A stretch of DNA of 64,000 nucleotides, from assembly GCF_023055435.1 (NCBI RefSeq), contig NW_025963791.1, positions 30,256,001 to 30,320,000 on the forward strand, read 5' to 3'. Source of the stretch: Haliotis rufescens (lineage: Eukaryota). A program made the translations under genes and the position numbers. Each line of letters opens with the position of its first letter. Positions within the stretch are counted from its first letter, which is position 1. Below the pieces are notes generated by a model. That model was given only the letters and a program-made list of their open reading frames with translations. It ran no database searches and had not been told where the DNA came from. Shown here piece by piece: positions 1 through 64,000 of this stretch.

Positions 1-182
1 CAAATATATTTGCCTTGGGCCAAAGAAGCTTATGTTGCAAGCAGAATCAAAGATGGTTTGTTCGGTGAACACGATTTGCAATTTGATATGATTGCACTTT
101 AGGTAGATTTTAGGTAATATTTTGTTGTGTATTTACAGATATCCTTCTGAATGCCTAAAGTGATGAACTTGATGAACTCCCT

Positions 183-1308
183 TTGAATGTACGCCAGTTA
201 GCTGGACAGCTACCAGGTTTGTTGGCACGGTCCAGGGCAGATTCTACATATAAAACATATAGCAATGGATTTGCTGCTTGGAAAAGATGCGCAAACGCTA
301 ATAATGTGTGTGATCTGTTGCCCGTTTCACATTTGCATTATGCTATTTATCTGTTGTCTGTTGTGCAACAGAGTGAAACATTATCACCAGTGTTAACGGC
401 ATTTTATAGTTTAAGGTATGCTCATTGTAGCATTGGACTAGAGAGTCCCACTGAAAATAGCCTTGTCAAGAATGTTTTGGAAGGAGCAAGGCGCAAACTG
501 TCTAAAACCAGTGGTTAAAAGGAGCCAATCACAGTTGATATACTTGAACGTTTGTATGATTCAAAAATGATCAATGCATCTTTAATGGATCTGCGAATAG
601 TATCTATGTGCTTATTAGCTTTCGCCGGATATTTAAGATCTGCAGAATTAATTCATATATCTCGATCTGATATTTTGTTTTATAAGTCACACATAGTCGT
701 TTTTATTGAAAAGTCAAAGACGGATTTATACAGGGATGGCGCATGGCTTGTTATTAGTAGGACAGTATCTATGTGTTTATTAGCTTTCGCCGGATATTTA
801 AGATCTGCAGAATTAATTCATATATCTCGATCTGATATTTTGTTTTATAAGTCACACATAGTCGTTTTTATTGAAAAGTCAAAGACGGATTTATACAGGG
901 ATGGCGCATGGCTTGTTATTAGTAGGACAGATTCCAAGCTGTGTCCAGTACCTTGTGTGGAGAGATATTTACAAGCTGCATCTATTCATCCAGATTGTGA
1001 TCAGTACATTTTCAGGAATGTAAGCAAATGTCGTTCAGGCTATGTTCTTAGGAAGGACAATGCTCCACTGTCTTATACCAGGTTAAGGGAACTATTTATT
1101 GATGCTTTAACTTCATTTTGTTGACAATATCAAGAAGTATGGTCTGCAAAGCTTACGCAGTGGTGGTGCTACTGCAGCTGCAAATAATGGCATACCAGAT
1201 CGTATGTTCAAACGACATGGTCGTTGGAGAAGCGAAAACGCTAGAGATGGTTACATCAAGGATAGTATTGATAACAGAATGAAAGTATCACTTTCCTTAG
1301 GCCTATAA
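183..1308 (+). pseudogene. Tyrosine recombinase (phage-integrase family) of a DIRS/Ngaro element, disrupted
   Basis: Motifs GYLRSAE (catalytic R), KSKTD (K), CPV, QSLRSGGAT (H->Q in HxxR), RHGRW and DGY. In-frame stop at 516-518, frameshift near 1120, and a 165-bp internal duplication. Confidence 0.9.
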
Positions 1309-1734
1309 CTTTCTTTGTACATCTCGGCCGTGTATCACACAGCGTATTCCTATGTTTTTGGTGTTGTGTCTTGATTAAGTGTGTATAGGATAAGGAGAAA
1401 TAATATTTCTCTCGTTTGAAGAATGAATAAGATAGAAATTATTTTTTCCTAGCGGTATGTCAATCACGGTGATTATGTGCCCCAAAGTGGCGTGATTAAG
1501 GGGGTATATAAGGGGTAGTACAATTTTGAATTGTTCTCTCTCGCTCACTGTGCATGCACGGCCATACACGTGTTTCTTATATTTATTTTATAAACATGTA
1601 TATAAAAATTATATTATATATTTTTTTTAAAAACGTGTTCTTCATTTTATGATTTATTGATTTCGTGTGTTGAAGATAATCGTAGAAATGGAATGCACAT
1701 TTGAGGGTAATGTGTACTGTTGTAAGTGATGCTA

Positions 1735-2210
1735 TTGCTTGGCTGGCGAGTCTTTACAATACAGCGTTGCTTCATTGAGAAAGTCCATAGTTGGATGCAG
1801 GGATGTTGCTTGGCCGGCGGGCCTTTATAATACAGCGTTGTTTTATTGTGAAAGTGTGCATTGTTGGATTCAATTATATTGCTAGGCCGGCGGGCCTTTA
1901 TAATACAGCGTTGCTTCATTGTGAAAGTGTGAATTGTTAGATGCAATGGTATCGCTTAGCTGGCGAGCCCTTATAATACAGCGTTGTTTTATTGTGAAAG
2001 TGTGAATTGTTGGATGCAATGATATTGCTTGCCCGGTGGGCCTTTATAATACAGCGTTGCTTTATTGTGAAAGTGTGCATTGTTAGATGCAATGATATCG
2101 CTTAGCTGGCGAGCCCTTATAATACAGCGTTGTTTTATTGTGAAAGTGTGCATTGTTGGATGCAATGATATTGCTTGGCCGGCGGGCCTTTATAATACAG
2201 TCTTGCTTTA
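1735..2210. repeat. 73-bp minisatellite, about 6.5 copies, inside the YR element 3' region
   Basis: The anchor ataatacag recurs at 1827, 1900, 1973, 2046, 2119 and 2192. Confidence 0.92.
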
Positions 2211-2922
2211 TGCATGATGTGTAATTTGTACATCTGTTAAAACTATCATTTTGCTGCAGAGCCCTTATATCACATATCTTCAAAATAAGACCATATTTAC
2301 TAAGCTGCAGAGCCTTGATAATACTGCATATACTATGCGAGTTGCACTGTATATAATAAATTATAAAAATCATTTGTAACATGATGTACATGAATTGTTA
2401 GTATTTCTGTTTGGATTTGCATATACATGTCATGAGTATACTGTACACCCTCCAGTATTTGCTGCTGCATCAGTTGAGGGAACACGGTTCCAGATGTTTT
2501 CTTAAAAAAGTTTTTATATCTGGTTTTACGTGTCGGGCTTCAGCAAAATATAAATATTCATAGCATATTGCTGACCATGTATATACAAATGTGTGGAAAT
2601 GAATATCTTTGTCTTTTACTATACGCAAATAAATTTGCCGTGTATCACACTGCGTATTCCCATGTTACTGGTGTTGTGTCTTGATTAAGTATGTATGTGA
2701 TAAGGAGAAGACGACGTGACATGGCGTAAACCCATTTTAACCCATAGTTCAGGTGGATCACATGATTTACGCATTTAAGCACGAATTAGGTCAAAGAGGC
2801 TGAGCATAACTTTTGCGGTATGAACTGGTTTTATCACAGTGGGTTTATCATTGGATTAAGTAACTTGAATTGACCTACTGACCTATTATCCTTAGAGGGA
2901 ATCCTGTTCTCTCTGGTAGATC

Positions 2923-5900
2923 ATGTCTACTTCGTTTGGTCTCTGCGTCTTCGAGACTATTTTATGCGTGTCGTTTATATTGCTGGTATTCGTATCAGTA
3001 TGGGGTCATACTGTCTACACTTGTCTACTCGGTGCTGTGCTATATGTCTGTTACTGGATCATACGCAAAGTAGGCAGAAACAGGGTTGACATACATGGAA
3101 AATACGTTCTTATTACGGGGTGTGATACAGGTAAGTCTCCACGTCTCTTAGATATTACAACATAGGTTTAGACTATACATGTAAAAATATAAGAAAGCCT
3201 GCTTAAATAGCAAAACATAATGGTTTGTTCAAATATGTCATCTTATTTGTTGTCCAGACACCAGGAGGTCAAGACTATTTTCGTAAGAAGTTGCTAATGT
3301 AAACAAAGAGAAGACTAACTAAATACATAAAAATGGAAAATATACACAATTACATCATTATGGAAATGTGCGGTGTATCTGTTCTTGTAAGTTGTAAGGG
3401 GGTGTGATGTTATGATTCCACAATTTCGGTATATCAGACATTGAAGTTATATTGTCACTGATGTCAAGCTTAACTTCCACATAATGACCAATGTCATATA
3501 CAGGCTTTGGAAACAGCCTTGCTAGATTACTGGACATCAAGGGACTGAACGTCATCGCCGCGTGTCTCTCTGTGGAAAGTGACGGTGCCAAACAATTGAA
3601 GACAACAGGAAGCAGGCGCATGTGTGTTTTACAGCTTGACGTAACTTCAGACGAAAGTGTTGCTTCGTGTTTTCACACGGTGAAGACTCTATGTCACAAA
3701 GAAGGTACAGTGTGTAGTCTTAAATACACTTTATATGTTACAATGTTGTTGACCGCCTTCGGTGTGTAGTTGATAGAGCGTCTGCCAGAAGAACAAAAGG
3801 TCAGATGTTCGATCACCTGGCCTACCAAAACGACGTTGAAAGATGGTGCTTGTTGTTACCCTGCTTGGAGTTCGCCATTTAAGGATAAGGATAAGGATAA
3901 AATAAGGACCGGTCTGCTCAGTGTCAGTATGCTGTGTTTGAGTGGGATATACATGTTTACCTGAAACAAAATACCGGTGAAAATCAGAACCGGAATAAGG
4001 CCCAAACAAAACGCAGTCCAGTTCCAGGGAAACGTATGATTAGAGCTAGTGGGTCAACTTAACCACCAAATACCTCAAACCCGTGGCTTTGGACAACATC
4101 AATTGTTGAGGTATGACTGAAAACAATAAATGACTGTGTAACCTGTAAGTAGTAGTAGTAGAATGTTGTTTAAACGCTGCAGTCAGCAATATTCCAGCTA
4201 TGTGACGGCGGTCTGTGATTGACAATGTCATCATGAGCATCGATCCACCGATCCTGCAGTCGACTCTTACGACAAGCATGAGTTGCTGAAGACCAATATT
4301 CTAACCCGGAATCTTCACAGGACGTAACCTGTAAATAAGGACATTTTGTATTAAAATATCCTCTTTGGTTTCTGACAATAAGTAACGGTTTAGCAATGGG
4401 CTTGGTTTAGCGCCGTTTTATGCAGTAATTTGTGTAAATCACATTACTTGAAAATTAAAATGTTACGTTTCAGGATTATGGGCCTTGATAAACAATGCCG
4501 GGATACTTTACACAGGGGATGTGGAAGTACAGACAATGGCTATCTACAGGAGAGTTTCAGAAGTCAATTTGTTTGGTATGGTGCGAATGTGCAAGGCGTT
4601 TCTGCCTCTTGTGAGGCAAAGAAAAGGTCAGGGACTCACGTTTTTTATTATATATTATATTCAAGTTGCTGACATAATTCGAATTTATGAAAAAGTATAC
4701 ACATAAATGCTACGTTCATTGCATGCGATTATATCTACAGAATATACTTAAGTAATAAGAACAGGGTTTTTTTTGCAAACATGAGACACCAGAGAAAAAC
4801 CTTGGGAAAAGGCTAGGAACGTTTTATACTTAATGTATTCATACTGAGATAATTCGAATTCATTAAATAGTATAAACATAAATCATACGGTCATTAGATG
4901 CTGCCATACCAACGAAATATATTAATATCCAAATGTGTATAGCTCTTGCCAAAGCATGTAACAATGTCTCACTATGTTTTTGACAATCAGAAATGAAAGA
5001 AGTGATCTGAATATGGTAATCTCCATAAATGACCAATTGTGTGATCTTTTGTCCAGGGCGCGTAATCAACGTAACCAGTGTCCGTGGTCTACTGGCAGGT
5101 CCTGCTCACTCAGCTTACGTCATGAGTAAGTTTGGTGCAGAAGGATTCACAGACTGTTTAAGGCTGGAGATGAGGAGGTTCGGGGTCAAGGTCATCCTTA
5201 TACAACCCGGCAGTTTTGGGCTCAGCACTGGTTTATTTAGTGTGGAGAATGTACGTATTACTTACAGTGTGTATACATTGTCAATTATCTAATTTATATT
5301 TAAACATTAATGAAACAAAATCAAATAGTATAATATCATGGGTAAGACCCCCCTCCTCCATATGAGGGGCGGTCGGGTAGCCTAGTGGTTAAAGCGTTCG
5401 CCCGTCACGCCGAAGACCCGGGTTCGATTCCCGACATGGGTACAATGTGTGAAGCCCATTTCTGGTGTCCCCCGCCGTGATATTGCTTGAATATTGCTAA
5501 AAGCGGCGTAAAACTGTACTCACTCACTCACTCACTCCTCCATATGTATATACTGAACCGCAAAAGAAACGTCACCCAAAGTAACATTGCGTGAAATGTT
5601 GTCATTTAAATATCACACTACTGTTGCAAAATGTATGTACATGTAATTGTTATATCCTCTGAGGTTCTTTGGTATCAATATATTGATATTCTTATATTTA
5701 TCTGTAGATACTTGTGTAATTCTTTTGTTTCGATTTGTAACTTGCACCTGGAAATTGTTCGCGCCAAGCGCACACAACACTCATGTAGCTATGTATGACT
5801 TGATTATGTAACTATAGTCAATGATATTAAATGTATACAGTCCTTGTGGGTATTTATCAAAATTGTTGTATCAATCGATACGTCACACCATGTAATATTC

Positions 5901-7571
5901 ACACACTCCAGAAAGGTTGCGTTCAGTAACAATACGTACATATTTGTTCTGAAATACTGAGCGGGATGAGCAAAACACAATACATGTACTGGAATATATT
6001 TATATATAAATAAAGCGACAAAATTAAAACCCTTTCCATATCCAATAGAAATCTCTGCATAAAGCATAACAATTCCGACAATATCATGAGCATGTGTTTA
6101 TGAATCACTATCAAATTGTAATGATACCAGGTGTTTACGAAAACGTGAGCGTATCCTGCCCCACCAGTGGTACCCGTCATAAACACATACAAAGGCAAGT
6201 CAATTGTTCACCTCAAAATAAGAAATTTCATCGGACAAAAGTTTTGTCACTGATGCGTCAAATTTGGAAATGTCCTCCACATGTCTACCATAAAACTTTT
6301 TGAAAGCTTTACTAAGGCCTTGAATGCTGTAACCTTGATCAAACAAATTCCAAGCAAGAGTTACAGGACCCTTTTTGAAATCTTTGGATAGTGGATATTT
6401 AATTCTTTATCAACGATATCAAATCATCGATATGCCTGAAGCTTAAGATGGCCAAATCACCTTGTTTTGACTTTGCCAATCCGAACAAAAATTCCGATTT
6501 ATATGCATAATGAAAAAGATCCGCATGAGGGAGGGGGGATAACTGGTGCCCATGGGGATGACTACTTCTTGTCACACACGCGCTATTTAACAGCAAACAT
6601 CTTGAACATTTCCGAGCTTTAATTACCTCAACGGTATTTTTCAAACCATTAGATTGTGGTACTCACTGTCGTTTGTTTAACATTTTTCCTTAATCACAGG
6701 TTCGGCGCCAAAAGGTGGCGTACCAGCAGTTAATAGACTCTGTAGATGATGAAATACGGGCGGCATATGGGCAGGACTATTTGGATACATATCTGCGCGT
6801 CCCAAAGATGAACTCAAGGTCCTCTGACAAAGATCTCAAGAGAGTTTTGGATGCATTCGAGGATGCCATATTGAGCACTAATCCAGACAGCCGATACCTG
6901 GTGGATGGAATTCGCCATTGGATTGACGTATTATGTGTAAGTCAAACCTTTTTATATTAATTTTGTCATTAATGTCCACAACATACAATCATCCTATTGA
7001 AGCTACTGCAAAAAATACGATTCCTATTAACTGTAACCAGGACTGCACTTTTAGCATGAATGCAACTATTCCCTGGTCCATCCAAAGCAAAACGGGGGTC
7101 ATGGGTAGCCTTTTCATCTAAGTTACATTAATTCCAGTACAGTTGCTGCCCTTTGTCGTGTTAGGATCCGACGATCATTGGTTAAAAATCTATGTGCCTT
7201 GGTTTTATGAGCACACCTGCTTATGACAGTCAATGAAGTAAAGTGGTAAGGCATAAAGCCTCTTTGAACTGTGATATCGTGGCGTGTCAGCCTAACGTTG
7301 TAGGTGAGCATGATGGTGGTTTTAGAAGTTGACAGCTATAGTGAAAGTTACAGTTGAGATACCACACATTTATAATTGAAATACACTTCAGTTCTTACGC
7401 TGTTTCAGCTGAAACTAGTCGACAACTAATGCTGTTATATAAATGTTACTATAGCTTGAAGTATGTTGATAGATGATGGCACGACTACGCAACGTTCTTC
7501 CGGTGTCCCTGATGGATGCTCTTTACCTCTGGCTCCAGCCAATGCCAAAAGAAGCCTTCTATAAAACTTAA
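2923..7571 (+). CDS. BDH1-like: SDR paralog 1, D-beta-hydroxybutyrate dehydrogenase/retinol dehydrogenase-like (SDR9C); exons 2923-3130, 3504-3704, 4474-4626, 5057-5250, 6700-6936, 7473-7571
   Basis: Hydrophobic N-terminus, TGCDTGFG, NNAG, NVTS and YVMSK (YxxxK). GT-AG boundaries keep the frame. Collinear with vertebrate BDH1 as recalled. Confidence 0.9.
3750..3960 (+). mobile_element. tRNA-head SINE (family D), partial, in intron 2 of SDR1
   Basis: A/B-box-like head (gtgtagttgatagagcg...gttcgatc); homologous to 9748-10150, 20352-20710 and 49601-50020. Confidence 0.7.
4163..4322 (-). mobile_element. Headless SINE-like element (family C), internally deleted
   Basis: Reverse complement of the cccgtgaagat...gtcgtaagag...ctggaatattgctga consensus seen at 8853 and 17574. 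Confidence 0.75.
5366..5534 (+). mobile_element. tRNA-derived SINE (family A, about 170 bp, (ACTC)n tail)
   Basis: A box tagcctagtgg, B box ggttcgattcc, 12-bp TSD ctcctccatatg. Confidence 0.92.
6010..6210. repeat. Dispersed repeat shared in opposite orientation with about 21250-21560
   Basis: gtatcctgcccc...aaaggcaagtcaattgttca is the reverse complement of tgaacaattgacttgccttt...gggcaggatac at 21249-21309. Confidence 0.75.
6240..6580 (-). mobile_element. Penelope-like element reverse-transcriptase fragment, decayed
   Basis: Minus-strand remnants ADLFHYAYKSEF, SFRHIDDLISL (YIDD motif) and DQGYSIQGLSKAFKKFYGRH, typical of the PLE RT and thumb. Confidence 0.75.
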
Positions 7572-7975
7572 TCGTGAAGTAAGGTATTATTATACCTAGC
7601 CAATGTAATGGATCATTTATGATTTGAATAATAAAATGAAGTTGCTTTGCTCGAGGTATTGCGTTCAAACTTCAAACGTAACACAGTCTATGCATTAACA
7701 CAACATACTCTCTAGCTGTTATTCCCTGTAGGCGTCTGTCACTGTAGGCATTAGTAGACCTAACCACTGCAACAACTACTGCGAGACGTGACCATAATAG
7801 TTAAAGTTCAGAGCATGTATGATGTGCACCATAGTGATCGTCATGGTCACAACACTGCCGTTTCACTTCCTTAATGATTTCCGAAGGTCCTTGAAGTTAA
7901 ACATTGCAGTAGCGACTACGTGTGTACAAAGTCCATTGAATGTTACTACAATCACGCTTGCTCCAAATCCAAGTT

Positions 7976-8196
7976 AACAAGAAGATAAGGAAATGGACAA
8001 ATCACAATTTTCAATTTACTTTCCTGGGCAATCCTATGTTTTTAGGGGATCGGAAATATGTGGTCAGACAGGGTCTAAGCATGGTAGTAGTTCCTGGTGA
8101 GATATTGAACGTATGCGTGTCATACGGACAGACGGGCGGAGGAGCGGACAACAAGGCAAGAGCTCATTTTTAACCTCGTTTCAGGTGAGGTAAAAG
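7976..8196 (+). mobile_element. Possible Helentron-associated (HINE/DINE-1-like) non-autonomous remnant
   Basis: Starts aacaag, has a degenerate (GACG)n tract, then a 3' hairpin-like ttttaacctc...gaggtaaaa. Confidence 0.35.
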
Positions 8197-8368
8197 TAGA
8201 CCATGCCATTTACACAGATAAACACGAATTAGGCCAAAGAGGCTTAACAGAACTGTTCCTTTTTGAACAGGTGCCGCCACAGTGGGCATATCCCATACCC
8301 TATTTCACAGGTGTCACACTGCGAATGCTTATGGTGTAGAAATGGAAACCGGTTCCCTACACTAGATC

Positions 8369-10035
8369 ATGTCGAGTTTGGTGGACATACTTGGTGTGTG
8401 GGTCTTAGAGGTCACTTTTTACGTGTCATTTATATTGCTGGTATTTGTCTCAGTACTGGGACAGGCGCTCCAAGCTTGTCTACTCTTTATTGTATGCTAT
8501 GTCAGTTACTGGGTCATACGCAAAGCAGGCGGAAATAGGGTGGCCACACAAGGGAAATACGTTCTTATTACGGGGTGTGACACAGGTAAGTCTCCTCGTC
8601 TCCTAGATACTCTGAGGTTCAAAAGTTTACATGTAAATTAGTCAGAAGAACGGTTTTATCATTTAACCTTATCTTCAGTTCATTCGACATTAAAATATTG
8701 TATTTTATCTGTTATCCAATATTTCAAAGTTGAGGCTATATTTTAAGGATTTGCCGAAACAAACAAAAAGAAGATTAGTATTTGTCTTTTGATAAACCAA
8801 CTGATTAAATACAATAAACATAGAATGTGTGTAAAATTTTATTATTACAATCCCCGTGAAGATCTAGGTTAGAATAGGTCTTCAGCAACCCATGCCTGAC
8901 TTAACAGGCGACTGTGCTTGTCGTAAGGGGCGGCTAACGGCTGGTCAAGCTCGCTGACTCGTTTGATGCATGTCATCGTATCCCAATTTCGTGGATCGAT
9001 GCTCTTGATATCAATCACTGGATTGTCTGGTCCAGAGTCGATTATTTTTTACAGACCGCCGACATATTGCTGGAATATTGCTGAGTGCGGCGCTAAACAG
9101 ACAACATAGCTACGGAATGGTGTAGTGTGATCTGTTCTTGTACACTTGTAAGATGGATGGTATGTAAACTGATTCAACAATATCGGTATATGAGACATTG
9201 CGGCAAAAGCTATACTGCTACCAAGACTAGCTTCCACATAGTGACCAATGTCATACACAGGCTTTGGAAACAGCCTTGCTAGATTCCTGGACTAATTGAA
9301 TACATGAACATGGAACACATATATAATTACATTAGTACGGAAAGGTGCAGTGTGATCTGTTCTTGTGAAGTCGTAAGGTAGTGGTGGTGGGGGGAGGGGG
9401 GTGATGTCATGATCCCACAATTTTGGTATATCAGACATTGCAGATACATCGTCACTGCTGTCAAACCAAACTTCCACATAATGGTCAATGTCATACACAG
9501 GCTTTGGAAACAGCCTTGCTAGATTACTGGACATCAAGGGACTGAACGTCATCGCCGCGTGTCTCTCTGTGGAAAGTGACGGTGCCAAACAGTTGAAGGC
9601 AACAGGAAGCAGGCGCATGTGTGTTATACAGCTTGACGTAACTTCAGACGAAAGTGTTGCTTCTTGCCTTCAGAGGGTGAAGACTCTATGTCACAAAGAA
9701 GGTACATAGGGAAGACTTAAATATACTTTATATGTTACAATGTTGTTGACCGCCTTCGGTGTGTAGTTGATAGAGCGTCTGCCAGAAGAACAAAAGGTCA
9801 GATGTTCGATCACCTGGCCGCGTCCTACCACAAGACGTTGAAAGGGGGTGCTTGATATCCAGCTGTCTTGCGTTCGGAATTGCGTGGCTAAAGAAAGGAC
9901 TGGCCGGTTCAGTTAGCGTTTTTGAGTGGGGCACACCATGTTTATCACTGGAGTGGTATCTCAGCGGACTATACTATAAATCTACAGCCCAAACTCATTA
10001 GTATTTGGCGAGTATCGTGTCGCGCTCGTACGACT

Positions 10036-10122
<87 letters not shown>

Positions 10123-13100
10123 GTTAAACCCCATTTTCACATCACCACCTATATGTTTTACTCAGGCAAATACACAGTCCAAGTCCAGGGATACGTTAGT
10201 ATCAAAGCTATTGTGCCGACTTAACCACCACATACCTACAAAACAAAACTGTGGTTACAAATATCTTGTCATTATATTTGTCATGATACCTTGACCTTAG
10301 CTTATTTCCATAGGCGTCGTATATGACCACATTATGTGCATTGTGTCATAATATCATGTTTGGTTTCTGTGAATGAGTAACTGTTTAGCAGTGGATGTTG
10401 TTTATAGCCTCTTTTAGCAATATCATAAGAGACACTAGTAATTGGCATCACACATTGTACGTATAGGAAATGGAACACGGGCTTTAGGCGTGACGAGCGA
10501 ACGATCCAATCACCGGGCTACCAATTCATGAAACTGAAAGGTCATTGACAGGATGCAACAACGAATCTAATTAACTGACAACTTATTAATGAAAATATAG
10601 ACAACAGTTTTAAAGTTCAACATGTATTAAACCTATATATACAATTGTATATTCTCTCAAAATACGGCGTGTAATATCATGACTTGAACATTAAAATGTT
10701 ACGTTTCAGGATTATGGGCCTTGATAAACAATGCCGGCATACAATACACAGGGGATGTGGAAGTACAGACAATGGCTGTCTACAGGAGAGTTTCAGAAGT
10801 CAATTTGTTTGGTATGGTGCGAATATGCAAGTCGTTTCTGCCTCTTGTGAGGCAAAGAAAAGGTCAGAGACTTACGTGCTTTATATATTATATTCAAATC
10901 GCTGAGTTATTTCGAATTTATGAAAAAGTATACACATAAATGCTACGTTCATGGCATGCGATTATATCGACAGAGTATACTTAAGTAATATTAACTGTTT
11001 TGTGAGAACATGAGCCACCAGAGAAAACCTGTCTCGATTATCCGACGAAACAGATTCCATTCCGTAAAAGGCAAAATTGTTGTAGGCAATTATATAAATG
11101 GATCACTGAAAATCGGTGATGCCACCAGATGTTCGTAAAAAGGTAGTTTGACGATCAGAATGAAAAAAATATTCTGAAAGATGTAATCACCACAAGTCAC
11201 CCATACTGTGAGCCTTTGTTCAGGACGCGTAATCAACGTAACCAGTGTCCGTGGTCTGATAGCATGTCATGCTCACTCAGCTTACGTCATGAGTAAGTTT
11301 GGTGCAGAAGGATTCACAGACTGTTTGAGGCTTGAGATGAGGAGGTTCGGGGTCAAGGTCATCCTTATACAACCCGGAGGTTATGGGCTGAGCACTGGTT
11401 TATTTAGTGTGGAGAACGTACGTATTACTTAAAGTGTGTGTGCACGGTTCAGTATGGTTGTGACTATTATTTAACATATTAATTAATTAAATAAAATAAG
11501 AAGGGTATAAAATCATGTTTTTATAACAATAATATCTTTAAATACATTACATACTAGTTAAACAAATAGTAAATGTAATTGTGACAACCTCTAGGATTTT
11601 TTTTGTAAAAACACATTTAACTATATTACCTTCACGGGCAAAGATATCTTGTTTTCATAAAGATCGTATGTGCCTTAGCGTTAGATCACGTCACAAGAAA
11701 CAGTGTATTGTTTCCGTGATTTCCGACCTCCGTGATGAATGCCTCTCCACACCATGACGCTTCCCGATCCACTTGCTGAATGCAATTTTCAGCGGAACGT
11801 TCGTTACGACGTCGGTACACACGGGCACGTCCATCAGCACGTCTCAGCATGAAACGGGATTCGTCTGTAAAAACAGGTCACGGCACCATCTCCGTCTACA
11901 TCTTGAGTCATGTAACTCTCTGACGCGTCAGGATGTTACGCCGCACGGGTCTCCTGGCTAGAATACCAACGGTGGGGTAGCCTAGTGGTTAAAGCGTTCG
12001 CTCGTCACACCGAAGACCAGGGTTCGATTTCCAACATTTCTGGTGTCCACCGCCTTGATATTGATGGAATATTGCTAAAAGCGGCATAAAACCATACTCA
12101 CTCACTCACTCAGATTTGTTTTGGCGGTTCAATATGTTTCTCTCGGTTAGTCACAACACAAATGGACATTATGGGTTCTTGAGTTGGTTCGCACTTAATG
12201 TCACTGTCTTAATGTTTAATCTTATTGCATTAAACATTCTTTTTCGATATTAGCGGATATTATGATATATGTAGTGCTCCGAAATCACATTTCTAACAAA
12301 CGGCGTTAGCCAGAAGTTACAAATGTAAAAACCTCCTTGCCTCGATATAAAATATGTTATTTTAAAAAAACAGGTAAATCTCCGTAGCACTCTCTTTGTA
12401 CATGTACTCTAACAGTTGTAATACCGGCATAGTGTCACTGTGATATGCTTTAAAGACACGAAACAATGGCTAGAAATATGAGTAGGTTCATCAATCAAAG
12501 CCAAATTGGTAATATGTAAATATTTTTTATCAAACGTAATTGTTACTGTAATAGTGTGTGAAGCCCATTCCTAGTGTTCCGTAAATATTGTATAAATCAT
12601 CATTCAATCAATATCAAACTTATATGATATTTATCTCTCCATGTGTCGTTTTACAAATTTGGAAATGAAACGAAACAATTTTATTTATCAAGAAAAGTGA
12701 CAAGTCGACACGACATTCGAGCCCAGAGCCCCCAACAATATATTTCAACTGATAAGATTGGAGCTGTCACACTTATTCGTTTTACAATGTAATGTTAATC
12801 ACAGGTTGAGCGCCAAAAGGTGGTGTACAAGGAGTTAATAGATTCTGTCAATGACGAAATACGGGCAGCCTATGGACAGGACTATTTGGACACATATATG
12901 TGCGTCCCAAAGATGAACCCAGGGTCCTCTGACAAAGATCTTAAAGGTGTTTTGGATGCATTCGAGGATGCCATATTGAGCACTAACCCAGACAGTCGAT
13001 ACCTGGTGGATGGCATTCACCCCTGGATTGACGTATTGTGTGTAAGTCAAACCATGTCATATATCACTGTATTCAACATTATAAACCGTCGGGTAAAAGA

Positions 13101-13725
13101 CGTTATACACCCATGTTTGATGGTGGCTGAACATGAAACAAACAAGAAATGGTTATTCGGTGGTAATCCGGTATTATAAGCCACATTACACTCATATAAA
13201 TCAGTATCTCACATGACGACTAAAAGGGTACGGAGGTCGCAATTTCACAATTTACAGTATACGTAGTGAGCAGAGTGAAATGTGAATTTTGCAAATGTTT
13301 ACTTTCTTTTGCCATGCAGTTTACAATCATCTTATTGAAGTTACTGCTTACTATCCCTATTTACTATGAACACGACTTCACTTTTAGAAGGTAAGCAACC
13401 GTTCCCTACCCCAATCCCAAGCCAAATAGGGGTCACTGGGTGCCTAGTGGGTGCAGTTACGTCCCTTTGTCTTCAAGGATCCGACATTCATGGGTTAAAA
13501 AACTATCAACTTAACAACTTAACTGGATGTTAACAACTTAAAAAGCGTCAGCTGTTTCACGTGGGAAATGAAACTAATGCTGTTACAGTATAATAAACGT
13601 TGCTATAGCTTGAAGTATTTTAATAGATGATGGCACGACTACGCAACGTTCTTCCGGTGTCCCTGATGGATGCTCTTTACCTCTGGCTCCAGCCAATGCC
13701 AAAAGAAGCCTTCTATAAAACTTAA
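8369..13725 (+). CDS. BDH1-like: SDR paralog 2, BDH1-like; exons 8369-8585, 9501-9701, 10710-10862, 11224-11417, 12805-13041, 13627-13725
   Basis: Same motifs and exon structure as paralog 1, with an open frame across the GT-AG junctions. Confidence 0.9.
8853..9106 (+). mobile_element. Headless SINE-like element (family C)
   Basis: Begins cccgtgaagatc and ends ctggaatattgctgagtgcggcgctaaac. Further copies at about 17574, 26370, 28325, 33225, 41362 and 55755. Confidence 0.85.
9748..10150 (+). mobile_element. tRNA-head SINE (family D) containing a (CT)n microsatellite at 10037-10117
   Basis: Head identical to the 3750 copy; tail gacgttaaaccccattttcac as in the 20352 copy. Confidence 0.8.
11715..11968 (-). 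mobile_element. Tc1-family transposase fragment
   Basis: Minus strand reads ARRPVRR...VFTDESRFMLRRADGRARVYRRRNER, interrupted by stops and frameshifts. Confidence 0.8.
11970..12111 (+). mobile_element. SINE family A, internally deleted
   Basis: Head gtagcctagtggttaaagcgttcg and an (ACTC)n tail. Confidence 0.85.
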
Positions 13726-13932
13726 TCGTGAAGTAAGGTATTATTATACCTAGCCAATGTAATGGATCATGTATGATTTGAATAATAAACTGGAATTGCT
13801 TTGCTAGAGGTATTGCGTTACTTGTCTTCTTCGGATTGACACATTGTTGGTGTAAGTATCCATGTCTAGGAAAGAGATACATTGATGGCTCTAACACAAT
13901 GATTATCAAGTCACTATGCTGGAACATTTAGA

Positions 13933-14102
13933 GTGAGTGAGTGAGTGAGTATGGTTTTACGCCGCTTTTAGCAATATTCCAGCAATATCACGGCGGGGGA
14001 CACCAGAAATGGGCTTCACACAATGTACCCATGTCGGGAATCGAACCCGGGTCTTCGGCGTGACGAGCGAACGCTTTAACCACTAGGCTACCCGACCGCC
14101 CC
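13933..14102 (-). mobile_element. SINE family A, near consensus
   Basis: 12-bp TSD ggaacatttaga. Confidence 0.92.
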
Positions 14103-14903
14103 GGAACATTTAGATGTGACCTGCAGCTGTAGGTAATAGTACCTGGGCCGTGAAACTAATCATGGTGCTCCTCTACTTCCATACCGATCAACGGATCCAT
14201 TCATTTGTAAGCACCGTACATACGGGTCTGTTATCTGTTCTATGGTCCATACTCAAGTATTCACAGACCCCCGTCATAAAGCTGATATATTGCTGAGTGC
14301 GGCGTCAATGAACAAACAAGCAACCAAATAAACTTGTACAAATATATAATGGAAAGTAATATTGTATACATTTCTATAACAAATAAGGTCCACAATGGCA
14401 TTAAAAAACAAGGAAACTGCGATTTCTACACGCGACTTCTTTATATTCAAAATAGTTTTTCTCATTCATGAATTACTTATATCGCAGTGATACACAAAGT
14501 GCGATGAACATTTTCTGAAGGACTAAAATATGCGTTTGCGGAACATGACACTTGCTTTCCTTTCGTCAAAATACTGACAATCCAGAAACTACTTTTTTGA
14601 CACTCAATCAAACTTAAAGAAAAGTATGAAACACATGGTTTTACATTAAACAGCAAACATGTTTCTAAAACTTAACAAACAATTATATGCATCTGTCTAT
14701 CAGTGGTTAAAGAGTTGCTTCCCCTTTCCCTATCCTAGAACTGGTGTTTGGGGCATCCGTCCAACACAAAGAATCACGTGGAGATATTTAAATGTGTCCT
14801 GGTGCATATTCCGAATACTATTACTCTCGTCCATTGTGCATGTCAAACTCGGTACACTCTGGGACATGCCGCTGTTTCACAGTCTAAGCACCATCTCTGT
14901 GTT

Positions 14904-17900
14904 TCAATGGAACTCCGGCTGTGCAGCAACTGGAGGTGGACCTCGCACCTTCAACATGAGATAGTCCAGGATTCCTACGGGGACGAAAGGACGAAGACGG
15001 GCCATAACCTGCCATAAATGTAGAATAGAACAACCGTATTACAATATCAAGATTGTGTTTTAAAAGAAAACAAATTAATGTACCGAGCACATATCGTCAT
15101 ACATTTTATGATTGTGTGAATAGGATTGTGTTTTCATTGCTGTGTTGTTTACATTAACGGCAAGACAGTGGCAATCGTCCTATAACATAAACTTTTCATC
15201 TGAATACGCCATCCTCGATTAGCCAGTACGGTATATCTTCATTGTATAATGAGCTTAATAAATATTCTGGACCCACTCTCCACTCAAGCCCGATACGGTG
15301 CTAAAATCAAAATGATCATGATCATGAGCGAATCGAATATTTACTTTTTTTCGAGTTTGGAGAGATTTAGAAGGTAACGTCGCTTCCGAAACGAAGCTAT
15401 GGTGACGGATGGTTCCAGAGTATATTCGAATCCAGATATTGAGTGAGTGGGTGAGTTGGGTTTTACGCCGCTTTTAACAGTATTACAGTTATATCGCGGC
15501 GTGTCAGCTTAATGTGGGAGGAAATCCCGAAGTGATGCAGGTCTCAGACGTTTACCACTTCGGTGAAACCCACCAGCACGGGTATGGTGCTGACAAACCT
15601 AGAAACATAATCAGGGCGTTCGAACCCACAATCATAGGTTTCTGGCGTGCCCAAGGGACGCAACTCTGCACAGCGAATCGCGGCGCCTTAGACGACTGGG
15701 CCACCCGTGCCCCCGAATCCAGATATAGTACATATGCCAGTGAAAAGTGAGTTGACTTAGGTCAGAAAAATATGTGTTACATTGGTTGAACACCAGGTCT
15801 TACACAGTCAACGTCGAACCATTGGTTGCTGCCATCAACGAGGTATCGGTTTTGAGGAGAAATGCTCCTGACAGAAGCAACGAGGGCCGCCATCACTGGT
15901 TCGAGGTTGGGAAATGAGGTGGAACATCCTTTCACAGCCCTTTCGAACATCGTGTCTAGGTACTGGGGGCCATACGCTGTGATGACGTCATGACTAGCTG
16001 CTGACATCATTTCTGTATTAGCGTTCCGCATCCTCTGAACCTATATGACAAAACAAGTCTCATCTGCATAGCTGAGAAGATGAACCTAGTGAACAACATA
16101 TCCATTTTGTAATTACCATATGCATTCAACGTTCCTTATTTCTTTCCAATCCTACCATGCATTTATCAACATTCAAAGATACAGTTTGTTTGACGTTTTA
16201 CGCCGCATTAAGCGATATTTCTTCTTTATTACTGAGTCCAGACAACCATGTGGTTAATATTATGAGCACAGTCCCACGACGTCGGTGTGCGAAAACACGC
16301 AATCAACCAAGCCCTCGATCCTGACAACCTGATCCATGTAGGTCGAGAGAGCTTTGGGTTCATTATACATGTTCATCAAAACGTAAATAGATTTCTTGAA
16401 ATAGTTGTACCTCCTTAGAAACAAAATGTATTTGTACGAGTTATTCGGCATTTGTTATAATAACTTTAAGTTTCAAATATGTTGGTAGATACCCTTTGTT
16501 TTGTTTATGTCTCAGGTCACTTCTGCATCCGAATACCCAATTCCTCATATACGTACATTGGCGTCATCCCAGAGTGCTGTAGCCCCGCCAAAGTTCCCTG
16601 GTTCTACGATAACGACCTTGACGCCAAACCGCTTCATCTCCATACGAAGACAATCAGAGAAGCCCTCAGCCCCGAACTTGCTGACGACGTACGTGGAGTT
16701 GGCCGGAAAGGCAACAACGCCTCGCACACTTGTTACGTTGATGACACGACCTTTCCAGTAATCAAAATACATCACTTTATTTTATGCTTCATTTCAGTCA
16801 TTATAATTCTATATATTTTATTATGTTTTACTCAATAGACTAAATCATTTGTCTGTTGCTTAACGGTGTGACGTGTTCATTATTATTGCAGGCGGTGGTC
16901 TGTAAATAATCTAAACTGGACTAGACAAACCAGTGATTGATGTCACAGGTCTCGCCATCTTTGGACTTTTGTTTTGAGATGCAGCGGTATATTTAACCAG
17001 TGATGTAGTAACTCTGAATAAATCACATGTGCACTTCGGTGTGTGTGTTTGGCCTAGGCCAAGGCGCCGTAATTCCCCGTGTCGCGTTCCATAGGCGTGC
17101 GGACTAATGCCGGTTTTATAGTGCTATAGGCGTGCTGACAAATTCCGGTTTTGTAGAGCTACCTTGCCGCAATTTAACATGCATACCCCACTCAGACACA
17201 GTACACTGACACAGTACACAGGGAAATGACAAGTGCCATCTTTCAACGTCTTTTAGTATGACGAGGACGGGGATCGAGGCCCCGACCTTCCGCTCCGGGC
17301 AGAGGCGCCATGCATTTCACCATTGAGACGGTCGAAATGTTAAAGACTTGTAGATGGCCTACAACATCACCTTGCTGAATGGGGAATGGAATGTCACAGC
17401 TAAAAGGTCCAACAAAACAACAGCGTAACTAATTTAAAAAAAAAATTTTTTATAATTCTATATGTAAATGTACTCTTTTATATGCATTGTTTAATATCTA
17501 TACATCACCTCACAAGTCAAAACCCGTATAGGTGGTAGAAGGACGAGCGATGCATAGATCCTCAACACAGCTACCCGTGAAGATCAGGGGAGGATAGGTC
17601 TTCAGCAACCCATGCTTGTCGTAAAAGGTGACTAACGGGATCGGGTGGTCAGGTTCGCTTACTTTTGACTTTTGATGCATGTCATCGTATCCCAATTGCG
17701 TAGATCGATTCTCATGATGTCAATCACAGACCGCCGTCATACAGCTGGAATATTGCTGAGTGCGGGGTTAAACAACAAACAAACAAAAAACACAATAACT
17801 ACAGCCCTAGCTAGCGCTGGATATGTGAATGACTTACCTTTAGTTTTTCGGATCATTGGTAAAAAGGCCTTGGTGGTTCTAATCATTCCGAAGAGATTCA

Positions 17901-20900
17901 CATCGGCGAGTCGTTTATACATGTCCATGGTGAGAAGCTCTACATCTCCCATACCTATAACACCTGCGTTGTTGACGATGGCCCAAAGACCTGAATAAAA
18001 CCATGCGTTCGCTCTTTATTTCATTGTATCAGTTCTATATGCATTTCATTAACTAAAGAGGTTGTTGTTTGTACATATATTGCAACAGAAACTAAATGAG
18101 GATATTTTGCCACTATTTATGTATATTCTGGTATGGACTGTGTACTGAATTCACAAACATGGTAACCACGCTTGTGCTATGTACGAGTAAAGTGTTAACA
18201 CAAAGGGTTGAACACAACAGAAATAATTTAAGGGAGCAAATGAGATGCCTCATTTCTTTTACTTGAAATCTGCAAATACCTCAAATTATATTCTTGACAT
18301 ACATTGTTTATATTGAACGCATTCGTGACACGCCGTATGTCATCGTGCTGTGTGTTAATGTCTGTTATTGGTATATATCACATAACAATAACAGCACATA
18401 GTGAACATAGGAGTGAGTGAGTGAGTGAGTTGGGTTTAACGCCGCTTTTAACATTATTCCAGTTATATTACGGTGTGTCAGCTTAATCAGGGGGGAAAGC
18501 CAGAAGTGATGCAGGTCTAAGACGTTTACAACTTCGGTGAAACCCACGAGCACGGGTATGGTGCTGACAAACCTAGAAACATAATTGAGGCGAACCGGGA
18601 TTCGAACCCACAATCATAGGTTTCTGGCGTGCCCAAGGGACGCAACTCTGCACAGCGAATCGCGGCGCCTTAGACGACTGGGCCACCCGTGCCCCCCAGT
18701 GAACATAGGAAGTAAAGGCATCTTAAGCAGTGAGTGAGTTGGGTTGAATCGAGCTTTAAACAGTGTGCAAGTTATATCACGTCTCGCCAACTTTATGTTA
18801 TTGTGAAGGTCCGAAGTGATGCAGGTCGTACGTTTACTACTTCGGTGAAACCCACGACTACGAACACCAAGAAACCTCGAAACATAATCGGGGCGAGCCG
18901 GCATTGGGAACTCATGACCATAGATTTCTTGCGTGCCCAAGGGACGCAACTCTGCCTGCACAACCAGACGACTGGGCCACCTCTACAGCAGGTAAACGTA
19001 CACACGATAACGTGCCCCACGCATACACTATAATGGCATTCTGCTATCATGGAACTATATGTAAATTATTCAAACCCAAAAGTGATTTTGTCTCACTATA
19101 TCTCGTGCTGTGCCCAGGTTTCGACACAGCATATGTTTTATTCCTTTAATTGTCTGAGAATCTACAACAGTATTCTTAACAGTTCAACGGGCAGTGCGCA
19201 TCCATAGTTTTAACATCCCAGTCTACTGACATGCATGTGTGTGTTCAATACCTTTATCACCGAGTTTCTGTTGAACTGTTTTAACGCAGGCTTCGACACT
19301 ATCATCGGAAGTGACGTCAAGAGGAAGCACGTGCAGTGTTTCACCTCCATTTTCCTTCAGCTCAGATGCACCGCTACCGTTAACATCTAAACACGTGGCC
19401 AGTACGCTGAAGCCCTGAGCGACCAGTCGTTTGGCAAGAATTTTGCCAATACCTAGGTACCAGTAAAAGAAAACAACAAAGGTCTAAAAATATAAAAAAA
19501 TAAAAATGTGTGCCTGTTGTAACAATTCATTAAAATGAAACAGTTACACATTATGATATGTTCATTCGAAGTAATGCATTAATCTGTAATAAGTCCCTTA
19601 CATTTATTTAGTTACTGGTCGCCAATTCATATCGTGTTGTGAGTGAGTGAGTGAGTGAGTGAGTGAGTGAGTGAGTGAGTGAGTTGGGCTTAAGGTGGTC
19701 ATAACACCACCTGCTGAGTGAGTGAGTGAGTGAGTGAGTGAGTGAGTGAGTGAGTTGGGCTTCAGGTGGTCATAACAACATTCAAGACATCGGGGTCACT
19801 AAGAATGGATATGAGTGAACTCATGATGGGAATCGGTCCCGTGCCCCCGACGTGACGAGCTAACGTTATTACCACTTGGTTACCCCAACTCATCATATCG
19901 TATAAACATATATAGTTCATGTGAGTATCTTTCAGTCTCATCTCAATATACCGTATTCGACGTAATAAGCGCCCACGGCGATAATTGCTAACATATTGAA
20001 AAGTGAACAATCCCAACTAGCACCCCTTCCGATTGATCAATGTACACAAGACTTATTTATTCGCGTATAATACGGACTCGTGTGTTATATGCACCCTTAA
20101 TTATGGGCAATGAAATTCTGGAAACATTTATCTGTCGTACATAAAGATTTCAGGCTGTCAGCATAAACCACGAAATTAAAGATATTAAACGTCTCGATTA
20201 TCCGCCGAAACAGATTCCAAGACACCAAAGAGAAATATATGCTGTTTGAATTAATGATATTTCTATCTCATGAAGATAACTTAAAGATGTACCACCTACG
20301 ATGTTATTACATGTTTTACATGTACCCATATGTTATTGTAATAATATGAAAGAGGTGAGGTGAAATGGGGTTTAACGTCGCGTCCAAGATTATTGCACCT
20401 ATATAGCAACGTGCATGTACGTGTGTGTGTCTCTGTGTGTGTGGCTGTTTGTACTAGTCAGGACTGATGCCGATTTATAGTGCTAGCTTACTGAGATACC
20501 ATGCCGCAGTTTAACGTGAATATCCCACTCAGACACAGTATACTGACTCCGAGCCGACCAGTCCTTGTTTTAGCCCTTTAATGCCGGGCGCCAGACAGGG
20601 TAGCAACAAGTACCATCTTTAACGTCTTTTGGTATGACGCGGCCGGGATCCGAACCCCGAACCTTCCGCTCTCTCGGCGGACGCTCTACCACTAGGCCAC
20701 GGAGGCGGTCTAATATTAAAGAAGAAATCGCAGGACCTATATTCTATATCAACGAAGGGACAATTAGTACGTCATAAAAGAAGGATTTCATTACACGGGA
20801 ACCTTCTTGCTGTTGTATACTCCACTAACGTATGGACCTTTACTTATAATAACATGTATTCATTCTTCAGTTTGGGTTTTCGTTGGTATTCACTTAACGG

Positions 20901-21152
20901 CCAAATCGATCGAATGGTACCCGTGAAATATATAGTACCTGTATCACACCCTGTGATGAGAACGTGTCGGCCATCTGGCGTTATCCGTTCCGTGCCTCGT
21001 TCCTGTATGACCCGGAAGGAGTAAAATATGATGAGGCCGACAAGACAACTGACAAGCACAGCTTTCTGGAGACAGGCATACACCAACAGGACCACACACC
21101 CACAGAATGTGACCTCAAAGAACTGCAGCCCTAGTGATTCGACCAGCCCCAT
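14904..21152 (-). CDS. BDH1-like: SDR paralog 3, BDH1-like; exons 21152-20939, 19452-19252, 17990-17838, 16750-16557, 16040-15804, 15008-14904
   Basis: TGCDTGIG, NNAG, NVTS and YVVSK; same exon phases as the other paralogs; ends ...AAQPEFH*. Confidence 0.9.
15440..15713 (-). mobile_element. SINE family B (about 290 bp, tRNA-Leu-like head)
   Basis: 13-bp TSD cgaatccagatat; head gggcacgggtggcccagtcgtctaaggcg. Confidence 0.9.
17090..17334 (-). mobile_element. SINE family D, degenerate
   Basis: cccactcagacacagta...ccatctttcaacgtcttttagtatgacg matches 20524-20640. Confidence 0.7.
17574..17790 (+). mobile_element. Headless SINE-like element (family C)
   Basis: Head cccgtgaagatc...gactaacggg and an (AAAC)n tail. 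Confidence 0.85.
18413..18981 (-). mobile_element. Two adjacent SINE family B copies (18413-18697 and about 18730-18981)
   Basis: The first has TSD agtgaacatagga; the second is more diverged. Confidence 0.88.
19949..20185 (+). mobile_element. Partial MITE of the same family as 46172-46512
   Basis: Left TIR taccgtattcgacgtaataagcgccc and shared internal sequence. Confidence 0.8.
20352..20710 (-). mobile_element. SINE family D, full length
   Basis: tRNA-like head on the minus strand, (CACCT)n-like tail, approximate TSD taatat(g/t)aaaga. Confidence 0.85.
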
Positions 21153-22104
21153 ACTGAAACAGACATTTTGTATTGTCACATTTGCAAAGAATTCGAAATA
21201 CTTGTATACATGAGTTCCCTAATTTGACTTGTACCATTGTTCCCATGTTGAACAATTGACTTGCCTTTGCATGTGTTTGTGCCGCGTGCCCCCGGCGGGG
21301 CAGGATACACTCACTTTTTCGCGAACACCTGGTGTCATTACTATACTACCCATCAAAAGTTTAGACTCACCAGTGTAAATGTAGCCACTCACTATACTCA
21401 ACTGTTTCAAACCAGATAATGCCAAATATTCTAAACTTTTGATGGGTAGTATATTTGATAGTGATTCATAAGCACATGCTCATGATATAGTCGGAATTGT
21501 ACAATCGACTCTGCTTTATGCAGAAATCTCTTTTGGATATGGAAATGGTTTTGTCGCTCTATATATACATACAAACACATATACTCACCGCCAAAAGAAA
21601 TGCGAACCATAGAAACATATAGAGAAGTTTGTACGTTAAGAAGAGACGTATCCAATGTGTCCCGCTTAATGACAAAACTGACAATCAGTCAAGAGTTACC
21701 ACAGAATTTCTTTATTCTTATTACCATATACAGCAGGTGATTTCCAAACTTTACACGCTAATCCTGCACGAGAAAAATAGTGCATCTCGAGTCATGGATC
21801 TATGACGCCACATGTGATGCGTTCATGAGAGTCGGTCCACACAATATACCAGTATGTTCGTGTGTGCATCGAACCAATCTAATATATCCACAACATATAT
21901 TAACCAATATGTATGGTATTCGCGTTTCTTTTTTCGGTGAGTATATGATGCATATGCATCTGTATTTCTGCCACAGGAGTTCTTAAGTTGTGCATGTATT
22001 TATAATATATTCACAAATGCTTAATTATGGCGATAACTGCGGTGAGTGACAATGAAATAAACCAGTCTAAATCAACGTTGTCTCAACAGTTCATCGTGTA
22101 CATG

Positions 22105-22265
22105 GGGCGGTCGGGTAGCCTCATGGTTAAAGCGTTCGCTCGTCACGCCGAAGACCCGGGTTCGATTCCCGATATGGGTACAATGTGTGAAGCCCATTTC
22201 TGGTGTCCTCCGCCTTGCTATTGCTAGAATGTTGCTAAAAGCGGCGTAAAACCATACTCACTCAC
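22105..22265 (+). mobile_element. SINE family A
   Basis: 14-bp TSD tcatcgtgtacatg. Confidence 0.92.
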
Positions 22266-22882
22266 TCATCGTGTACATGTCGTGCGATTTATACAACGAA
22301 GTCGGATATAATTCGATTCCCCAAGTGCAGTTAAATAAAGTTATTGTTTACACGAACATCGATTTATATAAGAATACGTTCCGTTATCTCGAACAACAGC
22401 AACTGGTGATGATGATGCTATTGTTTAACACGATGTCATATTATTGGATCGTTTGTCGAGAGATACTGATTACTCGATGTGATCTTGCGAGTTACCAGGA
22501 TTTCGAGTAACGTTTCACTCTACAGAAACGTGTATAGCACATGATGTACATTGCCAATGCCTGCGAATGTAAGAGACACGTCTCGAGTTATGCACCTGTG
22601 ATCTGATCATGTACTGTTATCAAGAATAACACGGGTGCCTAATGCTAAAGTCCCATCTCAAAATGGTAACGTATATATTTCCACAAATACCACACAAACA
22701 GTAGACACAACTTATGGATGTTTGTCACGGTATTAAGATATATACCGAAACGTCGCCTTTACAGGAGCTAAAGAAGATGTTATCCATATTGTGTCTACTT
22801 TGTTTGTTTATTGACGTCAACTTTGTCATCCGTCAACTTCTATGTAATGCCACGCAAACCATACAAACATGTTTGAACCATG

Positions 22883-23255
22883 AGTGAATGAATTCGTTTT
22901 ACGCCGCTTTTCGTTATATTCCTGCAATAATACACTAAGGGACGCCAGAAATGGACTTCACACATTGTACCCATGTGGTGAATCGAACCGGGGCCCACGG
23001 CATGACAAGCGAACGCTTTAACCACTAGGCTACCTCACCGCCCCGTTTGAGCCATGCCAAATACATCCAGGGATTACAACTACAAGTGAGTGAGTGAGTG
23101 AGTATGGTTTTACGCCGCTTTTAGCAATATTCCAGCAATATCACGCCGGGGGACACCAGAAATGGGCTTCACACATTGTACCCATGTCGGAAATCGAACC
23201 CGGGTCTTCGGCGTGACGAGCGAACGCTTTAACCACAAGGCTACCCGACCGCCCC
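22883..23255 (-). mobile_element. Two SINE family A copies (22883-23044 and 23086-23255)
   Basis: TSDs gtttga(a/g)ccatg and tacaactacaa. Confidence 0.9.
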
Positions 23256-24340
23256 TACAACTACAAAGACGGTACTCGAGTTTGCATACATTTTTAGTAA
23301 GATGATATGTTTTCTGAATATCTCTATACAGTGAATGTATTCACGTCAACCCTTATCTGTTGATAATACTGACACGTACACCTATACACATATGTGACGT
23401 GTACACCGAAACTGAACTAACTTGAATGTAAAACATTCGCTGAATTATTACATAAAGATGACACTCAGTCAAATTATTTCTACTCACGTTGGTTCGATAG
23501 GGTATGTCTCCACAGCAGCATACCATCAGACACTGGGGTCGAAGTTCACTGTTAGCGCAGGGTAAACACGTGCTGTGTGGCTGGTATGTCTCCTCGTCTC
23601 AAGGAAAGTCCATTTACATTATTACGACGTTTTAACATTACAAAAACCGTTCGTGCAAACGTCACATGTAATGCACTGCTGTATCCGATTGTAATATGTC
23701 ATTTAACATGGTAATCATTATTAAAAATCGTTAATACTCTTCAGCGTGATCCCCAGATGTGCAGCGCCACAAAGTGATAACAGCTGTGGCCTTGGCCCAT
23801 GTAGAGAAGACACCCACAAGCAGCATACACACACTCGGGGAGCGTGGATTTGTTAATGTGACCTGACAAAGTAAGAATTTTGACTTGTATCACACTCTAT
23901 TATTATGTTTCATGAATAGCTGAAAATTTACCCTGGGAGTCTGCCTATGACGAGATATGACGAAACATAAGACCATCACGCACGTGACATACTCACATGC
24001 ATGTGTCATATTTGGGAGGACAGTGTACATGTTTCTTCTGTCGGGTGAAAATATATCAAATCTACATTTGTTCCTTCTTTCATGCAGATTAGTTTGCATG
24101 TTGACAACAGACAACGCCATTGAGGAGAGTCTTTATCATCTGTTCGTCAACAGAAACCGTTAGTTGTGAGGGTCTGAACGCATGGTCCAATCACCATCGA
24201 ACTTAAACAGTTAAAAGTGTCCTTGCTGCTTATCAAACAACTATAACCTGTATTTATGCAAGTTCTTTTCATTATGTGTTAGTTTTATGATGTTGTATCT
24301 TTATAGACGTTAAAATATTAGTAATGAACTAGTTCATGTT

Positions 24341-24585
24341 TATGATAACTGAAATCGTGGTACAGTATACTATGTTTATAACGAACACGCCTATAACGAA
24401 CTGACGGATATAACGAACTGTTTTTTGGCCCCGTCCATTTGATGTGTATATGCTGTGTATGTGCTTATAACGAACTACGGTTATTACGAACTAAAATTAG
24501 TGGTCCCTTTAAGTTCGTTATAAGCGTGTTCGTTATAAACATAGTATACTGTACCACGATTTCAGTTATCATATAGTTTACTGTA
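24341..24585. mobile_element. MITE with TA-CAGT termini and an inverted repeat of about 62 bp
   Basis: 24341-24402 is the reverse complement of about 24512-24573; repeated ataacgaac motifs. Confidence 0.85.
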
Positions 24586-25059
24586 CTTTAATATCGAAAA
24601 TTGCATGTGTATGTGTGAAGTACTGTTTTAAATCTCCACTGAATATAGTGTATAAAAAGCGTACATAATTATATATTTAATTCAATCTGAATATGTCCAT
24701 CAATACTCAGTATATGGAACTGTTATATATGTTACACTTGCTCATAAAGATAAGTGTGTGTTAAACACAAATATAGACAAATATATTGAGTATGGCACTA
24801 GTAATTTCCTAGTATGAGGACATTTACAATGATAAACATGAATATTGCTTAAACTGAATTTCTTAGTTGTTGGGTAAGGTCGGCTTGCTTCGTCGCTAGA
24901 TGAATGGGGATGCTTCTCAATGCGACTTATAGCACAACTCACACACTCACACACTCACTCACGCACTCACTCAAGCAGTTTAATGACATATTACGCATAT
25001 TTAAACAATCATATTATTCGCATGTGAGTTAATTTATACACATATTGCTCCGTTTACGG

Positions 25060-25880
25060 TTGGATTAATGTACAAAGCTACGTCCGACACAAGAATTAAT
25101 ATAATTACAAATATACATCTTAAAGAGGATTAATGTACAAAGACGTTTCTTAAACGAGGATTAACGAAAACGATGTATTTAACACGAGGATGTACAACGA
25201 TGCATCTAACACGAAGATTAACATACAAAGATGCATCTAGCACGAGGATTAATGTGCATAGATAAATCTAACACAAGGATTAATATACAAAGATACATCT
25301 TAAAGAGGATTAATTGACCAAGATGTCTCTAAAACGAGGATTAACGTACACAGATACATTTAACACGAGGGCGTACAAAGATGCATCTAGCATGAAGATT
25401 AACATACAAAGATGCATCTAACATGAATATTAACATACAAAGATGCATCTAACATAACGATTAACATACAAAGATGCATCTAACATGAAATTAACATACA
25501 AAGAGGCATCTAACATGAAGATTAACATACAAAGATGCATCTAACATGAAGATTAACATACAAAGATGCATCTAACACGAGGACTAATGTGCATAGATAA
25601 ATCTAACACAAGGATTAATATACAAAGATACATCTAAAAGAGGATTAATGTACAAAGATATCTCTAAAACGAAAATTAACATTCAAAGAAGCATCTAACA
25701 CGAGGATGTACAAAGAGGCATCTAACATGAAGATTAACATACAAAGAGGCATCTAACACGAGGATGTACAAAGAGGCATCTAACATGAAGATTAACATAC
25801 AAAGAGGCATCTAACACGAGGATGTATAAAGATGCATCTAACATGAAGATTAACGTACAAAGACGCATCTAACACGAAGC
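25060..25880. repeat. 31-bp minisatellite (acaaagatgcatctaacatgaagattaacat) with shorter variant units
   Basis: Direct tandem periodicity over about 820 bp. Confidence 0.95.
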
Positions 25881-26141
25881 TACATCTTTGTACGTTCACC
25901 CTACCCCCTTAAACAAATCAGCATCCGCTTACTAAGTTTACTGAAACGTGGTTTAAAGCAAGAAAGAAGTTGCTATCCAATCCAATAAAACGTTTTATGT
26001 CTTGACATTCTCCCAACGTATAACTGTCTATCAAAGATTTATACCGTGACATATAGTGACTATTCCTGTGAATATATCAAGTAGAGACCTGTTGTTTGTT
26101 TACACGGCGACACTCTCACAATTTACCGTTGTGAACTGTAG

Positions 26142-29100
26142 ATGGACCTGCTCCAGACTTTGGGACCACAGGCCTTTGAGGTGACTTTCTTCCTCTCCTT
26201 CCTACTGCTGCTATACTCGGCCATAAATCTCCACATGCTAATGTCCATGGTCTTATTTTCTCTGCTCTACTACACGTACCAAGTCATCAGAAAGAGAACT
26301 GTCAAATATACATCACCTACAGACAAGTATGTTCTCATTACCGGCTGCGATACAGGTGAGTGTGAAGTTTGTTTGTTTGTTTGTTTAACGCCACACTCAG
26401 GAATATTCCAGATACATGACGGAGGACCCTGAATAATCGAGTCTGGACCAGATTATGCTTGGACGTACAGAATGAGGATCGATCTACGCAATAGGGATAC
26501 GATGACATGCGTCAATCCTGTCTGACTATAGAGTCCATTTTGTCGCCTCTTACCACAAGCGTAGATTTGCTGGGGACCTATTCTAGTATGGAATCCACAC
26601 GGTCGAAAGTGCTGATTCAGTTACATCCCAGTAATTAGGTATTTGTTCAATCGACGTTAAAAACGAGTAAGTTGAATGTTTAATTCCATATATGAGACGT
26701 GATTATAAAATTTAAAAAATTTAAAATACAATTACAAATACTTGTTTTTAAATTTATTAACAACTAGCTTTTCCATTTCAAAATCTAGATGGAGGAGAAC
26801 ATGTCTAAATTATCTATGTTTTTTTATAAACGTAGTGCTTAGCTATGAACACACGAATGCTTACAATTGTGTAAGCTATTCCGCCTTCTTTCAAGGTATC
26901 GGACACAGCTTGGCTATCACCCTAGACGACATCGGGTTCAATGTGATAGCCACATGCTTGCATGCAGAGGGAGAGGGTGCAAAGCAACTGAGAAAGGCGG
27001 GGTCGAAGAGGATGCATGTATTGGAAGTGGACGTCTCAAGTGATGACAGTGTTGCAAAATGTCTCAAATATGTCGAGAACGAATGCCAAACAATGGGTAA
27101 GCATGCAGCTTAAAAGTTGTATACTATTTTCATGATTATGAAGATACCAATGCCTATTCAGATTATGTAGTAGTATTGGCGTTTTGTTATTGGACTTGGT
27201 ATAGGCCCAAAGTCAATTAGATAGGCGGGATATGTTGGTCAGAGGCAGCTGTTGTCATCCTGGTCCTGAGAGATCTGTTGTCTTTGTGGCCCAAAGCGGG
27301 TTATATTGGCCCGAAATAACTGGTTCATGGCCCAAGGCGAGCTATGTTAGCCAAAGGAACTGTTGTCATCATGGCCCAATGCAGGCTATGTTGGCCCCAA
27401 ATAACGGTTTCATGGACCATGGCGGGTTATGTTGGCCAGAGGGAACTGTTGTCATCATGGTCAATGGCGGGTTATTTTGGCCCGAAGCAGCTGTTGTCAT
27501 AATGGCCAAGTTCGAAGGCAGCATGAAAACATCCATATAACGGCACTTTTCTAATGCCCTAGTCTGCCAAATAACTCAAAATGCTCAAGATCCTGGATTC
27601 TCATACAATCACTGTCTACTCTCTTGACACCGGGGTGACCTCACTTTCGTAAACGTTTAATATTTTTAGTCGCTTCACATTTTATACTTCATAATTCAGC
27701 CACTACGAACATTTTAGAGATATGACACACTTTTATGTAAGATGACAAATAAGTACTTGTCCGGGTTTAATCCGACTTGACCTTCTAGTTTCCTTATTTA
27801 TGGTTCCGGCTGACTTGGGTGTAGTATTGTCACTTGATTCATAACATATGTGGGGGCACGGGTGGCCCAGTCGTCTAAGGCGCCGCGATTCGCTGTGCAG
27901 AGTTGCGTCCCTTGGGCACGCCTGAAACCTATGATTGTGGGTTCGAATCCCGGTTCGCCCCGATTATGTTTCTAGGTTTGTCAGCACCATACCGTGCTCG
28001 TGGGTTTCACCGAAGTGGTAAACGTCTGAGACCTGCATCACTTCGGGCTTTCCTCCCACATTAAGCTGACAAGCCGTGATATAACTGGAATCACTTGATT
28101 CATAACATATGTTACATCTACTGCACATCAAACGGCCGGGCACCTGGCTTGGCATTATATCTCGGTCGCTGTAATGCATGTGGAGTAGTTCCGGTCAGTG
28201 TCAAGACGAGGCCAGATGGGAACAAATATTGTATTCTAAGTCTCCATCCACGTACAAATAATTGCAGATAGTCCATTCATTAACGAATCTTCTTAGCTCG
28301 GACCGACTGACCAACTGTTGTTCTGGTTGTTGCTTAACGCCGATCTCAACAATATTCCAACTATTTGACGTCGGTCTGTAAATAATCGACACTTAACACA
28401 ATCCACGCAACTGGGATACTATGACACGCAATAAACTCAAGTCACCGTACCCGTCCACCAATCTGGGCCCTATATTTCACGGGTCTCGGACTATTTCAGT
28501 GTGTATAATGGTCATAATGTACACTAAAATGTTTTCATGTTATAATGCTAGTTTACTGACGAAATAGTTTTATATATCTGTTGGAAACCGAGTAATTTGG
28601 GGTAATTATATAGTGCAAAGGGCCATGAGTTAGTAGTGGGGTTCGATCTAGACAATCCGCAGGGCCAGTGCACTCTGCTATCACTGGGCCGCTTCAGGCT
28701 GGCCACGCCTATTACATCCAAGGGAATTTTGAAACGTCTAATTTTTTTCCAATTTCATCCCATGTAGGTAGTACAAAGTTAATTTTACTGGCAGCGTGTA
28801 AAGATATATGTCGGGTTGGCACATGCGCTATATCTAATACTTATTGATCTCTGGATAGGTTGGTATGGATATTTGCGATATATACTATATCAATAACACC
28901 TGTCGCCAATATCAGCACGCCATTGAAACATAAAGTATGTTATAGATCTCTCGACAGACATCGAGACTGACACAGTAATGCTATATGATTGCATTACATT
29001 TCATGTTTTACGAGACCACGTATCGTATGCAATGCACAACATTGTATCGTAATATTATTAAATGCTTTGTGTTCACTGTTATAGGATTATGGGCTCTCGT

Positions 29101-32100
29101 CAACAACGCTGGAATAAACTTTTTGGGCGATATAGAGCTTGCAACAATGAAACAGTACATCTACATTAACAATGTCAATAATTTTGGTCCTCTAAGGATG
29201 ACGAAAGCATTCCTTCCTCTCATACGAAAGGCAAGAGGTATGTCAATGTTTTTATTTACAAACCAATAATACGTTGTACAGCAACTGAACGCAGATTACA
29301 TGCATCACACACATCCGGAGAGGGGTGGCTGAAAAAGTCTGAGCCTCATGATCACTACGAAAGATGTACATTACATCCTCAACAATTTACATGTCTTACG
29401 TACACTAGTTCCCATGCTTACAGACGACATTTGAACCAAATACACAACCTGGTAGCATATTTCCGCAGACATCAAAGTGACTAAGAATGCTGTTGATTAA
29501 AATGGACAAAATTGACATCAAGTATCTCAAACTGAAAGGGCTAACTCCATCATCTACGGATGCGGACATGGTGTCGAGTTTAGGGATGATTATCCTTCCT
29601 TTGTCACGGTTACAAGGTGGGCAGTGAAGAGGAGAAGAAAGAGCCTCAAATATGACCCAAGATCTGGAAGACCACCAACTGCCACCACTGAGGCAAATGT
29701 TGATAAAATCCAAGATATGAATGTGAATGAACAACCACTCATCACACGTCTCCCATGAGAGAGTTGAGAACATTCCGAATAATGAATTGGGCATGGCAAA
29801 GGTTTCATCACACTGGGTTCCAAGGCTTATTCCTCCTGATCAGAAACGTTCCGGGCTGACCATCATCTCTCATGATGATGTACGTCCTTAAGAAGTAGCT
29901 CCAGCTTATTTTTTCACCAGGGATGAGTGTTGGGTTCACCACTAACAGTCAGTGCAAGCATCTAACACCTCCTCTGAAGAAGGCAAAGTATATTCTTGGA
30001 TTCAACAGAAATCCTACTGGTGGCCCAAAAGTCACTTTGATAGCCATTAAGAAGTTGGAGTACTAAATTAGGATTCGATTTATGGATGAACAACTTCTTT
30101 TTACAATTAAGAGCGACGTTTTGTTGTAGATTCTAATACTGTTATCAAGCAAGTGATGACTTGCTTGATAACGCTGTTAGAACCTTATTTAATTAATGGC
30201 TAATATTATACTAATCTGCTTAGGAGAATAACAGTGTCGTGGAAAGCTCAACAAAGGTGTGTTCCACGAGGAAAATGCATATGTGTACAAGTCTGTTGCC
30301 GCCATGACTGCAGTGCATGACTGTTTCTTTGAACTTATTGAACATTCTCCATATTCACCAGATTTGGTCCCCGACAGCTTCCCCCTCCTTCCAAACTTGA
30401 AGCTATACCTCGATAGCAATTTGTAATACACAATGACACCCTGTCTGATATGGAGGAGTTTTTACATCACCAGGAGGAAACCTTCTACACCAGTGGGATC
30501 CATGTACTCCAGCATCGGGGATTATTTTGAAAAACTCCATCACTGCAGGCCATCGTTGTTAGGTTCAAACACTCCTCGAATAACACCAAGAACATGTTGA
30601 CCATATCATAGTAATGTGAACCATACCACAAGATATAATCTTGGAACTTGCTTACCGTTACCCTTAGTATCCAGCTATATGAACACGAATAACCTCTATC
30701 TCGTTTTTAACGCATCAGGCTTGTTCTTTGGTTTCAAATAGATTATCTTCAATTGGTTTCAGGTCGCGTCGTGAATGTGACCAGCGTCAAGGGTAGGTTT
30801 GCCTTGCCCTCAAACGCTGCGTACAGTATGACCAAATGGGCAGGAGAAAATTTCTCAGATACTCTTAGATTAGAGATGAAGAAATTTGGGGTCAAGGTCA
30901 TTATCATGGAGCCAGGGCATTTTGGTGGTGCCACTGGGTGCCTGAACAAAGAAGGGGTATGTATCAAAAGTTTAAATCGTTAAATGCATTTCAATCACTT
31001 CACCGTACGCCTTATATTGCATGGACAAAAAATGGGTTTTGATATTACCTCTTTTCAACGATTAAAACCCATCCACTAACCTCTTTTTGAAGGACTACTG
31101 TTTCCTTTGAAACTCAAGCAACATGTATGTTATATATAAGCCACTAATCAGACTACATGTAGTTTGATGTCACTCATGGTGTCTCCCCTGGACTGCAGGT
31201 TGCCCGTATAAGAAAGGATCTTGACGAGCAGTGGGAGGAATCGTCCGAGGACGTGAGATATACCTACGGGAAGGAGTACCTTGACGAGCAGTTCCAGGCA
31301 GCCATCTCCTCCTCCTCCACCAGCTTCCCTACACTGCATCCCATTATGGCAGCTTTCAAGGATGCCCTTTTGAACGAGCAGCCACAGAATAGATATCTAA
31401 CGGATGGCAGCAACGGCTTGTACGATCCATATTGTGTAAGTAAATCTGCCCGAACTTTCCAGGGTGGTTGTTTTTGTAATAATACATATCTATGCCAGAA
31501 TTCCTGTATACTTGCGGTCAACTGCTTTTCCTTCACAAACACATTCTCTGTAAATAATCATCTTGATACGGGCTCAGAAATAACGTTCCACACTTCCCAG
31601 TGATTCTACGATATTTGTTGATGGATAGTTTGTCATATGTCCTAAGTGTACTGCCTAAATATACCATGATCTTATGATCGCACTAATTATCATGTAACGC
31701 TCTACGGTATCTCTGCTGAATCTAACCTAAATACGAAAAGAAAATTTGAATTGGGAGATGCTATAGGTTTAATCATCTATGTCCGTTGCCCCTTTCAAAG
31801 TTGTGTGTGTTTGTGTTTGTTAATTATACTCTAAGACTATATTTAAGTTTATAGGTCAAACTTCATGAATACTGGCACAAACGTCAGTTGTATGTGCCTC
31901 CTCTCCTGATAAACACTACATAGCAAAGTACACACGGAACATGCACAAACGGCCACACAACAGGGCGACGTGTGATTTCAATATGGCTGCCATGACGCTT
32001 ATCGAACCTTGAGTTTAGTTTCAGTTGCTCAGTATTATCCTCGGATATATAAAACGTGAAAGGTTCAAATGAATGTACTTAACGAAGACGGACAACTGGT

Positions 32101-32596
32101 CGTTGTAATGAAAAGAACCGACGGATCTTATAATATTGCGGCTCATTAATTTTGAAGTGATTCTGTGTCAGATTATGGTAACCTGTTGAGACAAGGATAC
32201 AACAATTAAAGTCATATTAACGCAATAAGGACTAACCGAACAACCCGATTATACAGTCAATATCTCAGAGAGAAACTTGTTTAGTTGCAGACAGGTTTTA
32301 GAAGTGGTAGTTATGTTCAAAGAATTTATATATTACGCAAACAGAGAGGCACTGACACACTGACTTATGACTCTCCGCCAATATCTAACAATCTCGCTAT
32401 TTCATACTGACTTTTTCTTCTTTCTTATCATTTAACAAACAAAAATTATCTTGTATATATTGTAAACTATCTCAACAATGTTTATTGTCTGTTTCAGTTG
32501 TGTGCCCGCTTGTATTGTGTTCTCCCTGAGACGTGGATGGATAAGATTGTAGACTATCATTTTGGAAGAGGGCCAGTCGTTAATGCCCTGAAATAG
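26142..32596 (+). CDS. BDH1-like: SDR paralog 4, BDH1-like; exons 26142-26355, 26896-27096, 29085-29237, 30763-30956, 31199-31435, 32498-32596
   Basis: TGCDTGIG, NNAG, NVTS and YSMTK; conserved exon phases; ends ...VNALK*. Confidence 0.9.
27225..27510. repeat. Degenerate tandem repeat of about 45 bp
   Basis: Recurring ggcgggttatgttggcc...ctgttgtcatcatggccc. Confidence 0.75.
27852..28090 (+). mobile_element. SINE family B, lacking its tail
   Basis: 22-bp TSD tcacttgattcataacatatgt. Confidence 0.9.
29318..30578 (+). mobile_element. Decayed mariner (D34D-type) transposon in intron 3 of SDR4
   Basis: Remnants DPRSGRP, WVPRL, TRDECW and HSPYSPDLVP across many frameshifts; degenerate gaggggtggctgaaaaagt TIR. 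Confidence 0.82.
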
Positions 32597-32664
32597 GAAA
32601 CATGAGTGTAATGACGCTGGTTATTTTCCCAAACAAAACTATCTACCGTGTTGTGTTCATTTGA

Positions 32665-32752
32665 GTTATATATTCATCCTCAGACATCAACAGGATTGAT
32701 AGGAATCAACAAGGGCATTCACACCATTGGAACACACAGCCAAACGAACGCA

Positions 32753-32837
<85 letters not shown>

Positions 32838-32914
32838 TATATATTTATCCTCACACATCAACACGATTTTTAGGAATCAAAAAGGGGATTCGCACCATTG
32901 GAACACACAGCCAA

Positions 32915-32956
<42 letters not shown>

Positions 32957-33126
32957 TATATATTTATCCTCACACATCAACAGGATTAATAGGAATCAAC
33001 AAGGGGATGCGCACCATTGGAACACACACACACATACACACACACACACACACTAGTTATATATTCATCCTCACACATCAAAAGGGCTAATAGGAATCAA
33101 CAATGGGTTGCGCACGCACGCACGCT

Positions 33127-33188
<62 letters not shown>

Positions 33189-33190
33189 AC
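32665..33190. repeat. Four-unit compound tandem repeat, each unit carrying a variable-length (CA)n, 3' of SDR4
   Basis: Unit atcctcacacatcaacaggat...aggaatcaa...caccattggaacac(ac)n-tagttatat. Confidence 0.9.
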
Positions 33191-33806
33191 CTCAACACTC
33201 ACACACGTCTCCGGATTGCGTATGTTGTTTGCTGTTTAACGCCCCCTCAGTAATATTCCAGTTATATGATGACAGTCTGTAAATAATCGACTCTGGACCA
33301 GACAATCCAGTGATTCACACCGTGGCATCGATCTACGCAATTTAGATACGATGACATACATCAACCAGTCAGCGAGATTGACCACCCGAACCCATTAGTT
33401 GCCTGTTACTTCAAGCATGGGTTGCTGAAGATCAATTCTTACCCGGATCTTCACGCGTATGTAGTTGACGCTATATGTTCAATAATTCGCTTCGAAATAT
33501 GCAGCATTTTCTATCTTACTCAGATATTCTCAATGTTCAGGGATTCTGAATCATTTTTTGATTTAGTAGTAGAGTAATAATTAGTTGTAGAATATTAATA
33601 CTCTGGGATTTTCCAGCATACACCCAGGAATACACTTGCAAACACACGGAGATTTTTTTTATACAATCAGTGCTTCTCCTTCACTGCTCTATGATTCTCT
33701 AGCACACACAGGGATTATCTACCAACTACTCTGGGTTTCTCTATCGAATTCTCAAGGATCTCTGTCATATACTCTGTTATATGTCAGGAATTCTTCATAG
33801 TACACC

Positions 33807-35093
33807 AATAGAGGTTATCACGCGAGTGTGTTTGGGGATGGTAAATATTCTGCATTAGGAATAAACATTGTATTTAGCGAGCCTTGGCGAGCTAAATACA
33901 TAGTGTTTATTCCTAATACAGGATATTTACCATCCCCAAACACACAAGCGTGATAACCTCTTTATCATATCATGTCATTCTTTAATTCTGTGTTTCAAAA
34001 TCGCTTTCCCTCTCTCATAAACATTACCGAAACATTGCGAGTTTTCCTGGAATGCGCGCATTAATATTTATTACGTCACAGGGTAAGTGATGTGTCAGTC
34101 GGACAGTGACAGTAGCCAATATAGTTCCAACTGAAATCTGTTTCTTATACAGTGGCGAAGCAATATATACGCAAAACAACAGTTGTTTGTAAATGCCTTT
34201 CGCGGCAATCCATCGGTCTGTCCGCTAGAGAAACTGCCCTTTGTCAAAGGGAAGCTACTCTAAACCTAGTCTACGAGACATCACGGCCACGGTCAGACGT
34301 TGTTGACAGTCGGCCTGTCCTGTCATAACGTTAAGAAGCGCAATCAATGTACAGACAGCGACAAAACGAAACAAGGTAACAATTCAAACATATTTCGGCC
34401 AAATCCAACTGTTTTAATTTGTGGAGAAGGTTTCAAGCACAGATATGGCTCCTGATCCCGCTTGGCTAGACCTCGTGCCCTCGCAAAATTGTTTCTCCAA
34501 AGTTGCCAAAACTTATAAAATGCCTTCGCTACGTCACAGTTAGACACTGATTTTCAGTATATTAGACTCTTCTTTTGATAATAAAAGCAATTATCTCTGT
34601 AGTTTATCCAGATTCCCGATGGTTAGGGCGCATGGGTGGCCAAGTCGTCTGAGGCGCCGCGATTCGCTGTGCAGAGTTGCGTCCCTTGGGCACGCCTGAA
34701 ACCTATGATTGTGGGTTCGAATCCCGGTTCGCCCCGATTATGTTACTAGGTTTGTCAGCACCATACCGGTGCTCGTGGGTTTCATCGAAGTGGTAAACGT
34801 CTGAGACCTGCATCACTTCGGGCTTTCCTCCCACATAAAGCTGACACGCCGTGATATAACTGGAATACTGTTAAAAGCGGCGTTAAACCCAACTCACTCA
34901 CTCACTCACTCCCGATGGTTAATTCTAACTCGATCGCGAATGACAAGGGCGACGCCATGTTTGTTTATAAACAGTGAAAGTAGTCCCTACTTGACCTTTG
35001 ATATTTGTATCTCTATCCGCATATGGCCCCAACGGATATCGTTTTTATCCGTTGGCTTTATCCTGCCGAGAAACTTACCCATTACATGATAAA
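33807..35093. mobile_element. Putative non-autonomous DNA element with a terminal 150-bp palindrome (Crypton-like by inference), interrupted by SINE B at 34626-34910
   Basis: Hairpin at 33811-33960; ctttatcat/atgataaag inverted pair at 33960 and 35086; nested SINE with TSD tcccgatggtta. Confidence 0.5.
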
Positions 35094-36074
35094 GGGATAT
35101 ATCCAGCGAGACTCATCAGGTCCATACTTGTATATATAAACGTGATAAACGAAACGAGACTTTAAACTGATATTTTTCGTAAAAATCTGATCATATATAG
35201 ACAGTCATGTATATACAGGTGAATGACAACTCTATGATTACACATGTTGGCAGCGATTTCCAAGTTATAAAAATAAATCATGAAATAAGCCTATGTACAA
35301 ATTTTAAACATATGTATATATGTGACATAAACAGAAATCACTGTGGAGTCATTAGAAGATCATGATGAAGATCTCCATTGATGCGAATGTTTGAGATTGT
35401 CAAAGAATATATATTTTTGCATCATCGGGTAAAAACTACTTTCCATTTACGGGTTACATATAAGATGATAATTCAGCAACAAGAACATTTGGATACACAA
35501 TATCAGTAAAGCATGACACGTACAATGTACTTAGTTGTTCGATTACCATTAACTATTTTTTCTGGAATATTACTAAAAGCGTCGTAAAACTATATTCACT
35601 CACTTACATACTACTGCACAGATACGTTATAACTATGCTAATTTTGTAAAGCCTCACAATGATGTGACGTAAGTCACCATACGCCTCACAGAATTATACA
35701 TGTATAAGACAGCTGATATCCCCTTTTCTGGAATAGTATACAGTGACAAGTATCACAAGAGCGCTTTGGTATCAAAATGATTTGGTCACTGCCAATAGGA
35801 GCATATACTGTTGTATACAGTCAGATCACATGGTTCCAGTTTAATCGGGAGATGCTGCATTTCGACTCCTAGATTTTGTTTGTTGCTTACATCCTCAGGA
35901 AGATTCCAACTGTATCACGGTGTCCTGTAAATTAGCGAGTTTGGTTGATATTGTGATCATCGTCCCACGACGTTGTGGTACCACCATGACACGTAATCAG
36001 CCATATCACCGAGCCGCGCCACCTAGGACGTTTAGTTGTTCATTACCAAAAGCATGACTTCTAATATAAAATTC

Positions 36075-36352
36075 GGGGGCACGGGTGGCCCAGTCGTCTA
36101 AGGCGCCGCGATTGGCTGTGCAGAGTTGCGTCCCTTGAACACGCCAGAAACCTATGATTGTGGGTTCGAATCCGTGTTGGCCCCAATTATGTTTCTAGGT
36201 TTGTCAGCACCATACTCGTGGTCGTGGGTTTCACTGAAGTGGTAAACGCCTGAGACCTGCATCACTTGGGGCTTTCCTCCCACATTAAGCTGACACGCCG
36301 TGATATAACTGGAATACTGTTAAAAGCGGCCCTAAACAAAACTTACTCACTC
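36075..36352 (+). mobile_element. SINE family B
   Basis: Full head, body and tail consensus. Confidence 0.9.
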
Positions 36353-36416
36353 GAATATTATTCGAATCTAACGCTGTGGCTGGGTGTGAAATAGTAGCGA
36401 TGAAGATGCATCTTTT

Positions 36417-37274
36417 GTGCTGGAGTTGATGTCTAGGCTTCTGCAAGTTGTTACAGATGCTACTGGTGAAGATGTATCTACTGTGGAGGAGCTGAATGCT
36501 GAGGTGGTGCATGTTGAACATTCTCGCTATGAAGATCGAACTAATGTGGTTGAGTTGATGGCTTGGCTGCTGTATGGTGCTACAGATGCTATTGAAGAAG
36601 ATGTGTCTAGTGTTGAGGAGCTGAATGCTGAGGTGGTGCATGTTGAACATTCTCGCTATGAAGATCGAACTAATGTGGTTGAGTTGATGGCTTGGCTGCT
36701 GTATGGTGCTACAGATGCTATTGAAGAAGATGTGTCAGGTGTTGAGGAGCTGAATGCTGAGGTGGTGCATGTTGCACATTCTCGCTATGAAGATCGAACT
36801 AATGTGGTTGAGTTGATGGCTTGGCTGCTGTATGGTGCTACAGATGCTATTGAAGAAGATGTGTCAGGTGTTGAGGAGCTGAATGCTGAGGTGGTGCATG
36901 TTGAACATTCACGCTATGAAGATGTAACTAGTGTGGTTGAGGTGATGGCTGGGCTGCTGTATGTTGCTACAGATGCTATTGATGAAGATACGTCTTTTGT
37001 TGAGGAGCTGTCAGCTGAGCAGTTCCATATTGTTTCAGATGCTATTGAAGAAGATGCATCTATTGTGGAGGAGCAGAAGGCTGAGCTGTTTGTTCCCAGT
37101 TGTAGTACGTGTACACTGGAGCATAGTTCATTTCTCCTTTGGTATACTCCGTGTCGGCATCATCCTTTATGTCCACTGTGCCGAACACACTTTCTGCGTA
37201 GGATGGAGGTGCTAGAAGAGAAAAACGGTACGTTTACATTCCGGAGTTGGCAAATCACAGAGATTTGTACGTAA
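36417..37274 (+). other. Open 285-codon frame made of 129-bp (43-aa) acidic tandem repeats ending in a partial RING-like Cys/His motif
   Basis: Repeat period of 129 bp (gctgaatgct at 36491, 36620, 36749, 36878); C-terminal CSTC-x13-CRHHPLCPLCR. Coding status is unproven. Confidence 0.45.
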
Positions 37275-37642
37275 AGAACACGATATCACAAACATGTTAT
37301 TATAGATCAAAAATAAGAAACGTGGGGCTTGTTATATAGCAAAATCACATTAGAATGATAGGTGTTTGATGATTGTTAAAAACGTCAGTGTGATAAATTT
37401 TGAGACGACTGTGGTTACTGGGGTATACATGTATATATATCATTTGACACTTTGATATTGTGACGAACATTTGCAAAGGAGTTCTGCCAGGACTGTGAAA
37501 ATATACATACTTTCACAGTTTCCATGGGATAAAAGGCCCACAACATGAAATATTGTTCCAGTTATTGCTCTAGCAATTTTAGCCGTTTTATGTAGAAAGT
37601 TGTTGAAAATTCCAAATATGATGATATTCCAAGTGAGCTCAC

Positions 37643-40600
37643 GCATTGTGTATTGAGCTGAAGCCTGTGCCCCTCCCTGGTGCAGCTGGGACTGGTCGGG
37701 GCCCTGGGGTGGAGGAGCAAACCCGTACTGCTGGAGTGTGGACCTGAGTGGTATGGATCCGATGATCAGCCTGAGCGGTACTTCTAACTGGAATGCGGGT
37801 CCAGAAGGATTCACACAGAACTGAAACATTGTAAATTGTCCATGCAAGAGAATAAACAGTCTTGATTATCCACCGAAATAGATTCCATTTGGCTTAAAGG
37901 GAACAATAGCTGTGAAAAGTATATGACTGTACCACTGAAAATCAGAGAAGACACCAGGTGTGAGGGAGAAAGCTAAGTACGTACCACTTGTATAATATAC
38001 TTCGTTTATGTTTGATTTCGAGATGTAGAAATCAGAAAAAGCTGTGAGTGAAGTATGCTAGATATGGAAATCATACATTTTTCATTTATGATGGTATCGG
38101 GGGCGAAAGGAGTGCGAATCTTTGTGGGAATTTGTTTTGTTAAGACCAAATTTTCCGAATCAAGTGCTAAAGAATCCGATCATTAGTTCACATTTAATTG
38201 GGTCAAGAACCTACGTGTCCTTCTTTCGACTGGAATATCAAAGTTCGCCCAGCCTTATACTGACACGATCTTCTCTGAAAGTTGGTCAGAACTTCACGCA
38301 GAGAAAATCGTATCATGGTAAACGATCTGATTTAATTAAATTCATTTGATAGCACAATTCTACGTTTACTAAATGCTAAATGGAACTGTAATTGTATAGT
38401 ATCCCGACATGGAGTTTTTCCTGTGAGAAACAGTGATGACCTTCTGAGCAGGAACACAGCTCTGTTTTGGTTATATTATTATGGATATTTACAGAACTTC
38501 AAAAAGACAATACCTTTACGAAATACTCAATTTCGATTATTCTGCATCCCTGTAACTTGGATGGCGGCACTGGTGGTATCCTCAGAAGGTCCCCATTCCA
38601 TGAATCAGAGTCACCAGGAAGGATTTCTCCATGTGATATTTCCCCTATTTTCTGAAAGTTTGTTCGTGACTTCCGTGTTGCGTGGTACTTCACGACCTAA
38701 AAACATCGACTGTGTTTTCAAAAGCAAAACATCGTCAGGCATCATAGCGTGAGTAGAAATTTTAAAGTATATAAGATATAAGTTTTTGCTTGTCATTTAG
38801 AATCTTGAAGAACATGCAATCATGACACTTTCATTTGGTTCTTAGTCACGACGTTTCAGAGCTACTTCTTCCTCTTTCATCCCTCATTCACGTGATGAAG
38901 GAACAAGAAAGAGCGCTGAAAGAGTTGTTCATTTGTCGTATTTAAGGTGGAAGAATAATGGCATTGGACGTGTACATAAAGCTCTATTGTCAGAGATACG
39001 ATATATTTTCTTCACATACTCTCAATACTGACCATGTATAATTCAGCATATGATCTGGTCATTCTCCTGTTACTGTGGTTGATGATCTCAGCTTTGATAG
39101 GAATTGATTCCCCCGGAACATAGCCACATCGGTCAATTTCAAACCTACAGCTGATTGGTCCAGATTTGCAGCATAAGCAACACAGAGTCTTTTCATTTTC
39201 ACCCCTTGCACCTTCCTGCAATCATAGATCGCAAACATCCAAATAGTATATAGTTATACAAAACGATAACGTACATTCAGACAATTTATCTAAATAACAT
39301 TTTCTTTTTAAGTTTCCATTTGCTCGGGGTGTGTGGAAGAAACAATGCATGGGATAGCTTAGCGGCAAAAGTATATAGTAGAGGAATGGCCTTTCTTGGT
39401 GGGCGATCAAATTAAATCGACATTCAGGTAGGTAGGTATTCATTCAATTAAAATTAAACTCGAGACATTGTATCTAGTGGTGGCTATCGAGGGCATATCC
39501 TTACTATTGCAATAATTCAGTTATGCAATTAATGCATGAGTAACTCTACCGTTTTGCAATGTAGATTTCCGTGATTTATTCGACATGATGACAAAGCCTA
39601 ACAAGTCCGACAAGTCTGACAAGACTCAGTCTTATACTCAAGACATATACTTGTGGCTTACCTGAATGGATTGAAAAATGGGAAGCCGTACATTTTGAAA
39701 GCGAACGACCAACAGTTGCTTACAGTTATCGAATGATACGGTGTTTTTAATTAATTTTCATGTTGAGTTATCATTTAACTGGTGATTATTAATTTAACTT
39801 GCCCTCAATTTCACATGTACATGTTTATGTTTAAAGGCAAATAATGCTTGGCCTGAATATTTGTCTATGTCAGGCAAATGCTCAGACGGAACTATAAACG
39901 AAAGAAAACGCGTTTCGGATTGAAAAGTCATATTATCACATCACATTAGACACGTTACGTTAGATACATAATTTATACGTTAGATACAATTTCCTTGAGT
40001 TCACTCACCATAGCCCCAAGTTCAGTGTTGAGGTCCAAAAGATTGACAACTGTAAAAGCCCTTTTCGTTGTGTGGTCAAATTTCCATGGCTTGTCAATGA
40101 TACCACTGAGCCAATATCTTATCCTCCCTACAGAGCCCTCAAACGAGGAGGGGAGTCCAGCTGGCAGTTGGTATCGGAAGGGGTATGTATAACGTCCTGC
40201 CGGTAGAGAAGGGTTATCCCCCCCTTGTCCTGACGCTGCAAAATACCAAAAAGAACCTGGTTGTTCTGTTCACTATAATTTCTCTACAATTTTGCATAAT
40301 GACCTAAAGTTTACCTGCTAAAATGTACGTTCCAAATGGCTCGCGAATTCATGACTCAGAATCAACTGCAACAACAAGAACGTGACGTCATAATGGTTTA
40401 ACCCGGGTTAACGAATGTCCAGTTAAATGATTCAAACATACGTTGCAATATCTCTTTCTTGAATATATGTTCCGCGAAGCAGACTTCCGGATTAACGTCG
40501 TCCGAATTAAAGAGGTTTCACTGTTCATTGTAACGAGCAGGACACCCGTTCCTGTTTCCAACTCCGCTTGTGTCAGATGTTAATTATATATACGTTTGAT

Positions 40601-42152
40601 TTAAGTCATGATTTCTATATTTCCGACTCTTTTCGTGTTTCAGCTGCACAGAAAAGACATGTCAAAAGTTATTTTCAATTGGTTGATTTTACATGCACGC
40701 TACAAATCAATATTCTTGATAAGGATTTATATCAAGGGTGCGTATCATAATGCTTTAGAATTTTTTATCAGTGGTACTATCATGAAGCGGCAGTATCTAT
40801 ATCAAAGGTAGGTATCATAAGAATTCAGTAACTATATCAATGGCACATGTATGTATCATGAAGCTCAGATCGTCTTGACTGGGCGCCGCCATGTTGTTTG
40901 ATGCAAATGCAAGTGATATGAGCAATGGAATCTGATTGGTCAGTAGGAGGGACATAGAAGGGACATAACTCGTAATAGCCACTGGTGGCGCTAATATCGA
41001 GCCTGGAAATTCCAGCGTAATTCGGCAAGGGTGGAACTGGTCTTTATAGTCAGTTAAAGCCTTGCCTCGGGAAGTTGGATCAGATATGACTTCTGTGGAA
41101 TGTTTATAATAACTCGTGGGTTTTAATACCTTTCCCAAATAAAACCAGTTCATAGCTGAAGTAGTTCTCCTGCGATGAGTAAATTCTAGTAGTAGTCCGT
41201 CTGTTCTTCCCTGATCCCGTCGAATGTGACTCCGACCATCTCACAGTAGCACCACCGAAGAATTGGAGCCTTATGCCTGCAAATAAATCAAATTTTCGTC
41301 TTACATATTTCTGCCAAGGCGTATTTATTGCGACTGGATTGGTCTGCTTCTTTCCTTAACTTATGTTTGTTTGTTGTTGCACTCAGCAACATTCCAGCTA
41401 TATGATGACGAACTATAAATAGTTGAGTCTGGACCAGACCAAAACAAGCAACGGTCAACGCCGTCGGGGTACGATGACCTTCAATCAACCAAGTCACCAT
41501 GTCTGACCGCTCGATCCATCAGTCACTTCTTACGGCCAGCATAGGTTGCTGTGGACCAATGCTAACCCGGAAGCCCTAATTGGATAGCGTGTCTATCATT
41601 ATGGTATCATGAAATCCCGTTAAAGGGGGGCAATGCTTGGGTGATTTGGTAGTACTGACAAGTTTGATTCAAGTCGTTCGTAGACTATTATATATGACTC
41701 TTGTCCTGCGGAATGTTTAATCACAAACACTGAACTTTATAAGGGGAAATATTAGTGTGACACATTAGTTTTCCCAAAGTGTGAACACAACACACGTCAC
41801 TCGACAGGAGAGTCATGTCGATTTACAGGCTAAATAAATATTATGTTGATCCTCGAAAAGAAATAGGTCATGGTCGGATAATGCTAAGTATACTACTATA
41901 TGCAATATGTATTTAATGCATTACTAATATTGATATACAAATATTACATTCAATGTTCTATGTACAATGAATTAACCCTTAATGCTTTATCAGTTCATCG
42001 GATAATGTTATCTGTCAAATAATATCAAACAAACATACACATATATACTCTCATCCCCCACCTATGGGATAAAAATGTCAACTGTGCTTCATATGTTCGT
42101 TTAAAGCAAAGTGATTTTGTCCTGTTGTCCTCACAACCTAGATACACACACA

Positions 42153-42223
<71 letters not shown>

Positions 42224-43154
42224 CGTTTTTCATCTTATAGATATTTCAACTGTTGGTGATCATTTGAACAACGTTCCATTTGTCATGCCATGACAGTAAA
42301 TAGTATGCTTGGAAACGGTCATTTTCATCATACTTCATACTTAAACTTCAGTTGGATCACATGTTGGTTATACTATTTGAAACTTGTTTAGAGATAGTTG
42401 TTATTCAGTACTGACCTCTCATTTTCATTTCCCCATTCAGTTCCACTGTGACATGTCCCTCAAGGACCTGGCCCGGGTAATACACTCCTTGGGGATTATT
42501 TAAACTTATTGCAAATATGTTCAGTTTGCCCATGGTAGAAACTCCTGCGTGTAGACCGGTGTAGGTTCGCGATCAGACAATATGGAGGGAAGTATATGTT
42601 ATCTATGCATTGCGACATATTGACATACAACGTCACGACAATCACACCGCCCGCTAAGGGGTGTGTGTCCTTGACAACGTGGTGATTCAGGTCACAGCTA
42701 GATAGCGGTTATTAACATACAATCTTTTGCGTTCGCGCTTCCTTCAGCCGTATATGTGAATATCAGTACGACAAACAAATGTTTAAAGCAGTTGACGTTT
42801 TGGCCCTGTTGTTTTTATCAACTGAGGAAGAAAGGAAATTATACCGAGTTTGTTTTTTATGTAATATAAAATTAAAAGAACTGTTGTTAAATTTGAATCT
42901 TCATGTTAAGCCGTCACTCAATCCTGTGGTAATTTGTATAAAGTAATCTGTGGGGAATTTTTGTGGAAAAATAAATAGTGTTTGAAAGGCATTTAGAAGT
43001 GATACATATAAGGAAGAGAATATATGGATGACTGACCTCTCATTTTCATTTCCCCATTCAGTTCCACTGTGACATGTCCCTCAAGGACCTGACCCGGGTA
43101 ATACACTCCTTGGGGATTATTTAAACTTATTGCAAATATGTTCAGTTTGCCCAT
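37643..43154 (-). CDS. ARRDC3-like: Alpha-arrestin (arrestin domain-containing protein); exons 43154-43037 and/or 42533-42416, 41276-41130, 40235-40009, 39215-39033, 38696-38514, 37820-37643; terminal exon not located
   Basis: VYYPGQVLEGHV, YTYPFRYQLPAGLPSSFEGSVGRIRY, KTLCCLCCKSGPI, GYVPGESI, IPPVPPS and IIGSIPL, with in-frame GT-AG junctions. Confidence 0.88.
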
Positions 43155-43844
43155 GGTAGAAACTCCTGTGTGTAGACCGGTGTAGGTTTGGATCAAGGGA
43201 AGTATATATATGGAGGGAAGTATATGTTATCTATGTATTGCGACATTTGATATGATGTTAGCACAGCGAGTGGTCGACAAAGAGGCTCTCGTAATACAAT
43301 CATATCAGCGTCGACATATTTCGCAAGGCCTCGGCGTCACTACACTTACGCCATCCTGTCAGGAAGGTGTTTCCGTGCCAATCTGATGATTCATGTTTCA
43401 GCTTATTACTATACAACCTGTTTGACATTTTGGGTGCGACTCACACATGTTCAATGCAGTTGACGATTTGGCCCAATTGCACAATATATATTGAACTTTT
43501 CAATCAAACCCCAGCATCCCACCCCCACTATATCAAATGGTCGGTCCCTTAAGGTTTAACTGCCAGAGTGACACATTCTTGTATTTGGTTAAAGCTTCAT
43601 TTAACGTACGCGTTGTGGGCTATGCACATCATCGTTAGTCTGGAAACCAACATATGTGTGCATATGTTAATGTATGTATAATATATACATATGTATATAA
43701 TATGTGTATGTATATAAAATATGTATAAAAGTGTGTAATACTATATATATAGTATTACAAGTTTTGACAAGCACGAATATCTGGCCCCTGTTTTTGTGTA
43801 TATTTAATACTTAAACACCTGATGAAATCACTTGTTTAAATATG

Positions 43845-43888
<44 letters not shown>

Positions 43889-44587
43889 AATGTATATACA
43901 TTGGTCGGTCAAAGTTCGCGAAAGGTCGTTCTGTATCTTGTATCTTGATTTGAATGAGATTGAGGTAATCTAAGCATGTGATTAATCTTGTTTGGTTATT
44001 TAAAGCATTAATTGTTTATTTTTAAGCAAGTATATCTCTGCAGCCGTTGTAAAATGCAGCTACTAGCCGACTCATCTCGAATCAAAACACGCGATCACTG
44101 TGTCGGATAAACGAGACTGATTCATGAGTGATTTTAGTTATTTGTTGCAAATTAGGAGTGTCAGAGTCGGAGTGCGAGACTTCGAATTAACGGGTTTAAA
44201 TAGCATTGATATAAGTCCATCATTAGTGGGGTTATGGGCAGGAAGAGCGAAACCTAGCCATAATCAACTCTAAAATCTCTTCGCTTTCGTGAAGCTACAG
44301 TAAGACTGGTCACGCTACAGTAAACACGGGATATTGCGTATACACAGAAATGCGTATACCGTAATTACAGTAGTAATTTATTAGATGCTGAAGTATAGTA
44401 TAGTTGCTCAAAAGTACTTTACATTTAACAAATTTAATAACTCTAATACTTTAATATTTCATAGATGTACATTATAATTTCTACAAAACCAACAATAACT
44501 TATATCTTAAAATATAATGGTAAATACATAAATATATTCTATAATAAATTTGCGGTTGCACTGGCATACACGTTGTGTTCAAGTCAT

Positions 44588-45082
44588 TCACTCCAAGTGG
44601 ATCAGGTCACCAACGTGATCTGTGTACTCAACGTCGCCGATGACGTTGTTGACGAGATTATCTTTCAGAGCCTGAAGACGGTTGTCAATCAGCCGGTATC
44701 TTCTCTTTCTGGGTGGTGCTGACCAGTGGGCTCCAATTCGTTGAATGGCGACTTCTACGTTGGATTGTTCTCTTTGACAACTTCCAAAATGTTCGGATGG
44801 CTCTTCCTGGCAAGTTTGTTGAGTTTGTGATTCCACCCTATGTCTTTAAGATTATTATCATCATTATCATGTGCGTTATTTTCTTACCTGCAAAGCCGCT
44901 TGAAGAATGCCGTTTTCAGTGATCACCGACGCTCTGCAGGCAGCAACAACGCAGTTCCAATACTTCTTCTCACGGACCGTTTTCTTACAACGAAACTTGA
45001 ATCCCTCATAAAACAAGTGCTGACCACCTCGCACGGTATCAACCATGGTCACTCGAACTTGTGCATTAGCCATTTTGGACAT
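44588..45082 (-). mobile_element. Internally deleted Mutator-like (MULE) remnant: FLYWCH-like domain joined to the transposase C-terminus
   Basis: LFYEGFKF...YWNC...C, then GWNHKLN...HPNI and REQ...PPRKRRYRLIDNRL. The central DD region is missing and there is a frameshift. Confidence 0.7.
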
Positions 45083-45260
45083 AGATAAATAAGTTGCACT
45101 CTTTATATATACCATCAAATACATACTGTATGTATTCTTAAGAAACGACTCTTCTCTAAACCCACCGGTACCATAACCCATATCAACTAAGAAACTAATT
45201 GTTTGTTCAATTAAGAAACTGATCATCATACATACATACATACATACATACATACATACA

Positions 45261-45292
<32 letters not shown>

Positions 45293-46171
45293 CAGTCAGG
45301 TCTCGTTAATCCGACAATCGGCGTTATCCAACAATATTTATATATGTGTGCTTCTAGGATCTGTTTCTGTTTGTGTGTATACATGTATATGCCTGAGCGA
45401 ACCGTATTGTGCAGACGGGATATGATGGTATGTGTTGTGTATAGTTTCTTTTATCTCTCGTCATTTTCCAGAGGGTCATTTTCAGTTTGCATTTCACACC
45501 ATATCTCTTTTCATATTACACACTTGTCTTCCTTATTCCTCACAAGGCCAGTCAAGCCGCAAAAGCGATATTTGCACGGGTCCTTATTAAAGACTCTAAC
45601 GGACGCAAAATACGACAAACATGAATATGTTACATATATGCATGTAATTATACTCAATACCGTATTCGACGTAATAAGCGCCCCTCTGTAATAACCACCC
45701 ACGGCGATATTTGCTGATATATTGGCTAGTGAACTATCCCAATTAGCACCCCTTCCGATTGATCAGGGTACACAAGACTTATTTCTTTGCGTATAATATA
45801 ATGTGTTATATGCACCCTTAGCTATGAGTAATTGATATCTGGAAAAATATATCTATCGTACATAAACATTTCAGGCTTTCACCATAAATAACATATGTTA
45901 TATTTGGGATAACACTTTCTTAGTAAAGTACAGATTCTAGTACTTTTTGGGGGTTGAGTCCCGTACGGGATTCGAACCCACACCTGCCAGGGTGAGGCAC
46001 CTAATCGCCAGCACACAAAGCGAAGAAACATTTTCATCTTTAACCCCATTTTACAACCTTGTGCAAGTGTACGTTCCACTTCAATTCGAGAAATGATACA
46101 ACTAACTCTCACATTTCTTAACCAGTTTTACCTCCAACCTATGCTGGTGCTAACCTAATAGACACTACTAC

Positions 46172-46512
46172 TACCGTATTCGACGTAATAAGCGCCCTGC
46201 TCTAATAAGCGCCCACAGCGACATTTGCTAATATATTGGCTGGTGAACAATCCCAATTAGCATCCCTTCCGATTGATCAATGTACACAAGACTTACTCAT
46301 TCGCGTATAATACGCACTCGTGTGTTATATGCACCCTTAGTTATGGGCTAATAAATTCTGGATTATATATATTATATCTGTCGTACATAAATACTTCAGT
46401 CTGTAAAAAACACGAAATTTATCTTTCAACTCTGTTTTTTACACCAAAATAATATTCTAATAAGAGCCCCCTATTTCCAATTTCCTGGGCGCTTATTATG
46501 TCGAATACGGTA
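46172..46512. mobile_element. Complete MITE with TIRs of about 26 bp and TA ends (Tc1/pogo type); partial copy at 45658-45878
   Basis: taccgtattcgacgtaataagcgccc ... gggcgcttattatgtcgaatacggta. Confidence 0.92.
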
Positions 46513-47231
46513 ATTCAGACCAAACCTGTGGCTGTCACTGACTTCAGTTGACTTTCTGTTGAAAAGGTTTTGGAAATAAACGCATTTCCCGAATCAGCCG
46601 TGTTTGAGAAAAAAAATGTAACGAGGCTTAAAATAGATTAAATTCTTCATTTGCAAAATGTTTTGTTCAGGTTATAACCTTTGTGTATGTGCCTACCTAT
46701 GACATCACATCACTGTCATAGCGGGTAACCGAGCGTGATGACACATACACAGTGTCACGATGAATCGTTATCATAACATTCCCCAAGGCCAGCCCCACGA
46801 CGTGTATAACGTGATAACTAATTCCCGAGGAATCAGTTTCAGATTACTTGAAGTAGACGAGTTGTAAAATGAGATATTGAACCTGCTTACAAATGACGTT
46901 GTACTAAACAGGTTTGTAACTGAACCACGTATGACAAGGCGTAACAAAGGTACACCTGAATCACCAATACATCCATAGAAATGATTAAGTTGAGTTTTTC
47001 AAAACGGTTAGTCGTGGAAACTCAAAACGAGATTTGACATGTTAAGTACAAAGTAACACAGTTTCTTTACAGACTCTAAAATATTCCTATTCATTAAAAC
47101 AGTTCATTTGAAGTGAAAGGAACAAAGTTGTCACGATCACGAATCCTCTTTCAGCAGTCCTTCACGACTTTTTGCCTTAGTTTTGACGCCCATTTCTTGA
47201 ATATAGTCTCTTAAATTGGGAACAGTTATGC

Positions 47232-49406
47232 TCACGGATCAGCAGGTTGAACCGCTTGACTGTTTATTTCATCCAGTTTTGCTCGCTTTGCGCTTCGAAC
47301 TTCACGTATCTCCTCATTCCAGTATTTAGGTCTGCGCTTGGTGTATTGTCGCTTGTCTCTTTTGGACTTGGAACTTTCTTCCATGCGTTTGCAGATCTGT
47401 AGGGCCTCCACGGTGGGGTCCCACTTGTTAGATTTCCGCTGATGTATTTTCTTGACAACATCATTGTGCTTCTCAAATGCTTGGCAGCTGAATTTTCTCA
47501 ATGTACCAAATTTTCGTAGCATAAACGGTACGTGGTACACCATGCAATGAACATAAGGGGTTACGTTCTTTTCAGTGTATCCTGATAAGTGAGGGCCAAG
47601 TGACAAGAACGTTTCTACCCAAGTTTGTGATAACTTGAAGACTTCTTCTGCTCTCATGGGCTCAGAGGCGGTAATGGTGCTGTAGATATCGTCTAACAGC
47701 TTCCACAAGCTTAGGACTTTCTCCTCAGTGTTTGATTGAAGCTTCCCTTTCAATGCTTGTGGAAGTTTAGACAGAAGTTTTCTTTTTTCCAGCCCATTCA
47801 AACTTGTCCATTTCAGTTTCTTTGTTTCCTTTTCCTCCCAATAAGAAAATGGCACCCCACAGGATTTGATAGCCTTTACAAGTTCACCCATATGTTTAGG
47901 GTTCTCCTTCACTGCTGCACGCTCTTTATCTCGAGTCATTGCATCATTTATCAGGTTCTTCTCCAAGACGTCCGTAATCCGGAGCAGGAGATGCAGCTCA
48001 TCCAGAATAAAGTCCTCCATCTCTATTTTCAGGAAAGGAGTATGATGGACCCCATACTCGCGTTTTACAGCATGTTCTGTTACTCTTTGCCAGTTCCTCA
48101 TCATGTTGTCGCTGTTGAAGTAGTCCAATGGGTGTGTCATGTTGTGCCTGTCATCCCTATGCACTAAGCACCAAGGACAGGAATGATTGCAAGAGACTCC
48201 CCCAAGCCCCATCATTGTGAGGATCATCTTCATGTCAGCACAGAACACAATATTAACTGCTATCTCCTTGTCATCAATATGAACTCGCCCTGCTTCAATG
48301 ACTGAGTTAATTTCTTCGCATAGAGGCTGTAATGAAGTTTTGAGTTTGAAATAATCTTCTCTGCAGTTTAAGATAGCCAGAGTTATGACGTTATCAGCAC
48401 TGTGATTATCCGTGTACGTTGCGTCTACCAACCGAAAGGCAAATATTACGTAGTTCGATATGCGACTTACATGGGTTCCATCACTGCTTAATTGAACCAT
48501 GACTTCCTTCAGATTTGGGTTTTCAAGTATTTTTTCCTTCAACCTTTTATCTAGTTCCTGTCTGAAGCTAACCATCGCTCCATTAACTTCTCCTGGCACT
48601 CGACTGATGGCGAGAGTGGCAGTCATTTCTCGACGGGTATTTATCACGGAATGAGTGCGTGGTAGATTTGGATATAACTGTGTAATTTCATGATAGGCAG
48701 CCTCGCTTACACAAAACCTGTCCATGACACCGACGAGAGAGCGGAGGCTATCACACGTAGACCCCGACGATTTATCACCTTTATTTTCAAAGTTGATTTG
48801 AACCTCTTGTCCACAGGACGAAGTACTGATGATGGCTTTGGGGACCAGTTGATACTGGGTGAGAAAAGACAGACTCTTCTTGGATTGTTGCTTGATAAGT
48901 GTCCGTCGTCGATGCTGTTGGCGCTTGTTCAAATCGTCATAATTCTCCTGTTTCTTAGGAATACTTGCATCAGGTTGACACCTAACTATTTCTAAGGATG
49001 CAACCTTATCCCAGTCAAAATAAGACAAAGGCTCATTCGGATCAACATTTTTGTTCACCAATTCATTTGTGAACAAGGCCAAAGAGAACGTTTGAGTTTT
49101 AAGAGTGTGCTTGTTGCTATCTTTAGTTTCATATCTTTTGCAAACGTCTAAACATTGACAAAGAAGAGTTTGCTCAATTCTTTCACTCTGCTGTAGCCTT
49201 GTCTTTGTGAGCTGTGTATTGAGCAGGTCGATCATGGAGCAAGTTTCATTTATCTCCTTGCTGATTCGGAGGTTGACCATAAAGGGGTAGGACATTTCGA
49301 GGGACACTGTTCCTACCCCTCCTCCATTGTTTTTCTTTTTACTGGGGCGTGGTCCTGAGGCTTGACTTTTTGGAATTATATTTCCTAGATCTGTACTGTT
49401 GGACAT
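47232..49406 (-). CDS. RAG1/Transib-like DDE transposase, intact 724 aa
   Basis: Ordered motifs LNKRQQHRR, VSEAAYHEI, SSDGT, CADMK..MMGL, CPWC, LDELHLLLRI, LNGLEKRKLL, TPYVHCMVYHVP and FSCQAFEKHN parallel RAG1 LTRRAQKHRL, LSCSQYHKM, DG, YDEK..VEGL, CTLC, IDALHCDI, MNGNFARKLM, TNYFHKTLAHVP and WASEGNESGN. Confidence 0.85.
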   Translation of the reverse strand: MSNSTDLGNIIPKSQASGPRPSKKKNNGGGVGTVSLEMSYPFMVNLRISKEINETCSMIDLLNTQLTKTRLQQSERIEQTLLCQCLDVCKRYETKDSNKHTLKTQTFSLALFTNELVNKNVDPNEPLSYFDWDKVASLEIVRCQPDASIPKKQENYDDLNKRQQHRRRTLIKQQSKKSLSFLTQYQLVPKAIISTSSCGQEVQINFENKGDKSSGSTCDSLRSLVGVMDRFCVSEAAYHEITQLYPNLPRTHSVINTRREMTATLAISRVPGEVNGAMVSFRQELDKRLKEKILENPNLKEVMVQLSSDGTHVSRISNYVIFAFRLVDATYTDNHSADNVITLAILNCREDYFKLKTSLQPLCEEINSVIEAGRVHIDDKEIAVNIVFCADMKMILTMMGLGGVSCNHSCPWCLVHRDDRHNMTHPLDYFNSDNMMRNWQRVTEHAVKREYGVHHTPFLKIEMEDFILDELHLLLRITDVLEKNLINDAMTRDKERAAVKENPKHMGELVKAIKSCGVPFSYWEEKETKKLKWTSLNGLEKRKLLSKLPQALKGKLQSNTEEKVLSLWKLLDDIYSTITASEPMRAEEVFKLSQTWVETFLSLGPHLSGYTEKNVTPYVHCMVYHVPFMLRKFGTLRKFSCQAFEKHNDVVKKIHQRKSNKWDPTVEALQICKRMEESSKSKRDKRQYTKRRPKYWNEEIREVRSAKRAKLDEINSQAVQPADP

Positions 49407-49600
49407 CTGTAAGGGATAGGAACCTGCGTTTTAATGAGTCAGCGTGTTAAGACAACGTAACTTGCGTGGTGTTTCTGACGATAGTACTTGCGTCAGTTCG
49501 ACTACACGCACAGAATGTTACACTTCCGAATGGCTGTCATAAACTGAAACTGAAACAGAGAAAGTACCATTGAGACTTTAATATAGCGTGAGAGTCATGT

Positions 49601-49726
49601 GTGGTGAGGTTAAATGGGGTTTAACGTCGCGTCCAAGATTATTGCACTTATATAGCGACGTGAAAGCACGTGTGTGTGTGCAGCGGGTTGTAGAAAAAAC
49701 AAAGCCCGATGCTCTTTGACACGTGT

Positions 49727-49771
<45 letters not shown>

Positions 49772-50020
49772 AGGGGTGCTTGAACGAGTCCGGACTGATG
49801 CCGAATATATAGCGCCAGCCCACTGAGATACAATGCCGCAGTTTAACACGAATACCCGAATCACATACAGTATACTCCGTGCCGACAAGTTCTTGTTTAG
49901 ACCCAGACAAGGTAACAAACAAGTACCAACTTTTAACGTCTTTTGGTACGACGCGGCCTGGGACCGAACCCCAGACCAACCGCTCTCGGGGCGGATTGTC
50001 TACCATTAGACCACGGAGGC
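49601..50020 (-). mobile_element. SINE family D with (GT)n and poly-G tracts
   Basis: 10-bp TSD agagtcatgt at 49591 and 50021; homologous to 20352-20710. Confidence 0.88.
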
Positions 50021-50126
50021 AGAGTCATGTAAATAAGAAAATATTTATGTCGTTTTTTTGGCAAATGGTTTTGTGTATGCGGGTTGTAGAAAAAACAAAG
50101 CGCGATGCTCTTTGACATGATGCCAT

Positions 50127-51152
50127 AGTGAGTGAGTGAGTGAGTTGGGTTTAACGCCGCGTTTAACATTATTCCAGTTATATCACGGCGTGTCAGCTTA
50201 ATGTGGGAGGAAAGCCCACAATCAAACCAACAATCATAGGTTTCTGGCGTGCCCAGGGGACGCAACTCTGCACAACGAATCGCGGCGCAAAAAACGACTG
50301 GGCCACCAGAAATGACGCCGACAGATGTTTTAAGAAATCAGCTACACACACACCACAGGATAAATGTAGTCCTGTTTTATTGTATCGTAGATTTGTTGTT
50401 CTTTCGACCTTAAGTTAGTGGTCATGGATGATCTGCTTGCATAAAACACCACGATGTGGCGACTTGTGACTCTTATCTGTGCAAATATACGCTGCCTGCC
50501 TTACACAGGCACCCAACCCTGCTTCACAAGCCGACAACCAACACTCTACAGTGAGACCCCTTTAATCCGGACCGTGGCTGGTTACAAAAGTTTGGATTAA
50601 CGAGTGCGTGAGTTTGGTTAAACACAGCTGTCTGCAGTATTTATCAAAGCGTGTCAGATTCATGCAGGTCTCAGACGTTTACCAGTTTGGAGAAACACTT
50701 TGGTGTTATGAAACCTAAAGCCTAAAACCTAAAACCGAAATCTTGGCTTCCAACCAGCGACCATAGGTTTCTGGCCCGCTCAGCGAAATGTGGCGCCTCG
50801 GACGAGCAGGTCACACGATTTCCCCTCGGATCAACGAACGATTCAAAGGCATAGGGTAATATGGTACATGCGGCAGATGACCACAACTGTCATTGACAAC
50901 CATAGTCGTCTAAGGCGCCGCGATTCGCTGTAGAGAGTTGCATCCCTTGGGCACGACAGAAACCTATGATTGTGGGTTCGAATCCCGGTTCGCCCCGATT
51001 ATGTTTCGAGGTTTATCAGCACCATGTCAGCTCGTAGGTTACACCGAAGTGGTAAACGCCTGAGACCTACATCACTCCTCCCCCATTCAGCTGACACGTC
51101 GCGATATAACTGTAATACTGTTAAAAGCGGCGTTAAACTCAACTCACTCACT
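50127..51152. mobile_element. Cluster of SINE family B copies: 50127-50307 (-), about 50605-50820 (-, degenerate) and 50903-51152 (+)
   Basis: Matches to the family B head and tail. Confidence 0.8.
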
Positions 51153-52019
51153 GACAATCATAGGCCTGGCAAAAATGTATTTTCCTCTGAGTGCATATAT
51201 AGAGTTACTGGTAACAACATCTCTAGTGATGGTTAAAATAAGACACACTCACGTTTACAGTTCCTTGGGTCATGAGAACACAGGTGAATTCCAAACAGGT
51301 TCCTCGAACGCTGTTGTAAATTGATACCAGATTACTTACGCAGTACTTGAAGTATGACGTTTGTTTCCTTATCAACCTATAAACGTGTGCATAATAATAC
51401 CATAAAACAGGATCAAACATGTCCATTAACTTTCTATTGCCTTTTAAAATTAATCGGCACAGATATATGTAAAGGTTTCAGTAGCATGGCGCTGCTTAAT
51501 CAGGAGTAACACACGTAGCGTGAAACTTTTGAATCCAATGCGCTAGTTACTATACACCGACCGTACTGCTCAATCAAAGTATTGAAATGTAGGATGCGTT
51601 GCATGAATTGAATGATTGGAACTATATCAATGAGGATATAAAATGTCACGTGGTATAACTATGTAATCGCAACAATTTATTGAGTTCCAGGAACATGATT
51701 GTTCATTTGTACATTTGGCGTTGAACTTTATCCGTGGACCGTAGGCGGATAAAATTAATTATTCTCGTTTGATAATAGAACGAATATCTATACATATATT
51801 TGCGGATTGATAAGATAGAGAGGTTTGTAAGATGTATGTACAATCAAACACCGTATTCATTCTATATTCCCCATCATCGGTTGTGTCGCACCTCGGATAA
51901 CACGTATTTATGTAGGTCCCTTCAACTTACATATATACATCGACAGACGGGGAGATTGGCATTGGACAATAACCCATTGCAATGAAACTCACTCATTGTC
52001 CGACAAATTTATGTAAATG

Positions 52020-52760
52020 CACGTGGTCGATATACTGGGTGTATCGGAGGTGACGGTTCACGAGGTCATCTTTGAGGGGCTATGCTGTCCACATCCTGGA
52101 GGTCGGAGAGATGTCGGTTCACGAGGTCATCTTTGAGGGGCCACGCGGTCGACATACTGGAGGTCGGAGAGATGTCGGTTCACGAGGTCATCTTTGAGGG
52201 GCCACGCGGTCGACATCCTGGAGGTCGGAGAGATGTCGATGAACGAGGTCATCTTTAAGGGGCCACGCGGTCGACATACTGGAGGTCGGAGAGATGTCGA
52301 TGAACGAGGTCATCTTTGAGGGGCCACACGGTCGACATTCTGGAGGTATTTGGGTTGGATGTGGAGATCTGGGTGGTGTCAGACCATGAAGTCATCAATG
52401 AGGGTCCACGTGGTCGACACACATACTGGAGGTCTGAGAGGTGTAGGTAAACGAGGTCATCTTTATGGAGCCACGTGGTCGACATATTGGAGGTCGGGGA
52501 GGTGTTGGTTTACGAGGTCCTTTTTTTTTGGGGGGGGGGGGGGGGGGGGGGGGGGGCACGTGGTCGACATACTGAGTTCTGAGAGGTGTCAGTTCGCGAG
52601 GTCATCTTTGTGGTCGACATATTGGAGGTCGAGGAGGTGTTGGTATACGAGGTCATTTTTGGTCTACGTGTTCGACAGACTGGAGGTCGGGGAGGTGTTG
52701 GTTGACGAGGTCATCCTTGTGGAGCCAAGCGCTCGACATATTGGAGGTATTGGAGGTCGC
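52020..52760. repeat. 61-bp GC-rich minisatellite, about 11 copies, degenerate at the edges
   Basis: ggtcgacat recurs at 52147, 52208, 52269 and 52330. Confidence 0.92.
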
Positions 52761-53788
52761 ACGGTTTAAGGGGCCTGTGGTTGCCGAACAAGAGTTCATG
52801 GAGGTCATGTCGTCGCATCAGGCTGCAACTGAGAATTATGCCACTTTGATACTATCAGTATGTCATTTTTATTAATTAATTAATTATTTTATCAATGGGT
52901 GTAATCACAGATACCCATGTGTGGGAGCTGGAATATAAACAACTAACAAACAAAACTAAGATTGTTATTCATTCTACATGACATTGATTCTGATTGGTTA
53001 AAAAGAGGTTTCCTTTTGCTACAGAAACCCCTTTCAAATATACTAAGCAACTTCACGCACAAAAAACGTGCGTATTAATACATCGATAGCTGACAAATCG
53101 ATTCATTAAAAAATGTCTGCCGATCGATCACCCCCATATGAACTGTAAAACTATCTATATTTCCTCTATTACACGCCAGGTTCTTAATGCACGCCAGGTC
53201 TCTAATACACGCCGAGTCAAGGGCTCTCGGGAAAATTAATAGACGGCCTCGCGTCTAATGGAGGAAATACGGTTTGATATCGATGTTTTTGGCGTCCTAG
53301 CTAGGCCGCGACCCTGACTGCCACGGTGTTACATTACAAGATTTAACGAAGGCATTTCTTTTCCATACAAATAAAATGTTTATGAAACTGGAAGGGGCAT
53401 TCTATGGCGACCAGAATCGGAACAGTCTATTTCCTCATTGAAACAACCGGTTAGGGAAAAGTTAATCATATTTCCTGGTATTCGTTTGCATTTTCGTTTT
53501 ACTGATTCGTAGAACTACGTTCAAGTTAATTGTTATACCTAAAATAGACTTTGTTTAATCGGACTCCACTTCCGTGTAATATGTTCACGTGATAGATAGT
53601 AATGGACAAGACAGTGTAGGAAGTATATATTTGTGCACAATACACTTTTCAGAACATTAATAGAATATTAAAAAATACTATTAAGTAAACCTGACTAAAT
53701 TTCTTTTCCTAGTACTTTTCTCGGATACAACGTTTTAACATTCCTCCGAGTTATGCCAAGATAACCGAATGGTCGGTTATTAAACACG

Positions 53789-54067
53789 GTGGCACGGGTG
53801 GCCCAGTCGTCTCAGGCGCCGCAATTCGCTGTGCATAGTTGCGTCCCTTGGGCACGCCAGAAACCTATGATTATGGGTTCGAATCCCGGTTCGCCCCGAT
53901 TATGTTTCTAGGTTTGTCAGCACCATACCCGTGCTCGTGGGTTACACCGAAGTGGTAAACGTCTGAGACCTGCATCACTTCGGGCTTTCCTCTCACATTA
54001 AGCTGACACGCCGTGATGTAACTGGAATATTGTTAAAAACGGCGTTAAACCCAACTCACTCACTCAC
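53789..54067 (+). mobile_element. SINE family B
   Basis: 11-bp TSD ttattaaacac. Confidence 0.92.
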
Positions 54068-54211
54068 TTATTAAACACACTGCATCACACTTCGTACACT
54101 TTGATACCTGCAATGCAATACGTGCACTGGTACATGCAAAATTACATACTGAGACAGTGAGTGAGTGAGTTGTAACAAGTCCCAAGCACGAGAATCTGAT
54201 GGCACACAAGT

Positions 54212-55414
54212 TCAGTAGCGTGTATGGCCATGTGCGTTGACAACTGCCACACAACGCCTCCGCATGGACCTTGTGATGCTTGTGAACACATGATTGGGAA
54301 GACGACGCCATTGTTGCTGCAAAATGGTGCCAAGATCTTGCAAATTATGTGGTTGGTTCTGGAGGGTGCGCAGACTTCTGGCAAGAGTATCCCAGACGTG
54401 TTCGATGGGATTGAGGTCGGGGGACTTTGACGGCCAGTCTATGACGTTGACTCCCGCATTCTGAAGGAAATTCCTTGTCACAATTGCTGTGTGGGGTCTG
54501 GCAATGCCGTGTTGGAAGATCAAACCGGGTCCATGTGCTGCCATAAAAGGCAGAAGTTCTGGTCGCGGTAAGCAGCAGCGTTGAGGTTGCCACGGATGAC
54601 AAAAGCCTGGAACGTGCATTGCCACAGAAAGCACCCAACACCATGACACTTCCGCCTCGAAATCTGTCAACTTCCTGTACACAACACTGGGCGTAACGTT
54701 CATGACGGCGCCTCCACACCCTCGCCCTACCATCAGCAAATCGAAGTTAATTCGGGATTCACTGAAGACGACTTGATTCCAATTCCTCTGAGTCCATCGT
54801 AAGTGTCGCTGTGCCCACAATTGAGTCAGAATCGGCCCGCAGTATGGCCGTCGTGCTTGAAGGTGAGCAGTTCTCAGACGGTTTCGAACAGTTTGCGCAC
54901 TCAGTCTACCCTTAAACAGTTAATTTCTGGTTAATGTAGCCGTCAAAAATCGGTTGCGGAGGTGACGTAAGCCAATCTGACGATCCTCTGCATGTGACGT
55001 CACACGTGGTCGACCTGGCCGAGGGCGATCAGCGGTGGTACCCGTTTGCTGTAGACGCGTCTGTAAATCATAAACAGTCCGTCGACTACAACCCATCGTC
55101 CTTGCGACTTCAACTACAGACGTTCCCGACTTTTCTTTTCTTGTGTTTTTCTTTTTTTGTTAATGACTGCTAACAAATATGGCTGAAAACACGTGCGGTA
55201 TTATGGCCACGTGACCAGTTGCACGTGAAAAAACACTGTTGCCATTATAGTGCTGTGCACATGATTTTGATCGATTCATTTGCACAAAAACAGGTGTTAT
55301 CTGAAGACAATGCGTGGCCATTACTGTTTAAATACACAATAAGGGCCCACAATGAGAACTGGTAAAAAATGTTAAAATTTTAGGATTGTGAAGTTTTTAA
55401 TTTGGTTCAGTATA
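54212..55414 (-). mobile_element. Decayed Tc1-family transposon
   Basis: DRPRPGRPRVT, VVFS-ESR (first D lost), FQHGIARPH (second D lost), WPSKSPDLNPIEHVW and GHTRY; frameshifts; tatactgaac-type terminus at about 55414. Confidence 0.9.
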
Positions 55415-56877
55415 TTACTGATGAAACAAACACAAACCTGCTGACAATACAGTGGATACAACAGGAAAGTCATATATTCCGAGACTGGTCTAGCTATGCA
55501 GTGTGCGTGATAAGGGCCAGACATCATATTATCTGACTTTGATAGTATCTCTACATTTTGCCTTGGAGTATGATAGTAATGAAATTAGATGGGGATTTTT
55601 ATCTGATTTTGTTCCCTGTTTCTGATTTCTGAGAAGGGCAATGACAATACGTTATCATGTCGATACCTTCCATTTTAATAAAGCGAACGGAATGAAAACT
55701 GCTTTCTTGCTCCTATATAGGTTTGCGATACAGGTGTAGCACAAGGTTCGTCTTTGTTGTTTAACGCCGCAGAGATAGCACAGCTATGGGCAAGATAACC
55801 TTGTGATTGACATCATGCAGTTGACGAAGCTCGACATCTGATCAATAAGTCGCCTCTGACAACAAGCATGGGTTGCTTGAATCTATGTTCTTATCCGTAA
55901 TACCCACTTGTCGAGTCATAATAGTCAAATTATTAAAATAAACTTTACGATTTGTATGATAGCTATTGAGATCAAATAAAATGTCTTTGTAACACAAACA
56001 TAAAATAACGAAAGTTTCATTAGAACTTGAGTGTGGGTTATGGAACGCGCACTGTATGCAAATGTCTACATTCAATTTCATTTTCACGTGACTGGAGTTT
56101 TGATTTTCTGTAATACTCGACAGTTACTACTCTTCAATGTTGAACAGGACATTGCATGTTCTTGTAAACTGTACTCGGCATTCTCGACTCGTTCAAAATA
56201 AATAAGCATCTTGCAATTGTCCACACTTGATTATATTACTTAGTAAACCTAATCAATAAACCCCGGCTCTTCTTTATTCTGTATGACAAATTGTTTATGA
56301 TAAGGCTGAATACATACTTTACTATGGCGACCAAATATAAAATCCTGAACTGGCACAGACCAGACGCTTTTAAGATCAATACAACTGGTCGTGGACCGGT
56401 GATAACTAAAGTTGCATGTTACTCTGTCCAGCATAATAGCGTTTTCAGGTTGATGGGGTACGGGTATGTCTATTTGTGTAACGTTGCACACAGACGTCGG
56501 GCTCAGGGAGAGTACGTTTACCCCCATACATTACACGTGACCTCTCGGTGTACTAGTGGTAGCTCAATGTTTGGACTACATACATTTGATGATAATGACA
56601 ATAAATAAAAAATAGTTATTCCATGGCATTTGATTGGCTGACCAAGAAAATGTTGTTGTTTTTTCGTCTATGTTTCTATAAACAGACAAACAATTAGGCC
56701 GCGCCCATTTGCGGCCTGGCTGGGCGATGCTTTGGTTGTATCATTAATATTGCGCTGAACAAGATGAATGATTAATATAAATAAGCAGTCTTTAAGTTAT
56801 TTAAGTGATTCAAGTGTAAAGGGATATAATCACTGTCTCATTAAGAGACGCTGTAATATTATTCTGTTAATTAATAT

Positions 56878-57050
56878 GAGTGAGTGAGTTGGGTTTAACG
56901 CCGCTTTGAAAAGTATACGAGTTACATCACGGCGTGTGAGATTAATGTGGGTGGAAAGTTCGAAATGATGCAGGTCTCAGGCGTTTCCCACTTCGGTTAA
57001 ACTCAAGAGCACGGGTATGGTGCTGACAAACATAGAAGCATAATCGTTGC
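56878..57050 (-). mobile_element. SINE family B fragment; another at about 58432-58650
   Basis: Tail (GAGT)n-gggtttaacgccgc and body gagcacgggtatggtgc. Confidence 0.8.
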
Positions 57051-59070
57051 GAACACGGTTGCAATCTTGTGGGCGGTGGGGTCTAAGGTGCTGATTTTAC
57101 ATCTACAGTATTTTCACTTTGGCGACACCAACTATCATGCTGTCATAGTTGAATCAAGATTAAAAAATCCCTAAAAGAAAGTGGAGCACACATCAAAGGG
57201 CTTCTAAATGTGCCTTGTTTGGACTTACGTGAGTACTTGTTAATCAACACTATTGCTGGAATCTTTCTGCATACGCAATTAAGTTTCCAAGAAAATGTCA
57301 AAAGTGCAGTGAGACTGGAAGAAAATAGGGTGCATGAACGTCAAACGTCGTACAACATTACACATGCTACACATCAAACTTCATGATGATACTTTGACAT
57401 GGCTCGTTCATTCGAGCAAATGACATTGAATGTGAAAATGGCCGCCGGTAAGGCCATGTTTAAAATCGGGTCGAATAATGGCAGCACTGTTAGAGATACG
57501 ATACCTGAGATCATTAAACGTTCAGATTGATAGGCCTAGTAGTTTCAGAGGAGATGTCGAATAACGAGAAGAAAGAAGTTTCATTCAGGTGAGCTACTAA
57601 TTAAGAAAAACTTATGAAACTTCACTGAATGCATCCTATTGTTAAGATGACGTAAGGCAATCAACTGAAGGCTCAACAATGAAGTGTTGTGATTCCATAT
57701 GGCTTCAGGGGGCACGGGTGGCTTTTCGCATCGTACGGGGGTGGGGAGGGGGTTGGGATCGAACCAGGGTCTTCGGCATGACGATCGCCAGTGAACACTG
57801 TGACCACGGTGCCATACTAGTAACTGAATCAGTAGCAGGCAAACCCGTGGTTGAAAGTTGGAGCAACGATGCACGACGATGGAGTGCCATCAAACACCAT
57901 CAGCCACAATACAAAGACACAATTAGCATTTAGTTTGTACAGTTAAACACCGTTCAGTCGAACGTACGCTTTTCCATGCGTATTCGTACGTTATTCATTA
58001 TTTTCGGTTGTGTCAAACCTCGGATAACTTGAAGTGTTTACGTAGGTCCCTTCTAACTTTTGGACGTCCAATCAAAGATCCCACTTCAATCGAGCAGTGG
58101 GCAACTCATCTGCTAGAACTAGTGAAACCACGTGCCCTGAGTAAACTTGACTTTACCATCGATTACCATGTACCTGAACAACAGGAAAACTTTGGAGAGA
58201 TCGGTGGTTTATGGAAGAGTAAGACAAGAGTAAGGCTTCCTTTGCAGTCATTCTTATTATCATTAAAAGCAGGTTCCCAAGCCTTTGTGCTAAATGTCAG
58301 ACCGGGAGGAAGAAAGAACCTTAAGTTTAAAATCTGTCAAAAATCGGAAAGGTCCATTTATCATATCGTATTATAAGAGAATATCCACAATGTCATATTG
58401 TAAAGACTTTATCCAACATGTCATATTGTATAGTGAGTGAGTGAGTTAGGTTTAACACCACTGTGAAGAGTGTTTCATTGTGTATCACGGAGTGTCAGTG
58501 TGACGTTGGAGGAAAGCTAAAGTGATGTAGGTCTTTGACGTTTACCACTTTGGTGAAATCCACGAGCACGGGTATGGTGCGGAGCAGAGACACCAAGAAA
58601 CATCACCAGTGCAAATCGGGGATTCGAACCCACAATCCGAGGTTTCAGGTGTGTGTCCCATATTGTAAAGGGTTAATTCAGAATTGTAATGAAATATTTC
58701 ACACCTACAGCTGTACTGAACATTAAAGTACATGTGATTCAGGGTCGAATGTGTAAGGCCGAATCCCAAATTGGTGGAATATTTTAAAACATTCAGATAT
58801 GTCACGACTAACCATTTGCGAGTTTGACTTGTCTTGCAGATACATAAATAGTACTTATCACATGCAACAATCCAACAAAACAACAATCAAACAAGAGTGT
58901 TAGGTTATTGATTTATTTGACGGTCGTCCATGAATTGTATCTGATTTCGAAATTCATATTATTTATCATGTGTACATTTCATCTATAGAGGTGGGGTGTG
59001 TATGGGGGTAATAATGACAGGCGGATGTAACGAACAAGCAGTTAGAGAGGTCTCCATATGCATCCAGTCC

Positions 59071-61307
59071 CTATGTGTTGATAAATTCCTTGATCTTCCC
59101 ATCACCAGTCACAAATATGGAGCCATGTTTGTCCGACCAGAGACCTTTTGGAGCGCGCACACCATCCTGTAACGTGAGAACATCTCTGACATACTCCCCC
59201 GACTCTGTCAGCTGTATCACCTTGTTGGTGTCCCTGTCTACAAGCATGATGTCTCCTGTGCCTGTAGTTGAGATACCATAAGGGAAGCTGAGTGCTCTGT
59301 CTCCGGTAGGGGCGTATCTCCACACAACATCCCCCTCTGACGTCACACATGTCACGGACTTCTTCTCCCAGTCAGACACGAGTATGTTGCCCTTGTTGTT
59401 GACACACATGTTGAAGGGGTAGGTAAACAGTGTCTCAATGTTGTGTGTAGTGACTGACTTCAGCACGTGTCCCACCATGTCCAGGATATCAACACAGCCA
59501 CAACCACCTGCTGCTAATGATGAATGACTCAGAACAGCGAGACTGATGTAACACTTGCTTGTTGTGATGGTAGAGAGCAGCACCAGGTCAGGGGTCACTT
59601 CTACTGTTACAATCTGACTGGAGTCATGGACAGCAACCATCACCTGGTTCCCCTTCAACTGTGTTAAACCCCATGGAGAGTTAACCAGGGGAAGTCTACT
59701 TTGACATGGTTGATTGTTTGTAGTGTAGAAAGATTTCACACACTTGTTGGAGCAGTCAGTGACAACACATGTCTGTATACCATTTACATGCAGGACTGTG
59801 ACGTCACGTAGATCAGGTTTCTCCACATCTCCCTCCACCCTGCCGTTAGTCGTGTCAACCATTACCGGAGAAGATTTCCGACAGGTTTCAGTCTGGTATG
59901 TGACGTCAATCTTCCCCAGCTGTAGGTCATCTAAGATGTGCTGGGCGTTGTCAGAGTCAGGTGTAAACCTGATGTCATCTATTCTCCTTGTGTCTGCTGT
60001 GTCTGTGTCCCTGACATCCCCCAACTCTACAGCCCCCGACTCCCAGGCCTGATACGCGTCATACAGGTCCATCTCACAGTCCGATACCAAGGCCTGGTCA
60101 ATGAACTCACAATGTTGTCTGTACATCTGCATCTCAATCTCTTCAAGCTTTATAGCTGCCCGAACCTGAGAGATATGAGTATCTGTTTTTGCATCCAATT
60201 CATCTAACAGCTTCTTTTCCTTGTGCTTGATGTGTTCGACGAGTCTGTTTGTAGTTGATCTGATGTGTTCTTTTACGGACGCTTTATTAGCTTTTATTTC
60301 ACTTACTCTTGATTTTTGTTTTTCTATGTTTTTGCTTTTACCAAAAAGCTTTTTCTTAAGACCATTGACTTTACGAGATAACCCAAGCTTTATCCTCGTC
60401 ATCTGAGAGCTGATTGTGACGACAGAGTCACATTTCCTGTGGTAGACCACACAGCATGACTGACACAGTGACTTTTTGCAGTCCAGACAAAGATATTTGA
60501 CTTGCTCAGACCTGTGTTCTTGACACATGACCTTGCGTCTCTTCTTAACCTTCACCCCTTCAGACAGGTCACACAATCCATGGTCACGAGAGCCAGAGCT
60601 AATACGGTGTATTTTGGCACATCTACCACAGAGGGTCTCTTCACATTCAGGACACCAGGAGGTCCCCGGAGTTGTCTCCCCTAGTCTGTCACACAAGGAG
60701 CAGTTTTTGTTGGTGTCATCAACTGCGAATGAAATCGTCAATAGCTTAAATGTGTCCTTCACATTACATTAGCATGTAATAATATAACAGAATACCTCAA
60801 ACTATACTACAACAGACATGTAACATATCACAAGTAATGTGAGGAAAGGGAAAATTATTCCATTAAACCCATTTCATAATCATCCCCAGCACTTGCATGA
60901 TAGAGATCTCTCTTTATGTGCTTACAGATTACTTTATTATAACCTCCACAGTCATAATTATTATTTCCACTAGCTTATTGTGTGGATTAACAAGACATTG
61001 TCGCACCTGCCGTTGTGGTAGCAGATTCCTGTGTGTCAATCAGCCCCTGTATAATGATGCTGGGTTTGATCTGCCCCGCCCACTCCTCCACTGGCCGGGT
61101 GGGGTGGGGGACCTTGGTATCTTGTCGACAGAAGGCACAGGGGATCGTCTTGGACTGTACTGCATCTGGTCTGGTTTGGATGTATCCTGTGACACATTTC
61201 CTGCAGAATGTGTGATCACACCTCAGTGTACAGGGGTCTGTGTACAGTTCCTGGCAGATCACACAGGTGAGGAATTCTCTCACTTTCTCAATCTGGGCTG
61301 TGGCCAT
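59071..61307 (-). CDS. TRIM E3 ligase (RING, two B-boxes, coiled coil, NHL-like beta-propeller); exons 61307-61007 and 60722-59071
   Basis: RING CVIC..CDHTFCRKC..CAFC; B-boxes WCPECEETLCGRC..H..H and CQEH..CLDC..CQSC..H; NHL-like repeats PFNMCVNNKGNILVSD and PYGIS..GDIMLVD; phase-1 intron. Confidence 0.92.
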
Positions 61308-62857
61308 CTGGAAAACATGAAATATCCACAGATGCATGTGAATAGTACTTTCTAGATTGGTGTCACCATAACTGGAACATGTCTTACAATATGAATAGTT
61401 CAAGTTCTGTAAAGGCTCCTACTAGTCTCATAAAGAGATACGACAAGGACAACGTTCTGTCTTCTGGTGATGTTAATATTAGCAGTTGCTGAATTCCAAG
61501 CCCGCCAATGTGACCTGCCTATTGTTACTTAAGGCTGTCTCTTATCTCTCCAGTTGTGTATACCTCATCTTTCTTTCTTTTGCTACAGTACGACTTTGTG
61601 TAACGTGTGCTGATAGCCTCATATAAATATAATACTAAAATACTGACATCACACAAATTAATTTTGTTTTTATGAAGAAAATGACTTCGGAGGTACTTCC
61701 CTCACATAACATATACAGGTCTATAGCAATTCAAACAAACAATCAAGTGGGTTTATATATTCCAACCGTATTTAAGTTATATATTTAATTTGACATTATA
61801 AATAATGCTGATGACATGACAACATTTCGTACATGCAACTGTTGTTACTCTCTTTACATTGAGGCTACAGTATGTACAAACTAACAGATAGGTGTGACAG
61901 CTATTTTCTGGTTGCATTTGATTATTTCCGTCTATGGAATAGTTCTAGCCTATTGCTACATACATGTACATGCACGTGTAGGAAGACAACATATACTAGT
62001 ATAAATGACCCCACAACCCACTCTTTAACAAATGTACCACGTTTGTGTTGGGCATCCTACATCCTACATATAGTAGTAGCCTACATCATAATAACAATAT
62101 CTATCCTATTTACAGAAACTGAATGAGGAAATGTATGCATATGATTCTGAATCATTGTTATTTAATATGCATTAACAAAGTAAACATAAGTATGTACATG
62201 TAGTAACTTTGGTGTCAACTTATGACAATACCGACGTCTACAAGAATTGTTCCTCAGCAGTGTATTTCTACTTTCGGTTTCTCTTCAGCTAAAGACATGG
62301 AGTCTCACCGTGTGGACAGACAACAATCACCAACCAAGACAAACACAAGTACACTGTTGAATACACGACGGAATACATACCCTAAACTCACAGGTGATGT
62401 TTTCAATACTACTTCATCTGTTGACTGATTCTCCGTCTTGATATTTCATGCTACTAGTTTGGCAAAGCTTTCCGCGAAACTTCCCCGTCCTGACACACAC
62501 CGCCCTCATACATCCAAGGGAGGTAAGTGCGGGCGAAACCTCAACTGACACAGTTAGGCTAGCGATACTGAAGAGAATATTCGTTCTAGGATCGAATCAC
62601 TAAATAGGCCGTCAAACTTTTACAGCAATATCTCTACTGTAATGAATATATTATTTAGTAAGTGAGATAATTTGAACACGAAACAAAACAATGTGAAATT
62701 CAAAGATATATTTGAAATAATTCTGACAAGTTAGAGTTGTCATTAATTTTTATTAACATTTAGGAGATAAATATTTCGTTTTGTAAGATTTGCGTGATGT
62801 TATGCTGAATGGATGTACGGAAATTTCATTAAAAATTTCCGTACGGTGCTCCAATGA

Positions 62858-63027
62858 GTGAGTGAGTGAGTGAGTATTGTGTTACGCCGCTTTTAGCAAT
62901 ATTCCAGCAATATCACGGCGGGGGACACCAGAAATGGGCTTCACACATTGTACCCATGTCGGGATTCGAACCCGGGTCTTCGGCGTGACGAGCGAACACT
63001 TTAACCACTAGGCAACCCAATCGCCCT
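62858..63027 (-). mobile_element. SINE family A
   Basis: 14-bp TSD cggtgctccaatga. Confidence 0.92.
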
Positions 63028-63313
63028 CGGTGCTCCAATGACGATGGTTCATTTTATGAAAGGGGTGGTCACATGTTCAAGCCTATTTCTCAGAAAATTT
63101 ACAAACAACAGGAAATTTCACAAATTCAATTCTTTATCACAGTTCCTCATCTTACTTGTAATTTGTAGTTATGCATATCTATAAAATACAATAATCAAAA
63201 TTTAAAAAAAGACGTACATACTGTTTTGCCCCTATACAAGATGGTGTCAACTCGCCTGAAACAGAAGTGGTGACAAGAGACGTCAAACATGTTCAAGATT
63301 TTATACATACAGC

Positions 63314-64000
63314 TTAGCTGGGATGGAAAATGTTGTTTACTGTTACAGTGGAATTACATATGTGAAAGAGACCATGGGAATTAGACAATTGGAAGTTATT
63401 CACGGGAGCAGTGGACAGTGGCAGGATATTTGTATCTTGGACAGGTACCAAATTACGTTCGTTAGCCAGCTGCTGCTATCCCTGAAGAATGTTCGAATAA
63501 TGTCGTTTTTGAGCCGAGCTGGAGTCAATGGAATACGACTTCAACAATTCATCGTTTTTTTGGCCGGTTATTTTGCAAATCTCGCAACTTTCAATACGTG
63601 CGTTTGACAGCCAAGTGACGGCAGTTGCCCGAAGACAATGGTTTGTATACACTTTGAGACCAGCGTTGGTAGAAATTTCTTTCATTATATTGCCAATGAC
63701 ATTTACACCAACTGGCCTCGTGGTCTACCATTCGGTGTCGTCGACGTGGATTCGTCTCTTGGGAGCCTGGTAAGAAGCACCATTGTTGGGATTGAGGAGA
63801 GACATGTAATTCTTTAATGAAATTACAGGACAGAATTGGTCAGATGTTCCTTAATTGCGTTTTTTGGGCCCATTTGAGTCTTTGAGGTCCCCTTTGTGAT
63901 TTTTAGTGACTTGGGAGTGTGTCATTTCAATAAACTTGAACCCCTGTTCATCAGTGTATACACGACAGGAAGATGCAGATAAATCCCTTTGTTTTTCTTT
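63314..64000 (-). pseudogene. Crypton-type tyrosine recombinase C-terminal half with in-frame stops; continues beyond the window
   Basis: TKNHKG, CPV, PVGVNVIGNIMKEIS..AGL, YTNHCLRAT, ITGQKN (H->Q) and LKSY. Confidence 0.85.

Follow-up and report, generated by a model that had tools for sequence, protein, structure and literature searches.

The window analyzed here, a stretch of 64,000 nucleotides from the red abalone Haliotis rufescens, carries on its minus strand an intact open reading frame (ORF) of 724 aa at 47232–49406, running from ATG to TGA and designated copy A (Table 1). Stop-free throughout, as the original prediction had it, this frame is followed in length between 40 and 64 kb by one of 563 aa and then by frames of at most 202 aa, and public protein collections contain an identical 724-aa protein. 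None of the ORFs beside the gene (40–64 kb scanned) is kelch- or RAG2-like, and the RAG2 Pfam model PF03089 had no match in the whole 1.33-Gb red abalone assembly, a search whose controls cannot prove absence; in addition, an inverted-repeat scan revealed no terminal inverted repeat (TIR) pair that brackets the ORF. Both results agree with what had been claimed from the sequence at the outset, namely that the gene has neither a convergent kelch (RAG2L) ORF nor a TIR pair. The accompanying claim that the window's other transposases are all dead held for the single case examined, a DDE_3 fragment at 54212–54820.

Table 1. Features of copy A and its surroundings, in positions of the 64,000-nucleotide window
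Feature	Position	Strand	Remarks
CDS of copy A	47232..49406	-	Intact, 724 aa; transposase-derived gene, one of a five-member Haliotis clade
N-terminal region, residues 1–214	48765..49406	-	Low-confidence segment; coiled-coil-like helices, conserved basic helix
RAG1/Transib-fold catalytic core, residues 215–687	47346..48764	-	Structural alignment to RAG1 residues ~460–1008
Codon D309, putative first catalytic Asp (SSDGT)	48480..48482	-	Invariant in 54 members; on beta-strand
Codon D391, second catalytic Asp (CADMK)	48234..48236	-	Invariant; HMMER aligns it with the Asp of RAG1 'DEKMV'
C410-x2-C413 zinc ligands	48168..48179	-	Invariant; HMMER aligns them with RAG1 'YICTLC'
H620-x4-H625 zinc ligands	47532..47549	-	Invariant; HMMER aligns them with RAG1 'YLHKTLAHVPE'
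Codon E645, catalytic Glu (AFEKHN)	47472..47474	-	Nearly invariant; HMMER aligns it with the Glu of RAG1 'EGNESGNK'
Out-of-frame remnant of ancestral C-terminal SAP-like tail	47137..47217	-	1-bp deletion just before TGA at 47232–47234
'ttacag' abutting ATG, candidate splice acceptor of a 5′-UTR intron	49407..49412	-	Conserved in copies A, B, D, and E
Segment common to copies A–D, 15.9 kb	46172..62072		87–99% identity, same contig
MITE, 341 bp, with 26-bp TIRs	46172..46512		Inverted pair I6; high-copy family

In structural comparisons, RAG1, RAG1L, and Transib were by far the top matches to the window protein, in which the RAG1 core fold is present from the dimerization/DNA-binding domain through the C-terminal domain. 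The aligned part of RAG1 is one that we take to comprise the dimerization/DNA-binding domain, pre-RNase H, RNase H, ZnC2, ZnH2, and the C-terminal domain. The alignments start past the nonamer-binding domain, which leaves the 'NBD-like helix' of the original prediction unsupported. Conversely, the Asp, Asp, and Glu that it had pointed out, together with the CxxC and HxxxxH zinc ligands, are all present: among 54 relatives sharing 18–34% identity, D309, D391, K393, C410, C413, H472, R476, H620, and H625 are invariant, and E645 nearly so. HMMER aligns D391, the CxxC pair, the HxxxxH pair, and E645 with the matching RAG1 motifs, C410 following D391 by 19 residues and E645 following H625 by 20. 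D309, which sits in strand E301–312 of the predicted RNase H-like fold (structure model), is probably the counterpart of the first catalytic Asp of RAG1, judged from its beta-strand position rather than from a residue-by-residue alignment. The DDE triad and the CCHH zinc site lie at positions equivalent to those in RAG1/RAG1L, and the RNase H-like core that contains them is intact and constrained.

The lineage of the protein is less readily read from its sequence. By itself, the window protein returned only noise against Pfam and PDB sequences, and profiles were required. A ten-member profile had RAG1 as its first ten-ranked entries (best E 0.0037), and a 54-member profile reached zebrafish RAG1 at E 6.1e-9 and BbRAG1L at E 2.9e-8; HzTransib chains, unreached by the 54-member profile at E ≤ 1, match in fold only. 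The window protein has no hit to the Pfam RAG1 model (PF12940), which is touched by three of the 54 relatives (best E 1.3e-3) and by one of the mobile abalone elements described below, element X (E 0.01), the best of them reaching ~14 bits versus a curated cut-off of 25. Similarly, it has no hit to DUF1280, to which two of the 54 relatives match (best E 3.2e-7), as does abalone element W (E 6e-4, 19.9 bits versus a cut-off of 25). Neither the RAG1 nor the DUF1280 Pfam model had a match in the genome, in a search that does not prove absence. Neighbors in the protein atlas comprise a DUF1280-bearing cluster, cnidarian hypothetical proteins, and RAG1 clusters.

These scores can be set against published groupings. 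The CMCT clade unites EnSpm/CACTA, Mirage, Chapaev, Transib, Plavaka, ESTA, Lanisha, and RAG1, with motifs common to all, and its elements have 5′-CA..TG-3′ termini and 2–5 bp target-site duplications (TSDs) (PMC12730594). Kapitonov and Koonin placed Chapaev, with its N-terminal Chapa zinc finger, within a broad Transib superfamily (PMC4411706); the finger is 'consistently retained' in Chapaev (bioRxiv 10.64898/2026.01.24.700457), and Pfam DUF1280 represents Chapaev transposases, which cluster with RAG1 (PMC3985635). The window family carries the motifs by which CMCT is defined (PMC12730594). However, the Chapa/NZD finger of Chapaev and RAG1L is absent from its N-terminus, which has no conserved Cys/His column, with two or more CxxC motifs in no family member; nor does RING match the window protein in Pfam. 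Because profile scores are split between RAG1 and DUF1280 and the Chapa/NZD finger is missing, we file the window protein within the CMCT assemblage as a distinct, unnamed animal lineage between RAG1/Transib and Chapaev; it is kept apart from RAG1L because it falls below the Pfam thresholds for both RAG1 and DUF1280/Chapaev. The family assignment of the original prediction, RAG1/Transib, survives in part: a profile and structural match of the kind that it proposed to look for was found, and fold, active site, and profile score all favor it, whereas the motifs are CMCT-wide and the Pfam thresholds are missed.

Relative to RAG1/RAG1L, the window protein shares only ~15–18% identity, lacks the NZD/RING N-terminus, leaves the nonamer-binding domain unmatched, and has no RAG2/RAG2L partner; its family instead combines a coiled-coil N-terminus (relatives' N-termini give weak coiled-coil-type Pfam matches), a RAG1-fold core, and, ancestrally, a C-terminal SAP-like tail. 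Chapaev is likewise an animal CMCT-clade lineage, one grouped with RAG1 (PMC3985635), and two of the 54 family members and, below the cut-off, element W score against DUF1280; the window protein itself has no DUF1280 hit, and its family has no Chapa finger. With more than 8,000 protein clusters, the family has no Pfam model of any kind and is annotated only as 'uncharacterized protein'.

An exhaustive profile search gave 8,385 representative clusters at E ≤ 1e-3, a number that falls to 716 at E ≤ 1e-30; many are fragments, and one family cluster corresponds to many scattered partial copies in Ixodes scapularis. In the abalone genome, the profile search yielded 66 matches, spread over many contigs at some 35 or more places; long open frames remain in at least 13 of them, and many others contain stops. 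Copies within several abalone subfamilies are nearly identical: 99.7% over 4,179 bp on different contigs for X (L026/L027), 99.8% for Z (L032/L033), and 97–99% for Y (L028, L029, L030, L036). These subfamilies look young, dispersed, and recently mobile. X and Y possess a common sharp 3′ terminus, ...ATTCTTGGGTATG, past which the flanks are unrelated; its 13 bp occur 75 times in the genome, compared to ~21 times for a control. A genome-wide exact search revealed no inverted partner near this terminus, implying that the 5′ TIR of the mobile relatives is imperfect. Transib elements typically carry RSS-like TIRs beginning CAC and a 5-bp TSD; in contrast to HzTransib, the mobile abalone relatives are two-gene elements ending in ...GGGTATG, and the final TG in X and Y, which would correspond to the 3′ end of the CMCT terminus form 5′-CA...TG-3′, is not seen at the window gene.

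In X, Y, Z, and W alike, the second gene of the element (ORF1) immediately precedes the transposase gene and is read from the same strand. The X ORF1 encodes 177 aa with a Pfam Chromo domain above threshold (30 bits versus 25.1), to which the Y ORF1 product is 35% identical, while the ORF1 products of W and Z match MSL3-chromo-like and Tudor-knot. The transposases themselves end in a SAP-like tail in X and Y and in a CCHC knuckle in W and Z, and fusions of chromodomain and transposase were not found among the longer family members. The literature searched contained neither a link of chromodomain genes with Chapaev, Transib, or EnSpm nor a report of such genes in Haliotis.

Copy A falls outside these mobile subfamilies. 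The maximum-likelihood tree has the form ((X),(Y,(E-clade, A-clade))), with supports of 96–100, and exactly five copies, A–E, belong to the Haliotis clade in the red abalone genome. The A-clade contains copies A, B, and D and one H. cracherodii protein; in the E-clade, copy E (contig C113, LOC124130947) is joined by single proteins from H. cracherodii, H. rubra, and H. asinina, all grouped as (rufescens, cracherodii) and (rubra, asinina) in a species-like topology. The E orthologs each have two predicted transcript variants encoding one and the same protein, an indirect hint of transcription. The A-clade stem measures 0.24 compared to 0.14 for the E-clade stem. Copies A and E have only coding sequence in common (47150–49412, 76% nucleotide identity), E being the older paralog and window copy A a derived paralog without the SAP-like tail.

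A stretch of 240 kb on one contig contains copies A–D, all oriented alike and each inside a common 15.9-kb unit. A TRIM-NHL-type (B-box/coiled-coil/NHL) gene at 59071–60762, a Tc1-type DDE_3 remnant, and SINEs also belong to this unit, which breaks off on the left at the edge of a MITE whose family numbers dozens of copies at 87–96% identity. We considered whether the unit could be a large composite transposon and rejected this, given that its ends are not inverted repeats (8/60 matches) and that B, C, and D are mutually homologous past both of them. Copies A–D thus arose by segmental duplication rather than by transposition.

Features that define the mobile relatives are missing from this clade. 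Neither around A nor within 20 kb around E does the X/Y terminus motif occur above chance, and a search of the 64-kb window and the surroundings of E for ORF1 (chromodomain gene) remnants detected none. The missing terminus is telling because X and Y, which are further apart in the tree than Y is from the Haliotis A/E clade, both keep it. Together with the inverted-repeat scans, the 3′ terminus motif and the missing ORF1 point to loss of both transposon ends and chromodomain gene by the clade. The pattern that the original prediction had named as evidence against domestication, many near-identical copies with TIRs in common, is that of the sister lineages and not of the window clade.

Immediately before the ATG, where an acceptor-like sequence had been predicted, 'ttacag' is kept in A, B, D, and E even though their other upstream DNA is unalignable, whereas the mobile relatives X, Y, W, and Z lack it; the pattern would fit a candidate 5′-UTR intron gained in the ancestor of the clade. 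At the 3′ end of the coding sequence, the donor-like gtgagc overlapping the stop codon results from a frameshift: 1 bp that is present in copies B, C, and D is deleted in copy A, and a remnant of the tail can still be read beyond it in the +2 frame. The proposed splice donor is therefore rejected. Copy E, elements X and Y, and many relatives still possess the whole SAP-like tail (with weak, sub-threshold Pfam SAP matches in two relatives). In the array, it was disabled twice independently: in A by the 1-bp deletion, and in B, C, and D by the loss of 8 bp combined with the insertion of 1 bp. Because the 724-aa form is also found in two H. cracherodii proteins, the truncation is older than the split between rufescens and cracherodii.

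To evaluate constraint, dN/dS was calculated by the Nei–Gojobori method. Between A and E, at a dS of 0.79, the ratio is 0.24 overall and is lower in the core (0.17) than in the N-terminus (0.43); the selection that this reflects could in part be older than immobilization. Among A–D, 57 substitution events comprise 29 nonsynonymous and 28 synonymous changes, where neutrality predicts 79% nonsynonymous (ω 0.28, binomial p 2.5e-6), and mismatches amount to ~2% in the coding sequence compared to 5–6%, plus indels, in the noncoding flanks. Purifying selection has therefore acted among these segmental duplicates after immobilization. Copies A, B, D, and E have full-length frames that keep every invariant residue; copy C carries a 1-bp deletion (frameshift) at codon ~68 and G400W, the only substitution at an invariant residue in the array. 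The A–D array is partly eroding.

Three other readings of these data were weighed. Copy A could belong to a low-copy autonomous transposon, or to one immobilized very recently, with ends that escaped recognition and an ORF kept by past selection for transposition. Such an element would be in keeping with the intact catalytic residues and with sister lineages (X, Y, Z, W) that look recently mobile in the same genome; moreover, CMCT elements can be large, and a family known by its 3′ terminus might have a divergent end that was missed. We nevertheless consider this improbable, since the 13-bp terminus that spans the deeper X–Y divergence is absent around A and E, as is the chromodomain ORF1 of every mobile subfamily, and since A–D share 15.9 kb, with non-inverted ends, that includes a host-type gene. 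An ω of 0.28 among copies that diverged in place, and a single E-type gene per species in a species-like topology, likewise argue against a live element. An immobilized relic turning into a pseudogene, its open frame and low dN/dS being a lag effect with no present function, is also unlikely: the nonsynonymous deficit among the 57 A–D events is strong, coding sequence is conserved two to three times better than the flanks, three of the four array copies and E retain full-length frames with every invariant residue, and the 724-aa form common to two H. cracherodii copies has persisted since before the species split. Decay is nonetheless what the frameshift and mutated invariant Gly of copy C, the double loss of the C-terminal tail, and the longer A-clade stem would suggest, and RefSeq-derived collections contain proteins for A and C only, with none for B or D.

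A true RAG1L gene, directly related to vertebrate RAG1 as in ProtoRAG or protostome RAGL elements, is largely refuted and very improbable indeed. Its appeal lies in the best structural and profile matches, RAG1 and BbRAG1L, and in a motif spacing that is presumably the same as in mouse RAG1 numbering. However, the Pfam RAG1 cut-off is unreached in the window protein or any relative tested (best E 1.3e-3), the RAG1 and RAG2 models have no match in the genome, an N-terminal zinc finger or RING is missing, some family members lean towards DUF1280/Chapaev, and the partner gene in mobile relatives encodes a chromodomain protein rather than a kelch/PHD protein.

We therefore favor, at a probability of roughly 0.6, an immobilized, host-retained transposase gene that is a candidate for domestication, because the transposon ends and chromodomain gene are lost, spread has been by segmental duplication only, and purifying selection has continued while the gene was immobile. 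The original prediction had left the choice between a domesticated gene and a young element; the former is favored at this locus, and the latter describes the sister lineages only. Under the favored reading, the window clade would be a Haliotis-specific offshoot of two-gene elements (chromodomain gene, then transposase) that shed the terminus together with the chromodomain gene, increased in number through segmental duplication alone, and appears to have gained a splice acceptor at the start codon. By analogy to RAG1 and Transib, the protein would still be dimeric on DNA and cut it by two-metal catalysis through D309, D391, and E645, with a structural zinc held by C410, C413, H620, and H625, and may nick DNA and form hairpins. 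With its own ends and chromodomain partner missing, it could not mobilize itself. Its targets would instead lie in trans, either at the ends of related elements or in host DNA, or its role would be to regulate its mobile relatives; along with the SAP-like tail, A–D would have lost one presumed DNA- or chromatin-tethering module.

Domesticated DDE transposases include RAG1, the textbook case, as well as THAP9, PGBD5, SETMAR, and FHY3/FAR1. The window gene resembles them as a solo ORF without ends, in low copy number, under purifying selection, with catalytic residues retained and apparently vertical inheritance of its clade; it differs in being a candidate only, known from sequence, within a local array that is in part eroding. 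To our knowledge, no co-option of the RAG1 fold is established besides RAG1 itself. Somewhat more tentatively than the favored reading, and at less than even odds, a catalytically intact transposase of the RAG1 fold may have been co-opted independently in abalones, giving the LOC124130947 lineage and its amplified, tail-less paralogs. Its source would be a two-gene transposon family, as yet undescribed, whose accessory place, taken by the PHD-bearing RAG2 in RAG transposons, belongs to a chromodomain protein that reads histone marks. If true, this would be a second case of RAG-type domestication, and an invertebrate one, with the mobile ancestor still alive in the same genome. A single genome holds both states, young two-gene elements with defined 3′ ends and a genus-wide derivative devoid of ends and partner, such that the fate of a RAG1-fold enzyme after transposition stops becomes testable in an invertebrate, and the mobile relatives indicate a chromatin-reader partner other than RAG2.

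The transposase-derived gene lies in a 15.9-kb segmental duplication unit, whose left breakpoint coincides exactly with one copy of a MITE family represented by dozens of copies genome-wide (87–96% identity). Upstream of the gene, copies of a SINE-like repeat form long inverted pairs; the motif of this repeat resembles a tRNA T-arm. The start of L026, a member of the recently mobile-looking transposase subfamily X, also carries the SINE-like repeat with GGGTTCGAATCCC. The unit includes a decayed transposase, seen as the DDE_3 fragment, and an intact TRIM-NHL-type ORF, which is duplicated together with the transposase-derived gene. Besides its NHL repeats, this ORF has two B-box domains and a PML-like coiled coil; no RING was detected in it.

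Features in the window and at loci of the transposase family on other contigs of the same genome
Feature	Location	Position	Strand
341-bp MITE, 26-bp TIRs (TACCGTATTCGACGTAATAAGCGCCC)	window	46172-46512; 45658-45888; 19949	
SINE-like repeat with GGGTTCGAATCCC motif	window	50132-50299; 50904-51155; 53797-54068; 56877-57054	both
202-aa ORF fragment, DDE_3 (Tc1/mariner-type) domain	window	54212-54820	minus
Intact 563-aa ORF, TRIM-NHL type	window	59071-60762	minus
13-bp terminus ATTCTTGGGTATG	L026	4167-4179	
	L027	4167-4179	
	L028	3822-3834	
	L029	3821-3833	
	L030	806-818	minus
	L036	3270-3282	
	L039	3811-3823	
ORF1 chromodomain gene	L026	472-1005	
	L028	415-891	
	L031	79-921	
	L032	294-1064	

In H. 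cracherodii, two A-type copies and an E-type copy, belonging to the two Haliotis clades of the gene (P0001, P0178 and P0002), all occur on a record of identical length (82,358,895 bp), and presumably therefore share one chromosome. Because of this arrangement, the A-type lineage may have been derived from E via intrachromosomal duplication. The A-type and E-type copies of the H. rufescens assembly are found on separate contigs, C13 and C113.

Among the mobile subfamilies of the same genome, X and Y have a 13-bp 3′ terminus in common, past which the DNA is unrelated. Exact matches to its sequence number 75 in the genome, compared to ~21 for the control, and a search near these copies for an exact inverted partner found none nearby. 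Every mobile subfamily (X, Y, Z and W) possesses a chromodomain gene, ORF1, immediately upstream of the transposase and on the same strand. The Pfam Chromo match of the subfamily X ORF1 exceeds threshold, and the ORF1s of W and Z match MSL3-chromo-like and Tudor-knot. Since the transposase ORF shares a frame with ORF1 in X, Y (L028) and W, with stop codons between, it is conceivable that the two are made as a single product via read-through or splicing. The chromatin-reader partner of the mobile abalone elements recalls the PHD finger of RAG2.
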